DNA of 63,912 bases, filler included, from Hyphochytrium catenoides (taxonomy: Eukaryota > Protista > Hyphochytriomycota), in NCBI GenBank assembly GCA_900088475.1. It is 10 parts of 10 records of this genome, joined end to end, with 100 filler letters (N's around TTAATTAATTAA, not from the genome) between each part and the next. Parts side by side here need not be neighbours in the genome. Positions count along the whole stretch, not along the records: positions 27,775 to 47,192 come from FLMG01002605.1; 9 more parts are not named here. One strand, given 5' to 3'. The notes below the pieces were generated by a model that saw nothing but the letters and a program-made list of their open reading frames with translations, was not told where the DNA came from and made no database searches. This document shows positions 1 to 63,912 of the stretch, piece after piece. The stretch's first letter is position 1. Each line of letters opens with the position of its first letter. The position numbers and the translations under genes were made by a program.

Positions 1-660
1 AGAGAGAGAGAGAGACAGGGAGAGAGAGACAGGGAGAGAGAGAGGAGGAGGGAGGAGAGAGAGAGTATGAGTCCTGCAGTCAACACTGCTACAGCTGTAG
101 AAAGTTGACACTTAGCCTTTCTCTCTCTCTCTCCCATGAGTGGCTTCATCACACAGAAGAAAGACAACCGCCGACGCCGAACGGAGGGAAAGTCGATTAG
201 CACTGAGAAGATCTCTAGGGTCCGGGAGAGAGACGGAGAAAGAGAGAAAGAGTGGAGACAGACAACGAGAGGAGGGGACGACACTGATCAGGAGGACTGC
301 TGATAGGAGAAAGAGAGAGAGAGAAAAGATAGATAGATAGATATAGAGAGAGAGAGACCCTTCATCTCAGCATAAGCTTTTAAAAGTGTCAAGCAGAAGA
401 GAAAAGGGATCCAAAACACTGAGAGAGACAGGGGCGCACAGAGGAAAAGCAATAGAAACGAGAACGAAACAGAGAGAGAGAGAGAGAGAGAAAGAGAGGG
501 AGAATGGACACGGATTACTACGAGGGAAAGTCTTCTGAGCGTTCCGAATGCGACTGCTTCTCTTGTCTCTGCTGCTGGAGCTGCTGCCGCTCNNNNNNNN
601 NNNNNNNNNNNNNNNNNNNNNNNNNNNNNNNNNNNNNNNNNNNNNNNNNNNNNNNNNNNN

Positions 661-698
<38 letters not shown>

Positions 699-1185
699 AA
701 GAGCGAAGACCCTTGTAAAAGGGAGAAGAGAGAGGGATTGAAAGAGAGCAAAGCTGTGGCGGCAAATGATCTCTTAGACACGAAGGAAGTGACACGAAAG
801 GTGCTCGGACCAGAAGATTGGAGACTCTCTCTCTATTTTCTCTCTCTCTCTCTCCATCCAGGAGACACATAGAGCACTTGATCTACCAAGATTTTTGGCG
901 ACAGTGGAAGCTTTATCACTCTCTCTCTGGGCTTTCGACTCATTGCCAGAGACAACGACAGGAATCCGGACTTAGGAGAGGAATAAAGAGAGCGAGAGAG
1001 AGAGGAGAGAAACAGAAGAAAGAGACAACCCCACTGCTTGATTTTGAGAAAGAACGCTGCTTTATTCCCTTCCCGGGCCAGAAAGAGAGGAGCAAACCAG
1101 AGGCGCGGCACCGCTTTTCTCTCTCTGATGGCGAGTGCTACTTTGAGCCACTTCTCTCTTTCTCTCTCTCTCTCTCGGTCCCTGT

Positions 1186-2057
1186 TTAGAGCTTGCTCTG
1201 GATCGTTCCTCCTTCCTTCTGCTTCTGTGCTTCCTCCCACTCCAGAAGCTCTCTCATCTCCAGAAGACTCTCTTCCAGGAAATGGCAGAAGGGACCGCTC
1301 CAGTTCAGGCGACGAGACGCAACGTTGAAGTGGCAGCTCTTCCTTTTGATGCTGTACGCCACGCCCAGCCCTGTAGGAGAAGGAGAGAGAGAGAGGATCC
1401 AGGTGGAGAGAGAAATGAGGGAACTTTCAGCTTGAGAAGACATAGCCAATAGACTATCCTCAAGAGAGAGGGAGAGAGAGAGAAAGAAAGAGAAGGAAGA
1501 CTAAAATAATCGGAAGTTCATAAGAGACAACCCGACAAATCTCTTTCGCTGCCCGCTGACAGAACGAAGACCACGTTCATAAGGAGAGAGAGAGAGAGAG
1601 ACACAGGAAGAGAAAGAGGAAGTACACTATAGCGCAGAGCAAAACCAGAGAGGGAAAATGGAGAGAAAAGAGAGAAAGCTGTGACACTCTTCTCACCATC
1701 AGGCACGACCTCTCCCCATCCCCAGCCGTCAAAGAGCTCGTGAGTAAGATGAGAAGTGCTGATGTTCCACCAGCGGGTAGAGTTGTAGGCAGGATCGTCA
1801 AAGAGAGAGCCTCTCTCTCCCTCCTTCAAAGAGTAGCGGAGGCCCTAGCCAATGGTAACCATATAAACGAGGAAAACCGAGAAATAGAGGGAAAGAAAGA
1901 GAGAAAGAAACGTTATTAAAAAGGCATCTCTATAACTCGTATCAGAACACTATCTCTGTTCTTTTCTGTCACCGCTTTATCTTTCTGTCTCGCCTTGGCT
2001 ACCTATTCCGTCGTTCTCCCTCTTTCTCTCTTTCTCTCTCCCTCTCTCTCTTTCTCT

Positions 2058-2103
<46 letters not shown>

Positions 2104-5100
2104 GCCTGTCTCCCCCCGCGTCCGCTTACCATCAGATGTCGGTCTACGCCCTTAGACTGTGCCGCTCTCTTCATGTATGCGACGTGAGCGCTTACTGCCT
2201 GACGAAGAAGCTTCGCCTTCTCCAGAGAAGGAGCACCGGGCTATAGAGTTGAAAGAAGTAGACAAGAGACGTGAGAAGAGAGAGAGAGGCGGAGAGGTTG
2301 TGTTACAGACCATATAGTGACAACGAGACCAATCTGACAAGAGAGAGAGAGAGAGAAAAAAGAGCAGGAGAGACAGAATGGAAGAGCGATAGGAAAAACG
2401 ATAAGTCTATGTTTGTGAAAGAGAGAGAGAAATGACGCTGATGCCTCGGAGGTATGACATGGAAGAGAAAAATAAAATGGGATGGGGAGGGGACAGCCCA
2501 GTACGAGAGAGCAAACAGACAAAGAGAGAGAGACAGACAGACAGACAGAGAGAGAAAGAGGCTCCACCTTGTTCTCGACCATAGTCTTGGCGAAGGTGAC
2601 GGCCTCGGGAGTTGCGCTGCGAGTGCACTCAGTGCGACCGTGAAGGTAGGGTCTCACCTGTCAGCAGAGTTGAGAGGCGTCAGTACGCGAAGGATCGCCT
2701 CCCTTTTCTCCCTCTCCCTTTTTCCTCAATGTGTCTCTTCATATCTCTTCTTTCACCTTCCCTATTCCCTTGTCAGTGGTCCTCTCTCCTCTCTCTCTCT
2801 CTCCCTGTTACTGCCTTTTCTCTCACTCTTACAGCCTTTCTCTCTCTCTCTCTCTCTTCTCTAATGTCTCTCTCTCTCCTTGGCCCCCTACTCACTTTGC
2901 TCGTCCTTTTTTCCCTATTCCCATGACTTCTGTCTATCTTAGTTCTGTCTCTCTCAGCTCTCCGTTTCCAGCTCTTGCTCTCTCTCTGTCTTTCTCTTTC
3001 TCTCTCTTTGTTCTCTTTTGCTCTACCTGTGTGGCCTCATAGGTTGCCCTGCTGGTGTTGAACATCTTCCTATAGGCGAGCTGGATGGCGAGCTGCACGA
3101 ACGCATCAGGAGAGCATTTCATCTTCTTGATCTCAGTGGCGCCGTACGCTTGGAAGGATAAAGTGCGCATTTCGTGCGCGTCAATGAGCGCATCGAAGTT
3201 GCGTTCGGCCTGCTCTATTGCTTTGACCGTAGAAGTACTCACTTTGAAGCGCACTTGTTCTAGCAATGAGGGAGTACGCACAGTACCACGTGAAACAAGG
3301 AGAAAGGGAGAGACAGCAAGCGAGGAGGAGGAAGAGGAAAAAAGAAAGAGAGAGACAGAGAGGGAGAGAGAAAGAGGGAGAGAGAGAGGGAGAGAGAAAG
3401 AGAGAGAGAGAGGGGGAGAGAGAGAGAGAGAGAGAGGAAGAGAGAGAGAGAAAGAGAGGAGAAAGAGAGAGAAAGAGAGAGGAGAGAGAGAGAGTGAGAG
3501 TGAGAGAGAGAGAGGATCGTTATTGAAGGTGGACGGAGGCGAGAGAAAGATACTATAGAATGAAGCAGAAGGTGATGTATGCCCAGTCACTGGCGAGAAG
3601 GTAGTTACTATGATGAGACTTCTACGTCGAGTGAGGAAAAGGCAAAGTGAGACACAAATCAACAGAGAGAACGCACGCGCTTGCGAGAGAGAGAGAGAGA
3701 AAGAGAGAAAGGGAGAGCGAGAGCGCGAGGAGAAAGAGAGAGGAATCTATGGCCCCTGAGTGACATACTTGGCTTTGGTAGTCCGCTCTTCCCGACTCCT
3801 GCCTGCAGGTCGAGCGTCCCATTGTGCAGGTTCTGGACAAGGAAGTCGGCGTAGACCAGCACTGGCATCCCATCCATCATAGAGTGCTCCCCTAGCATGC
3901 CCGCCTGATAAGAAGAGGGAGAGAGGGCGGGAAAGAAATCAGAGGAGGAAAAGAGAAGAGATGATACGGATCTGTGTATAAACGAAATCAGAGAGAGAAA
4001 GAACTGGCCGAAGAGGAGAGAGAGTAAGGGGAAGATAGAGGCCGCAGCCGCTAAGAGTTCTCCACTCCTTCTATAGCGATGTGTACATTACGCTTCCCAT
4101 CAGGGACACCTCTCCCTCCCCCTTCTTGCCACGTGTCTCTCTTGCTCTGACTCATGCCTATCTCTTTACTCTATGCCTCTCTCTCTCTCTTCCTCTCTCT
4201 CCCTCTTGCGGCCACGCCGTCAGTATTCCCTCTCTCTTTCCCGCAGCCTCACCTTTCCGTTTTCAAATACGACGAGCTCAATGGACTTATCATAGAAACG
4301 ATTGCGGCCGTCTCCATGCCAGAGCCCACGTCCCACGTCATCGCGGGACTGAGGCGAGGAAGAGTCAAGACAGAGACAGACAATAGCGCTTTCGATCTGC
4401 TCCAGCGCAGCCTCATTGCCGTCCTTCAGCAGCTGAATACTAGGGAGGGACGAAAGGAAAGAGGCAGGAGAGAGAGAGAGAGAGAGTGTGTGAGAGCCCT
4501 GAGAGTCTAGGTGCCTTACGACGACAAAGGAGAGGAAGAAAGGGCATTACAAGTGGAAGAGGAGAGACTACGGCAACCTCTGCATGTGGAAGGGCGCCAG
4601 GCGTCTCTGTCAAGAAATCATCTATGAGAGAAGGGAGGCCAAAGAGAGAGACCGCAAGCATTGATCTCTCTTGTTCCTTACCGTGCGTCGGCCCAGAAAT
4701 CGCGATCCTGAGAGGTCAGCACGCCGATGGGGCTTTCTTTTGGCCCAGCGTTATCAAGGATGAACTGCAGCTGGCTGTGCGGTACATAGGGAGAGAAGGA
4801 GAGATTGAGAGAGAGAAAAGGGCAACGCTCTCGTATACTAAAGAAGAGAGAGAAGGCACTATATGCAGGTAGGAAGAGTAGGAAGAGAGAGGCAATGAGT
4901 ACGCGAGTCCCTCCCCAGCCAGACAGAGAGACAGTGGAGACTAGCAAAGAGAGAGAAGACGAAGAGGGAAGGACATTAGAGGATTGACGGAGAAAGACAG
5001 AGAGAGAGAACGAAGGAAAGGGTTTGGCACAACAGACCTTTGGATAGCATCCATAGAGAGAGGCTGTCCGTCTTTGACAATATCAAAAGTGAAAAACTTG

Positions 5101-5527
5101 TTATGTCTCATCACTACCACCTGCGGTACCCGAGTGGTCAGAGAGAAACCGAGAAGAAGGAAGAAAGAAAAAAAAGAGAGAGAGAGACTTAGACACGAAG
5201 GCAGAGAGACTCTGCCACCGAGAGAAAAAAAGAGAGACAGAGAGAGATAAAGAGCGAAAGAGAGAGACTCAGACAGAGAGAGAGTAGACAGTCAGGAACA
5301 CAAGGGGTTCAGGGTTGGGAAGAAGAGAAGGCAAGGGAGAGAAAAGGGAAGAGGACAATCTTACGTGCTTATACAGCGCTGGGTCATAGATCCTGTACGA
5401 GTCCTGGCCGCGTCGGGGCACTCTGCAGGCGTTGAACATATATTTGTAGGCAGTCGAACACAGCGGAACCTTCCCGCCTAGCACCTCCGGCGGCTGCTGA
5501 CCGCTGTACACAGGCAGAGTAAATGAA

Positions 5528-5558
<31 letters not shown>

Positions 5559-6105
5559 CTCAGAAAGAGAGGCAAAGAGCAGATACCGATGCATGGAAAG
5601 AGAGAAGAAAAAGAAAGAGCCAGACTATCACTAAGAGAGGTTACCAGGAAAGCAAATATCAGGGAGAGAGAGAGATGAGATTAAAGAGAAAAGGGACGCA
5701 GAGAGAGGGCTTAGAGAGAGGGACAAGCCAAGGAGAGAGAGGGAGAAGATTAGAAGAGATAAGAGGAGAGAGCATACGTGGCAATGATGAGGAGACACCT
5801 GTTACCTGACAATTCTCTCCCAGATTGTCGCTGTTGCCCGAAGTAGAGCTGCGGCTCTCCCTGNNNNNNNNNNNNNNNNNNNNNNNNNNNNNNNNNNNNN
5901 NNNNNNNNNNNNNNNNNNGAGAGGGAGTGAGAGAGAGGGAGTGAGAGAGAGCAGAGAAAGGGAAAGACGGGGCAAAGGAAGTGACAGCACATGACAGTAT
6001 TGATATTGGAGAGAGACACAAAGCAATTTAGAAGAGTTGAGATATGCGAAAGGGCATACGGTTCATCTTTCCTTTTCTCTCCCGTTTCTCTCCTCCGTCA
6101 CTCTC

Positions 6106-6144
<39 letters not shown>

Positions 6145-6611
6145 TATACACCCTTGTTCCCTGTCTCTTTGTCTTCCACTTTCAAGGTCCCTCTCTTTCG
6201 CGTCCTCTTCACAACGTCTCTTTTGCATTCTCTCTTCTTTCTACCTTCCAGATAGCAGGTCTTGTTCCACCATTCCTGCAGCCAGGAGGAGTCATGATAC
6301 TCCTTCGCTCTCTCTAGAAGACGAGCGTGCAGAGTCTCTCCCATTCCTCCCTTCTTCGTAAACTCCTGCAGGTCAAAGGCACAGAGAGAGAGAGAGAGAA
6401 AGAAGAGAGAGAGAGACAGAGAGAGTGAAAGACATCAGATGATTTCCCCGATGGCAAGAGGGAGGAAATTGAGAGAAAACGGGACAAAGAGAGAGAAAAA
6501 GGAAGCGAGAGAAAGAAGAGAGACAACAAGAGAGAAGGAGATTATAGTAGGAGCCCGAAAGTAAGAGGAAGGAAGCAGAGGGAAAGGGCGAAAAGGAGTA
6601 TCAAGAAAAGG

Positions 6612-6655
<44 letters not shown>

Positions 6656-7077
6656 CTGCGAAGGAGCAAGAGCAGCGACTGTCGAGAGAGAGAGAGAAAG
6701 CACTCACCGCGACTGCTTTCTTGGTCTTCTCGAACTCCTCAGGCGTCACAAGGCCCTGCACCGTCTTGAGATAGAGAGGCGCTGTCTCCTCCAGGGGAGG
6801 GATAGGCAGACGAGGGAGAGACTTCTGGTGCCTAGTGGAAGGGAACAAGGAAAGAGAGAGACAGACAATGTGAGAGAGAGATCCATCCAGATCCAGATCC
6901 AGAGAGTGAGAGAGAGAGAGAGAGAGTGAAAATGTCAATCCGCGAGATAAAAATCAACAAAGAGGGAGAGAGAGCTGCTCACTTATAAAGAGGCAGAGAA
7001 GGGTCCTCCATGTCCATCTCTGCGCGATAGTCCCCAAAGGACTCGCGGAACTTCTGGCCCTTCCAGACTTTCGACAT
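1186..7077 (-). CDS. Carnitine O-acetyltransferase (choline/carnitine acyltransferase family), multi-exon, with C-terminal PTS1 (SKL)
   Basis: About 14 visible GT-AG exons give MSKVWKGQKFRESFGDY... / HQKSLPRLPIPPLEET / SSWLQEWWNKTCYLE / PLCSTAYKYMFNACRVP / IGVLTSQDRDFWADAR / LWHGDGRNRFYDKSIELVVFENGK / GMLGEHSMMDG (catalytic His) / CSPDAFVQLAIQLAY...TYEATQ / YLHGRTECTRS / GVDRHL / ISTSHL...GWGEVVPDGLGVAYSI...TIQSKL*. At least one exon is probably lost in the N gap at 5864-5918. Confidence 0.95.
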
Positions 7078-7425
7078 TTTCTCCCAAGACCTAGGCAGCC
7101 TTTCCCTGTCCGTGTCGTGTCTCTCCTGCGAGAGAGAGAATATGAGCAAAGTGACAGTGGTACGAGGGATAAACGACGACAATAGAGCCTGAGCGATAGC
7201 GATGGAGAGAGAGAGAGAGACAGAGCGACAGAGAGAGAGAGATATCAAGGAAGACATTCGCTGAATAGTTAGTTACCTTAGTGGGTCTCGCTTGTGAAGC
7301 TAATCAAATGAAGATTTTTATTGAAGCTCCAGCTCCACCTGCCGCGGCCTGTCCGTTGTAGAACTAGGTCCTGCTTTTCTCCTCTTGCCCGATGCTCACT
7401 ACAAAACTCTCTCTCTCTCTCTCTC

Positions 7426-7526
7426 NNNNNNNNNNNNNNNNNNNNNNNNNNNNNNNNNNNNNNNNNNNNTTAATTAATTAANNNNNNNNNNNNNNNNNNN
7501 NNNNNNNNNNNNNNNNNNNNNNNNNG
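7426..7526. other. Artificial contig spacer N-TTAATTAATTAA-N (first of nine)
   Basis: The identical all-frame-stop 12-mer flanked by N runs recurs at about 7470, 21894, 27719, 47237, 49497, 51087, 52832, 55367 and 59855. Confidence 0.97.
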
Positions 7527-7820
7527 AGAGAGAACAGAGGGGAAAAGAGAGTCGGAGAAAGAAGAAGAGAGAGCATCCAGAGACAAGAGAAGGACTTGAG
7601 AAAGAGAGGCGGTTGAGCGAGAGAGAGAATTGAGAAAGAGGTAAAATGAGAGGCATGGAACAATTCTGACGCGGAGTATGAAAGAAGAAAAGAGGAGCCA
7701 AAATGATGCAAAAAACGAGAGAGAGAGAGAGAGAGTTTTAAGATTCAGAGAGCATAGAGTACGGATGAAGATGAGGGGAAAGAGAAAGAGCTCGAGAAGT
7801 AGTGAAGAGGAGAAAAAACA

Positions 7821-7863
<43 letters not shown>

Positions 7864-7905
7864 CAGAGAGAGAGAGAAAGGGAGAGAGAGAGAGATGTAG
7901 CACAC

Positions 7906-8015
7906 CTGTGCACCAATTGGGATGGCACTGGTAAGTGTGGCGGCTGACGAGGTCTTCGTAGTATGACTGCAAGACAGAGAACTGAAGGAGAGAGAGAAAG
8001 GAATAGATAGGGAAA

Positions 8016-8047
<32 letters not shown>

Positions 8048-9737
8048 GTAACGAGAAAAGGAACCAGAGAGGGAACGACAGAGAGAGAAAGAAGCGAGGT
8101 CAGAGAGAGAGAAAGGGAGAAAGAGAGAACGAAAGAGCGAACGAGATGGGGAGAGAGAGAACAAAAGAGCGAGAGAGAGGAGGACGGAGGGAGGTCCGCC
8201 AGGAAAGAGAAAGAGAGACAAGAAAAAAGAGGGAGAGAGAAAGAGAAAGAAAGTGGAGAACAGTTGTAGAAAGAAGAGGGAGAGGAAGAAGAGAAGCGGA
8301 GAGAAATACTAATAATACCAGGGCAAAAGGAGACAAGACTGTGAAGAGAGAGAAAGCCAGACTGAGGAGACGGAGCCAGAGTCAGAACAGGGAAGGACAA
8401 GACAGAGGCGAAATCAAGAAGTGAGCGAAAGGTTGGAGGAGAGAAGAGAGACAATGAGAGAGAGTGAGAGAGAGAGAGAGAGAGAAAAATGCAAAGCACC
8501 AAGAGAGGGAGACACGAGAATAGAAGAGAGGACATATAAGGTCTAAGGGAGAGAGAATGGACAGAGAAAGAGAAAGAGAGAGAGAATTGTGGTCTACATT
8601 GTTCGCTTTGATCCACTTCGGTGCCTGTTCCTTCGAGATTTCTTCTTCCATTCCCTGGCGATCCAGCCAGAAATCTACGGCCGGCAGCACCACATCGGAG
8701 CCCATACATTGGACCTGGGCAAGAGAGAGAAAAGAGAGAAAGAGAGAGAGAGAGGAGAGATAAAAGAGAGGAAATCTCAGGAAGATGGGGACTATTACGG
8801 TAGGTCATCGTAGAAGGAAAGGATATACGGAGAGGAAAGCAAGTAGCTAAAAGGGAAGAGAGAGAGAGAGAGAGAGAACAAAGATCTATGGAAAAAATAA
8901 GAGAAGAGAACGACAGAGGAGACAAAGAGGAATCAGAGGGGGAAAAGAGAGAGAGGCGACAATGGTGGCATGAGAGAGAAGGGAGAGAAGTCGCTGACCG
9001 CACCTTCTTTGAAAGCAGGTTATCGACGCACACAATGCAGTAACGCCCGTCCACGCCAAAAGTGTCTGCAAAAAGAGACGCATTCAGACGCGGAAAGTAC
9101 TAGAAAGCCTAACAGACGCAAGATGATGGATTTCTGAAGGTTTTCGTAGCAGAAGAATACTGCGGTTCTTTAATGTTGCTTGAAAGATCAAGGAACCCGA
9201 CAACGGCAGGCAGGGAGAGTGGAAGAGAGAGAAAGCAAAGAAGAGAGAGAACGGGGACAGGACGAAAGACGAGAGAGACAGAGAAGGTGGACAGGGTGAT
9301 CGCAAAAGTAAAAGCTAAAATCACACTTTGTATAGCCAGGGCACTGTTGTCTCCCATTTTCGCTATTCTCTCTCTCTCTCTTCTCTTCTTATTCTTTGAA
9401 TCTCTGCACTCACATTTGGGACACGGCTCGCAGGAGGACTCTCCCCCTTCCTCGTCTCTATTTTTGGGCCTCTCTCCTCTCTTGCATTCCGGTCTAAACC
9501 GGGAAGCAGATCGATTAGCGTCCAGGTGATCCAAGAACAGAAAGAGAGATGCAGTCATTACGGGAGAAAGAGAGGAACAGGACAGAGAGAGAGAGAGAGA
9601 GAGGAGGAGAGAGGAGGAAACGGACTCATACTACAGAAAGCGTGCGTAAAAGACGAAAGTCGGAAGTACATGAGGAGCCACATAGCACCTAGAGAAAAAG
9701 AGAGAGTACAGAGAGCGAAAGACACACAAGCAGAAAC

Positions 9738-9780
<43 letters not shown>

Positions 9781-11943
9781 AAGCGGGAGAAAGGGACTCA
9801 AACCTCTTGCACTGAAACTCGTTGTATCCGGTGCTATAATAGTCCTGACCACAGGTAAACGTAGAAGACTTGCAGCTGTAACTGCAACAGTCACCACCAT
9901 CCCACTTCCAGAAAGAGAGAGGGAGGAGAGGGGAAAAGACAGAAGGGAGAGAGAGAGAGAGAGTGAAAGTGAGGGCGAGGCCGAGAGTGAGACAGATGAA
10001 AGCGAGAGCGAACGATAGACAGGGAAAGAGTTAAAAAAAGATACAGAAATACACAGAGAGATATGCATATAAGTAGAAGCGGGGCGCATGAGAGAAAGAG
10101 AGAGACAGCCCCAGAGAGAGAGAAAGAGAGAAAGTCTCCAAGTTCGCTCTCCATGACGACAGGTAATCTTCTCATCATACCTCTAGGCTCCAGCACTTTT
10201 ACAATCTCACCCCTTCTTCGCTTACTCTCTATTTTTCTCTCTCTTCTTCACCTTCTGTTTTTTTCTTTCTCTCTCTCTCTCTCTCTCTCTCCCCATATTC
10301 ATGTCCCTTCCTCACGTTGTGCTAGCTCACCTGACACTCCTGCCTGTTGTTCTCTTCGTCACACCAGCCGTCTCCTTTCCAGTCCTCACGACAGGGAAGA
10401 GAAGAGAGAGAGAGAGAAACAGACGAAAATGTGGAAGAGGTAGAGAGCGACGAAGAAGAGGGTGCAAGAGATATGTTTGAGGACGTGGAGCACGTTCTTT
10501 CATACTGGCAACTCAGTTCTTCCAACGAGTCAGAGGGATACATAAAGGCGGGACCGGTGAAGATCGCGTCGTCTAAGAGTCTCTCTCCCGTCATTGTGTA
10601 CAAGTGAGCCAAGATGACGGCGCCATAAGCCTTCAATAGAAGACAGACAGAGAGAGAGAGAGCTTATGTGAGAGAGGCGAGAGAAAGGAGAGAGAGAAAT
10701 AGACAGACATAGAGAGGAGAAGAGAAAGAGGAGAGCAAGAAACAATGAAGAGAAAGAGAGAAAAAAAGAGAGAGCGAAAAAGAGAGAGAGCGAGAGAAGA
10801 AGGAGAGAGAAAGAAGAAAGAGAGAGAAAGAGTGAGAAGGAGAAAGAAGAGAGAGTGAGATGGAAAAGGCAGAGCAAGAGAGAGAGAAGAGAAGAGGAGA
10901 TAAAAAAGAGATAGCGGGCATAGAGACAAGTTTAATCAAGGAGAGAGAGAGGGAGAGAGGGAGAGAGAGAGAAAGGACCGAAAGGAAGGACACAAGGGAG
11001 AGCTAACACCGAGAGAGGTGCAGAAAGAACACGAGACAAAACAGGGCGCAATAGAAAGAGAGTGAGGAGGAGAGGGAGAAGAGAAAGTAAAAACGAGGGA
11101 AGCGAGAAAGGGAGGGAGGGAGCAGAAGAAAGGAAAGAGAGAGAGAGAGAAAGAAAGAAAGCGAGAGAAACAGGGAGAGAAATACAGAGAGAGAGAAAGA
11201 AGAAAGGCACCTGCAGTCCTTGTTGTTGGTCCAGAGAGAAAGCCAGCTGGNNNNNNNNNNNNNNNNNNNNNNNNNNNNNNNNNNNNNNNNNNNNNNNNNN
11301 NNNNNNNNNNNNNNNNNNNNNNNNNNNNNNNNNNNNNNNNNNNNNNNNNNNNNNNNNNNNNNNNNNNNNNNNNNNNNNNGAGAGAGAGAGAGGGGGAGAG
11401 GTGATGAGGGCGACATGCGACAACAAAAAAAGAGGAAGCAGGAAGAAGAAAAGGACAAATAAGAGGTGATCACAATAAGAGAGACAGAGTGGTACGAAGT
11501 CATTATCATAAGAGAGAGAGAGAGATGTTGGATAGGGAAGGAGAGACAACCAGAAGAGAAAGGAGAGAGAGAAAGAAAGATAGGAGAGAAGGGAGATACA
11601 CGCAACACATAGATGATCTGGAGAGTAAAATGTAGGGACTCACGAGGAAAAGAAATGCACAAACAAGAAAATAGAAAAGGAAAAGAAGGAGACCAACAAG
11701 AGAGGAAGAGAGAGTATGTAGACAAAGGAGATAGAGAAGAAGCGCTGACAGGATTATATATGAACGAGAGAAAAGAAGGAGAGAGACAAAGAAAAGAATT
11801 AAAAAAAAAAGCACTGGGAGTTACCCATGGAGAGAGAGAGGAGAGAGCGAGAAAAGTAGAAAGGGAGGCGCTGAGAGATCTTCCATGGAGAGAGAGGCAG
11901 GAGAACGAGAGAGTGAAGAGAGCGAGAGAGAAAAAGAGAGAGG

Positions 11944-11979
<36 letters not shown>

Positions 11980-14784
11980 AAAACAGAGAGGGAGAGAGAG
12001 AGAGAGAGAGAGAAAAACAGAGAGAGAAAAACAGAGAGGGAGAGAGAAAGAGTGAGAAACAGAGAGAGAAAGGGAGAGAAAGAGCAAGAAAAAGAGAGAG
12101 AAACGAAGCTCATCATCGTTTCTCTTTCCTTACTTTGGCAGCAGTCTATTCTCGGAGAGATAATGCAGAACCTGAAGATAGATCGTCCCGCAACAGACGA
12201 GAATAGAGCGGATGGACGGCGTGGCCTGAAGATATTCTGCCAGGTTCTTCTCCACAATCATCCCGTCATAACTTGCACTCATGCGAAAAGCCGTTCTCTC
12301 TCTCTCTCCCAGTGTGTCTTCTCTTTCTTCAAAGCCTTGTTCAAAGCCATCACAGCGATCTTTCAGGTTATCTTGGTCAGGATAGAGGAGACAGAGGCCG
12401 TCCTTTCTCTCCCAGACGCCTAACTTTGTCTCTTCTTCATTTCTTCTCTTCTTCATCTCTCTCCCAGCTTGGAGGCCGGCGAAGGTCTCCACTTGCCCTA
12501 CATAATGTATTGGCTTGACACCAAGAATGCGATCTGCTTTATCTCCGGCATTGACGGTGAAGAACGGGATGGAAGAGAGAGAGAGAGAGAGAAGAGACGC
12601 GTTCAAGGCTTTGTACGAAGGAACTGCAAGAATGACGGCCGAGGCATTTTCTTCGATGAATCTCTCGATGTACGTCCCCATTCTCTCCATCTCTGCATTG
12701 TTCCCAACGCCATAGATATACTGAAAGGCATCGTCGGACGGCCCTGAGCAGGAAGAGAGAGAAGAAGAAGAAGAAGATGTAGGAGAGAGAGAGAGAGACG
12801 AAGAAGAAGAAGAAGGAGAAGAGAGAGAAGAAGAAGAAGAAGATGTCGTGCAGTCCGTGAAGGGCAGGCCGATATCCTCCAGAGCCGTTAACGTCGCATT
12901 TTTGTAGGACATCCAGAAGGATTCTTGGGCATTTCCATGGGTTAAAAACCGGTAACGGACATTCTTCCTCGTCCATTTTTTCTTTGGTTCTCTCTCTTCT
13001 TTTCTTTCTTCTCCTCCTCCTTCGTTTCCTTCCTCGGTGGACGAGGAAGAGGAAGAAGGAGAGAAGAAGGCTCTTGGCCCGGCCTGTAGGACGTTGTTAA
13101 TGTTCTTGGCCTTCATCCCGGTCGTATGATAGTAGACTATAAAGGTGAGGCTTAGATAGCCCTGAAGATACGGCTGATCCGAGAGAAAGACATCCAAAAA
13201 TCCGTCCTGGAGAAGCGTCTCTCCGTGCTTTGTATGGCCAATACTGCCCACGCAGAGAGAAGAAGAGAGAGAAGAAGAAGAAGAAGAAGAGAGATGCTCG
13301 CCCTTGCGAAAGCTTCCAATTATTTCTTTCCATGTGGGCAGGTTGAGATTCTGAAGGCCCTGGACAAAGATGGCCGTTGAGTTTCTCATCCCAGAGTTTA
13401 ACGTTCTTTTCATCTCATCCACCGAGAAGCCGTCCAGGATCAGGGTCCGAGGTGGAGAGAGAGAAGAAGAAGAAGAGGAGAGAACGTCAACGAAGCCTTG
13501 ACAGCGTTGTTTGGAGGCTTCATGATTTGAATCTATGGGGCAAAAGAAGGGAGAGAAGAGAGACAGAAAGAGAAGAGAGAGAAAGGAGAGAGACATGAGA
13601 TAGGATCCCAACATAGAAGATGAAGGGAGATATATATATAGGAAAAAAAGAAGCAGAAGAGTGAAAAAAAGAAATAGCGCAGAATGGAGAAAAGAGGGAA
13701 ACCAGAGAGAGAACGAGAAAACAGAGAAAGGAGAGGGACGGTGTAAGGTAGCAAAAGAGTCAAGATGATGAAGAAATGGAGAGAAGGAACGCCGTGCGTG
13801 GGGACAAAACCCAGAGATGGAGAGAGAGAGAGAAAAAGAAAAGAGCATTCAAGTAGACGCAGAAGACAAGATAATGTCTATGTCCGATGATAAGTAGAGA
13901 AGAGATCGAGGGACAAGAACTGCGGTAGAGAGAGAAACGAGGAAGAGGCGAGCTAGCAAAGAAAGAGGCGCAAAGATGAACAAGGTAGGAGAGATAAGAC
14001 AAAGCAAAACAGAGAGAGAGAGAGAGAGAGATGTACCTTGGAAGCAGACTGTCTCTCTCGAACAATTCCTCGTTATAAACTCTCGGGCCAGGGCGGCGCC
14101 CGCCTCATAGTTGTCCATCCCAATGTGAAGCGCCTTTGGATGGGAATTATCCGCAGGCTGCGCGCCGATGGTAAATACTCTAAATCCACTGTCTCTGAGT
14201 GCCTTTATCGCGGTATCTACCGCCTTTCCAGGGACATAATAGACCACCACCGAGCTCTTTCTCCCACCGGCAGCATCGCTTCCTCCTCCTTCCTCTAGGC
14301 CAGCGCCTCTGTCTTTCTCTTCTTCTTCGTCTTTCAACTGCGTCAGCATCGCTGCTAGAGCCTTAGCCCTGTCATTATAATAGACATCCACAAAGTCATT
14401 GTACGTTGGAAAGTGCAGCCGTGTACGTACTCTCATTCGCTTTGAGGCCTCTAAAAACCCGGTCCGGACGGTAAAAAACACGTCCTGACTAGCCGCTAAC
14501 GGGTCTAATGGCAGGACGAGATGGACGGTAACGGCCGTCCGGTTCTTGCAGGGGCAGGAGAGAGAGGAAGAGAGAGAAGAAGAGAGAGACAAGAGAGGAG
14601 CATTGAAGAGAAGCAGGAGAGAGAAGAGAAGAGAGAGGAAAGAGGAGGGATGGAGAGAAGAAAAGAAGAAGAAGTTGTTGTGAGGAGAGAGAAAAGAAGA
14701 GGAGGAGGAAAAGAAGAAGAGGGAAGGCGACCTTCTCCTCTTTGATGAGAGGGAGAGTGGTGAGATCTTCTCGCCTCTCTTCAT
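7906..14784 (-). CDS. Receptor-like protein: hydrophobic N-terminal leader + two type I (sugar) periplasmic-binding domains + LNR repeat + GCC2/GCC3-like Cys-rich region; 3' truncated by contig end
   Basis: Exons 14784-14037, 13532-12134, (N gap)-11211, 10630-10331, 9904-9804, 9493-9414, 9065-9004, 8714-8598, 7966-7906. Splice phases are consistent at every junction that can be checked. PBP motifs: HIGMDNYEAGAALARE, QRCQGF, DQPYLQGY; LTHG...SFW, HYVGQVETFAGLQAG, NLKDRCDGF, FSLDQQQGLQAY. LNR: CREDWKGDGWCDEENNRQECQWDGGDCC. Cys-rich region: SCEPCPKYTFGVDGRYCIVC...VQCMGSDVVLPAVDFW...YQCHPNWCT. The start codon is less certain. Confidence 0.85.
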
Positions 14785-15501
14785 CGTTTTCCCGCAAAGA
14801 AGAGAGCCTATCTAGAAGAAGAGGGACAAAGAAGGGCCTCACTTTCCCGGCTGGGGAAGAGAGAGAGAAAGAGAGAAAGAAGAGAGACAGCCGTTTATGG
14901 GTTGATGGAGCTAAGAGGAGGAAAGAAGCGCGGGAGAGAAAGACAGAAAAGAAGAGGAACAAGAAGAGAGAGCAAAGGTTCTCTCTCAAGCGAGAAAGAA
15001 ACTAATCACTTCTAAGCTGGCCCGCCGCCCCATTGTCCCGTCTCTCCTCTGCATCCTTCCCTCGTTTTTCTCTCCCTCTTCTGTCTCTCTCTGCAGAAGA
15101 CAGATGAGCCCTCAAATATTCTCTCTCCCAAACCTGTGTAACCTCTCTCCTTCCTAGGAAACTCAGAGGACGACAAAGGATGTCAAAACAAAGAGGAGAC
15201 AGGATCATTGTCTTCCTCTCGCCGCATCCTCCTCCTATCCTACTTCCTCTACAAGGACTCTCCCGCTTTCTCTCTCTCTTTCTCTCTCTCTGTCTTTCTC
15301 TTCTTCTCTCTTTTGAATCCCTGGTACCGTGCTCTTCTTTCTCGCTGCTGAGATCAATGAATGAGTTGCTCTCTCTCTCTCTTGGTCTCTCCTAGCGCCA
15401 GATAATTGCGTCTTCTATCTCTCTTCTTGCTGTTGCAAGTCTCTCTTCCTCTTGGGGAGGCGCAGAAAGAGCTCAATCAGCTTTCCTTCCTGTTGGGGCT
15501 A

Positions 15502-15533
<32 letters not shown>

Positions 15534-15683
15534 CCACCGCGAATCCTGATGGGAGCAGACGGCGCAAATGACTTCCTAGGGCACATCTCTCTCCCACACC
15601 CTTCTACGCCTGGGTGACTCATTTTTCTTCTCTTTTCTTTCCTTTCTCTCTCTCTCTCTCTCTTTCTCTCCTCTCTCTCTCCC

Positions 15684-15734
<51 letters not shown>

Positions 15735-16160
15735 AACCCCCTGCTGGGTGACTCGGTTTCCTCTTACATCACGGTGCCCAACCGTGCCAAGCGCTGCCTC
15801 CAGAGAGAAAGAACAGCACTATGAGGAGGAACTATCGAACGGAGACTGTAAGAAAGAGACGAAAAAATGAAAGAAGAGAGGTGCACACCTCCAGGAAGAG
15901 ACACTAGCTAGAAACAAAGAGAGAGAGAGAGAAAGAGAAAGAGAAAAGAGAGGCAGTGGCTGCTGGACAGACAGAGAGAGAAACGGGAGGCAACCAGCCA
16001 AGGGAAGTTCGGGAGAGGCATGAGCCGCCAAGGCAAGGGAGAGCAAAGAACGAAGAGAAGCGAAAGAGAGAAGAAAGGACGGTGCTCCAGAGAGAGAGAG
16101 AGAGAGAGAGAGAGACATGAGTTGTCGGAATAGAGAGAGAAGAGAGAGGGGAGAAAGAAA

Positions 16161-16261
<101 letters not shown>

Positions 16262-16764
16262 GCTCTTCAAGGTGCATCAAGCCCCTCAATGTGACCGTTT
16301 CACATGAAACCTAACAAATTCTTTGAGCTCGAGTGCGTGTATAGACCCGGGTTAATGACCCAATATTCTAAAGGTTAAGCTTTATATATGTGGACCTTAT
16401 CCGGGCCTGACTCGGGTTAATTGTTCCACTGAATGCACTGTATGCGCTATGACGCAATCTTGAATGTTTGGGTAGGGGATTTGGGATAAATGTAGGATTT
16501 AACCCTGCTATCGCTGATCTGGATAGATAGGGGATGAAAGGCGTTACGTTCCTTGGAAGGGACGATCATGCCCATCCCAAGTCCCGTTTATTGTTGCAAG
16601 ACAAGAAGGAAAGAGGAGAGAGAGAGAGAGAGAAAAAAGAGAGCAATTGGGTTAGCCGAAAGAGGGAAGATAGAAGACAGAGTGGGAGAGAGAGAAGAGA
16701 TGCTTCAGCCTTTTTCATTTGCTTTGTGCTCCCATTGGCTTCTTTTCTCTCTGATCTCTCTTCT

Positions 16765-16860
16765 CTCTCTCCCGGATTCTCTCTCCTCTCTCTCTCCCGG
16801 ATTCTCTCTCTCTCTGTCTCGGATTCTCTCTCTCTCTCTCACTCTCCCGGATTCTCTCCC
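16765..16860. repeat. Minisatellite, four units of (CT)n-CGGATT
   Basis: Core ctcccggattctctc (one variant ctcggattctctc) recurs four times within CT microsatellite. Confidence 0.6.
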
Positions 16861-16977
16861 ACTATCTCTCTCTCTCTCTCTGTCCACTTTTTTAACGATC
16901 AACTTTGTGCTCTGCATTTGGCTTTCATCATCACCTTTGTGTTCTGCATTGTTTTTTTTTCTCTCTGATATCTTCTC

Positions 16978-17015
<38 letters not shown>

Positions 17016-18351
17016 CAGTGCTTCTCTCTCTTTCTCTCTCTCCCCGTGCTTTCTCTCTTTCTTTCTCTCTCTCTCTTTCTTCTTCCTCAAACTACTACGT
17101 AATGAAGAGAGATGAAGAGTAGCGGAAAATGAAACTATTTAGAGGAACGAAGACAAGAAGAGAGGATAACGAGAGAAAATAAAAAGGAACGAGAGCGGCA
17201 CAACAATTACAAAAGGAAAAAAGGAGATAAAGACAAAGAGGAAGAAGTGGATGAGCCTGGTGATCTCTCTCTTTTCTCTCCGACCCTTGTGACTACTTAC
17301 TTCTTCTTCAACATCTATTCTTTGCCTCCTCAATAAAGAAGAGAACGACCGAAGAAAAATGCGAAGAGAAAGGAAGAAGAAGAGAAAGAGAGAGACAGCG
17401 AAAAAGAAGAGGGACTGAGAGAGAGAAGGAGAGAGAGACGGGAGGAGAGAGAGAGGAAAGACAAGAAAAGAGGAGAGAGGACTTCTTTAAGTAGCAGACG
17501 GAGTACAGTGTAGAATGAGGGACACTGAGGAGTCGACCCACGCACCACAGAGAGAGAAAGAGGGAGAGAGAGAAGAGAAGACGGAGGAGAAAGAGAGGAG
17601 GAGAGAGAAGAGAGAAGAAAGACACACCACAGAGACACAGAGAGACCAAGAGAGAGNNNNNNNNNNNNNNNNNNNNNNNNNNNNNNNNNNNNNNNNNNNN
17701 NNNNNNNNNNNNNNNNNNNNNNNNNNNNNNNNNNNNNNNNNNNNNNNNNNNNNNNNNNNNNNNNNNNNNNNNNNNNNNNNNGGAGAGAGAGAGATACAGA
17801 AAGAGGGGACGACCAGAGAAACAGAGAGGAGACAAGAAAGAAGAGGAAGAGAGGGAGACAGCAGAAAGGACGAGAGAGGAGGTTAGTGGTAAACCCTAAC
17901 TTTAGGCATGGGAGAGAGAGAAGAAGAGAGAGGCAGGGAACTCGTCTTCCTCCCCAATAATCCGAGAGAGAAAATAGTGTAGATCCTCCTGAGCTGGAGC
18001 AGGAGCTAGCTCAGCGGCAGGAGGAAGAGAAGCAGCAGAAATTAAAAAGAGAGGAGGAGAAGAGAAGAAGAGAACAGGGGAGAGAGAGAGGAGAGAGAGA
18101 GTTGAAAGGCGGCAAGGAAGGCGCTGAAGGCGGTAAAACTGGAAACTATCATGCGGACAGTTTCCTCATGCAATGCCAAAGACACCTGCTGTCTGTCTGA
18201 TGAAGCGATGACGAAAGAAAGAAGTGTTCATCGCGTTCCAGCAGAGCCACGGCCCGGCGGTCTTACCTTTTCTATAAATAGGAGTATAAGAGAGGAAAGC
18301 AAAGGCGGCTTTCTGCTTTTGGTTACACTGGTGGTTTCCCTTCCGTCCCTT

Positions 18352-18394
<43 letters not shown>

Positions 18395-18505
18395 TTCTTT
18401 GTCTCTCTCTCTCTCTCTGTCCCCCTGTCTCTTTCTCTCTCTCCCTGTCTCTTTCTCTCTCTCTTTGTCTCTTTCTTTCTCCCTGTCTCTTTCTGCCTCC
18501 CTCTT

Positions 18506-18554
<49 letters not shown>

Positions 18555-20216
18555 GCTCTCTCGCTCTCTCGCTCTCTCTCTCTCTGCTTTCTCTCTCTTT
18601 GTTTTGTTTATACTATTATCGCGTACGAAGAAGCGGGGAAGAGCAGAGGAAGACGAAGACCATATTATATAAAGAGAAAAGAAAGTGAGAGAGAGCACAC
18701 ACAATAAAGAGAGAAATAAGGTGGTGAAGAAAAAGAAGAATGGATGAGCCTGCTGATCTCTTCTCTCTCTCTCGTTTTGGTCGTCGGTCCATCTCTTTGT
18801 GGCGTCTCTTCTGCTCAGTATCTAAGCTTTACCTTCTAAAGAAGAGAAACAGACAACCGGCAAAGCAGACTAGGCCGCCAGACACAGAAGAGGAAGAGAA
18901 AGGAAGGGAGAGAAAGAGAGAGAGGAGAGAGCGAGGGAAAGAAGATGAAAGAGAAGAGAGAGAAGAAGGAAAGAGAGAGATCGAGAGAGAGAGAGAGAGA
19001 AAGAAAAAAAGGAGAGGGAAAGAGAGGGGAGAAAAAGAAACGACGACGCATCTTCAAATAAGAGTAAGCCACCGAGGAGAGAAGGAAGAACACAAGGAGA
19101 AAGAACGTCGCGAGAAAGAGAGAAAGCAGCGTCGTCCTTCCTCTGAATTGACAGACAGGTACAGCATAGAGAGAGACAACGAGGAGTCGGCATGCACAGA
19201 GGGTCACAGAGAGAGAGAGCGAGAGAGAGCGAGCGAGAGAGAGAGAGAGAGACAGAGAGACAGAGAGAGAGACAGAGAGAGAGACAGAGAGANNNNNNNN
19301 NNNNNNNNNNNNNNNNNNNNNNNNNNNNNNNNNNNNNNNNNNNNNNNNNNNNNNNNNNNNNNNNNNAGAGAGAAGAGAGAGGAGATAGAGGAGACGGCGG
19401 GTAGAGAAAGAGACAGCAAGAGGGAGACAGCAGATAGGGAGAGAGGGCGAGTGGGAGCAGGAGAGAGGGAGAAGAAAAAGGTGTAGTTTGGCAGGCAGAA
19501 GATTGCGAGAGAGAGAGAGGACAGTAAGAGAGACAGAAAACAAAGGGAGATAATAGATGGATAGATAGATAAATAGTTCTGGTAGAAGGGGAAAGAGAAA
19601 CAAAGACAAAGAAAAGTAGAAAAGTGAAAACGGAAAGGAGCGGTTGAAGTGTCCCTTGATACGCCAGAGAAGAAAGAGAGAGAGAAGAAGAGAGAGAGAG
19701 AGAAGAAGAGAGAGAGAAAGGTTGCATCGTTATGTGGTAGCAAACCGATACTAAGATAACAGCTGGCAAAAGGAGCTTCAAGGCAAGATCTAATGTCTTT
19801 CCGAAAGGGCACTTGCTTTCCTGACAAACGTGGAAGAGGACAGTGAGAGAGAGAGAGGCAGCCTTTTTGCTCTAGAGAAGAGGAAGAAAGAGTCTTTCCT
19901 CACTTTCTTATTGCCTCTCTCCCTAGTAGGTCTTTTAATAACTGACAGGACAGGAGACACGAGTGGATGATCCAGTTTGAAGAAGTTCCAGCGTGGTAAC
20001 ATCTCTACCAGGGAGAGAGAGACACTTCATGGCCTTTCTTTCTTCTCTTCCTCATCGCTGTCTGTCCTCATCAGGATTGTTCCCTGAAGGTGATCCTTCC
20101 TCTCAAGATTTTAAGGGAGAGGCACCGGATGGAAGAAGAGTCTTCAGGAAACTCATAGGTAGATCACTTCGTGAAGAAAACAGTCCTGCCAAATGAGGAC
20201 AGCAATGAAAGAGAAT

Positions 20217-20268
<52 letters not shown>

Positions 20269-20385
20269 AAGAAGAAGGTTGTTATATGTATATCCGGTGC
20301 ATGGGAGGATGTGACGTTTTGTCTCTCTTTCTCTTTGCATGTTATTAGAATAAACTGTTGACACTACTTCTCTTGCATGTTACTC

Positions 20386-20507
20386 TATTAACTGAGATAT
20401 AGAGGGTAAGGAGAGAGTCTCTCCCTTTTATTTTTGCATTTCTCTAGGTAGACTGACTCCCTCCCAAGGGAGAGACTCTCTCCTTTCCCTCTATATCTCA
20501 GTTAATA
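20386..20507. repeat. 42-bp near-perfect inverted repeat (hairpin; MITE-like or pre-sRNA)
   Basis: Arms 20386-20427 (TATTAACTGAGATATAGAGGGTAAGGAGAGAGTCTCTCCCTT) and 20466-20507 are reverse complements with one mismatch; 38-nt spacer. Confidence 0.9.
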
Positions 20508-20629
20508 AACTTCTTTCTGAAGTAGAAGATCCTTTGCTGCTTGACTTGCGTATGTTCCCGCAAAAGTCTTTCTCTGCGTGGTGCTTGTCTGAACTAAGGC
20601 CTGGCCAGCCAAGGTACAGAGAGAGCACC

Positions 20630-20662
<33 letters not shown>

Positions 20663-21211
20663 GACCTGCCACAGTCTCACATATGCCAGAAGGTTATGAA
20701 TGAGGTGTTCTCTCCTAATAATACCTTGGGATGTTACCATCGTGGACCACTGACCTCAGACGATCTGCATTCATTCACTGTTGCAACATTCGTGGTGATA
20801 GAGATGTTAAGCTTGTCGTTCTTATAAACTTCTTTCTGAAGTAGAAGAAGATCCTTTGCTGCTTGACTTGCGTGTGTTCCCGCAAAAGTCTTCCTCTGCG
20901 TGGTGCTTTTCTAAAACTGAGGCCTGGCCAGCCAAGGTACAGACAGACAGAGCACCTTCTCTTTCTTTCTCTCTATCGTGGAACACTGACCTTAGACTAC
21001 GATCTGCATTCACGGCAACATTCGTGGTGATGGAGACGTTAAGCGTGTGATTTTAAGTGAAGTGATTGTACTGGTGAAGAAAGTGTTCCACGATGGTAAT
21101 GTTTCCTGTTAGGACAAGCACAATCACCCTAAAAACGACAAGGTTAACGTTCTCCATCACCACGAATGTTGCAGCAATGAATGCAGATCGTCGTAGCCGT
21201 CTAAGGGGTCA
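20505..21211. repeat. Diverged tandem duplication (20505-~20815 and 20824-~21044) plus an inverted partial third copy (~21134-21211)
   Basis: Both copies begin ATAAACTTCTTTCTGAAGTAGAAG...GATCCTTTGCTGCTTGACTTGCGT and end ...CGATCTGCATTCA...GCAACATTCGTGGTGAT...GTTAAGC. The reverse complement of this tail (CCATCACCACGAATGTTGCAGCAATGAATGCAGATCG) is at ~21154-21190. Confidence 0.85.
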
Positions 21212-21679
21212 AAAAAAGAAGGATGGATGGATGCGGAGACCGACCGACAGCAGGAGAAGAGAGAAGACAGAGCATCGAAGATGGTGACAGAAGAGATGAT
21301 GAAATTGTCAAACCAGCAGCAGCAGAGGAGATAGAGACAGAAGAAGAAGAAGAAGAAGAAGAAGTGAGAAAGAGCGGGAGCCGAGGGGACAAAAGGGAAG
21401 GACAAACAACCCACTTCCTCCTCGCTCTTCTGCCGCTGGAGAGTGCATGAGGAGGAGACAGCACAGCGAGCTGCGCGAAGAAGCGAGGAATAGCTACTGA
21501 GCGACGGAGAAGAAGAACTTTGATTGAGGAATGGATGATGTTGAGCGAGCGATGAATCAAAAATCTGCGGCGGGCAGAGAAGAAGAAGAAGAAGAGGAGA
21601 TTGCCGAGAAGAAGCAGCACAACCCTAACAAACGCGAAGTGACCCTGCTAAGCTTGAGCAGTAATGTACGCAGATATTT

Positions 21680-21849
21680 TTAGGGCCGTTCCCATCGAGA
21701 CTTTTTTTTTGGTAGTCGTAGCACGAGGTAGCATGCTACCAGATCGAGTCGGTAACGTCATTAATGTAGCATGCTACTACTGCTTGCATGCTACCGTGCT
21801 ACAAAAAAAAATGTATCATGGTATCATGCTACCGGCGGTATCATGCTAC
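21680..21849. mobile_element. Putative PIF/Harbinger (Tourist-like) element end with palindromic GTAGCATGCTAC subterminal repeats; cut by contig end
   Basis: TTA followed by GGGCCGTTCCC, about five copies of (G)GTA[GT]CATGCTAC, and an internal T9...A9 inverted repeat. The second end is not visible. Confidence 0.45.
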
Positions 21850-22868
21850 NNNNNNNNNNNNNNNNNNNNNNNNNNNNNNNNNNNNNNNNNNNNTTAATTA
21901 ATTAANNNNNNNNNNNNNNNNNNNNNNNNNNNNNNNNNNNNNNNNNNNNTCACCTGCGTCAAAGCATCTGATCCTTTGACTCTCTCTCTCTCCCCTCTTT
22001 TCCTCTCCGCAATCTCTCTCCTCCCTAGCAGTAGAACTATCAGCCCTCTTTTCTCTCTCTCTTTGATCCTTCTGCGTCTGCCTGCTGCCCTTTCGAAGTG
22101 CAGGTGCAACTTGGTGGGCGACTGTAGGCAGTGTGGAAAAGCTCTGGAATGTTACTGATGGAAGTGTCCAGATAAATCATCTCTCGCTCTCGCTTTCTTC
22201 CTCTCGCTGTCCCTCTCTCTCTCTTTTTTCTCTCCCTTTCTCCCTCTCCCTCTTTCTCTCTTTTGTTCTTTCCCCCTCTCTCGCCTTCCCTAGTTTCCTC
22301 TTTCTCTCTCTCTCTCTCACCTCTATATTCCACTTTCTCTCTCTCTCTCTTACCTTTCTGTCTCTCCACTCTCTCCCTCTCTCTCTCTCTTAGACGGCTT
22401 TGCTCGATTCTTTTACGATCTCATACTGAGCAGCACCGGAAGGAGAAGGGACTTCTTTGTTCAAGATTAGCCAGGACTGGAAAAAAAGGAATGTCGCGCT
22501 GCACGCAGCGCTCATAGCTGAAGATTCTCAGAGCTTCATACCCAGCGCAGGGAGGAAAAAAGCAGAGACCGGCGTCTTTTCCACTTTTCCTTTTCTCACA
22601 TTTCCTTATCTTCAGATTCTTGACATCCAGATTTCCATACTCTGTAAGTTCCTGAACGCCGAGAACTCTCATCGCTCGCCGTGTGGAGAATCAGTAGTTC
22701 CTTCCGCAGCAGGGCGACTTTGAAGCTTATATTGTCTCTTTCAAATAAAGAAGGACAGATCTTTGTCTCTTCTTTGTTTGCCCTAAAGTAGTACCGTCTC
22801 TCTCTCTTTCTCACTCTCTCTCTCCCCTCGACCAGAGCACCTTTATTTGATGAATTGGTAAGGGAAAA

Positions 22869-24248
22869 ATGATGAGCACGGCGTCGCCGTTTTACTTCCC
22901 TTTCTCTTCCTCCGCCACTGCTTCTTCCTTCTCTTCTCTTCCATCCGCGCAGTCGTATGGCGGTCTTTCCCCTTCTCCCTCTCTCCTCATAACGGAGCAG
23001 GAGTTGCTCTTAAGAAAGCGCTTGGTGCATAGCACGAGAGAGAAGAAAAGAGTGAAGAAAATTGCCGATCTCTCTCATGAGTTGCAGATGAAGCTCCAAT
23101 CTGTTGGTTATAATATGAAGAGACCTACCCGTGTCTTCATTCTCTCTTCAGTCCTGGACTATGTTAAGAAGCTTGAGGACGAGCTACACAGAGTCAAGGG
23201 CGGCAGTGACGAGAAACGGAAGAGGAGAAAGATTGACGGACAAGAAGAGACAGGCCACGACAAAGAGAAGAACGGCTCTGGCGTAGAGGAAATGGGCAAG
23301 AAAGATGAGCCAGGAGGAGCAGAAGACGAAATGGAGGACGAGACTACCAGCGAGGGAAGCAGTAGCGGAGGAGGCGGAGAGCACAGCGGCAAGTCTTCTC
23401 CAGCTGCCCTTCTAGAAGAGGATGGAGAGGGAGAGACAGAGCTCTCTCCTGCTCCTGCTAAGACGGTGGAGGAACAAAAGAGAGAGAAGGAAGAGGCGCC
23501 GCCTTCACTCTCTAAATCTCTTGTCCCCCCCGCAGCCCAACCCAAGCAAACTCCTCAATTCTCCTCAGGAGTAGCTTCTCTTTGGACTTCTTCCTCTCTC
23601 TTCTCCAAACCATATCCTTCATCCTTCCCCATATCGAGCGCCCCTTCCCCGTCCTCAATCACACAGTCTCCTTTCCTCTCTTCGGCATCTTTCGCAAGCC
23701 CACCTTCTCCCTCGCCCCCCGTCGCTATCTGTACCTTCGACCTGAGGATCATGGAGTGCAATTCCTCTTTCTTGAGATTGTTCACACTCTCTCCCTCTCT
23801 CTTGGGACTTGCACGACAGAACATGTTCTCTATTTTCTCTCCTTCGGACGCTGTGAGGTTGACAGAGAGTATTCGTCAGCTTCTGAGTGGTGCAGCAGGA
23901 GGAGGAAGGAAGCAGCGCTCGCTTTGGTGCCCCTCCGTCTCTCTTACCACACCCTCTTCCTCTTTTCCGTCCCTGCCTGTGGACGTAGAGCTCACAGTCA
24001 TGTGGCATAAGGAGAGAGACATCTCTTGCCTTCGAATGGTCTTCTTTCCCACATCACCTTCTCTCTCGCCAAGCTCCAACGGGGAAGTAGGAGAAGGAAC
24101 GGCAACACCCTCTCTCTTCTCTTCCTCATCGCAGTTTACTCCCTCATCGTCTTCTGGAGTCAGAATGGCCCTCAGCCAGGAAGAAGAAGAGAGAGACAAG
24201 GGATGCAACGAGAAGGTAGCAGAAGGAAAGTCGCACCAGCAAGAGTAG
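22869..24248 (+). CDS. bHLH-PAS transcription factor (algal single-PAS type), intronless
   Basis: 459-aa ORF. bHLH: RKRLVHSTREKKRVKKIADLSHELQMKL...PTRVFILSSVLDYVKKLE. NLS-like KRKRRK. PAS-like: PVAICTFDLRIMECNSSFLRLF...NMFSIFSPSD. Confidence 0.85.
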   Translation: MMSTASPFYFPFSSSATASSFSSLPSAQSYGGLSPSPSLLITEQELLLRKRLVHSTREKKRVKKIADLSHELQMKLQSVGYNMKRPTRVFILSSVLDYVKKLEDELHRVKGGSDEKRKRRKIDGQEETGHDKEKNGSGVEEMGKKDEPGGAEDEMEDETTSEGSSSGGGGEHSGKSSPAALLEEDGEGETELSPAPAKTVEEQKREKEEAPPSLSKSLVPPAAQPKQTPQFSSGVASLWTSSSLFSKPYPSSFPISSAPSPSSITQSPFLSSASFASPPSPSPPVAICTFDLRIMECNSSFLRLFTLSPSLLGLARQNMFSIFSPSDAVRLTESIRQLLSGAAGGGRKQRSLWCPSVSLTTPSSSFPSLPVDVELTVMWHKERDISCLRMVFFPTSPSLSPSSNGEVGEGTATPSLFSSSSQFTPSSSSGVRMALSQEEEERDKGCNEKVAEGKSHQQE

Positions 24249-24718
24249 TCAACGCGTTTCTTTATCTGAAGGCCTAAGCAAAGGTTGGAAGATCGAGGAC
24301 AATTATGAACTTAGGGAACTGCATCCTTGAAAGCGTCGACAACGTAACGCTTTTCACTCCCTGTCTTCGGAGTCTCTTTCTCTTTTGCCTCTCTCTGTTT
24401 TGCTCTGGCTATGTATACTCATCGTCCGTGCCGTCTGCTTGCATGTTCGTTATCAAATAGCGGCTAGGGAGCTTTATTGTCATAGTAATCTAGAGCACTC
24501 CTTTCCTTTCTCTCTCTTGTCCTGGTGCATGCCACAGCTTTCAAAGAGTCGAACAAGAGCTCCACAAGCCAGAGCTTCATAGGCAAAGTTGCTGATTGTA
24601 CGACTGTAGCTCCAAGATCATCCACTGGATGCCTCCTGTACATAAAGAAATGTATCTCCCCACCGCTGAGCTCTGTTTTTCTTTCTGCCTGGGTCTAAAG
24701 CACCGCTGAATCTCTTTT

Positions 24719-24761
<43 letters not shown>

Positions 24762-25595
24762 TCTCTCACTCGCCTCTCACTCTCTCTCTCTCTCTCTCTC
24801 ACATCAACTGCTTAGCTACCTGTGCCATCTTCGTTCCGAAGGAATAAAAAGGAAACTTTGGTTACTGAGTATAAAGACTCTAACCGACAGAAATGAAACA
24901 TTGATGCGTCCTGAAAGTTTCATTCTGTAACGCCCTCCTGCTAAGGAAGAGAGAAAGAGCAAGAGAGGAACAGGTAGGAGAAGAGAGAAAACGACGAGGA
25001 TGCACAGCGAAGACACAAGGAAAGAGAACTGGGGAAGGAGGCAGGAGAGGGAGAGAGAGAGAGAGAGAGAGCACGCGGGAGACCGACAGCCTGAGAAAGG
25101 AGGAAGAGGGATCATGCTTGGGAGTGGTCTTATCTACGGAGAAGGATCGAAGTGATGGATGGTGGGGAAGGGGAGATGCTGCTTGCAGGAAGATAAGCAC
25201 TGAAGGGAAAGTGGGCCGAAGAGTTAAACAGGGAGAGAGACGACTGAATGGATGCGCTGGACTCTTGAAGACTATGGCTGACTCCCTGCACAGCACACGC
25301 GCTGAAGAGGGAGACGAACTGAGAGGTGAGAAGAGGAGAGAGAGAGAGAGGATTGTAAGAGGAGCCGGACACTGAAGCTTGTGATAGTCTTCAGTGTAGA
25401 AGAGCAATCAGGGAGATGCCAAGCCACGTCGCAGTTGTCTCCGTCTCATTTTCTCAATAAATATATACATCTTAGTTTCTCCAAGTTCATTCTCTTTCCT
25501 CCCTTCTTGTCTGTCTGCTGTCTGTCTCTTTCTCTCTCTCTCGCTTGCCGGCTTTCCGTCTCTCCTCTTCTCTTTTCCCTCCAGTTCCTGTCATA

Positions 25596-25841
25596 ATGCC
25601 TGCGAAGACACAGACTTCGCACGTCTTTCCTTTCTCGTGGGAAGTGGTGGTAGGCAGCTACTTCGAGAAGTATGAGGAAGTCCCAAACGAGAGACTGCCG
25701 GTAAAGAACCACGCGTTCTCTCTTCTTCCCTTTCTCTGCCTGGCCTGCCGATTCTCCATCTATCTATCTGACTTGGGCTGTGCTGAGCGTCTAAGGACCT
25801 AATTTCTCTATATTGGCTGGCAGACTCTGACTGGCTAGAGT

Positions 25842-25904
<63 letters not shown>

Positions 25905-27224
25905 ACTCCTTTATATCCGGTGTCTTTCTCGGTCGCTTATGACGGGAGAAACTGCTTATCTTCCATCGACTTTGTGCCCTATTGGGCATGCCGCTTTTCT
26001 CTCTCCCTGTCGCTGAGTCTTATGTTTCTTTCAGTTCGGATTATCGGTTCTCATGCCCGCTTTTGTCTCTCTTCTTATCCTTGTAACTTGAATGTGCGGC
26101 ATGGTGGCTCAGGAGCGCTGCTGCATTGGTCCTTGATCCTTCTTCTTTAGCCGTCAACTAGTGCCCTGTTCTTCTTAGGTCACCATCTTTGACTCTGGTT
26201 ACATATCTCTCTCTCTCTCTTGCTCGCTCTCTCTCTCTCCCTCTCTCTCGCTCTCTCTCTCTAACTGTCCTCTCTCACTCTATGTCTCTCTTTCTGTAAT
26301 AGGACCTCTTGAGCTGCTCTTACTCTTCCTGGACTAGCTGTGAGGCATCATCAACCGTCTCTTTCTCGCGTCTGTCCAATGTCCGACTCAATGCTCCTCA
26401 ATGGATGAAGAACATAGGCGGCGTGGATGCCATGACATTCTCTTCTCACATCTCCATCTGCAGGAAGGAGGGAGAAGAGAGATTAGAGATTGTGACAAGG
26501 AATCTTTCTCTCTCTCCCCGGGTAGACATGTTAGAGGTTTGTCGTTATGAGCCGGAGGAGAATGACAGGAGAGAGAAAACACTCTTGACGACAACTGCAG
26601 AGTTGAGAGTCACGTATATCCCGGGAGTCTCCGTGAGTTGAAGCTGTTGGTCACCCTCCGTCTCTTTTCATTTTCTTCCCACGTAATCTCTCTTCTTTCT
26701 TCCCAGGTGGCTCTACTCTTCTCTTGCTTGCGAAGGCTGGACTAGCTCTTTCTTCGATCCCTCGTTCTATCGCGGCGCTCAGAAGCTCTTCTCTCTCCTT
26801 ATCTACGGCTCTAGATAGATAGATGCCATCTTTCTTCCTGCTCCCTCACGTTGTTGCTTGCCTCTCTCCTCATCTGCCCTCGGGATAATTATTGTATATC
26901 TCTCTCCCTCTCTCTTTCTCATCTAGCGCTCACGCAACGCTTTCTCTCTCTCTCTTCCTCTCTCTGGCTTTCGTTTTTGGTTGCCTGGTTTATGGCTAAC
27001 TCAAACTACCTCTCGTCTTTCTTCGTCCTCTCTCTCTCTGCACTTCTTTGACTCTCTCTTTCTCTCTCCTTCTCTCTCTCTCTCCCAATCTTTTTCCGTT
27101 TTGTCTTTCTTTCCTCTAGAGCCATGTAGAATCAGTAATCCTAGGTAACTATAAGAAGTCCACAGCCCAGTGCAGAGAGAGGGAACTCGAGATTCTTGAG
27201 AGGAGGAATCAAAAGAGGACGGAG
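25596..27224 (+). CDS. PRELI/MSF1-like lipid-transfer domain protein, 3' incomplete
   Basis: Exons 25596-25700 (MPAKTQTSHVFPFSWEVVVGSYFEKY), 26303-26632 (RLSNVRLNAPQWMK...LEIVTRNLSLS...LEVCRYEP...KTLLTTTAEL) and 27120-27224 (SHVESVILGNYKKS...). All junctions are phase 0 GT-AG. Confidence 0.75.
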
Positions 27225-27330
27225 GTGAGCTGGTCCTCCTCTCTCTCTCTCTCACTCTCACACACTCTCTTTCTCTCCCTCTCTCTCTCTCTCTCTTACC
27301 CTCTCTCTCTCTCACTCTCTCTCACTCTCA

Positions 27331-27367
<37 letters not shown>

Positions 27368-29453
27368 TCGTCTGTCTCTCTCTCTCACTCTCTCTCACTC
27401 TCTCTCTCTCTCCCCTCCATCTTTGCTGGATCTGACTCTCTTCCAAGTGATGCTTGTCTTCGCTGACCTTGGTCTACTTTCTCATTTCTTTCCTCTAGTT
27501 CTCTCTTCCATATGACGAGTGGAACGCGTTCTCTTCTACTTCCAATAAAACCATTAATTTCTGTTCCTTCTCTCCTTCCTCCTTCTCTCAATCTCTTGTC
27601 TCTCTCTCACTCACGCAGTTTTTCTTTTCTTCTCTTTGTCTCTCATTCTCTCCCGCTGGTGGTCGCTCTCCAGCNNNNNNNNNNNNNNNNNNNNNNNNNN
27701 NNNNNNNNNNNNNNNNNNTTAATTAATTAANNNNNNNNNNNNNNNNNNNNNNNNNNNNNNNNNNNNNNNNNNNNCACAAAGAGAGAGACAGAGAGAGAGA
27801 GAAAGAAGAGAGAAAGAGAGATTTTATTTTCCTACACTAGAATTTTTACACACCCTGTCTTTGTTCTTTATACTACAAGAACATCGCCTTCGTTTCCTTG
27901 TCTCCCGTTTCCTAGGACACTACTGTTCTACAACTTTTGGAACAGGAGAACTACCGTTTTACATGGTTTCCTTTCTTTCCTGGCAGACAGAAAATAGGAG
28001 AGAAAGGAGCTACACTGGCCATTAGTTGGCCCGCAAGTCTGTCTCTCCCAGAGCATAGTGCGGAGCATGGCGTGGCCCGTCTGTCCTAGGAAGTGTGTTC
28101 TGCTTCTGGCTTTCTGGTTCTGTTTCCCTCTGGGGTCCGTTCCTTAGATTCCCTCTTTGCTCTCCCTATTTCTCTCTCTCTCTTTTCCTTCCTCTTGCTT
28201 TCTCTCTCTCTCTTTTGACTCTCTTTCTCTCTCTCTCTCTCTCTCTTTCCTCTCTCTCTTTCACCGTAGTCATCTACTACTCTTTTGCTCGCATGACCTT
28301 GTCTGTGGGAGTATCTCTCGCCTCTGCTCTCTTCTTCTGTTTCCTTCTCTGCGCTCTTCTTCTGTTTCCTTCTCTCATCATGGAAAGAGACATAGACTTC
28401 TTTATGGATCTTCTCTGCTTCGTTTCCTGTCGGCGTGTCGTGCATAAAAGAAAGGTGGTTTCGATCATCTAGAATCTCTGGCAACGATGGCTGGTATCCT
28501 CTCCCCAATTTCAACTCATGTTCCTTCCTTGTTTCCCGACGCGTAGAGAGCTCCCGTTCGTTGGTTGGTGTTGACTCTTTCTTTCTTTTGAGAGAAGCAC
28601 TGCTTTCTCTTCTCTCTTTCTGTCTTCTCTCTCGTTCTATCTATCTACCTCTCTATCTATTTCTTACTCTGGGTCACTCTCTCTCTCGCTCGCTCTCTCG
28701 CCCTTTCCTCTCTCTCTCTTTTCGTTGCTCTTTGCTCTTCCCCCCCTCTCTCCTCCCGCTACTATAATCTCTCCCTTTCTTTCTACTCTCTCTCCTCCCG
28801 GTAATTCTCTATCGCTTGTGCGCTCTCTCTCTCTCTCAGAACCCATGCCTGGAGCGTCCTTTTCTCTTCTTGAAAGGAACGGACCTTGTACAAGGTTCCC
28901 CCCCACCCTTTCTAAACAAAAGAGGCGACGCCCAAAAAGAGCCCTTGAGAGAAAGTCAGAGGTGCGAACCTTCGAGGTTCTCTTTCTTTTCTCTCGTCGC
29001 TTCTCCCTCCAAATTTGTTGGAGCCTGCCTTCTCCTTCTCCAGAACAGGAATCGCCAAGAACAAGAAGGGATCTCTACTACGAGGATAATCCTGTCTCCC
29101 TCTCTTTGCCTTTGCTTTTTAGCCTTTTCTCCGGCAAACGTCAGCATCTCTTCCACGTATGTCGCCAGTGTGTCTATTCCATCTCTCTCTCCTCTCCCCT
29201 ATCTCTCTCGCACTCTTTTCTCTCTCTCTTATATAGCACATTAGGTAGAAGGGAGAGAGAAGGAGAGGGAAGAAAGTGAGAGAGAGAGGATGCAAACGTA
29301 GCAAGGCAAGGCCAAGAGCCTTCCCTTCCTCAAGCCTCTTCTCAGATCCATGTCATTTCCCAAGTTCCCTGCTTACGATCAACCAGCAGCTTCATCCCAA
29401 GACAGCGTTTTGTCTATCTTCTTCCTTCTTTTCTAAAACACAGAGAGGAAACG

Positions 29454-30734
29454 ATGAAGACCTTTAGCATCGCTTCCGTTCTTCTTCTTGCCTCTCTCTC
29501 CCAATGCACCTCAGCTGAGCAGAGCGAGACAGAGCCCGTCACTTCCAACCTTCGCGGGCTTCAGTTTGGCTTCGGAGGAAGCAGCGCCATCGCCTCTGGA
29601 GACGCTTTCTCCTCCGGCGGGCTCTTTGGAGGCTCTAGCTCTAGCGCTCTGTCTGCTGCTAACTCTTTCGGCGGTGGACTATTTGGTGGATCTAGCGCTA
29701 ATGCTCTATCTAGTGCCAACTCTATCTCGACGGGTGGACTGTTCGGCGGCGGCTTTTCCTCTGCTAACTCCCTGGCAGACGCTAGCAGCTTCAGCACTGG
29801 CGGTGGCCTCTTCGGACTAGGAGGATCATCTGCCAATGCTTTTGCCTCTTCTGGCGCCAGCTCTCTTGGCGGCTGGGGATCCGGATCTTCCTCTTCCGCT
29901 CAAAGTTTCGCATCTGCCAGCGGTCTAGGCGGCGGCAGTGCCAGCGCGTTTGGCTCTGCATCTGCTGGCAGCGGAGGCCTCTGGGGCGGTTCATACGCAT
30001 CTTCTAACGCTTATGCCCAGGCTGGCGGCTATGGCTTTGGAGGCAGACGCTTCAACCTTCTTCCTCTGTGGGGCTACTCTCTTCCTCCCACATCCCACTG
30101 GTCTCTCCTCTATCAGCGTCCTCCTCTGTCCTTCTTGGATGGCGCGTTCTTCTACAGATCTCATCAGAACTTCCTGGACAATCTGGATGGCATTGGCCAT
30201 CGCACGCAGTGTGTTAACCGCCGCTGTGTGACCATCTCCTATGACAATGGCCGCGTAGACAGGCAGTACCAGTGGGACGATGAGAACGGAGAATATGAGC
30301 AGTACTACGCGACAGACGTCACTGTCAAGCCTGAATCTGAGGCTAACGGAGAGGTTGTTATCAACACGAGGAATGGCTATATGACGCTCTCTCTCCCGTA
30401 TATGGAGCCTGCAAAGACCGTGGAAGACAACAAGGGCCGCCCTGTCCCTGTTGTTCTCCAGGGCGTCATGTTCCCGGAAGAGGGAGGACCGTTCGACTGC
30501 CTCCACTGGGACACGCCGGAACAGTTCAATGGCCTGCCTGGCACTTTGAATGTGGGGAGAGACGAGAAGCACAGACCTCTTCTTGGCTACAAGGTACAGA
30601 ATTTCACTACCCCAGGCTATCACTGTGTGAAGCACGATGATGACTCCAAGCAGATTGCCTTTGCTGACAAGGGAGAGGGAGAGAGATTCTCCGTTGAGCA
30701 CGGAAGCAACAAGGTTGTCAAGTCCACTGAGTAA
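29454..30734 (+). CDS. Secreted Gly/Ser/Ala-rich repeat protein with an unrecognised C-terminal globular domain, intronless
   Basis: 426-aa ORF with a signal peptide (MKTFSIASVLLLASLSQCTSA), NLRGLQ motif, about 8 repeats of the type GGLFGGSSANALSSANS, then ~225 aa of complex sequence. Microsatellite-free and clearly coding-like. Confidence 0.85.
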   Translation: MKTFSIASVLLLASLSQCTSAEQSETEPVTSNLRGLQFGFGGSSAIASGDAFSSGGLFGGSSSSALSAANSFGGGLFGGSSANALSSANSISTGGLFGGGFSSANSLADASSFSTGGGLFGLGGSSANAFASSGASSLGGWGSGSSSSAQSFASASGLGGGSASAFGSASAGSGGLWGGSYASSNAYAQAGGYGFGGRRFNLLPLWGYSLPPTSHWSLLYQRPPLSFLDGAFFYRSHQNFLDNLDGIGHRTQCVNRRCVTISYDNGRVDRQYQWDDENGEYEQYYATDVTVKPESEANGEVVINTRNGYMTLSLPYMEPAKTVEDNKGRPVPVVLQGVMFPEEGGPFDCLHWDTPEQFNGLPGTLNVGRDEKHRPLLGYKVQNFTTPGYHCVKHDDDSKQIAFADKGEGERFSVEHGSNKVVKSTE

Positions 30735-31252
30735 CGCAGTGGAAGAGAGAGAGAGAGAGAGACTCCGGTGCATTATTTATATGTATAGCCTGATTAATAC
30801 TAGTTCTTTGTTACCGAGGTATTCCTTCTCAATCCTGTCGAATCCTTTGCCATATCAGTATATAGAAGTCGAGGAAGAGAGAGAGAGAGAGAGAAAGACG
30901 GTAAAGTTGTCTCTCAATCGCCCGATTTTAAGAGCACAAGAGAAAGAGAGAGAGGCTGGACCTTCTTCTTAGGCTCACAATTCCAACCCCAGAGAGAGAG
31001 AGAGCAAGAAGAGCTACTCGATATAGATATCAGCAAACAAGAGAGAAAAGAGAGAGAGAGAGAGAGAAAGCGCCAATGATGGACGACAAAAGAGGAACGC
31101 TTTGAGCCTCAGGAAATGGCGCAGGGGAAAAGGAATCGTCTCGCTTCTTTCTATTGACAAGCAACCCACATATGTAAAGAGTCTATCGCCTCCACATCCT
31201 AAATAACTGGCATATAACAGGAGTACCTACGAGAATCTGCACTATCTGCTCT

Positions 31253-33742
31253 TCACAATTCAGAATGGTCCACCGATGAGCGGCGATGTAGCTCGTCCAT
31301 GACTCTTCCCAGCGGAGAGCTAGCACCTTCTTCTCGAGGAGGCTTTGGCTCCGAGAGTCTTCTCTCTCTCTCTTCTTCCATCCATTGATCTGCTAGCAGC
31401 TGGTTCTGATGTCTCTCCAGCGCCTGAAAGGGTGGATTGGATGAGTAAGACAATTCAAACAGCCAGCAAAGACTACTCGCTCCTGTGGGATGCTCGCTCT
31501 TATCTCTCGTTGCAGTGTCTTCTGTCTGTCTGTCTGTCTCTCTCTCCCTCTTTCTCTTCTCTCTGTTTGCCTTCTCTTCCTTACCTGGTCCTCCTCCTCT
31601 CGTCTGACTTGCTGGATCCTCATCTGCTGCTCCGCATCCTCCGCTTCGTCCGCCAGCTTNNNNNNNNNNNNNNNNNNNNNNNNNNNNNNNNNNNNNNNNN
31701 NNNNNNNNNNNATTCTTCTGGACTGCTCAGCGTCTTCCGCCTGTCTCGACAAATATTGGTCCCAACCGCGATCGAGGTCAATCGAGGGTTATGGGAGGAA
31801 GCACAGAGCCGGAATTGAAAGGGAAAGAGAGAGGAAAAGTAGAGGTCAGAAGATAGAGTGAGAAAGAAAGAGCGAAGATAGACAGAGAAAGAGAGAACAA
31901 AAGACAGAGACAGGTAATAGGAGAGAAAAGGCACTGAAAGAGAGAGAAAGAAAGAGAGAGAAGAGTGAGATATTCAGACAGGCAGACGGGAGAATGGTCA
32001 GGTCAACGGCAAAAGGAATCGAGAGCTTGAACCTCGAAAGCCAGGGACAAAAGAGAGAAGATGAAGTCCTCTCCTACCTCCATAGAGTAAAGAATATTCC
32101 TCTCTCTCTCCTCAGCAGCTTCTCTCTCCAATAGCTGCTCTTCTAAGATTCGACGCTGCTGCTCCTCGTCCTAGCGAGAGGAAGACGTCAGAATGAATGG
32201 AGGAGACCATCTTCCACTGTTTCTCTTCTTTCAGTTAACATCCTCTGTCCGTCACTCGGTTTCTCTCTCTCTCTCTCTTCTGTGCACCGCTGGCTCATAA
32301 CCTAGCTCTCCACAATATCTCTCATCTCTCTCCTGCGGCTTCGCTTTTACCGTTGCGTACATCCTTTCCCTCAGCACATTTTCTTGCACCAAAATGCCCC
32401 GCCACACTCTTTCTCCCTTATCTTCATCGGCCAGTCTTTTCCTCGTATCTTTCTCCCCTCTCCCTCTTCTTATACTCTCTCTTTTCTCTTTTCTTCCTCT
32501 CTTTTCCCCTCTCGTCTCTATCTCTCACTTGTTTCCCTCTCCTATCCCTTTATCTATCTATCTCTCCCTTCACTTCGCTCAATCTTTCTCTCTCACTCTC
32601 TCTCCACCTGGGCTTTCTCTTTATTTACTGTCCGATCACTCACCTCGACTGCAGACATCTTTCTCCTTAGCGGCTCTCTCCTCTCTCTGTCATCTTCGCT
32701 CTCGATCTGAGAGGATTCCAATTCAGCGGCCTGCAGCTCCTCAGCTGCTCTGTTATGACGAGACATATCCTCCACTCTCTCCTGAAGAGAGAGAGAAGAC
32801 TGACCACCTGAGGAAGACAGCTGCAGGTCAGAAAAGAGAGAGAGAGAAGGGGCACCTGGAGCCTGTGATGAGGAAGAGAGAGGCGCAAGAGAGAGCCCCC
32901 CAAAGAGAGAGGCTTCCTGCTTTTCGGACGGTGAGGGAGCTGAAGGAGCAAGAGAGAGACCGCCAAAAAGAGAACTATCTTGCTTGGTTTGGGATGGGGA
33001 AGAGCCTGAAGGGGAGAGAGAAACGCTGCCAAAGAGAGGCTTCTCTCTCTCTGTTCCTTCTGTTATGGCTCCTGGCGTCTCTTGGGCTTGACCTGCAGAA
33101 GGAGAGAGAGATGATTCTCCGTCAGCTTTCTCCTCTTCTACATCTGGAGTCGCGTGTGTGGAGTCCTTTGCCGGGAGAAGAGAGAGACCACCAAAGAGTG
33201 AGGCACCGTCTCCCGCTATCTCTTCATTTTGCGCTACATTGGACTCTTTCTCTTCTTGCCCCTCTCCTGTCTGTTCTAAAGCTGAGTCTTCCGGTTGTTC
33301 AGGCAAAAAGCTCTGACTTGTGGAAGAGAGAGAGAGGCCGCCAAAGAGAGAACTTCCTCCTCTCTCCTCTTTTGCGTCCACCTTCCCAATAGGCTCCACC
33401 TCTCTCCTGCCTATGTCCAAGCTTTCGGCCGTGTAAGTTGCAGGAGAGAGAACGTGCACGTGAGGCGGAGGAGGAGGCGGAGGAGAAGGTCCTACGGTCG
33501 GGGAAGAGAGAGGAACAGCGGAGGAATGGGGAGAGGGAGAGAGCATCTCCTCTCCTTCGTGTCTATCCTTTCGTCTCTCTCTCTCTTCTTTCAAAGCATC
33601 CAAATGACTTCGCAACTCATCCACTTCAGCTTCCAGTTCCGCGGCTGTGTCATAGTCTTCCACCTCCGCCGCTTGCTCCATCTGTCAGGGAAGAGAGAGA
33701 GCGACCATACAATACCACATCCCATTCCATTAAGAGAGAGAG

Positions 33743-33780
<38 letters not shown>

Positions 33781-34859
33781 GAAGAAAGAGACAGACAGTG
33801 TGTGTGAGAGACTGAGAGGGAGAGGAGGCGACGAGTAGAGAAGGCACATAAGATGGGAGAACGGATACGAAGCAGGAGGATCCTTTTGACCAACACGTGA
33901 GAGAGGCCGCAGCGATGGTAAATCAAGTTTAAGGCACTGAGGCAGTAGAGAGAGAGAGAGAGATACAGAGAGAGAGTGAGAAAGAAGGAGAGAAAGAGAG
34001 AGAGAGTGAGAGAGAAAGAAGGAGAGAAAGAGAGAGAGAGTGAGAGAGAGCGAGAGAGAGGAGAGAAAGACAGACCCTTTTACCTGCAATTCTAAATCTT
34101 CGACATGTCTCTCCAGTTCTTCTATCTCCTTTTCTAACTCCTCTGAAGACATAACTTCCTCTCCGTCATCCTCCGCTGTCTCTTCTCTCTCCTCATCCTC
34201 TCGGCTGCCAAGAGAGAAGGAAAGGCACATAGAAAGTGAGTGACCTTTTTGGTCAGGAACAGTAAGGAGATAGAGAAAAGAGACCGATACTGAGGAGACT
34301 GAAGGGGAGAAGCATCGGGAAAACAAGCAGGAGCGCAAAGGAGCCAATCTTCACAAGAAGGAAAGAGAAAAGACAGAAAGTGAAGAGAAGAGAAAAGGGA
34401 GAAGAGAGAAAGAGTATATTACAGAGAATAGAAAGGGGTTAGGATGGTGGAGATAAGAAGAAGAGAGAGAGCAAAGGCTGTGCCCGATGCCTCAGACCTA
34501 GGAGAGTACTCCTGAGATGTTTCCACCCTTTCCACAGCATCCTCTTTCTTCTCTGTCTCGTGGTTTGTGTCAGAAGAGAGGGGAGCTGGGGAGGTGTCCT
34601 CCTCTACCGTCTCCACTCTTTCTCCTCGATCTTTCGTGTCTCTCTCTCCTCCCCGAGAGCGCGGTGGTTCGGGAGGTCTGGGCATTTCTTCTTCTTCAGA
34701 GTCGTCTTCTGGAGAAGACGCTCCTTCTGGCCCATCATCTACTTCTAACCCTGGAGAGAATAGAACGTTGCGGCGAGAGAGAGAGAGAGAGAGAAGGTGC
34801 GGGGGAGAGTCAGGGCGGCGTAAAAGACGAAAGGGAAAGAGAGAAGACATGGGTAGGGA

Positions 34860-34892
<33 letters not shown>

Positions 34893-35308
34893 TGAGGGAC
34901 AGAGAGAGAGACTTCAAGCAAAGACAGAGGAAGAAGAAGTGAGAGAGACCGGAGAAAGGAAACGAAAGAGCTCTACAGAGTATATACTATGCGACCTAAT
35001 AACGTTGCAGACTCCTACCATGTTTCTTCTGCAAGTCTTCTATGGCTCGTGTGCAGCTTGAGAGCTCTGACTCCAGGAGCATAATGGCAGCGGAGTGAAA
35101 GCCAGATGACTCCTTTCTCTCTCTCTCTCCTGCTGCGTCTCCCTCCTGGTGGGCAGCTGCCTGTCTCTTGATCCTTCTAATGGCTCGCTTGATCCCACCA
35201 ATGTCTTCTTTCAGAAGAGAGAGCTTCCTCAGATCAAGGCCTTTCTCTATCTCCTTCAGCTCTGCTTCCTTCTCATCCTATAACAAACGTAATGAGAGAA
35301 ACGAGAGA

Positions 35309-35354
<46 letters not shown>

Positions 35355-35782
35355 CAGGGACTAGGAGAAAGAGTAGAAATTGGGGAAGAAGAGAGAAGGA
35401 GAACAAGACAGGAGAGACAACTGTAGAGAGAGAGAGAGAAAAAACACGCTATTTTATACGACCGCCAAAGCATAAAGTGGAACGGAACGGTAGGAAGAGC
35501 GAGAGAAGGCAAAAGCGAAGAAGAGAAAAGAGGGACCAAGAGAGGCGCACCAGAACTTCCTTCTTCTCTTGGAGTTCCTCCTCCAGGTCCTTGAGCATCA
35601 AAGAAGAGGCCTCCAGCTCTGTCTGCGCCTCTTCTTGCTGCGCCTGCAGAGTCTTCAGCTCCTTGCTGAGCCGAGCCGCCTCCTTGTAGTTCTTAGCGCC
35701 GGCAGCGATCTGGGGGTAGGAGCGAGAGCAGATGTGGGAACACACCGTGAGAAGCAAAAGCAAGGGAAAGGAGGCAAGAGGC

Positions 35783-35814
<32 letters not shown>

Positions 35815-38800
35815 GCGTGCCACCGAGCGGAAGAAGCACATTAGCAGACAACAAGGCAGAGGCTACGGAACCAAAATAAGAATCAAAGACAAGGAGCTAT
35901 CGAGTTGCCGAGACAAGCCATCCGATCCTTGGGAATCCGAGAGAGAGACACACACAAAAACAGAGAGAGAGAGAAATACAGAGACAGAGTGAGAGAAAGA
36001 GAGAGAGAGAAAGAGAGAGAGTTAGAGGGCAAGACAAAGAAATTTGTACTTTTTTCTCCTCCTCGAGTTTCGGCAGCTTTGTCTCAATGGTGAGAATAAG
36101 GTTCCTGGCAGCATTTCCTGTCTCCTGCGCCTGTCTCTGCCGATGCTCGATCTGCAGCTTTGACTGCTGCGCGGCGATGACTGTCTGCTTTACTGCCGCC
36201 AGAGCTTTGTTCTCCTCGCGAGAGAGAGACACAGCCTTCTGCCGCTTCTCTTCCCTGTGGAGAGAAAAGAAAGGTAAGAATAAGGAGAGACATGTAACCT
36301 TCATGGAGCGAGAAGAAGACAGCAAATGGAAACTACGACGAGAAAAGACGAGACGACTAGACAGGAAAGCATACAGAGACTTCTTTCCTTGGTGATGGGT
36401 AGACGTTAGGATATACAGCCCAAAACTTGAGGAGGGAAGAGAAAAGAAGAGAAAGAGACAGAGAAAGAGGAGTAGAGGAAGATCAACGTCAGCAATAAAT
36501 AGAGACAGAGAAGGGGAAACATGACGGAGATAAGGAAGAGAGAGAGACAGAGAAAGAAGAGAACGGCGAACGAGGGAAGTGCCACAGGAAACACGCGTTA
36601 CCTGTCTATGAGACTCTTCTGCAGTATAGAGGCCGACCTCAGCTCCATCTCCACCTCGAAGATTCTCCTCTGGCAGAAATATTTCTCGTCTTGATGTTGC
36701 TCCAGCCGTTGAGACAGATCACGACGAAGGTCCTCCAGCATCTCAACCTGGACAAATAGGGAGAGAGACAGGAAGAGTGAGCAGGAGCGAAAGAGAAAGA
36801 GAGAGAAGATAGCGAGGGAGTTTAATAGACAGAAGAAGAAGCAGGTTGATTGAGCTCATCTTGCATGAGGATCTCTCTTTGAACAAGTAGGGAAGGAGAG
36901 AGAGACATGGGGCAGAAGGACCAAACGCCTGCAAGCAAAAAGGAGAAGCGAACCCAAACAAACGATAGGAGCCGTGGGGAGAAGGTTTTGATGCGTAGAC
37001 GGCGTGAAAGAGATAAGAATAGCAGAAAGGAGAGCCCAAGGAGAGAGAAAGTGGCAAAAGAGAAACGTTTAGGGTGAGACGAAAGGACAAAAGACAGAGT
37101 TCTAGAGAGCAGGGAACGAAGACGGGAAGCAGAAGCCGCTAACCTCGGAGACGCTCTCCGCCTCTGCTTTTCTCAGTCCCTCTCTTCTGCTCTTCAACCT
37201 GGCCAACTGCCTCCCATACTTGCTCCTAACCTCGTCTATCTGTGTCTCGTAAACATCGATCTCTGCCTGATATCCCTTTCTCTCTGCCTCTTTCTCTCTC
37301 AGTCTCCTCTCCAGCTCCCGTATCTCTTCTTCCACTTCGTCTCGCTTCGAGACTAGAGCGTCTCTCTCCTCGATCACGTCCTTGCACTGAATTCAGAGGA
37401 AGCGTTAGCATCTGGGCAAGAAGGACCACGAAGTGGGAGAAGAGAAAGCACAGGGATGCGGAAGAGGGGAAAGCAGAGAAAGAAACGTCGCCAAAAATGA
37501 AATGCACGCACATGAAAGCTCAGAGAGATAAATTAAGGAGAGATCAGTACGACGAGTGTTTCCAGGAGAAGCGAGGATAAGCAAGCAAAGACTTAGAAAG
37601 AGAGGGAGCAGACCAAGAGACGCGGAAAAGACGGAGAGAGATGAAGGAATGTGTGGAGAAGAGAGAGAGAGAAGAAGAGAGAGACAGTGGCAGTGTGTGA
37701 ACCTGGTCCTTTATCGCGTCATCGATGGACGCTTGTTCCTCATCCAGATGCTTTTTGTCCAGCTCGACGTGCTTGACCATCAGCTGGATACGTTCCTCCT
37801 CTGCATTGATGCGACTCCTCTCCGCCTTCTCGTAGGTAGAAATCTAACGATAGCAGAGATTACAAGACCAAAGAGAGAGAGTTTATATGTGTGCGTGAAA
37901 GAGAAAGAGAAAGAGAGAGTGAAAGAGAGAGAGAGAAAGAGAGAGAGAGGGAGAGGGAGAGGGAGAGAGAGAGAGAGAAACGAGAGGAAGAAAAGAGAGA
38001 GAGAGTGTGTGTTCATGTAGAGTCACGAACACTGGTATTTAGGTATTTATCTATCCACCTCCGTTCATCAGCTTTTTTTCTCTTCGATCCAATGGACTCT
38101 AGTCTCACTTCCTCTCTCTCTGGAATCTCTCCCTTCTCTCTGTTTGTTCCTCGGCCTCCCTTTCACCTCTTTCATCTTTTAACACGAACAACTTTGTTTG
38201 ACTCTTCTCCTGCTCAGACTCACCTCTTCTTCACTGGCCTTCAACTCCTCTTCCTGCTCATCTCTGAACTGTTTTAGCTTCTCGACCGTGAGAGAAGTGC
38301 CATCCAGTTGCTGTTTGAATGCTTTCACTTTCTCTTCTTCGATCTTCTCTGCATCTTCGTCACATCTTCGAAGCTCTGTCTCTGTCAGCGTTATTCGGTT
38401 CTTTAGAGAGTTGATGGAAAGATTGAGAGACTCTGCAAGCTCAAAGTCTTCATTGACTGAAGCAGCTTCTTGTTCTTTCTCTTTCTCAACAATATCGGCT
38501 CGCGTAGCCACAAGCTGCTGCTCCAGCATGGCTGAGAAGGAAGGGAGGAGTGAGGACAGACCAAGGGATAACGAGACGAGAAGAGAGAGAGAGAAAGATT
38601 GAAAACAAGAGAGAGAGACAGCCAGTTCAGGCGGATGTCATGACCGCAGTCAAGATGATGAAAATGAGAAGGACTAAGGACATTGTGCGAAGCAGAGTGT
38701 GCCGAAGAACGATGGCGAGGATCAAAGAAGCATCTTATCGAAATGACCAGCGAAGTGAGGAGAGAGGCGCACAGAGAGAAGAGGAAGCTTAGCAAGTCAG

Positions 38801-41800
38801 CATCACGAAGGGCCAACAGCCAGCTAAACAGGGGCAAAGAGGAAAGCACAGACGCATCGAAGCTTAGGAAGAGAGAAAGGAGAGAAGACGACCTACCTCT
38901 TCGGATTGCGACACTAGCTTCCTCTGAAATTAGCTGGTCCATTCGACCACGAAATGATGCGGCTGACATATGGAACTCTCCAATCGTCTGTGAGTGGCAG
39001 TGGAAGGGGAGACAAAAAAAGGTGTAAGAAGAAGAGAGGAGGAGAGAGTGCCTGACAACCCAAGCGCTCTTCCAAAAAGAGATGGCAAGGGTTCAATTCA
39101 AAAGGAAGCTCAAGTGCTGTCTCTCTCTAAAGATAAGGAGTCGAGGCAGGAGATGCGGCAGCGAGGTAGTGAGGAAATGATAGGAAGACAGATATTGTTG
39201 AAATGAAGAGAAAGAGAAGACAGGAATGGAAGAGGGAGAGAGAGGGCAGGAAAAAGAGTGGGAGGTAGAGAGAGGACATCAAGAAGCTGCAGCCCAAATA
39301 GTTATCACGCTTACCCTGGATAGCCTTGAATCTGGTCCATTATCCTGGGGAAGGGGAGACTCNNNNNNNNNNNNNNNNNNNNNNNNNNNNNNNNNNNNNN
39401 NNNNNNNNNNNNNNNNNNNNNNNNNNNNNNNNNNNNNNNNNNNNNNNNNNNNNNNNNNNNNNNNNNNNNNNNNNNNNNTAGGTCTGAGGTCATCGACATA
39501 CTGCCAGGGTTGGATACGCAAGTGAGTCACAAACAGGGGGAAGGAAGAAGTCAGAATAAAGGACAAAATGCTTAGAGAGCCGGTGTCTTATGTTAGAAAG
39601 GGTGGAATGTGTCTGCGAGAGTGAGAGAAAGAAAGGAGAGAAGAGGGAGAGAAAGGAGGTCGCTAGTGGAAGAGGATGATCGGTACCACAGCAACAAGCG
39701 AAAGAGTGCAAGTGGATGAGAAAGAGAGGCGATGCCTCAAAGAGAAAAGATTTACAGACCTCGTAGCAGGGGCGGCAGGAGTAGAAGCAGGAGGAGCTGC
39801 GGCAGGTGCAGTATGGACGGTAAGGCCCGAGAGAAGGCCGCCTGGAGTCTCTCTCACTGCCTGAGAGTGAAGCGTCAGTCCTGCCAGCACAGAGCCTCCG
39901 GTCCTTGCGCCTGTAGAGGAGAGAGACGGAGCTGTAGTAGAGGAAGAAGGAGGTCCATAGTGTCCCTTCGAGGCTGAAGGCAATAGTTCTTCCTCATCCA
40001 ACTCTCCTTGTTGCAGCTTTGCAGCCTAGAGAGATAAAGACAGCAGCGGTCACGCAAGCACCCAAGTAGAAAGGAGGAAGAGGAAGAGAAGTGGAAATTG
40101 TTCGTTAGTCAGATCGAAGAAAGAAAAAGCGCGAGAGAGAGAGAGAAAGAGAGACAAAAAGAAGACGAAGCAATACTGATAAAGAATGCAAGCGAGAGGA
40201 ACGATTGCTGCGGGAGGCGAGAGGACTCGCTATGATCAAATGTCGAGAGACAGAGAAGGACTAGCTAGGAGAGGCAGAAAGAGAGAGGCTAGGGCATTAT
40301 TAGACCAAGGAGCGGAATCTAAATAAAGGAAAGGAAAGCGCGTTGGCTCGGCGACGAAGGTAGCTCTTGTTCTGTCATAACTTTGAAAACAAATATTGCG
40401 GGGAGCCTTTGAAGAGAAAGAAGAGTGAAGAGAGAGAGAGAAGAGAGATGACAGTGACCAGTTTACATATGCTCCTCTCCTCAGACATTCGGCTTACCGT
40501 TTCTTCACTAAGTTGCCTGCCAAATCCAGGCTTAACGCCTCGCCTTTTCCTTCTCACACCTGCAGCTCTCAGTCCGGCATCTCCGCCTTCTCTTCCTACT
40601 CTTCCACCGGCTGGAGACCCACCAAAGCTCGGTCCATGGCTCCCGCCCACGACTGAGCTCGGAGGGGAAGGAGCAGTGCTGACATCATGAGAAGAGAGGG
40701 GAAGAGAAGCGGGGAGAGAGGAAGAAGCAGGAGCAACATGAGGTGGAGGCTCCACTCGGAGAGACATTCCGCCGAAAAGATTCCCGCCTCCAGCAGGCTG
40801 GGCAGTGGGAGGAGGAGTGGGACCTTGAGAGAGAGAAGAACCGGCGGATGCAGGAGGAGTCGGGTCTGCTGCTCTCAATGACATGCCGCCGAACAGGTCC
40901 CCGCCGCCTCCACCAGAAGTAAAGCTTGAGAGCGATTGAGCTGCAGGCGATAACAGAAGAAGGGATCACAGTGAGAAACAACCAACGGAGGGAGAGACGG
41001 GGAGATGAGCCATTTAGTGAGATCACCAAGCCTCGAAAAGGGTGAGAGAAGCAGAGAGAGAGAGAAAGAGAGAGAGAGAGACGGACAAAGGCAAAGGGAC
41101 GGAGCCTAGAGCGACAGGTTCCTAAAGTCAAAGAGGAGGATAAAGAAAATCAAAGACAAAGAGGAGGAGGAGGAGAGAGAGAGCGGGGGGAGAGAGACAG
41201 AGACAGAGAGAGACAGGGGGAAGGAGAGAGGGGAATGGGAGAGATTTGGACAGAGAGAGCAGCACGCATTACTGGGGAACAGCATGTCTGATAGAGTGCG
41301 TAAGCGGCCCTAGTAGCGGGACAGGAATAACGAGAGAGTGACGAGGAAAGATGAGAGAACAGAACGTAAGCCAAAACTCTAGAAGGGAGAGAGAAGCGGC
41401 AGTTCCTTACGTGGCGGGTGAGAGGCTTCAGGCATCGATCGCCTCTGAATGGAGGCGGTGCCGGCTCCCCAAGAGGACTGTGGAGCCGAAGCCACTGCAC
41501 GAAGAAGGTGATAACGATATTATGCGAAAAAAGAGTACGAGGCAGAGGGAGGACGAGAGAGAAAGATAAGGCGAAGAGTCCAAATGATTAGTCTTTCACA
41601 AGGTAACCGAGAGAGAGAAGCCTTAGATGGGTAAAACGCCACTTTTGGAAAGAGGAGGCGCGAGAGAGAGAGAGAGAGAGTGAGAGAGAGAAAGAGTGTG
41701 AGAGAGAGATTAGCAAGGAGAGGCGTTTCTAAGGGTAGCGAGGCCGTGAGCGGATGTGGCAGTTATTCAGAGAGAGAGAGTGAGGAGAAGAAAGAGGAGG

Positions 41801-42152
41801 AAAAAAGAAGAGAAACCGCGAGCGAAGAGAGATTGAACACTGTCTTGCCACCTGTAGGTGCTGAACTTCGCTTTGGGGCGCCATATCCGCCTGCTGGGGA
41901 CCCTCCTGAAGAGGATTGACCGCCTCCTGCACCTCCTGAGACTAGCGCCGGGGAGAGATTGAAGAAGCCTCCTCCTCCGCCAGCTCCACCTCCACTACCT
42001 GCGCCACCCTCTGCCTTGGCTGCAGCTCCATTAGAGACTGAACTGACTGAGGAGGCTGCGGATGAGATCTGGGAAGAGGAGATGCCCACGGGAGCCGGAG
42101 GCTTGGACTGAGTTGACGCATTGTCTTTCTTCTTCTTGAAGAAATAGTTCAT
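31253..42152 (-). CDS. Large multi-exon coiled-coil protein with three UVR (UvrB/C)-like motifs and repeated LFGG[ML]SL motifs
   Basis: ATG at 42152 (MNYFFKKKK). UVR-like segments: EQEAASVNEDFELAESLNLSINSLK, KIAAGAKNYKEAARLSKELKTL, MEQAAEVEDYDTAAELEAEVDELR. Long E/K/R heptad exons at 34000-38530. Last exon ends ...RRSSVDHSEL* at 31253. Not every internal junction was verified, and N gaps fall inside the gene. Confidence 0.75.
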
Positions 42153-44050
42153 CCTTTTCTTTCTAAAAGTGATCGGCACTGAGACCCCCCAGAGAAAAAG
42201 ACAGGGAGGATATTCACTCAGGGACGGAGTGAGTGACGGGAAAGCAAAGCAAGAGACAGAGAGTGAGCGGCCTCCTCCTTACCCTCCTCAGCAGCAAGGG
42301 CTGAGCTGGCAGGCAGGAGAGAGGAGGAGGACGAGGAGCAAAGGTCCCGCACAGTCGAGGCAAGCTGTGGATCAACTTTAGATGCTGCCTTCTGCAGTCT
42401 TCAGGCAGCAACTCTACAATGAGCTTCTAACTCTATAGCAAGTCATCCGATGGAGACGAACAATAATGTGGGACAAGAGAGAGAAAGAGAGAGAGAGAGA
42501 GAGNNNNNNNNNNNNNNNNNNNNNNNNNNNNNNNNNNNNNNNNNNNNGAGAGAGAGAAAAGGAGAGAGAGAGAGAGAGGTGCTTGATCCGTGATGTGCTG
42601 TGGAGGTGCAATAGACATTTGCATTGAGAAATCATATTGCTTCATCTGAGACCACTCCACGAGACAGACCTTGGAGAATTTGAGATGGAGACCTTGAATG
42701 AATGTCAGCCAAGAGACAGAGTGGTGAGAGGCAGAGGCGAGAGATGAGATCCATCTCTATGTCTCCAAGCCTGGCTCCTGGGGGAGGCCAGCGCGATCCG
42801 CTCCAAGGGGTCGGCTCAATAGTAGATTGTCTCCTTTTGTAAAAGGGCCATTATTATAATGAGGCGTTTAGTTGTCGTTGAGGTCCCGGTTCAGAGGTTA
42901 TCTATAGAAATGGTGTCCGCCCGGTCCTGACAGTGCCTGACAGAGCTCAAGCTGCAGATCTGCGGATGAAGCTCTCAGAGAGACTTCTGAAGCTTGTCCT
43001 TCGATCTCAATCGGTGCTAGCCATCGCCAGACCATAGAGCTAACCTTAAGCAGCCGTCTTCAAGTGCCTAGAGGCAGACGGATGTGTAAAGCAGGTGGTT
43101 CAAATGACTCTCTGCTTTCGAGAAATAATGCGTCGTGCATGGGGGTAAAATGTAGGCTCTCCTAGCAAGAACCAGCCCACAGGAGGGGGTCGCACATAGA
43201 CGCCTTTCTCTATCGTGATACCGCCATACGCCACTTGAGCCTAAAAGGTGAGAAGCAGTGAGAGTTATATGGAAAGAATAGCTTGAGGACCTTGAGTGCA
43301 TCTGGTGCTACAGCTGATAGTCAGCATACGACCAAGCATCAGCGGATGATGGGCTTCAAGCTCAATCTTCTGGTTGCCGTAAGGCGAAGCCGTCATCGCC
43401 GATCACGTTCTAACCTCACATGCCCATTCAGCTCGACCATTACCTGTTCCTTGTGCTACTTAGCGATCTTAAAGCTCCCAAAGCTTGATCCTCTAGAACG
43501 TCCAGCACTAGCCCTTGGGCTTCTCTCTACAGAGCTAGTTCCTATGTGACAGATAGACCAGCTTTCCCAGAGGCAAGCAAGATACAGGGAAGATCACACT
43601 TTCATTTATTCATTGGTGGCGGAAGGAGAAAGGAACGAGGCTGGGATGACTCTTCTGACTGTTAGTCCGATGGGGAAAAATAGCTTCCTGTCTAGATAGG
43701 GCTGTGAGCGAGAGACGGAAAGAAGGAATCTTAGAAAAGGGAAATAGCTGATCCCAGGCTCTGAACTGACAGGGATTCTTCCAAGCCAGAGACGCAAAAG
43801 AAAGAGTAATCAGCCACTTTTTAGCAGTCCAGTCCTTGACTTCTCCCTCCATCTAGCCTTACGCTGTGTCTTTTTGAGAGTAAACTGCCATAAATAACAT
43901 TAGTGATGCTTTCAGGCAGAGTTTGCCATTCACTCTAGCCCGCTCGGTTCTTGTTGCGCCGAAGTTGAGGTTACTCTTCTTGCAAAAATGTTGCTTGTGC
44001 ACTTGCTGTGTCTTCTCTGGTCTACTCTTTCCTCATCGTCTCTCTTTCTT

Positions 44051-45958
<1,908 letters not shown>

Positions 45959-48915
45959 CTAGAGACCGCAGGTGATGGAGGCAAGACAGAAAGACACAAA
46001 ATTGAAGAAAGCTCGGACACCGCGGGATAAAAAATATGCGGTAGATGGCTTTGAACTCAGTAAGAGAGGAACAGATAGGCTCTGATGTCTCTAGGTCCGT
46101 ACATATCAAGCAGGAGGGCGGCTCTCTTCTGTGCGTCAGCGCGTTCAGCGGTGCAAAGACTGGCCCTCCATGGGGCTCAAAAAGGGAAGAACAACTGCAG
46201 TTGGCTATATAAGAGGCTCTCTAGAAGGCCAGCTGCAAATCTTTCTACCACGTACAGTCGAAGTGATTCGTGGGCCCTTCCCTTAGAGCAGTACTCCGAG
46301 GAGATAAATGAGGCATCCAAGCGTCGTGTGCCCTCTCTTCTTCTCCTATCTATATCCAGATCTGTGCCTATATAGGTTGTCCTGCTGCTTGTCCTCTCAT
46401 CTCTCTAGCGCCTCGAGTGCATGGACGTCAAGATCTTCAGAAATCCGTTCCAGACGTCTGCATCTCTCCTTTCCCCAAACACTGCCGTGGGAAAACGGCA
46501 AGGTCAAGGGGGAGGACTGGCCTTACTCTTTCACTACATTTTACACTGGAAATCTTCTGTTAATTGCTATTCTTGCCAATATAAGACAAATGGTCAAGGG
46601 GGATGACTGACACATCCTCAGATTTCAAGCAGTTATAATTGACAGCGAAGTTCCAAGTTTATTGATTGCCAATATCTCTATATTTTGCCTGTGAAATATC
46701 CTTTCACGAACCATCGCCTGATGGGAACTGGGAGTCAAGCGCTCAGCGGCGGCGTCTGAGGGCAGGGCAGGGCAGGGATGGGAAGGAAGAGGTCGGGCTC
46801 CTGGGCAGCGGCGAGGGACAGTGAAGACCGAGAAGAGAGACAGAAGAGACAGAAAGAAAGAGAGAGATCACAAGGTCAAGCAGCCACGAGAGAGAGGGAA
46901 AAGGAGAGGGAAGGAGAGGGAGAGAGAGAGCGAAGTTGAAGAGGGCGATCGGGGATCGTTAAGATCACGACGACTGCGGAGCTTGGGACCGAGACGGTGA
47001 CGGACAGCAAGCAGAAGAGGAGTGGAAAGCACTGAGAGAGTGTACCTGTAGGAGAGGAAGTTAGGGGAAGAAGAGAGAAGGAGAGACGCTTCTGAAGGGT
47101 TTGCGGGGATGCAGGAAAGTCATCAGGAGACGGCAGCCGTGGAGTCCGGAGGCAGCGGCGCCGCACCGCAGAAAGTCAATGATCGACTCAAGNNNNNNNN
47201 NNNNNNNNNNNNNNNNNNNNNNNNNNNNNNNNNNNNTTAATTAATTAANNNNNNNNNNNNNNNNNNNNNNNNNNNNNNNNNNNNNNNNNNNNCTCCTCGC
47301 TGCCAGACTGTCTTTGCCCTTTCTTGCTCTGGCTCTCGTACTCCTCCGTAGTCAGTCCTCCACCGCTTCATACCATATCTGTCTCTGATGCTGGTTCTGA
47401 CCTTCCCATCTCCGGTACCCCGTGATTCATTTCTTCGCCTGTCATAGAAGCAGCAGCAGCAAGCGCCCATCATCCTCACGTCTTGATCAATCTCTTGGGT
47501 CCAGGATCTCAAGTCGGTGGGTGGGAGATAAGAGTTGTTACATCAACCAACTTCCTTAACCGTTTCTACAGAAGACTGGTAGCTGTGCGGAGTGGGTGGG
47601 ATGTCTAGTTGATGATCCGTTACAAACCTGCTCGCATCAGAAATAAGATGTGCTCCTCCTCCACTTCCCAGCAGCAGTGCAGTGCAGTAGTAGTTCTATT
47701 CATTGTTCTCTCTTCTTCCGCTCTCTTCGCTGCCTCTCGTTCTGGCCTCAACACTCCTTCTTCTTCCTCTCATGTCTCTCTTTCTCTCAAATGTTTTCTT
47801 GATGGTCTTGAATAACCTCGTCCTTGCCGTCCACCCCTGAAACTCCATCTCTTCTTCGGGGGTTGTTGGGATTGTTGTTGTGTTCTTTGTGCTGAGTTCT
47901 TGTTGATTCTGATCTTCATTCTCGGTCTGGCTTCATCTGTCCTCGCCGCATAAGATCAGTCAGCTTAAAGCTGCCTTTGTCTAATAAGTCAGGTTTTCAG
48001 CAGACTAATGGTCGGTCCTGGTTGTTCCTAGTAGCTACGACGCCGCCGTCATTATTAGAGGCTTGAGAAGCTTCACCACTAGTGTTATACTTTTAGAACG
48101 AACTGGAATGATGATGATTTAGGAGTCTGCTTGGCCATTATATCTTCCCGATCTAGAACTGAAAGTATGTACGTCGTCCACGAGTGCCGCCCACTCTATA
48201 CAATATTCCGTGTGAGAACAAGAAGCCGCCAACGAAGGGAGGGACGAGCACGTAGTATTACTGTGAGGCTGCGCTTTGTCGTTATAATAGCGGCAGATGT
48301 GAAAGTAAACCTGCAGATCCGACAAACAGAAAATGGGACAACCCTATTACCACTCTTGACTCTTTTAGAGTTGCATCCCCCTAATAGCAAAAATAATAAC
48401 GTAGTAGTAAGTACTCCTAGTTGTTTTAATGGAGAACTCCATTTGGCGAAAAGCCACGCCGCGGGCTGCTGAGCTAAACAAGAGCCCCAGCACTAGCAAC
48501 AAGACAGACATCACTATAGCTTGCTCCTACAACTTTCTTGCGCGCCCGACAATGATGAGAAGGAGTCTAGGAGGAGTGAGGACGGCAGCAGGCAGTTATA
48601 ATTACTACTAGTAGCAGTAGTGCTCATTGTATTTTAGTCCTCCGCCATCCCAATTTATTATGGCCCCCGCGGGACTACTGGCGCTGCTGCTGCTGAAAGA
48701 ACGGGTCCTTCTGCAACAAATCCTTGCATTAACCGAGAACCATCCTCAATAATGATGGTAGCAGTAGCAGCACCAGCAGAAGAAGAAATTGACAACCAGG
48801 CATGGTGATGCTAAGAAGGAATGCGATGAAGTTGATCAAAAAAGGCACCAAATCCTTGATGTTTTTCTGTTGGGCGTAAACAAGGGGTTAGCGGTTCTTC
48901 TTTCAGAAAGGTTTG

Positions 48916-48920
48916 AAAAA
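48916..48920 (-). terminator. RNA polymerase III terminator (T5) of the tRNA-Arg gene
   Basis: TTTTT begins 5 nt downstream of the discriminator base on the minus strand. Confidence 0.7.
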
Positions 48921-48924
48921 GATT

Positions 48925-48997
48925 CGTCCACGGTGAGACTCGAACTCACAACCTTCTGATTAGAAGTCAGACGCGCTATCCATTGCGCCACGCGGAC
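48925..48997 (-). tRNA. tRNA-Arg (anticodon UCU), intronless
   Basis: GTCCGCGTGGCGCAATGGATAGCGCGTCTGACTTCTAATCAGAAGGTTGTGAGTTCGAGTCTCACCGTGGACG, 73 nt. Acceptor stem GTCCGCG/CGTGGAC, anticodon arm TCTGA-CTTCTAA-TCAGA, T-loop GTTCGAG, no encoded CCA. Confidence 0.96.
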
Positions 48998-50104
48998 CGG
49001 TTGATATCTTCGCAAGGTGGAACACTCAATCATGAGGTCTAAACTCTGAACATCCTGCATGCCGTTGAAACTCAAAAGGACGTGGGACTGTGAGAGTGAG
49101 ACGGTTCGAGAAAGATCAGGAGATTGGCAGATCTTGGGCTTGGGAACTCTCAAACAAGTGCAGGTGCCGTGCGATGCGAAGGATCCCGATGCTTTATGCA
49201 AATGCCCATGCCAATACGTACCTGTGCTATCGCCTTTGTAGGCTCCCTGAAGCTTTGAAGTTCTTGTTGGGTGCAGAGGATTATATTGGACTAGATGTGT
49301 GTCTGTGTATTCTTAGCTACTAGAGGTCACCACTGGCAACGTACGACTCCCAGGTGGTGATTTCAAAGCTCGTCGGCGTAGCTTGAGATTTTTCCTTGTC
49401 GCATGAAGGACGCTATCCTGTCCCTAAATGGCAAGGAATTTCTTAACTTTACNNNNNNNNNNNNNNNNNNNNNNNNNNNNNNNNNNNNNNNNNNNNTTAA
49501 TTAATTAANNNNNNNNNNNNNNNNNNNNNNNNNNNNNNNNNNNNNNNNNNNNGAGAGAGAGAGAGTAGAGAGAGAGAGAGTAGAGAGAGAGAGAGTAGAG
49601 AGAGAGAGAGTAGAGAGAGAGAGAGAGAAAGAAAGAGAGAGAAAGAAAGAGAGAGAGAGAGAGAGTAGAGAGAGAGAGAAAGAGAGAGAGAGGGAGAGAG
49701 AGAAAGAGAAGACAGGTACCCTAAAGGCCGTTAGCGGCTGTAGTGAGGTGTCCTCACTACTCTAGCCGATCAGCAGCGATGGACCAACAATAATAAGACC
49801 ATCAGAACAGGGTTTTTGTCCTGATGAGTGATGAGAGGCAGCAGAAGGGAAGGAGGAGCCAGGAAAGGAGTGGAAGAGCATCAGAGACAGACTGGCGAAC
49901 CCCAGCCAAGTAGCAGCAAGCGACAGCAAGAGAAGAGAGAGACAGACAGACAGCAAAATATTGGAGGGAGCGGGAGAGAGAGTGATCAATCGAGGAAAAG
50001 CACGGGGAGAGCAGGGGTACCGTCGGCAAGCGAACCAGCCCAGTGTAAGGCAACCACTGTCTCTGCCATACCTTCGCCCTCTCTAGCACAGCAGTGCAAC
50101 AGGC

Positions 50105-51030
50105 ATGATGGATCCTGAAGGCAAGGCAAGCGTCCCCTCTGGCGCTCCTACGCCTTCGTCTCCGTCCTGCTCGGCGCCAGTAAGTGTACTCCTAGGAGAG
50201 CAGCCAGGGCAAGAACCCGACCAGGACGCCGAAAGCTCCCAGGAGAAGAGAGAGGAGCAAGCCATGAAGCGAGCAAAGCTTCCCGATGGCAGCGATGCCA
50301 TTACAGCGCCTCCCCTTCTAGGACAAGAGAAAAAAGAAGATGCAGAGACGTCAGTGAGGAAAAGAGAGGGAGAAGAGACAGATGGCCACCCTCGCCGGCG
50401 GAAAGCTAACGGTCGAGCGCAAGGGCAACGGAAGCGAGAACTGAACAATTTCGAAGAGACAAGCTATGAGATCAAAGACGGTAGGTCTCTGAGGTGCTGC
50501 TAGCTTAACGGACGGCTGCTGCAGGTTATCTCTCGCGCTTCTGCCCACCTCGCGATCCGTCTCGGTGATTGATGTTGCTTGCATGTCTCTCCGTCTGCCC
50601 TCACGCTCTCTCTTGTCTGTTCTCCATACCTTGCTTACTTGCGGGCTCGACCCAAACTCTGCCTCTCTCACCCCCTCTCTCTCTCTCACACACACACAAC
50701 TTCAACCTCAACCTCCCTTTCCCTCTTATTCTGTCTCTTTTCCTCTCTCTCTCTCTCCGTTTCTCTCTTTTCTCCCTCTATTCTCTCACTGTCTCACGCC
50801 CTCAGCCTCAAGTCTCTATTATAGGACGTCTCATAACCCCCTCTCTCTGGATCCCTCATCCTCGCTTCCTTCCTCTTCTTCTGGCTCCTGTGGCTTGCCC
50901 TACGTTAGGGATGCGGCACGTTGTTCCTTACACGTATACATTCCAGTCTCATGCGAAGGAGCGATGGTTCCACAAGTCTGTGCTTGACATCTTCGTTGAT
51001 GAGTTTGGAGGCTATAGCAAGCGTTACTAT
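50105..51030 (+). CDS. RluA-family pseudouridine synthase (RPUSD2/Pus9-like), 5' fragment
   Basis: Exons 50105-50480 and 50909-51030 join in phase 1: ...YEIKDGMRHVVPYTYTFQSHAKERWFHKSVLDIFVDEFGGYSKRYY, the typical N-terminal block of this subfamily. The catalytic domain lies beyond the contig end. Confidence 0.8.
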
Positions 51031-51151
51031 GTACGTGACCTGNNNNNNNNNNNNNNNNNNNNNNNNNNNNNNNNNNNNNNNNNNNNTTAATTAATTAANN
51101 NNNNNNNNNNNNNNNNNNNNNNNNNNNNNNNNNNNNNNNNNNGAAAGAGGG

Positions 51152-51190
<39 letters not shown>

Positions 51191-51849
51191 AAGTGTGAGA
51201 GAGACGGAAGAGAGACAGAGTGCATACAGGAAAAGGAAGCGACAGAGACCAAGCAGAAATGTGGGAAAGCATCCGCGTAAGAAAGAGAGAGAGAGAAAGA
51301 GAAGACAAAAAGATTGAGAAGAAAGCCGGAAGAAGTTGTTGGTAACAGAAAGAGAGTGCAGCCAGGAAAGGATTAGAGTAGACCAGGAAGAGAGAGAGAA
51401 AAAAAGAGAAGGATAAAGAAAGAGCGCTAAAGGCAGGAACAGCTCTATGCGTAACGCTTTGTGAGACAGAGAGAAAGAGGGAGAGGGGACAGAGAGAAGA
51501 GAGAGAGAGAGAGGGAGAGAGAGAGAGAGAGAGAGAGAGTCAGAGACCGAGACAGAGAGGGAGAGAGAGGAGAGGCTGTTGAACGCCCCACAGTGACCAA
51601 GAGAATTGAGCTGGGCAGCGCTTCTGTTCTAAGTAGGGCCAGAGAGAGAGAGAGCATGCGAAGGAGAGAGAGCGAGAGAGAGAGAGAGAGAGAGAGAAGA
51701 AGAAGAAGGGGAGGGGGAGCAGCCGTGAAGGGGAGGGAGAGAGAGAAGAGAGAGCAGGGAACGAGAAGGAGAGAAAGAAGAGAGAGGAGGGAAAGAGAGG
51801 GAGAGAAAAGAGAGAGAGGAGGGAAATAGAAGGGGAGAGAAGGGGGCAC

Positions 51850-52016
51850 CTCATGAGTCTATCTGCATAAATCTTGAACTCTTTGGGCTGTGTCCTTTCA
51901 TCTCTCAGCGCGGTGAAGAGCCGCGCCACGGCCCTGGACTGGACGAGATGGAGAGAGGGAAACCGAGAAGAGAGAGACTGGAACAGTGCCTCTGATGCTG
52001 AACTCGAGTGCGCCAT
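51850..52016 (-). CDS. Uracil phosphoribosyltransferase-like, first exon only
   Basis: LHLVQSRAVARLFTALRDERTQPKEFKIYADRLMR followed by a GT donor; matches the UPRT N-terminal L-T-xRD...F..xxDRLxR motif. Downstream exons could not be identified. Confidence 0.75.
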
Positions 52017-52237
52017 CTCTCTCTCTTTCTCTCTCTCTTCTCTCTCTCTCTCTCTTGTTGATAGGCCCTGTCTTGTCTGCGGATGGAGAGAAGCGGGAAT
52101 GGACTGGATTCGGAGACGCTCCAAGAGCGCGAAGCTTGATTTGAGACTCTTCTCTGTGACCTCTGGCTGGCCTTACCCTGTCTTTCTCTCTCCTTCTCTT
52201 CTCTCTCTGTCTCTCTCTCTGTCTCTCTGTCTCTCTG

Positions 52238-52299
<62 letters not shown>

Positions 52300-52887
52300 C
52301 CTCCCACGATCAGAACCCTCACCTTGCTCCTACGATAAACGGATCCCACAACTTATTTCAAACAAAAAGCATTAGATTGATGTTGTAAGGAATAATACTA
52401 TTGTAATTTGGAATAGGTGAATATGGTGTCCCTTATTATGTCGCATTTGGTAAAGCTCCAGGAGTCCTCCAGGAGCCATGTAAGAGATGGCGTTTGGATG
52501 GAAGAGAGAAGCAAACCTTTGGAGCTTTTCTCTCTCTCTCTCTCTCTGACACCTTTCTTCCTTTCTGTCGCTTGCTGTCCCTCGTCTCTCCTCGCGTCTC
52601 TCTCCTTCCTCACCCCTCTTCTTTCCTCCTTTCGTCTCTTCTCTCTCCTGCACTTCTTTTCTTCTTACGCGGTTAGGGCTGGCTTCGTTGACTCAGCGTC
52701 AGAGAGGAGAGTTGCTCGAAAGAACCCGCAATATCACACAGATAACGGGCTTCTATCATTGACCACACACAGAGAGAGAGAGAGAGANNNNNNNNNNNNN
52801 NNNNNNNNNNNNNNNNNNNNNNNNNNNNNNNTTAATTAATTAANNNNNNNNNNNNNNNNNNNNNNNNNNNNNNNNNNNNNNNNNNNN

Positions 52888-55322
52888 CCCTTTCTCACCT
52901 TGCCAACAGGATAGCTGTCGTAGGGACTTCCACTCCTCTCAGTGCAATGACTATGTGGCTGATTATTGCCTTTACGCCGCCGATTCCATTCATAGAGGCT
53001 TCTGCAGCTACCTTAACTTTGCCACTGACCAAAGCCAGACCACCTGCGAGGCACCCCTCCCAGTGTTTATAAGGCAAGCCGACAGCATCATCCAGGTGAA
53101 ATGCTATGGGCAGCCCGAACCCCAAGACTCATTTTACATCTTCGGTGTCCGCCTAGGAAGGCGTCCGCTAACAGATGTGACGGTGAACTTCGCCAGTATA
53201 ACAGATCTTCTTCAGTCAAATAGTACACCTTTGACCTTCACATCCGCCAACTGGAATGTAACGCAAAACGTCACCGCCACCTCTACGTACCGGACAGTGG
53301 CTGGCGACGAGCTGATTGAATACGACTTGGTAAGCTTCCACGGGAGTTCCAGTGATCGACGGTATGAACAGGCACGCAGCAAGATGGTGCTCATTGTCGA
53401 AATAGTAGGTGACGTCAGCTCCCATCCTGGGCCGTCTTATATGTCACCGTATCGCAACATCCGGACACTAGAACTCCCGGAGTATAAAGCTTATGAGATT
53501 GGCGGCACTCCCGAACCTCTGAATTCTAACGATCTCACACTTTTCATCTTCGGTCCCAACTCAACGTTCTGCCTTGCTGCGGGAGATGTTGCAGAGAGAC
53601 ACTTCAAACTGGGTTTAAGTCTGAGGACACTTCCTGCCGCTGGTGCTATGCGTTTGCATGGTCTGAGTACAGGCTCCTCTCCTTCTCTGACGAGCTGGGA
53701 GAATGTTAATACCTCCTGGATCTACACGGAATGGTTGCGGTATCAGCCATGCCAAAATGCCACCATTATCACGGTTCGTACCATCTTCTTTTGTTGCCTC
53801 TCGTCTGCTTCCAAGATAGAGTTACACTCTCCTCTTTGTTCATAGTGAGTTCCTTGAGAACATGAACCACTCCTTCCACTGCTTTTGACTTGCCAATTCT
53901 CTTCTCGCCCGTTGAGATCTGCATGCTATTGTGAATGAAATTGCCTTAGCTGACATACCTGTCGTAGTTGGACATTCATAGGGACATCGCTATGACTTCA
54001 ACGTCTTATCGGATCGCTTCGTTCGAAGTTTATGAAAAGAATGTGACCAACGGCGCAATTGAAAAGGAAGTCGTCAGCTTCTTGTCGCCACCACCAGCCA
54101 GAGTATCAGACGCAATAAATTCTCGACTCATTATTGCCGAAGGGCCGCGAAACGGCTCTACTCTTTACCAGGGAGAATCTTATCTCCTCAAGCTGCAAAT
54201 TCGCATAGAGCCGGAAGCCACATTGATCGGGTCGGACTGCTATATGAATGTGGCAACTGAAAACAAGCTGGTAGGTTTTGATCTTTCAAGCCCAACAAAA
54301 AGTATTAATATATCGGCCTCGGCGGTCATCGGCTGGGTCAGTGTTGAGCTCGTTTTTGGTGTTCCCCTCTCGACCGAGCTGATGAAGCCAATGCACGTGG
54401 AGCGCCTCATCTTCACGCTGGACCCGAATTGCAGCGTTACTCAGTCCAGTTCATTTTCTGAGATCTCTTTGAGCTACTATATACAGTCAACGCATGACGC
54501 AGGAGCGGTCCAAGTTCGCGAAGTGACCTCTCCTTGGACGGCGATGTCTTTCATCCACGTGACAGTGCCAGCTCCTCCTACCTTTCCAATCTTTTTGATG
54601 CTAGGTCAACAGAACGGCACCTCTCTAGAGCCTCTAGTCCTAGACCCTAGAGATTCCAGATACTCACCCTATGGCCTCCATGGGACGGTTCTTACTGGCC
54701 ATTTCTGGCTCAGAACAGTTCGTTGGGCTGTGATGAAGAACAAGTCATCCTCCCTCCACTTGGATTTACTGATCTCTACGATGAAGCAGGGCTATCCCAC
54801 TGAGGACCTCAAGGTCAATAGGGCATTCTATCCTTATTTAGAACGGGCATGCCAGGCCCCGACGTTGGGGAAACTGACGGATAACGACTTAGAGGGCCTT
54901 CAAACGTGCCCTCTGCCGGATACTAGTCTAGGCGTCAACCCTTGCGCGACTGCAGTGTGCCAAAGACTATGTGTCGATGGATCCTGCAACCCCCTTAGCA
55001 CTCCGTGTCTGCTGCAAGTTGCTAGGTACTGTGCCTACCTAAACCAGTCTAGCCCTCATTGTCAGACACCGGTCACTAGGAACTTGGTCTCAGCTCTAAC
55101 AGATATCTCGACCAATTGCTCCCGCAGCATTGGAGTGCAGCCAGCAGGGCAGTATAGCATTGACCCTGTATTGGTGTTCACCGCTGGACTAATGGACGGG
55201 ATGATTGTGGACCATGGAGCCACAGTGACCCTGAGCTTCCATCTTAGCTCTCCACCTGTCTCCACTGTCAATGTTAAACTCTCTAGCGTCAAGGGAAAGA
55301 TGGCGGTTTTTGCACCAGCACA
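52888..55322 (+). CDS. Internal fragment of a large extracellular/surface protein with bacterial-like Ig/Calx-beta-type LTFTxxNW repeats and a Cys-rich segment
   Basis: Two long ORFs (52955-53845, 53968-contig end) joined by a probable intron at ~53774-53967. Motif VRLGRRPLTDVTVNF...PLTFTSANWNVTQNVTAT, a second unit starting LSFHLSSPPVSTVNVKLSS, many N-x-S/T sites, and a Cys cluster CATAVCQRLCVDGSC...C...YC...C. Confidence 0.6.
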
Positions 55323-55422
55323 NNNNNNNNNNNNNNNNNNNNNNNNNNNNNNNNNNNNNNNNNNNNTTAATTAATTAANNNNNNNNNNNNNNNNNNNNNN
55401 NNNNNNNNNNNNNNNNNNNNNN

Positions 55423-57676
55423 TGCTGTCGAAGATGTAGAGAGGACTATCGTCCACCTGGTCCTGTCCAAGGAGATAAAATGCAAGGAGAGAGACGAAAG
55501 AAGAGAGACGAGAGAATGAGAGAAGGATCAATTAGGGTTTCGGAATCAGAAAAAGACAAAGACTGAAGAGAGATTCGTGAGAGCAGTAGACTGGCCTAGA
55601 AAAACAAGGAAGAGACTGAAGAAAGAGACAGAGGGAGAGAGAGACGAAAGAGCAGATACGATGAGAGACGGACGGTGAGAAGTAGAAAGAAGAGGGAGAC
55701 ATGATTGGAAAGAGGGAGAAAGAGATAGAGACAAAGAAGAAAAAAAGGAGATACAGAGGAACGGATAAGGAGAGAGGGAGAGAGAGAGAAGAAAGGGAAG
55801 AGAGAGAGAGGGAGAAGCGAAGACACAGACAGAGAGAGAGTGCCAAAAGGAGTTGCTTTGATACAACCAGGAGAGACGCGGTAAAAGAGGAGTATGGACC
55901 TTCATGTACTTGAGGAAGTGCTTGAGCTTGACTCTGATGGTCTTGCCTTTATCATCCTCTCCGCACTTTAGCTCCGACTTCTTATACAACTTTTTCAAAT
56001 TCTGAAGACGAAAACGACGATGTCACATAAGAGAGAGAGAGAAGAGAGAACGGCACAGAGAGAGACAGAGAAGAAACGTGATAAAATAGAACGGGGAAGT
56101 CAAGACAGAGAGAGAGAGACAGAACACGACCACCAAGGAGTTTATCAGGCAGAACATGGAAGGCTGACCATTGAGAGGAGAATCCCAGCAACCGTAAATT
56201 CTTCCTGTCTCTCCCTTCCACTATCCCTGGAATAATCCTTTCTCTCTTCTCTCTCGGTCTGGTCCTCCCCTAACCTTTGCAATCTAATCTCTCTCCCCTC
56301 CCCCCCTCCTCTCTCTCTCTCTCTCTCTCTCTCCCACACACACACATTCTTCGCTCCCTTCTCTCGCTTTCCCGTCCTCCTCTGCTGACCTTCAGCGTCC
56401 AATTTGACAGAGCTGGCCAGTTCTGTTCCTGGGGCACTCCTTCTATAATGACGGGCTTATTCGGCCTCTCGTACTCCTCGGTGAACCGATCCACTGTGAG
56501 GTCCCGGGCGTGCTCGCGGCTGATGGGGATCCCGCAGGCATCTGATGAAGGGAGAGAAAGCAGCAACAGAGCAGAGAGAGAGAGAGAAAGAGAGAGAAGA
56601 GAGAGAGGGAGAGAGAGGATTTATAGAGAGAAGAAAGGAGTAGCAATGAGAGACCTAACCCTAACCCTAACCCTAACCCTAAGCAGATAGTACAAGGGAA
56701 CGTCAGACGAGAGAGTTGCGTGAGAACATAGATTGAGAGAGAAAGAGGTGAAAGCCTATTTGGAAAAAGAAAGAGAGAGAGAAGACACCGCATCAATGGA
56801 CCCCACTTACAATGTGAAAAGAGAGCTACTTCAAGGAGAGGATGACCAAGAGGTAGCCAGGGACAGAGAAAGGGAGAGAGAGAGAGAAAGAGAGAGCGAG
56901 CGAGCGAGGAAGATACCAGCAAAGCCTTCAGGTATGTCACAGATATCAGAACCTGCAAAGCCATCTTTCGTCCACTGATCCAGCTTCAAATCTGAGAGAG
57001 AAAAGAGCCCGTCAATGCTGTCCTAGTGTCTCTTTCTCTCTCTCCGACTTACCCCTCTCTCTGTCTGTCTCTCTTCCTGTCTCTCTCCTCCCTCTCTCCC
57101 AACTCCTCCCCCTTCTCCTTTCTCTCTCTCCCGTTAGTGTTGTTTCTAGTTTTCTCTCTCTTTCGTGTCTCTTTTCTCCCTTTCCCAAGCTGTTTCGGGC
57201 TCTCCTCTCTCAGCTGGGCTCCTGCTTCCCTGCTTCATAGTCGCCTATTTGTCTTCCTTCGCAGTCATCTTTCTTCTAAAACGCTTCTTTCCTTATTCTC
57301 CCTTCTTCCACTACCCTGTCACTTTGTTTTGCCTCAAACTTTCGCTGCTTCTCGGTTTCTGTCTCCGTCTCTCTTCTCTCTCTCTCTGTTTCTCAGTCTC
57401 CCTATCTCTCTGTGTGTGTGTGTGTGTGCCGCTCTCTCGCCCTCTTCTTTCTCTCTCTTGTATCACTGTCTTTCTCAATGGGCTTCCCCTGTTCTCTCTC
57501 TCTCTCTGCCAATGGCGCAGGGTGCTTCTGTCTGTCTGTGCTAAGCTCTCCTCACCTGAGCGGTGCTCTCTCTTGGCCCATTCAATCTTCTTTAGCGCCT
57601 TTCCATGCAATGACGGCCGCGACTGCTTGCGGTGCCGAGTGCTGGGATCATGCCGGGCATACTGACGAGCAGCCAT
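55423..57676 (-). CDS. JMJD6: JmjC-domain protein JMJD6/PSR-like, 3' truncated
   Basis: Exons: KALKKIEWAKREHRS / DLKLDQWTKDGFA / REHARDLTVDRFTEEYERPNKPVII...WPALSNWT / LKCGEDDKGKTIRVKLKHFLKYM / DDSPLYIFDS. Confidence 0.88.
56654..56682. repeat. Interstitial telomere-type repeat (CCCTAA), ~4.8 copies, in a JMJD6 intron
   Basis: cctaaccctaaccctaaccctaaccctaa. Confidence 0.8.
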
Positions 57677-58266
57677 CCTTCCTCTGTCTCTCTCTTTCTC
57701 TCTTTGCCTGTCTCTCTCTTTGTCTCGCCTCTTTCTACGTCCTCTGTTTTTTCAACGGCTTGTCGATGTCTCTCTGGCTGTGCAACAGGAGAAACTGAAG
57801 AGAAACGAAGAGTTTGCAAGGGAAGAGACGTTGTAGAGTGAAGGACAAGCCGGAGAGGATCGAGAGACTTGGGAGGACAGGGAAGAGAAGAGACAGGGCG
57901 TGGGGAAGCGAGAGAGAGAGAGAGAGAGAGAGAGAAGAGAGAGAGAGACAGAGAGAGAGAGAGAGACAAAGAGAGAGGGAGAGAGAAAAGAGCGAGAGAC
58001 AGAGAGAGAGAGAGAGACAGAGATGCCTCTCCTGTCCATCAACAAAAACTCTTGAGACTAGACACCTCACCAGGTGAAACCCGGGTTACCCTCATTACAT
58101 CACAACCTAAAAGGTAGCAGTAGTAGTAACATTTCATTTACTTATAACGCTTCCAAGATTGCCTATTACTACTTATGATAACAACGTGACCCTGATTAGA
58201 CCTGGATCTATCCATTGTGTGCTCCAAACAGAGAAGGTTAAGCTTAGACCTATATTAGCTGTATTG

Positions 58267-58398
58267 TTATATGGTTCTCTTGGGTTGGTGGTGCTGTGTG
58301 GCTTCATAGTCCGTCCGCAGCTCGGCCAGCGCCTCCGTCGTCAGAGGAATCGACAGAGCAATCTTAAAGAGAGACTTCGGGTCAACCTGGCCCAGGAA

Positions 58399-58467
<69 letters not shown>

Positions 58468-59726
58468 AAGGGAGAGAGAGAGAGAGAGGGAGAGAGAGAG
58501 AAAGGAGAGCACGTTATGCGCGAGTGGAAGAGACGGAGGGATTTAGAAACAGGAGAACTGTCTGAGGGGAGAGAACAGGATGAGAGGTACATCCCCAGCC
58601 TAGTTTTTGGCGGGAGTGAGATGGACGTAAGAGGAAGACTGAGAGTGGAGAGGGGGACACAAAGGGAGCAGTGAAAGAGAAGGAGAGAGGAGGTGAAGAG
58701 GACCCTAGGGGAGAATGTGGGAACACTAGGGCAACGGGGAGAGAGATAAGCATTGTCTACCGCGGTGGGCATCAAGCGAAAAACTTCCATAATCTTCTCA
58801 AAGTCTTTGCCTAAGAGCTCAGCTGCCAGGAGCGCCCAGTGAAGGAGAGAAGACGAGAGGATGCGATAAGGAAGAGGGCGAGGGGAGAAAGCGGCGGAAT
58901 GGGCACGGGGCACGGAGGAAAGGATGGAGGTAGGGGCACAAAGATAAACGAAGAGAGCCGTCGCAAGCAAACAGGAGTGTCCAGAGGAGAGAGAGCGAGA
59001 GCGAAGGGGAGAGAGGAAAACATAGAGAAAGAGAGAGGGAGAGAGAGGGGAAGAGAGAGAGAAAGCGAAAGAAAGAGAGGCACAGTGGGAACAAGCAACC
59101 AGAGAGTTCAACTTAGCACGACAAACGTTAAGGGAAAGTCAAGAATGACAGAACGCGAGACAACCATATAGCACGGAGAGAGGGAGACAAGCTGCGGTCA
59201 TTGACCCTCAGTGTCTCTCTACCCTTACCTTCCGCTATCTTGAGAAGTGCCAGCGCGACCCTAAAGACGATCTTCCATCCTTCGTGCAGGAAGATGTCCC
59301 ACACACGGACCACGATGTCGAAGGGAAAGCTGTAGGCGTACACAGTGATGAACCACTGACGAGTACAGACCGGAAAGGCGTGAACAGGGGCTGATAGAGG
59401 ATGTTTGTTCACCACCTCTCCGTCTCTCTCTCCCTCTCTCGCTCCCGCATTTTATCTCTCTGCCACTCTCCTCCTTCGCCCCTCCTCTCCCACTTCCTCT
59501 GGCGAGCGATGTTCAGCTGCCCTTCTCTCTCTACTCTTTCTTCTCGGCCATGTCTCTCCGTTCTCTACATTTGGCTGTCGATCTCCTCTGTTTTACTTTC
59601 TCTCTCTCGCTTCACTAAAGTCTCTCTCTTCGCTACTTTCGCTTTTTTTCCTATCTGACTCTTATTTGTATCGGTCTGCCGCATATGCTTGCTTCCTCCC
59701 TTCTCTCCCATCTTTCTCTCTCCCCG

Positions 59727-59763
<37 letters not shown>

Positions 59764-59810
59764 CACTTAGGCCTCACCTGTGAGGCGTACATGGTAGGAT
59801 GTACATTCTC
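58267..59810 (-). CDS. TBC-domain Rab-GAP (EVI5/GYP5-like), 3' part
   Basis: Exons: ENVHPTMYASQ / WFITVYAYSFPFDIVVRVWDIFLHEGWKIVFRVALALLK / ELLGKDFEKIMEVFR / VDPKSLFKIALSI...KRTI*. Confidence 0.9.
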
Positions 59811-61164
59811 NNNNNNNNNNNNNNNNNNNNNNNNNNNNNNNNNNNNNNNNNNNNTTAATTAATTAANNNNNNNNNNNNNNNNNNNNNNNNNNNNNNNNNN
59901 NNNNNNNNNNATTCATTTGGAGACCGTGTCAGTTACAGCAAGTAATAATGAAAAGAATTACGCCTGACGTTTTTATTTCGGCCTGCAGGCGATCAAATAT
60001 CGCCCCGAGAATCCTTGGCATGGTTTTACGCAAAAGAGAGACTTGGGAATATTGAAACCAGCAGTAGTGTTACTTAGAAGAATCCTTCTTCCTATTCATC
60101 AAGGAAGAGCAGGGCAAGAAGGAAGAAACGACAACAGGTGAAGAAGAGCGCCGCCTCCAGTAGCAGCAGCAGACAGCCTGCCATCCTTGTCTCCAGTACT
60201 ACGGGATTATTCTCTAAGAAGAAAGCGAGACACAAAGTCGCAGTGCGAGCTCCGGCAGCTATCATGGCGATGATCTTCTGATTGTCAGAAGAGTATTCTT
60301 CCAAAATATACGCCAGAGCAGCCGCCTATAGGGCGCAGCTTCCGGTGCAAGAATAGCGGACGTGCATCTACCGGTAATACCATCATAATGATAATCCTCG
60401 TTGCTGTTAGATGATAATAAGTGGTAAGCTGCTGGGCATCTGCCCTTTTCTGCATCATTGACTCATACTACTACGAGTTGCGACTAGTCTCTCTTCTATG
60501 TCTGGGTCACAATTGTTGCTTTCTCTCTTCTTGAAGGTATCTCTATTAATTGTTCATGTCATTTACCTACTCCTCCGCATCATATGATTTCTCCTACAGC
60601 AGCTTCGGCTCCGTCGTGCCATAAGCTTTTCTTTCTTCACAGAAAACTGCTAAAAGTTCCTGGATCTGAGCTACTTCGTTCCAAGGAGATGGTGTTTCTT
60701 ATCTTCTTGCTATGACCATTTTGCCTTCTGATGCCTTACTGAACAGCCGATAGCTCCAGCAGTCTGCTGTTTGACCGATAAGTAGAAAAGGCATCTGAGA
60801 TGTTCCTTTGCTGAAAGCAGTTGCAAGGAGACGACGACTTGTTTAGCTCGAGTTGAGGTTCGTTGTTGCAGCAACTACTACTGCTACTACTCCTATTCCG
60901 TCTTCTTCCATCTCGTACATCTTTAGTCTACCTGACCTGAAGTGCAGCACAGGGCGGCGTCACTTGTCCAGTCATATCCTTGGCTCGTATCAAGCAGACA
61001 TGATATGTCTTCTTAGTAGCATCCGCCCCACGCTGCAGCGAAGAAAAGATTCTCACTAGGTCCGGTTATCCTCATTGAGCCACCTCTTACTCCTGTCTTC
61101 CCGTACTACTGTTGTTTCAAGCAGGCTCTTCTTCTGGGTGGGTGGGGCTAGCTCGTGGAGCCTA

Positions 61165-63710
61165 TGTCTTTGAACGACGACAGCAAACCCAAGAACCAGA
61201 GCAGAGAGGGAAGCAAGCGATCCTCGTTGATTACCAAGAAGAGGTACCGTCAGACCCTGACCCTAAAGGATATTGATGCTGAGGGGCAGCACCACCGAGC
61301 AAGTCTACAATCACGTCCTACACACAGCCCTCGTGACACGAGGAGGAGCCGTGCGCATAGCGGTGGGCCCCCATTCCCGTTATCTCAACAACCAGAAGCG
61401 GTTGACGAGCACTTCTCCCAAACCACGATGATGGTGATGAATCACCACGACTTCAATGAATGCCATTCACAACCTTCTGCCCGATTCATAGCTACTAGTA
61501 GATCATCCCCCGCGGCGGCAGCAGTTATGCATCACCAGCAGCCAACAAATGCCTCCTCCCACATACTTGTGCCCGCGGGGTCAACAATTGCCATGCCGGC
61601 AACGGGTACCTTAGTTTATCGCCAGCATCATCAACAGCAACATCAGCGAGACCTTATCTATGGGACCGCCGCCACCACTAGTAGCGGCCACCAGGGAGGT
61701 AGTATACAGCAGCATCATCACCACCTTCAGCAGCAACAACAGCAGAGGCGGATTTATCAGCGATATGACGGTAAGTAGCCAGGCGGTTGGTCTTGCCTCG
61801 TTCTCTCCTCTCAAAACCGCGAATTAGTAGGATTCTCCTGCAGTTTATTCACTCCTCCTCCTCCTCTTCCTCCGTCACATCTATGAGTAGTTCTAAGTAA
61901 TGGAGGAGCTGCGGTCGCTCTCAATTCCTCGTCAACGACGCAAGGCGGTACAAGATTGAACGCCGTTAGTCACCCAAGCAACTTCCCCTCGTCATCAACC
62001 TCTGGTGGGTGGATCAACACAGCTGCTGTACGACGTCGTCCGCTGGTAGAAGCAAGCCCGATCCCGACTTCTCGCACCACCAACCAGCACGCTTTGTCAC
62101 AGCAGCCGTCAGAGGGTGGTGGACAAACGGACCCTTGTTTACTAAGTGGCTGCTCCAATTCTCAACAGAGTTTGATTAATGAGATTGTAGGTACTGAGGA
62201 GGTGGTGATGGAGGGGGAGCCAGAAAAGTCTATAGCAGGACAGGATGGGACATCCAAGAGCATGCATCAAGATGATGACCTTGGAATTGCCTCTTGCTAA
62301 AAATTACCATCGTATTTGCAGGGCCATTCTTCACAGTCCGAAAGGAGGATTATTATGGAAAGCCAACCCCTTACTGAAGCTACAAAGCATACAGGTACAA
62401 AGCTACATTCGGTGCTTATAATAGCTCATCATTGGGATGATAACATGTTTGGTGGGCTCGTCATTATCTTATCCTACTTGTAGCACTTAGCGGCGCTGTT
62501 AGTTGTCCTGATGAGAACGAGAAGAGCATTGCTACCCCGTTGCATAATGGTTGCCAACACTACTCCAAAGAGAATACAAGCGCATCGCAGCAGACGGCTG
62601 CACAACAGAACATTAGTTCCCAGCAGCAACAAGGCAGCACCTCTTCTATTAGTCTTCTTGAAACTCTGATGGACAGCAAACTCAAGAGCCTTGGTGCTTC
62701 TCTAGAGGCAGCAGCAGAAAATATAGTGAAGCGCCAATCTTCGTTGATGAAAGAGCTTCTCTGCGCGCATGAGACTAATCTAGAGGTGCTGAAGTCTCTA
62801 CTCAATAAGGTGTGTATATACTTACTCTGCATTCTAATTACGTCTATACTTCTCTATCTCCTAATTATTGTGCCGATCGGTCGCTCCATGGTAGTGAGAG
62901 TACGTTCCTCTCCTCCGTCCATCGAAACATATGCAACATGGTAAACCATGTTCTTCCTTTCTATAGGTCGAGAATCTCGCCCAACACCCAGCTCTTCCCG
63001 TGAAGGCCAGCATCTCAACCCAAACAGACGAGGAAGGGTATGCTCCACCGATTACTCCGTGTAGCAAAATAGGTCAGTCTCACAACCCTGGAGCCGCCGA
63101 AGACGAGCAGCAGCAGATCGTACTCTGGAGGTCTTCGACGACGACCAGTATGGATCTACTGGACGATGATATCTCTTTCCTACCTAGTGATGAGGGACAA
63201 CTTGCATGTCCTAGACGCACTATGGCAGCAGCACAAACTCTGGCCTACCTTCGGACGACAATAGAGCCACCCAACGCCAAGGAGCGTACATTTCTCCTCG
63301 CCTGCGGCCAATCGGCATACTTGAATGACGACGCTAATCTAGTTGATCTCGTGTCATCAGAAGACTCAACTTCTGGCACGGACGGAGATAATGAGCCTCT
63401 AACGCAAGTGGACATGGCCATCAAGAAGACACCAACGATAGATTCAAAGAAGACGGTCGCAAAGAAGCAGCAAAGGTATTAATTAGCCTGACCGCGCCAA
63501 TGCTTTCACCACAGCAAGTAAACTGACATGACCCTACGATGCTTGTTCTTCATGCTCCCTCACAGCAAGAAGAAGACGACAAGGACGAGCAAAGTTGCCC
63601 CAGCCAGACAACAGTCTTCAACGAAGAAGCAAAGCAAGAAACCCTCAGCTCCTCACCGCTCGCACCCGGTACGTGCGGCTCGAGAGTCATGGCTCGCTTC
63701 GTTGCGGTAG
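61165..63710 (+). CDS. Orphan, largely disordered Q/H/S-rich protein with basic C-terminus; multi-exon with short introns
   Basis: Chain of same-strand ORFs (61155-61778, 61956-62300, 62540-62944, 63000-63482, 63528-63710) separated by short GT...AG intervals, e.g. 61771-61890 in phase 1. No recognisable domain. Confidence 0.5.
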
Positions 63711-63912
63711 ATGATGAAAGAATGAAAACCTTCCTCCGTCTAATGATCACCCTTCCCTCTCTATCAGAAAAGAGCATAATAAGGAAGTCATGCATTTGTC
63801 TCTACTTCCTTCACTAGATCTCTTCTGCCTTTGTTTCTTAGTAGCGAGCCACCGTCTCGAATACTGCTACTCCTTCCGTCCTCAGCCCTCCTTCTAGGCC
63901 ACCGTCCTATGG

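Follow-up and report, generated by a model that had tools for sequence, protein, structure and literature searches.

Tandem bacterial-type sugar-binding domains and an LNR-CC module in a gene of Hyphochytrium catenoides, a candidate receptor ectodomain

The gene described here encodes two tandem Venus flytrap domains of the Peripla_BP_4 type (CUT2 sugar-binding proteins), followed directly by a four-cysteine LNR and a cysteine module, here called CC. We estimate at roughly 55% the probability that its product is the ectodomain of a membrane receptor from a protist family of tandem sugar-binding proteins. The gene lies in a window of 63,912 nucleotides, made up of ten pieces of the Hyphochytrium catenoides assembly joined end to end with filler. 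The locus is a real nuclear gene with many introns, belonging to a microbial eukaryote, and the 5' two thirds or more of it is present.

Gene structure

The gene model, read on the minus strand, runs from 14784 to 7906 and has nine exons that are firm, together with a micro-exon that is tentative (Table 1). All of the model exons have GT-AG borders, are open and are in phase, giving about 2.9 kb of exon sequence with no in-frame stop. The pyrimidine content of the sense strand is 52% in exons and 78% in introns. Between 14867 and 7887, all non-CT islands of at least 45 nt except two (13901-13855 and 9690-9617) coincide at least in part with an exon of the model. The introns that interrupt the two flytrap domains have GT-AG borders, are 290–630 nt long, and have a eukaryotic microsatellite content. 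The initial annotation had described the exons as hidden among microsatellite pseudo-ORFs, and this is indeed what is found: the long S/L-rich ORFs are read-through of (CT)n introns. E2 also contains in-frame (TCT)n poly-Ser inserts, which do not have GT..AG borders. Base composition and the style of the assembly resemble those of the slime mould Physarum, in which introns are about 1 kb long and 92–94% CT or AG, and there are 38 family-3 GPCRs (PMC2258281, PMC4758236). Sugar chemotaxis is a classical trait of Physarum plasmodia, and its receptor is not known to have been identified. Only if the DNA came from Physarum or a related amoebozoan, which is improbable, would the gene be the first tandem flytrap receptor of this type in Amoebozoa and a candidate for that chemoreceptor.

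Table 1. Positions of exons and other features, counted from the first letter of the window. A slash marks a splice site.
Feature	Position	Strand	Content	Boundaries	Evidence
Alternative first exon	15208-15143	-	22 codons, MILSPLCF...	donor GAG/GTTACA, phase 0	read from sequence
E1	14784-14037	-	domain 1 N-lobe from about 14556	ATG 14784; donor CAAG/GTACAT, phase 1	ORF reading; N-lobe, Pfam Peripla_BP_4 6e-4, 19.9 bits on fragment
E2	13532-12134	-	domain 1 C-terminal part, acidic/Ser linker, first three quarters of domain 2	donor CCAAA/GTAAGG, phase 2	Pfam and bacterial-profile matches, AF2/Foldseek
E3a, tentative micro-exon	11617-11602 (16 nt)	-	..KSSMCC	acceptor ctccag/, donor /GTGTAT	
Assembly gap (N)	11251-11379	.	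inside domain 2		
E3b	11250-11211	-	QLAFSLDQQQGLQ	5' end cut by gap; donor CAG/GTGCCT, phase 0	
E4	10630-10331	-	domain 2 end (AYGAVILAHLY..FTGPAF), Ser-rich linker, LNR first half (C..GDGWCDEENN..EC)	donor CAG/GTGAGC, phase 0	tblastn P0009 6e-4, P0003 1e-3, also P0045
E5	9904-9804	-	LNR second half (WDGGDC), CC module (CC..C...F.C...G.N.F.C)	phase 2 out	
E6	9493-9414	-	charged linker to ..SSCEPCPK	donor T/GTGAGT, phase 1	in-phase GT-AG, composition island
E7	9065-9004	-	(Y)TFGVDGRYCIVCVDNLLSKK		single frame compatible with E6 phase
E8	8714-8598	-	VQCMGSDVVLPAVDFW...	alternative donor possible at 8617	second open frame too
E9	7966-7906	-	..YQCHPNWCT in the frame of the initial annotation	donor CAG/GTGTGC	

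The earlier proposal of at least nine exons in phase holds for the number of GT-AG exons, but the reading frames of E8 and E9 are not unique (in E9 a T/S/A-rich alternative frame is likewise in phase). Upstream of the assembly gap, domain 2 matches the bacterial profile described below to about position 246, and downstream from about 268 to 310, in the correct order and on the correct strand. The gap conceals about 20 residues (profile positions of about 247–267) together with the acceptor of the next exon. Its flanks carry consecutive, non-overlapping parts of domain 2, and therefore on their sequence both fit one gene, although continuity and frame across the gap are not demonstrable. The micro-exon E3a continues the frame of E2, and its residues align with the profile at about positions 240–246; it is a weak candidate because it lies outside any composition island. 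E3b fits the profile motif iefaiDqQpYLQGY, and several homologues give weak tblastn matches at 11249-11175. A profile-like stretch, YDNDFVPL, is also present upstream of the gap, without a usable acceptor.

At the 5' end, the hydrophobic leader originally described was not confirmed. The stretch concerned (14711-14564, minus strand) is CT-rich and has an intron-like base composition, and the 5' end of the model is therefore provisional. The alternative first exon in Table 1, which could hypothetically take its place, would splice to the acceptor tgcaag/AAC at 14544, also in phase 0. At the other end, E9 has a donor and no stop codon, so that the protein runs on past the piece; CT-rich intron extends from 7905 to the edge of the piece at 7526, and the C-terminus is thus cut off.

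Flytrap domains and the LNR-CC module

The part of domain 2 in E2 matches Pfam Peripla_BP_4 at 7.2e-12 with 45.8 bits, the cut-off being 35.1. A bacterial binding-protein profile was made from 28 single-domain relatives of about 300–365 residues, all sampled ones being bacterial. On the spliced model this profile matches domain 1 at 8.9e-15 (47.4 bits) and domain 2 at 1.2e-30 (99.5 bits), plus 2e-5, and the alignment crosses the E1/E2 and E3b/E4 junctions. The matches are significant for both domains, in agreement with the two bacterial-type sugar-binding flytraps of the initial annotation. The motifs on which that assignment drew are all present, split between the domains: GMDNYEAG, RCQGF and DQPYLQGY are in domain 1, and THGNAQESFW, YVGQVETFAG and RCDGF in domain 2. 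Residues that hardly vary within the bacterial subfamily (THG..FW, GQ.E..AG, RC.GF and DQQ..LQ.Y) are conserved in domain 2; domain 1 is the more diverged of the two.

For domain 2, structure prediction gave the periplasmic binding protein fold that had been anticipated. The AF2 model of domain 2 (residues 1–277) has a pLDDT of 78.4 and a pTM of 0.75, and was compared with solved structures using Foldseek. At E <= 1e-3 this found 234 structures in the PDB, with 4RU1 ranked first at 2.7e-9. All the matches are sugar-binding proteins or their relatives (4RU1, 5DTE, XylFII, GanP, RbsB, LuxP), and the top ones have TM scores of 0.55–0.64 with the truncated domain 2. Neighbours in the Atlas are bacterial CUT2 clusters without exception. 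Judging from the nearest solved folds, the earlier suggestion of sugar or polyol sensing is a reasonable guess, and the ligand would most likely be a monosaccharide or polyol.

A single exon, E4, covers the last part of domain 2 as well as the LNR's first half, and the flytraps and the LNR are therefore in one gene, as had been proposed. An intron interrupts the LNR after ...ECQ and before WDGGDCC; in the homologues P0073 and P0045 the LNR sequence runs through without a break. These two proteins match E5 in tblastn (4e-8 and 9e-7, respectively), and in phmmer the spliced tail across the E4/E5 junction aligns to them at 4e-14 and 3e-13, in line with an LNR after the flytraps. Pfam Notch scores 13.2 bits (E = 0.12) on the E4 half-domain only, and 22.8 bits, against a cut-off of 21.2, on the LNR of P0073, which sits between Peripla_BP_4 and 7tm_3. 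Both DGGDC and GDGWCD are present, and only four cysteines are at LNR positions, likewise in P0073 and P0045. What we take to be the fourth canonical cysteine position is Asn in all three proteins.

Relatives, tail and proposed function

The relatives are 27–34% identical to the gene product. All of the top nine matches have two Peripla_BP_4-type domains (the second being truncated in P0004), and come from diatoms, Ostreobium, Picozoa or environmental assemblies. Tandem Peripla_BP_4 ectodomains were found in diatoms, a labyrinthulomycete, green algae and Picozoa, and the fusion partners are 7tm_3 (seven of the Pfam-scanned relatives), a TRP-like channel with EF-hands, or Ephrin_rec_like repeats. 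P0045, a transcript-derived protein of 1550 residues from Mucochytrium quahogii, has two Peripla_BP_4 domains, LNR-CC, ANF_receptor and 7tm_3; the metagenome protein P0073 (1015 residues) has Peripla_BP_4, LNR-CC and 7tm_3; and P0057 and P0097 (Pycnococcus, Pseudoscourfieldia) have two Peripla_BP_4 domains, three to four Ephrin_rec_like repeats, DUF7630, a TRP-like domain and EF-hands.

Since the family is already catalogued among protists, the gene is not a wholly new invention, and on sequence comparison it is a divergent variant of a known, poorly studied kind of protist receptor. The domain combination was originally not recognised as a described family, but it has precedents, both in the two relatives with LNR-CC and in the published class C GPCR-like proteins of P. 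tricornutum, whose N-termini resemble ABC sugar-binding proteins (Port et al., 2013; PMC3727952). It was also suggested that the domain was acquired horizontally and duplicated. The domain tree does not show a lineage-specific acquisition followed by duplication: both domains are on very long, unplaced branches, with end branches of 3.5 and 2.7 changes per site, domain 2 falling at the base of the clade of first domains (SH-aLRT 84) and domain 1 unplaced.

Past the LNR-CC there is a cysteine-containing tail of at least 105 residues (E6–E9), which shows only a loose C..CP..[ST][FY]......C..C pattern. The initial annotation compared it to GCC2/GCC3. Pfam gave no match at E <= 10 on the unspliced tail ORFs, and hence neither Ephrin_rec_like nor NCD3G; a home-made Ephrin_rec_like repeat profile (from P0009, P0057 and P0097) scored 1.1 bits; and Smith-Waterman alignments to the Ephrin_rec_like and DUF7630 stalks of P0057 and P0009 scored inside the shuffled range. 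The identification as Ephrin_rec_like (GCC2/GCC3, PF07699) is thus without statistical support. E6 has no homology past its first 2–3 residues, and E7 has no family match in the Pfam, repeat-profile and stalk comparisons. Nor is the expected membrane anchor visible within the piece, which ends at 7526: the 2.3 kb that follow the LNR contain no recognisable transmembrane or 7tm_3 sequence, and a 7tm_3 profile made from seven homologous domains gave at best 1.0 bit on the minus-strand ORFs in 7526-9830.

We propose that one or both flytraps would close on a small solute, for which a monosaccharide or polyol is the likeliest candidate, and that this movement would be transmitted via a rigid stalk, the LNR-CC, stabilised by disulfides and Ca2+. 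The stalk would in turn drive a membrane-embedded transducer encoded past the end of the contig. This would most likely be a class C 7TM domain, of the kind found in both relatives with the LNR-CC.

The protein could instead be secreted, GPI-anchored or single-pass, binding solutes or glycans at the surface for nutrient capture or adhesion, without a signalling module; the flytraps and the tail would then make up all of the functional protein. About half of the tandem relatives (P0001-P0008) do consist of 600–780 residues with two Peripla_BP_4 domains and nothing else, there is no 7TM signal downstream, and the long tail is unlike P0073. We nevertheless regard a surface protein of this kind as rather unlikely, given that P0073 and P0045, the only relatives to share the LNR-CC, both end in 7tm_3, that longer relatives with Cys-rich stalks (P0057/P0097) end in multi-pass membrane domains, and that the last exon leads on past the piece. 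The architecture of P0057/P0097 raises the further alternative that what the flytraps gate or regulate is not a G-protein-coupled 7TM but a TRP-like ion channel with EF-hands, and the stalk here too is cysteine-containing, with loose C..CP and P...FW / Y.C....C motifs. The chances of this appear slim in view of the failed stalk alignments and repeat profile described above, and of the lack of an LNR in P0057 and P0009.

The possibility must also be weighed that the locus is decaying or mis-assembled, either as a pseudogene or because pieces of different paralogues have been scaffolded together at the gap, in which case the architecture described would not be that of a single expressed protein. 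The position of the gap inside domain 2, the weak E3a, the YDNDFVPL stretch without a usable acceptor, the long poly-Ser inserts and the very long tree branches would all be compatible with this. It is nonetheless improbable, a little more so than the channel, because the exons are free of in-frame stops, the near-invariant residues are kept in domain 2, and the gap flanks are consecutive parts of that domain; moreover, small exons concealed by scaffold gaps are typical of such assemblies (PMC4758236). Bacterial contamination, by which this would be an ordinary ABC-transporter sugar-binding protein gene, has a negligible probability, since the exon-intron structure already rules it out. The best profiles, folds and Atlas clusters are those of bacterial CUT2 binding proteins, but GT-AG introns lie in both domains, the LNR is fused within one exon, and no ABC permease or ATPase ORF is present within 7526-21849, so the locus does not read as that of a free-standing binding protein. 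The preferred reading is therefore still the extracellular part of a receptor.

Comparison with known systems

The bacterial CUT2 binding proteins (4RU1 ACEI_1806, 3ROT, RbsB 2IOY, ALBP 1RPJ) rank first in the comparisons of sequence, profile and structure, and have in common with the gene product the type I two-lobed fold and the motifs THG..FW, GQ.E..AG, RC.GF and DQQPYLQGY. However, they are single-domain periplasmic proteins of about 300–340 residues partnered with an ABC permease, whereas the product described here is tandem, split by introns, carries poly-Ser inserts, and is fused to an LNR and a cysteine-containing tail.

Among the protist proteins, those with tandem Peripla_BP_4 and 7tm_3 (Seminavis robusta CAB9525747.1, P0027; the metagenomic P0024, P0025, P0031 and P0055) share the two-flytrap ectodomain and rank among the best database matches. 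In proteins of the P0027 type the 7TM follows directly after the second flytrap, while here there are the LNR-CC and the tail, with no 7TM in the piece. P0073 and P0045 have, as here, the LNR variant C..GDGWCD..N...C.[WY]DGGDCC and the CC module after the last flytrap; they differ in what follows, which is a 7TM about 15 residues past the CC module in P0073, ANF_receptor and then 7tm_3 in P0045, and the cysteine-containing tail in the gene, whose flytrap domains are very divergent. In Pycnococcus provasolii XRB08851.1 / P0057 and the Picozoa protein P0009, as here, the tandem flytraps lead into a stalk rich in cysteines, which in those proteins precedes the membrane; their order is tandem flytraps, (PA), Ephrin_rec_like, DUF7630, and a TRP-like channel with EF-hands.

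Notch/LIN-12 repeats (Pfam PF00066) share the DG.CD...N...C..DGGDC core with its acidic/Asn positions, but have six cysteines where the gene product has four, and here the LNR is a single copy outside any Notch negative regulatory region. The proposed receptor would follow the same logic of sensor with a type I periplasmic-binding-protein fold, disulfide-rich rigid link and membrane transducer as the metazoan class C GPCRs (mGluR, CaSR, T1R), which consist of ANF_receptor, NCD3G and 7tm_3. Their flytrap is of the ANF/LIVBP type rather than Peripla_BP_4, is not in tandem within one chain, and is linked through NCD3G, whose place is taken here by the LNR-CC, to a 7TM that is not observed in the present piece. 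In a less probable reading, the four-cysteine LNR-CC would be a novel type of coupling element, dependent on Ca2+ and standing in for the NCD3G of class C GPCRs.

Exon structure of the gene and its surroundings

The piece of the window that carries the gene (positions 7526–21849, FLMG01001516.1) has a G+C content of about 46%, is rich in (GA)n/(CT)n arrays, and has four runs of N within it or at its edges, one of which falls within the gene. Its long Ser/Leu/Phe-rich open reading frames are read-through of pyrimidine-rich simple sequence. Minus-strand coding segments joined at canonical GT-AG sites give one open frame, and the introns between them are several hundred bases long and pyrimidine-rich on the sense strand. 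An alignment-free check gives 52% sense-strand pyrimidine for exons versus 78% for introns, and from 14867 to 7887 all normal-composition islands 45 nt or longer overlap model exons, with the exception of 13901–13855 and 9690–9617. Because this check agrees with the spliced GT-AG model, the initial annotation was correct in describing nine or more exons that lie hidden between pseudo-ORFs made of microsatellites.

Features of the predicted receptor gene and of the piece that carries it (window positions)
Feature	Position	Strand	Remarks
Alternative first exon	15208-15143	minus	22 codons (MILSPLCF...)
E1	14784-14037	minus	
E2	13532-12134	minus	
(TCT)n poly-Ser inserts	12751-12840, 13262-13284, 13451-13478		inside E2; loops of 6 to ~35 residues
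E3a	11617-11602	minus	tentative, 16 nt
SYDNDFVPL stretch	~11490-11516	minus	frame 1
Assembly gap	11251-11379		within domain 2
E3b	11250-11211	minus	cut by assembly gap
E4	10630-10331	minus	
E5	9904-9804	minus	
E6	9493-9414	minus	
E7	9065-9004	minus	
E8	8714-8598	minus	
E9	7966-7906	minus	
Further assembly gaps	17657-17781, 19293-19366		
Inverted repeat	20386-20427 / 20466-20507		42 nt, 98% complementary, 38-nt spacer
Direct repeat	20521-20593, 20843-20915		73 nt, 93% identical, 322 nt apart

At the 5' end, the leader proposed in the initial annotation (approximately codons 25–80 past the ATG at 14784) is CT-rich, like the introns. The alternative first exon is in phase to the acceptor at 14544. 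Both starts are predicted from the sequence and either is possible; use of the alternative would mean that the hydrophobic leader is read-through of an intron.

The region 14800–21849 shows neither a tRNA nor a convincing second gene. Homopurine and homopyrimidine blocks of several hundred bases alternate here along one strand (for example, pyrimidine makes up 92% of 15600–15700, 7% of 16100–16200 and 93–96% of 18400–18600), and two further assembly gaps are present. Each copy of the direct repeat sits in a short ORF starting MLLDLR.FPQKS..., and the repeat may be an element of the dispersed or tandem type. The inverted repeat lies just upstream of it. Published work on Physarum polycephalum describes traits like those of this piece (PMC2258281, PMC4758236), among them long pyrimidine-rich introns, homopurine and homopyrimidine blocks, and small exons lost in scaffold gaps; that species is reported to have 38 family-3 GPCRs.

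The tandem sugar-binding domains

The product is predicted to contain two tandem Peripla_BP_4 domains of the CUT2 sugar-binding (Venus flytrap) type. Pfam identifies this domain on the large exon E2 (7.2e-12, 45.8 bits versus a cut-off of 35.1) and matches it weakly on E1. A profile was built from 28 single-domain relatives, of which all those sampled are bacterial sugar-binding proteins. Against this profile, domain 1 of the spliced model reaches 8.9e-15 and domain 2 reaches 2e-5 plus 1.2e-30. The alignment is smooth over the E1/E2 junction (..VCFQ/DSNHEASKQRCQGF against ..alCvnhevgnvaleeRcaGf) and over the E3b/E4 junction (DQQQGLQ/AYGAV against DqQpYLQGYLpv). Every one of the sugar-binding motifs quoted in the initial annotation is found in the sequence, and the near-invariant residues of the subfamily are kept in domain 2.

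Structure prediction on the part of domain 2 encoded by E2 supports this assignment. AlphaFold2, run with a 57-row alignment, gave a pLDDT of 78.4 and a pTM of 0.75, the sole disordered stretch being the longest poly-Ser insert (residues 45–66, pLDDT < 50). The best PDB neighbours of the model are CUT2 sugar-binding proteins and their relatives, with 4RU1 at 2.7e-9; others are 5DTE, XylFII, GanP, ribose- and allose-binding proteins, and LuxP. A direct PDB sequence search and the ESM Atlas point to the same group. The poly-Ser runs are (TCT)n expansions, which interrupt otherwise conserved flytrap domains as loops. They carry no splice signals, and were rejected as hidden introns because they are in frame and lack GT..AG borders.

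Upstream of the assembly gap, the profile is covered to position ~246, with the last residues (..LLPKSSMCC) resting on the weak exon E3a. From the first base past the Ns onward, the frame reads QLAFSLDQQQGLQ, corresponding to profile positions from ~268 onward. The gap hides an acceptor site and some 20 residues with the pattern G.D....L..G. Its flanks have the same orientation and cover successive stretches of one domain that do not overlap, which is good evidence that both belong to one gene; the frame and continuity over the Ns are predicted. It is worth adding that the SYDNDFVPL stretch resembles the profile segment tfDlsadvl, which is missing from domain 2. It was rejected as the missing part, there being no AG acceptor between 11617 and the gap. 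A homopolymer or indel assembly error, a non-canonical splice and chance are all possible causes.

The LNR-CC module and the C-terminal tail

Domain 2 is followed by a four-cysteine, Notch-like LNR and a small cysteine module (together LNR-CC). E4 is one uninterrupted exon in which the last ~45 residues of domain 2 are connected by a Ser-rich linker to the first half of the LNR (C..GDGWCDEENN..EC), while E5, past an intron, encodes WDGGDCC and a further cysteine pattern. E4 alone thus decides that flytrap and LNR belong to one gene, as had been proposed. In phmmer comparisons, the LNR-CC of the predicted product matches a metagenome protein, P0073, at 4e-14, and a Mucochytrium quahogii transcript, P0045, at 3e-13, and all three have the four-cysteine LNR variant. 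Both relatives carry the same arrangement uninterrupted: P0073 has Peripla_BP_4, then an LNR that scores above the Pfam cut-off, and then 7tm_3, and P0045 has two Peripla_BP_4 domains, the module, ANF_receptor and 7tm_3. A region search with P0073 for more LNR-CC members matched P0073 alone, and no description of an LNR between flytrap and 7TM was found in the literature. Marine metagenomes contain the motif [WY]DGGDCC very often, and a scan confirmed 382 stretches. Loci were fetched for 80 of these matches (seawater and other contigs): 79 are generic genes with multiple LNRs and no flytrap, and one, L055, has Peripla_BP_4 upstream.

E6–E9 encode ~105 more residues, including ten cysteines, in an in-phase chain. 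E8 is open in two frames, and an alternative in-phase chain consists of E8' (donor 8617) and E9 in another frame. The tail had been called GCC2/GCC3-like. Pfam gave no match on the unspliced tail ORF fragments, a home-made repeat profile of the Ephrin_rec_like type was negative, and so were shuffled Smith-Waterman local alignments with the stalks of two relatives, P0009 and P0057; the name therefore reflects a loose pattern resemblance only, and the tail could be assigned to no family. A search with the 7tm_3 profile of all minus-strand ORFs in 7526–9830 for a hidden 7TM found nothing. The hydrophobic read-through past E5 and the stretch ..SVILAFTFAITLSTFSVSLVF.. past E6 were both rejected as membrane helices, being CT-rich and intron-like. 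E9 closes with a donor site, past which 380 CT-rich nt are left; this indicates that the protein, as predicted, runs past the edge of the piece.

Relatives and proposed function

HMMER, run exhaustively on 1.84 billion representative proteins, found 88 matches at E ≤ 1e-3. The best match reaches 1e-13 at 27–34% identity, so that the searched collection contains no close orthologue, nor the protein itself. All nine of the top matches have two Peripla_BP_4-type domains (P0004 is truncated in the second); those named come from diatoms (Seminavis, a Bacillariaceae MAG, Pseudo-nitzschia), the green alga Ostreobium, and Picozoa. Port et al. (2013) described, in P. tricornutum, three class C GPCR-like proteins with N-termini resembling ABC sugar-transporter binding proteins (PMC3727952), and anaerobic fungi contain other non-canonical fusions of binding proteins with GPCRs (PMC5168858). 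The combination, which the initial annotation did not recognise as a described family, has precedents among the catalogued tandem Peripla_BP_4 relatives.

A tree of 85 domains was calculated to distinguish ancient from private duplication and to look for a bacterial origin. In the main stramenopile-type family, D1 and D2 (domains 1 and 2) form separate clades, indicating an old duplication. Both window domains are on very long, unplaced branches, and the tree lends no support to the suggestion of a private horizontal transfer followed by duplication. P0012 (from the MAG of a bacterium, Tetrasphaera sp., 635 aa) and P0014 also have tandem Peripla_BP_4 domains, the two in each protein being mutual closest relatives; tandem duplication has therefore also occurred independently of the eukaryotic family.

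The observed gene is real. It represents a divergent form within a known but uncharacterised family of protist receptors, and not a system of a new kind. We propose, with a probability of roughly 0.55, that it encodes the ectodomain of a membrane receptor, in which flytrap closure by a solute is relayed via LNR-CC to a transducer. One or both flytraps would close on a small solute, which is probably a sugar or polyol, and the LNR-CC stalk would pass the change on to a transducer. The transducer would be encoded past the contig end and is most probably of the class C 7TM type. Seven longer relatives that were scanned combine the same ectodomain with 7tm_3. A Picozoa relative has the tandem ectodomain with PA and Ephrin_rec_like domains. 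A distinctly weaker candidate reading is that the product is a secreted or anchored binding protein with no signalling role. In relatives from Pycnococcus and Pseudoscourfieldia the tandem ectodomain is joined to Ephrin_rec_like, DUF7630, a TRP-like channel and EF-hands, and a channel-coupled receptor is rather improbable here. Slightly more doubtful still is a decaying or mis-joined locus, given the single open frame and the matching gap flanks. Bacterial contamination, at the far end of the scale, is ruled out by the exon-intron structure.

With this window, the protist family gains a member that is very divergent and whose LNR-CC linker is rare. Should the membrane part be a 7TM and the ligand a sugar, the gene would be a testable candidate for protist sugar chemoreception; for more than limited practical value, knowledge of its 3' end and expression would be needed first. 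We know of no bench work on any member of the tandem-flytrap family. The family is scattered, differs in its outputs (7TM, TRP-like channel), and shows repeated recruitment of periplasmic binding proteins as eukaryotic sensors. Metazoan class C GPCRs sense their ligands with an amino-acid-type flytrap, whereas the protist family uses a duplicated flytrap of the bacterial sugar-transporter type.

Follow-up and report, generated by a model that had tools for sequence, protein, structure and literature searches.

A multivalent short-motif protein of Hyphochytrium catenoides with repeated tepsin-type LFGG(L/M)SL motifs and a possible link to the AP-4 coat

Introduction

AP-4 is an ancient, clathrin-independent adaptor whose loss leads to severe neurological disease in humans. 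The class of short motif that binds its beta4 appendage has been defined on tepsin only. For a different adaptor, AP-2, Eps15 and AP180 present arrays of ear-binding motifs 20–50 residues apart in disordered regions, and in Eps15 these are combined with a coiled coil for oligomerisation; such arrays confer avidity for adaptor appendages. Tepsin itself combines folded ENTH and VHS-like domains with a single beta4 motif and, apart from it, an epsilon-ear motif. The consensus published for beta4-appendage binding, LFxG[M/L]x[L/V], lies inside a disordered region and may be preceded by an optional Ser (PMC13335578). Very few accessory proteins of the AP-4 coat are known, and no scaffold protein (PMC11064669), so a scaffold role there is unfilled.

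A second relevant system is the DISC1 family, in which a Ser/Gly-rich disordered N-terminus precedes a helical core that has three UVR-like repeats dispersed along it, and a low-complexity linker leads into a C-terminal helical module (PMC8527833; PMC13273187). The hairpin loop of the UVR-like repeats holds a conserved aromatic residue and Ala, and the hairpins build a compact tetramer (PMC13273187). This homotetramer is assembled from UVR head-to-head dimers. The UVR domain of UvrB and UvrC (PF02151), by comparison, belongs to a DNA-repair context, as opposed to the eukaryotic scaffold considered here.

Here, we describe a gene of the hyphochytrid Hyphochytrium catenoides that shares features with each of these systems. 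It lies within positions 27775-47192 of the window, i.e., the whole 63,912-nucleotide stretch of DNA that was analysed. We take the encoded protein to be a real, selected, multivalent short-motif scaffold. An initial annotation of this DNA had proposed a UVR coiled-coil protein that binds AP-4, an interpretation that is partly supported by the analysis below.

Gene structure

The predicted gene occupies 32593..42152 on the minus strand, which carries all its exons and motifs, and runs from a start ATG at 42152 to a stop codon at 32595-32593. The hand-built model has 16 exons and about 1,375 codons, for a protein of roughly 1,370 residues, with GT-AG at every junction and phases agreeing throughout. 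Coding scores mark the exons as coding (weakly for exons 1–3) and the introns as clearly non-coding, and all (AG)n arrays fall inside model introns. Rfam had no match anywhere in 27775-47192. All searches, folds and comparisons were run exon by exon.

The N-terminal-most exons are predicted, having been placed by splice-site logic only. Exon 1 (41852..42152) starts MNYFFKKKK and encodes a disordered, Gly/Ser/Ala-rich N-terminus; its coding frame is favoured only weakly, its donor is uncertain, and Pfam gave no match to it. Extending exon 1 to 41817 was rejected, since the phase would not fit exon 2. A predicted exon 1b (41411..41494, 84 nt), with a strong acceptor and a GTAAGG donor, runs from phase 1 to phase 1 and preserves the phase that exon 2 requires. 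Exon 2 (40498..40940) and exon 3 (39756..40025, with an alternative donor at 39760) encode disordered sequence, exon 2 including a basic cluster, RRKRR. The composition of these N-terminal exons is 18% Ser and 18% Gly. A start codon at ATG 40884, inside the first motif of exon 2, was considered and rejected.

An assembly gap (39363..39478) sits in CT-rich, intron-like DNA between exon 3, which ends at 39756, and exon 5 (38897..38987), which starts at 38987. None of the motif-bearing exons is touched by it. A phase-0 chain of exon 3, an optional 30-nt mini-exon and exon 5 requires no gap sequence; the mini-exon (39315..39344) is uncertain, but has a ccccag acceptor and a GTAAGC donor and preserves phase 0. 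Because “cag|TATGTCG” at 39491 could begin a small exon entering the gap, the model is putative there in both its continuity and its frame. A phase-2 route through this region was rejected, since it meets a stop in exon 5.

The helical core begins in exon 5, whose phase-1 end fits the phase-1 start of exon 6 (38224..38531), and continues as charged helical or coiled-coil sequence through exons 7–12 (35019..37843; i.e., 37843-37703, 37386-37144, 36747-36602, 36254-36050, 35709-35551 and 35277-35019). Exons 13 and 14 (34750-34498 and 34204-34084) encode an acidic disordered insert, with 29% Glu and 11% Asp, followed by the first helix of a UVR-like motif. Exon 15 (32593..33681, 362 codons) encodes the rest of that motif and a helix reaching to residue 45, then a 250-residue disordered linker, which includes a Pro7 run, and two C-terminal helices (32787-32599).

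Tepsin-type motifs in disordered arms

A six-frame scan of 27775-47192 found exactly six matches to LF.G[ML].[LV], all on the minus strand and in one frame, in agreement with the count in the initial annotation. Exon 2 holds DLFGGMSL (40899-40876) and NLFGGMSL (40782-40759), and the exon 15 linker holds SLFGGLSL four times (33351-33328, 33201-33178, 32973-32950 and 32910-32887). The four variants listed in that annotation are also present: SVLAGLTL (39893-39870) and GLLSGLTV (39839-39816) are degenerate copies in exon 3, and PLFGSVSL (33039-33016) and SLFSDLQL (32841-32818) are degenerate copies in exon 15. Motif copies are spaced 20–55 residues apart. Residue shuffles of the exons give a chance expectation of 0.0004–0.0005 matches per exon, against the two and four observed.

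The proposed identity of the motif holds at the level of the strings, which match the published beta4-appendage consensus (PMC13335578). In four copies a leading Ser satisfies the stricter form as well. When the exons were scanned for other adaptor and clathrin motif patterns, none fitted as they stand, and the only one to match at all was a gamma-ear pattern to which Gly had been added. The gamma-ear/GAE consensus has acidic residues immediately before Phe and [DEAP] after Gly; in the copies here no acidic residue adjoins Phe, and Gly occupies position +2. The epsilon-appendage motif S[AV]F[SA]FLN, reportedly described by Mattera et al. 2015, has no match in any exon. Searching the literature for these peptide strings returned nothing relevant.

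The copies lie in disordered arms on either side of the helical core, as had been suggested. In exon 15, residues 48–294, which hold the C-terminal copies, have an AlphaFold2 pLDDT of <50 and separate confidently predicted helices; the N-terminal copies are embedded in Ser/Gly/Ala/Pro-rich sequence. Tepsin shares with this protein a beta4-type motif in a disordered setting, but differs in having one copy rather than six exact and four degenerate ones, and in having no long helical UVR core. ENTH and VHS domains, described in the initial annotation as apparently missing, gave no match in any exon or in the upstream minus-strand stretches up to the next gene. Toxoplasma tepsin also has no internal VHS/ENTH-like domain (PMC12517565).

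The two exon 2 copies have their peptide in common but differ at five silent positions. The C-terminal copies are spelled TCT CTC TTT GGN GGN CTC TCT CTY, whereas the N-terminal copies use codons that are not of the CT type (CTG TTC GGC GGC ATG TCA TTG). Since the two sets use different codons for one peptide, constraint acts on the peptide.

Conservation

The sole relative found, P0001, is 85% identical. Exon 15 has 89.5% nucleotide identity with it, compared with 64% for the intron upstream. Across the four perfect copies there are 26 identical, 5 silent and 1 replacement codons, versus 143 identical, 20 silent and 42 replacement codons in the rest of the linker (Fisher p=0.014), and the linker around the motifs evolves close to neutrally. 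Where this protein has the degenerate PLFGSVSL, the relative has a perfect SLFGGLSL. Judged from this comparison with one relative, the motif copies in exon 15 are under selection. As to the conservation that the initial annotation had asked to be checked, the motifs are kept in one relative of 85% identity, and the searches run recovered no distant orthologues. A word search with exon 15 and an exhaustive HMMER search of 1.84 billion representatives with an exon 15 profile each returned P0001 alone; word searches with stretches of exons 6 and 2 found no relatives, and a metagenome locus scan and exact-product look-ups gave no matches.

UVR-like signatures and the helical core

The signature AA-x4-5-[FY]-x2-A-x2-L, a pattern set after the data had been seen, occurs three times against 0.0045 expected, the three instances reading F..A, Y..A and Y..A. 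UVR-like motif 1 (38487-38398) lies in the long helix of exon 6. UVR-like motif 2 spans the exon 10/11 junction, with its signature at 35706-35668, and UVR-like motif 3 has its first helix in exons 13–14 and its second half at 33681-33634 in exon 15. Pfam UVR is the top match of both the exon 6 segment (E=0.0021, 18.2 bits, profile positions 6–35 of 36) and the start of exon 15 (E=0.003, 17.7 bits), each below the gathering threshold of 21.5 bits. The exon 11 part gave no Pfam UVR match; introns interrupt two of the three motifs, whose parts were searched separately. The three UVR-like motifs of the initial annotation are therefore present as signatures, two of them with sub-threshold profile matches. 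Pfam and PDB searches with exons 7–12 yielded coiled-coil-type noise only.

Folded alone as a single sequence and a single chain, exon 6 is modelled by AlphaFold2 as one straight helix (residues 2–101, pLDDT 95) with no UVR hairpin. The model of exon 15 places the C-terminal helices at residues 299–361.

The layout resembles that of the DISC1 family in its Ser/Gly-rich disordered N-terminus, its three dispersed repeats with an aromatic residue and Ala three positions on, and its low-complexity linker into a C-terminal helical module; the protein here differs in its greater size and its acidic insert. In Atlas, two separate exons, exon 6 and one of exons 7–12, led to the same eukaryotic UVR clusters, of plants and fungi (scores 0.79–0.88), and one of them also to DISC1 (0.75), all scores being <0.9. 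Sequence homology to DISC1 was not detected exon by exon with Pfam, PDB or HMMER; PDB sequence searches with six exons returned only coiled-coil noise and no DISC1 match. The simple rod first pictured is not supported: DISC1-family UVR hairpins form a compact tetramer and not a rod (PMC13273187).

A possible AP-4 scaffold

How might such a protein work? The charged helical core has ~640 residues and contains the three UVR-type helix-loop-helix signatures. Like the UVR pairs of DISC1, it would most likely self-associate, forming a dimer or a tetramer. Two long disordered arms would leave this core, jointly bearing about ten copies of [S/D/N]-L-F-G-G-[L/M]-S-L, and each copy may be a low-affinity docking peptide for a single folded partner domain. 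With one such peptide per copy, an oligomer would show dozens of them and bind by avidity. The best candidate for the partner is the beta4 appendage of AP-4, since the tepsin-type motif is the only described class matched exactly. Its role would then be to cluster AP-4 on membranes or to cross-link it there, by the same working logic as Eps15 and AP180 for AP-2, in which an oligomerising region is combined with arrayed ear-binding motifs. The parallel is an analogy only: those proteins use DPF, DLL and FxDxF motifs, and their EH and ANTH domains are absent here. We regard this AP-4 scaffold as a tentative explanation that the motif pattern makes possible. Points against it are that matching a short pattern, in a class defined on tepsin only, does not amount to binding, and that CT-rich DNA encodes the C-terminal copies in a genome full of CT microsatellites.

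A more specific version, in which the protein is a DISC1-family, UVR-built tetrameric hub whose arms carry arrays of beta4-ear motifs and which acts as a multivalent AP-4 coat scaffold or tether, is doubtful. A literature search found nothing linking DISC1 with AP-4, and DISC1 is not known for LFxG motifs or AP-4 binding. Were it true, one ancestral job of DISC1-type hubs might have been to organise adaptor-coated carriers. In either version, a natural protein that repeats the beta4 motif about ten times on an oligomeric core would offer a ready hypothesis for AP-4 coat clustering or tethering in at least one lineage, and could be put to use as a high-avidity beta4-ear probe. Separately, it would bring a motif-bearing member into the poorly understood group of DISC1-like UVR scaffolds outside animals.

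Alternative explanations

The same scaffold might instead dock a different partner, be it its own core, a lineage-specific domain or the appendage of another adaptor or coat, with the likeness to the tepsin motif being convergent. The motif is clearly selected, yet its tie to AP-4 is a pattern match alone; FGGL/FGGM resembles the core of the gamma-ear/GAE motif, and hubs of the DISC1 type use their disordered and terminal regions to bind many unrelated clients (PMC13273187). We consider this only slightly less probable than docking on AP-4. Against it, both the acidic residues before Phe and the [DEAP] after Gly are absent, and the beta4 class alone among described classes fits all seven positions, plus the optional leading Ser in four copies. 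Should the partner not be AP-4, the locus still offers a clean short linear motif that is under selection and as yet undescribed, and whose receptor can be sought. A greater departure is to read the LFGG units as cohesive “stickers” of an FG-nucleoporin-like or phase-separating protein, possibly nuclear given RRKRR. GLFG/SLFG repeats flank a coiled coil in Nup58/Nup62, and here nine FG dipeptides occur in disordered arms either side of a coiled coil, with an NLS-like basic cluster in exon 2 and noise-level coiled-coil matches to Nsp1/Nup62 in exon 8. This is the most improbable of the alternatives: FG nucleoporins have tens of FG repeats in a low-charge polar domain and a nucleoporin-specific domain, whereas here there are about ten units, each a rigid 8-mer conserved well past FG, in linkers rich in Glu, Asp and Lys that are unlike GLFG domains; the Nsp1_C match (E=0.22) stands among 32 coiled-coil families that match equally weakly; and, to our knowledge, UVR motifs are not a nucleoporin feature.

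Two further alternatives concern the gene rather than its partner. If the 5′ end of the model were wrong, with the start at ATG 40884 or elsewhere, the motifs might lie at one end only, or there might be two genes. The weak coding scores of exons 1–3, the assembly gap within the locus and the lack of a relative in the word search with the exon 2 stretch point that way, but DLFGGMSL, which lies upstream of and includes ATG 40884, recurs as NLFGGMSL 39 codons on, which is unexpected in untranslated sequence. Together with strong splice sites, phases that all close and clearly non-coding introns, this makes an incorrect 5′ end quite improbable. Scarcely less improbable is that the motif is a functionless by-product of low-complexity DNA, in which Ser-Leu codons of (TC)n origin, flanking a GGNGGN core, underwent duplication within a fast-evolving disordered region. 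It would account for the CT-type codons of the C-terminal copies, given CT microsatellites in almost every intron, and for the nearly neutral linker around them; a neighbouring secreted protein likewise has GGLFGG repeats. Against it, exon 15 has no detected tandem DNA repeat and the flanks of the copies are unrelated, silent changes within the copies outnumber replacements by five to one, and the N-terminal copies spell the same peptide with non-CT codons.

Gene Model

The locus at issue, on the minus strand of the part of the window spanning 27775-47192, encodes a real scaffold protein with a selected, multivalent short motif and UVR-type motifs in its core. This part is eukaryotic DNA with a G+C content of ~50%; its exons are short and its introns rich in CT. 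Reading the minus strand by hand, we arrived at a 16-exon model that runs from an ATG at 42152 to a stop codon at 32595-32593, with GT-AG boundaries at all introns and phase closing at all junctions. By a simple codon score, exons are positive and introns range from −0.7 to −1.1. Arrays of (AG)n/(CT)n detected with Tandem Repeats Finder fall entirely within the model introns. Exon 15 is supported by comparison with the genomic contig of a close relative, because nucleotide identity is higher in the exon (89.5%) than in the adjacent upstream intron (64%) or downstream (73%).

Exons 1, 1b, 2, and 3, as well as a 30-nt mini-exon, are predicted from splice logic alone; the codon score of exons 1-3 is weakly positive, and their composition is very different from that of the other exons. 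Errors in the 5′ part of the model are a minor possibility. An alternative start at the ATG at 40884, within the first motif, was rejected, because DLFGGMSL as a whole recurs 39 codons downstream as NLFGGMSL, with five silent differences, and such a duplication would not be expected in untranslated sequence. Further upstream (42284-42400, minus strand), an ATG-free stretch ends in a strong GTAAGG donor, with an acceptor-like “tctcag” near 42187; these are probably a non-coding 5′ exon and 5′-UTR intron of the same gene. Two similar peptides, GFFNLSPAL (41965-41942) and TVFNLSSLA (41841-41818, just past the chosen exon 1 donor at 41852), lie ~40 codons apart on the minus strand at the end of exon 1. 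Their likeness reflects either chance or an alternative, longer exon 1 that is out of phase with exon 2.

Motif Copies and Protein Architecture

A six-frame scan of 27775-47192 for LF.G[ML].[LV] returned exactly six matches, all in a single minus-strand frame: two at ~40,800-40,900 (exon 2) and four within 32,887-33,351 (exon 15). After residue shuffling, 0.0004-0.0005 matches are expected per exon, compared with the two and four observed. The six perfect copies are thus present where the initial annotation placed them, and its four weaker variants were also all found (SVLAGLTL and GLLSGLTV in exon 3; PLFGSVSL and SLFSDLQL in exon 15). The exon 2 copies, DLFGGMSL and NLFGGMSL, are 39 codons apart.

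All sequence searches and structure predictions were done per exon rather than on the joined protein. Exons 1-3 encode the N-terminal ~360 residues, of which 18% are Ser, 18% Gly, 13% Ala, and 11% Pro. The ~515 residues encoded by exons 5-12 are rich in Glu, Leu, Lys, and Arg, and gave only coiled-coil-type noise in exon-by-exon comparisons with Pfam and PDB; AlphaFold2 predicts one confident helix for exon 6. An acidic insert (exons 13-14) follows. In exon 15, AlphaFold2 places helices at residues 12-45 (confident), 299-325, and 329-361; between the first and second of these lies a 250-residue linker with pLDDT <50 that contains all six C-terminal copies. The disordered setting originally proposed for the motifs is borne out for the C-terminal copies; for the N-terminal arm, it corresponds to the Ser/Gly/Ala/Pro-rich composition. 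A basic, NLS-like RRKRR cluster in exon 2 (40498-40940, minus strand) and seven consecutive prolines in the C-terminal linker (33460-33480, minus strand) may be further docking sites.

Conservation of the Motif

The sole relative in any collection searched is an ORF of 357 residues with 85% identity, carried by a genomic Logan contig of 1.4 kb (L001, run SRR32051696), the contig compared with exon 15 for the gene model. Word searches, HMMER, a metagenome scan, and exact-product look-ups found no distant orthologues. Since L001 is the only relative found, the lineage seems to have very little coverage in public protein sets. The relative keeps all four perfect C-terminal copies, one of them as SFFGGLSL, and the weaker copy PLFGSVSL is a perfect SLFGGLSL there, so the motif conservation that the initial annotation asked about extends to one relative. 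Across the four perfect copies, 26 codons are identical, 5 differ silently, and 1 is a replacement, versus 143, 20, and 42, respectively, in the remaining disordered linker (Fisher p=0.014; p=0.06 when all six C-terminal copies are included).

A neutral, low-complexity origin is a minor alternative. As a caveat, the C-terminal copies are written in CT-rich codons, and the genome is full of CT microsatellites; a pure DNA artefact is countered by silent variation in the Gly and Leu codons and by the N-terminal copies, in which unrelated codons specify the same peptide. Some caution comes from a single-exon ORF of 426 residues at 29454-30734 on the plus strand, with a signal-peptide-like start (MKTFSIASVLLLASL), a Gly/Ser/Ala-rich region with repeated GGLFGG, a Cys-containing C-terminal region of ~190 residues, and no match to a Pfam family: LFGG units in this secreted, low-complexity context suggest that the peptide is part of the low-complexity vocabulary of the genome.

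Candidate Binding Partner

Tepsin binds the AP-4 beta4 appendage via LFxG[M/L]x[L/V] (PMC13335578), as the initial annotation had stated, and the LFGG copies match this motif at every position. AP-4 coats have no known scaffold protein (PMC11064669), and across eukaryotes, alveolates among them, tepsin and AP-4 occur together (PMC12517565). In the arms, no match was obtained to the clathrin box, DPF/W, NPF, FxDxF, WxxF, or tepsin epsilon-ear patterns. The sole other pattern match is of FGGL/FGGM to the gamma-ear motif, and only after Gly is added at the third position; the gamma-ear pattern has acidic residues beside the Phe, whereas the LFGG copies lack these. As anticipated, ENTH/VHS domains, which tepsin has, are absent from every exon and from the upstream stretches as far as the neighboring phosphatase gene.

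From the match of motif to pattern, we infer a possible role with AP-4, and the beta4 appendage is the best available candidate partner, though a tentative one; a different partner is nearly as likely, and an FG-nucleoporin-like role is a minor alternative. In Eps15-type accessory proteins, a helical core that oligomerises bears multiple ear-binding peptides in an array. By analogy, the protein described here would combine such an array with its helical core, and the mechanistic reading is coherent because this is the Eps15-type design.

UVR-Like Motifs and Resemblance to DISC1

The signature AA-x4-5-[FY]-x2-A-x2-L, a pattern drawn up after inspection of the data, occurs three times (within exon 6 and at the beginnings of exons 11 and 15), with a shuffle expectation of 0.0045. 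Three UVR-like motifs had been proposed, and UVR is the top Pfam match for two of them, both below the 21.5-bit cut-off: motif 1 (E=0.0021, 18.2 bits, profile positions 6-35 of 36) and motif 3 (E=0.003, 17.7 bits, partial because it is split by an intron). Motif 2, split by the exon 10/11 junction, has no Pfam match. In the ESM Atlas, with all scores <0.9, exons 6 and 11 both fall closest to one pair of eukaryotic clusters, represented by a plant protein of 520 residues and a fungal “UVR domain-containing protein” of 797 residues; exon 6 is also near DISC1.

DISC1 has a disordered, Ser/Gly-rich N-terminus, a helical core in which three UVR-like repeats are dispersed and build a tetramer via head-to-head hairpins, and a C-terminal helical binding module on a low-complexity tether; homologues occur in plants, Dictyostelium, choanoflagellates, and trypanosomes (PMC8527833; PMC13273187). 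The protein described here matches this layout feature by feature. We regard this as resemblance rather than membership, because exon-by-exon sequence searches detected no DISC1 homology. A literature search found no link between DISC1 and AP-4.

Assembly Gaps and Neighboring Gene

A run of Ns at 39363-39478, with CT-rich, intron-like flanks, lies between the end of exon 3 (39756) and the start of exon 5 (38987), and touches none of the motif-bearing exons. The predicted phase-0 chain from exon 3 through an optional mini-exon (39344-39315) to exon 5 requires no gap sequence; a phase-2 route through the gap region was rejected, since it meets a stop codon in exon 5. At 39491, “cag|TATGTCG” resembles an acceptor and could open a small exon hidden in the gap.

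Upstream, a neighboring multi-exon gene (44054-45958, minus strand) encodes a PFA-DSP/Siw14-type phosphatase, with Pfam Y_phosphatase2 (PF03162) matched in three separate exons (E from 4e-19 to 4e-3). There are two other assembly gaps in this part of the window, at 31660-31711 and 42504-42547, the latter directly flanked by CT repeats. CT/AG dinucleotide microsatellites fill almost every intron of the motif gene, and such repeats may have caused the assembly to break at these three gaps.
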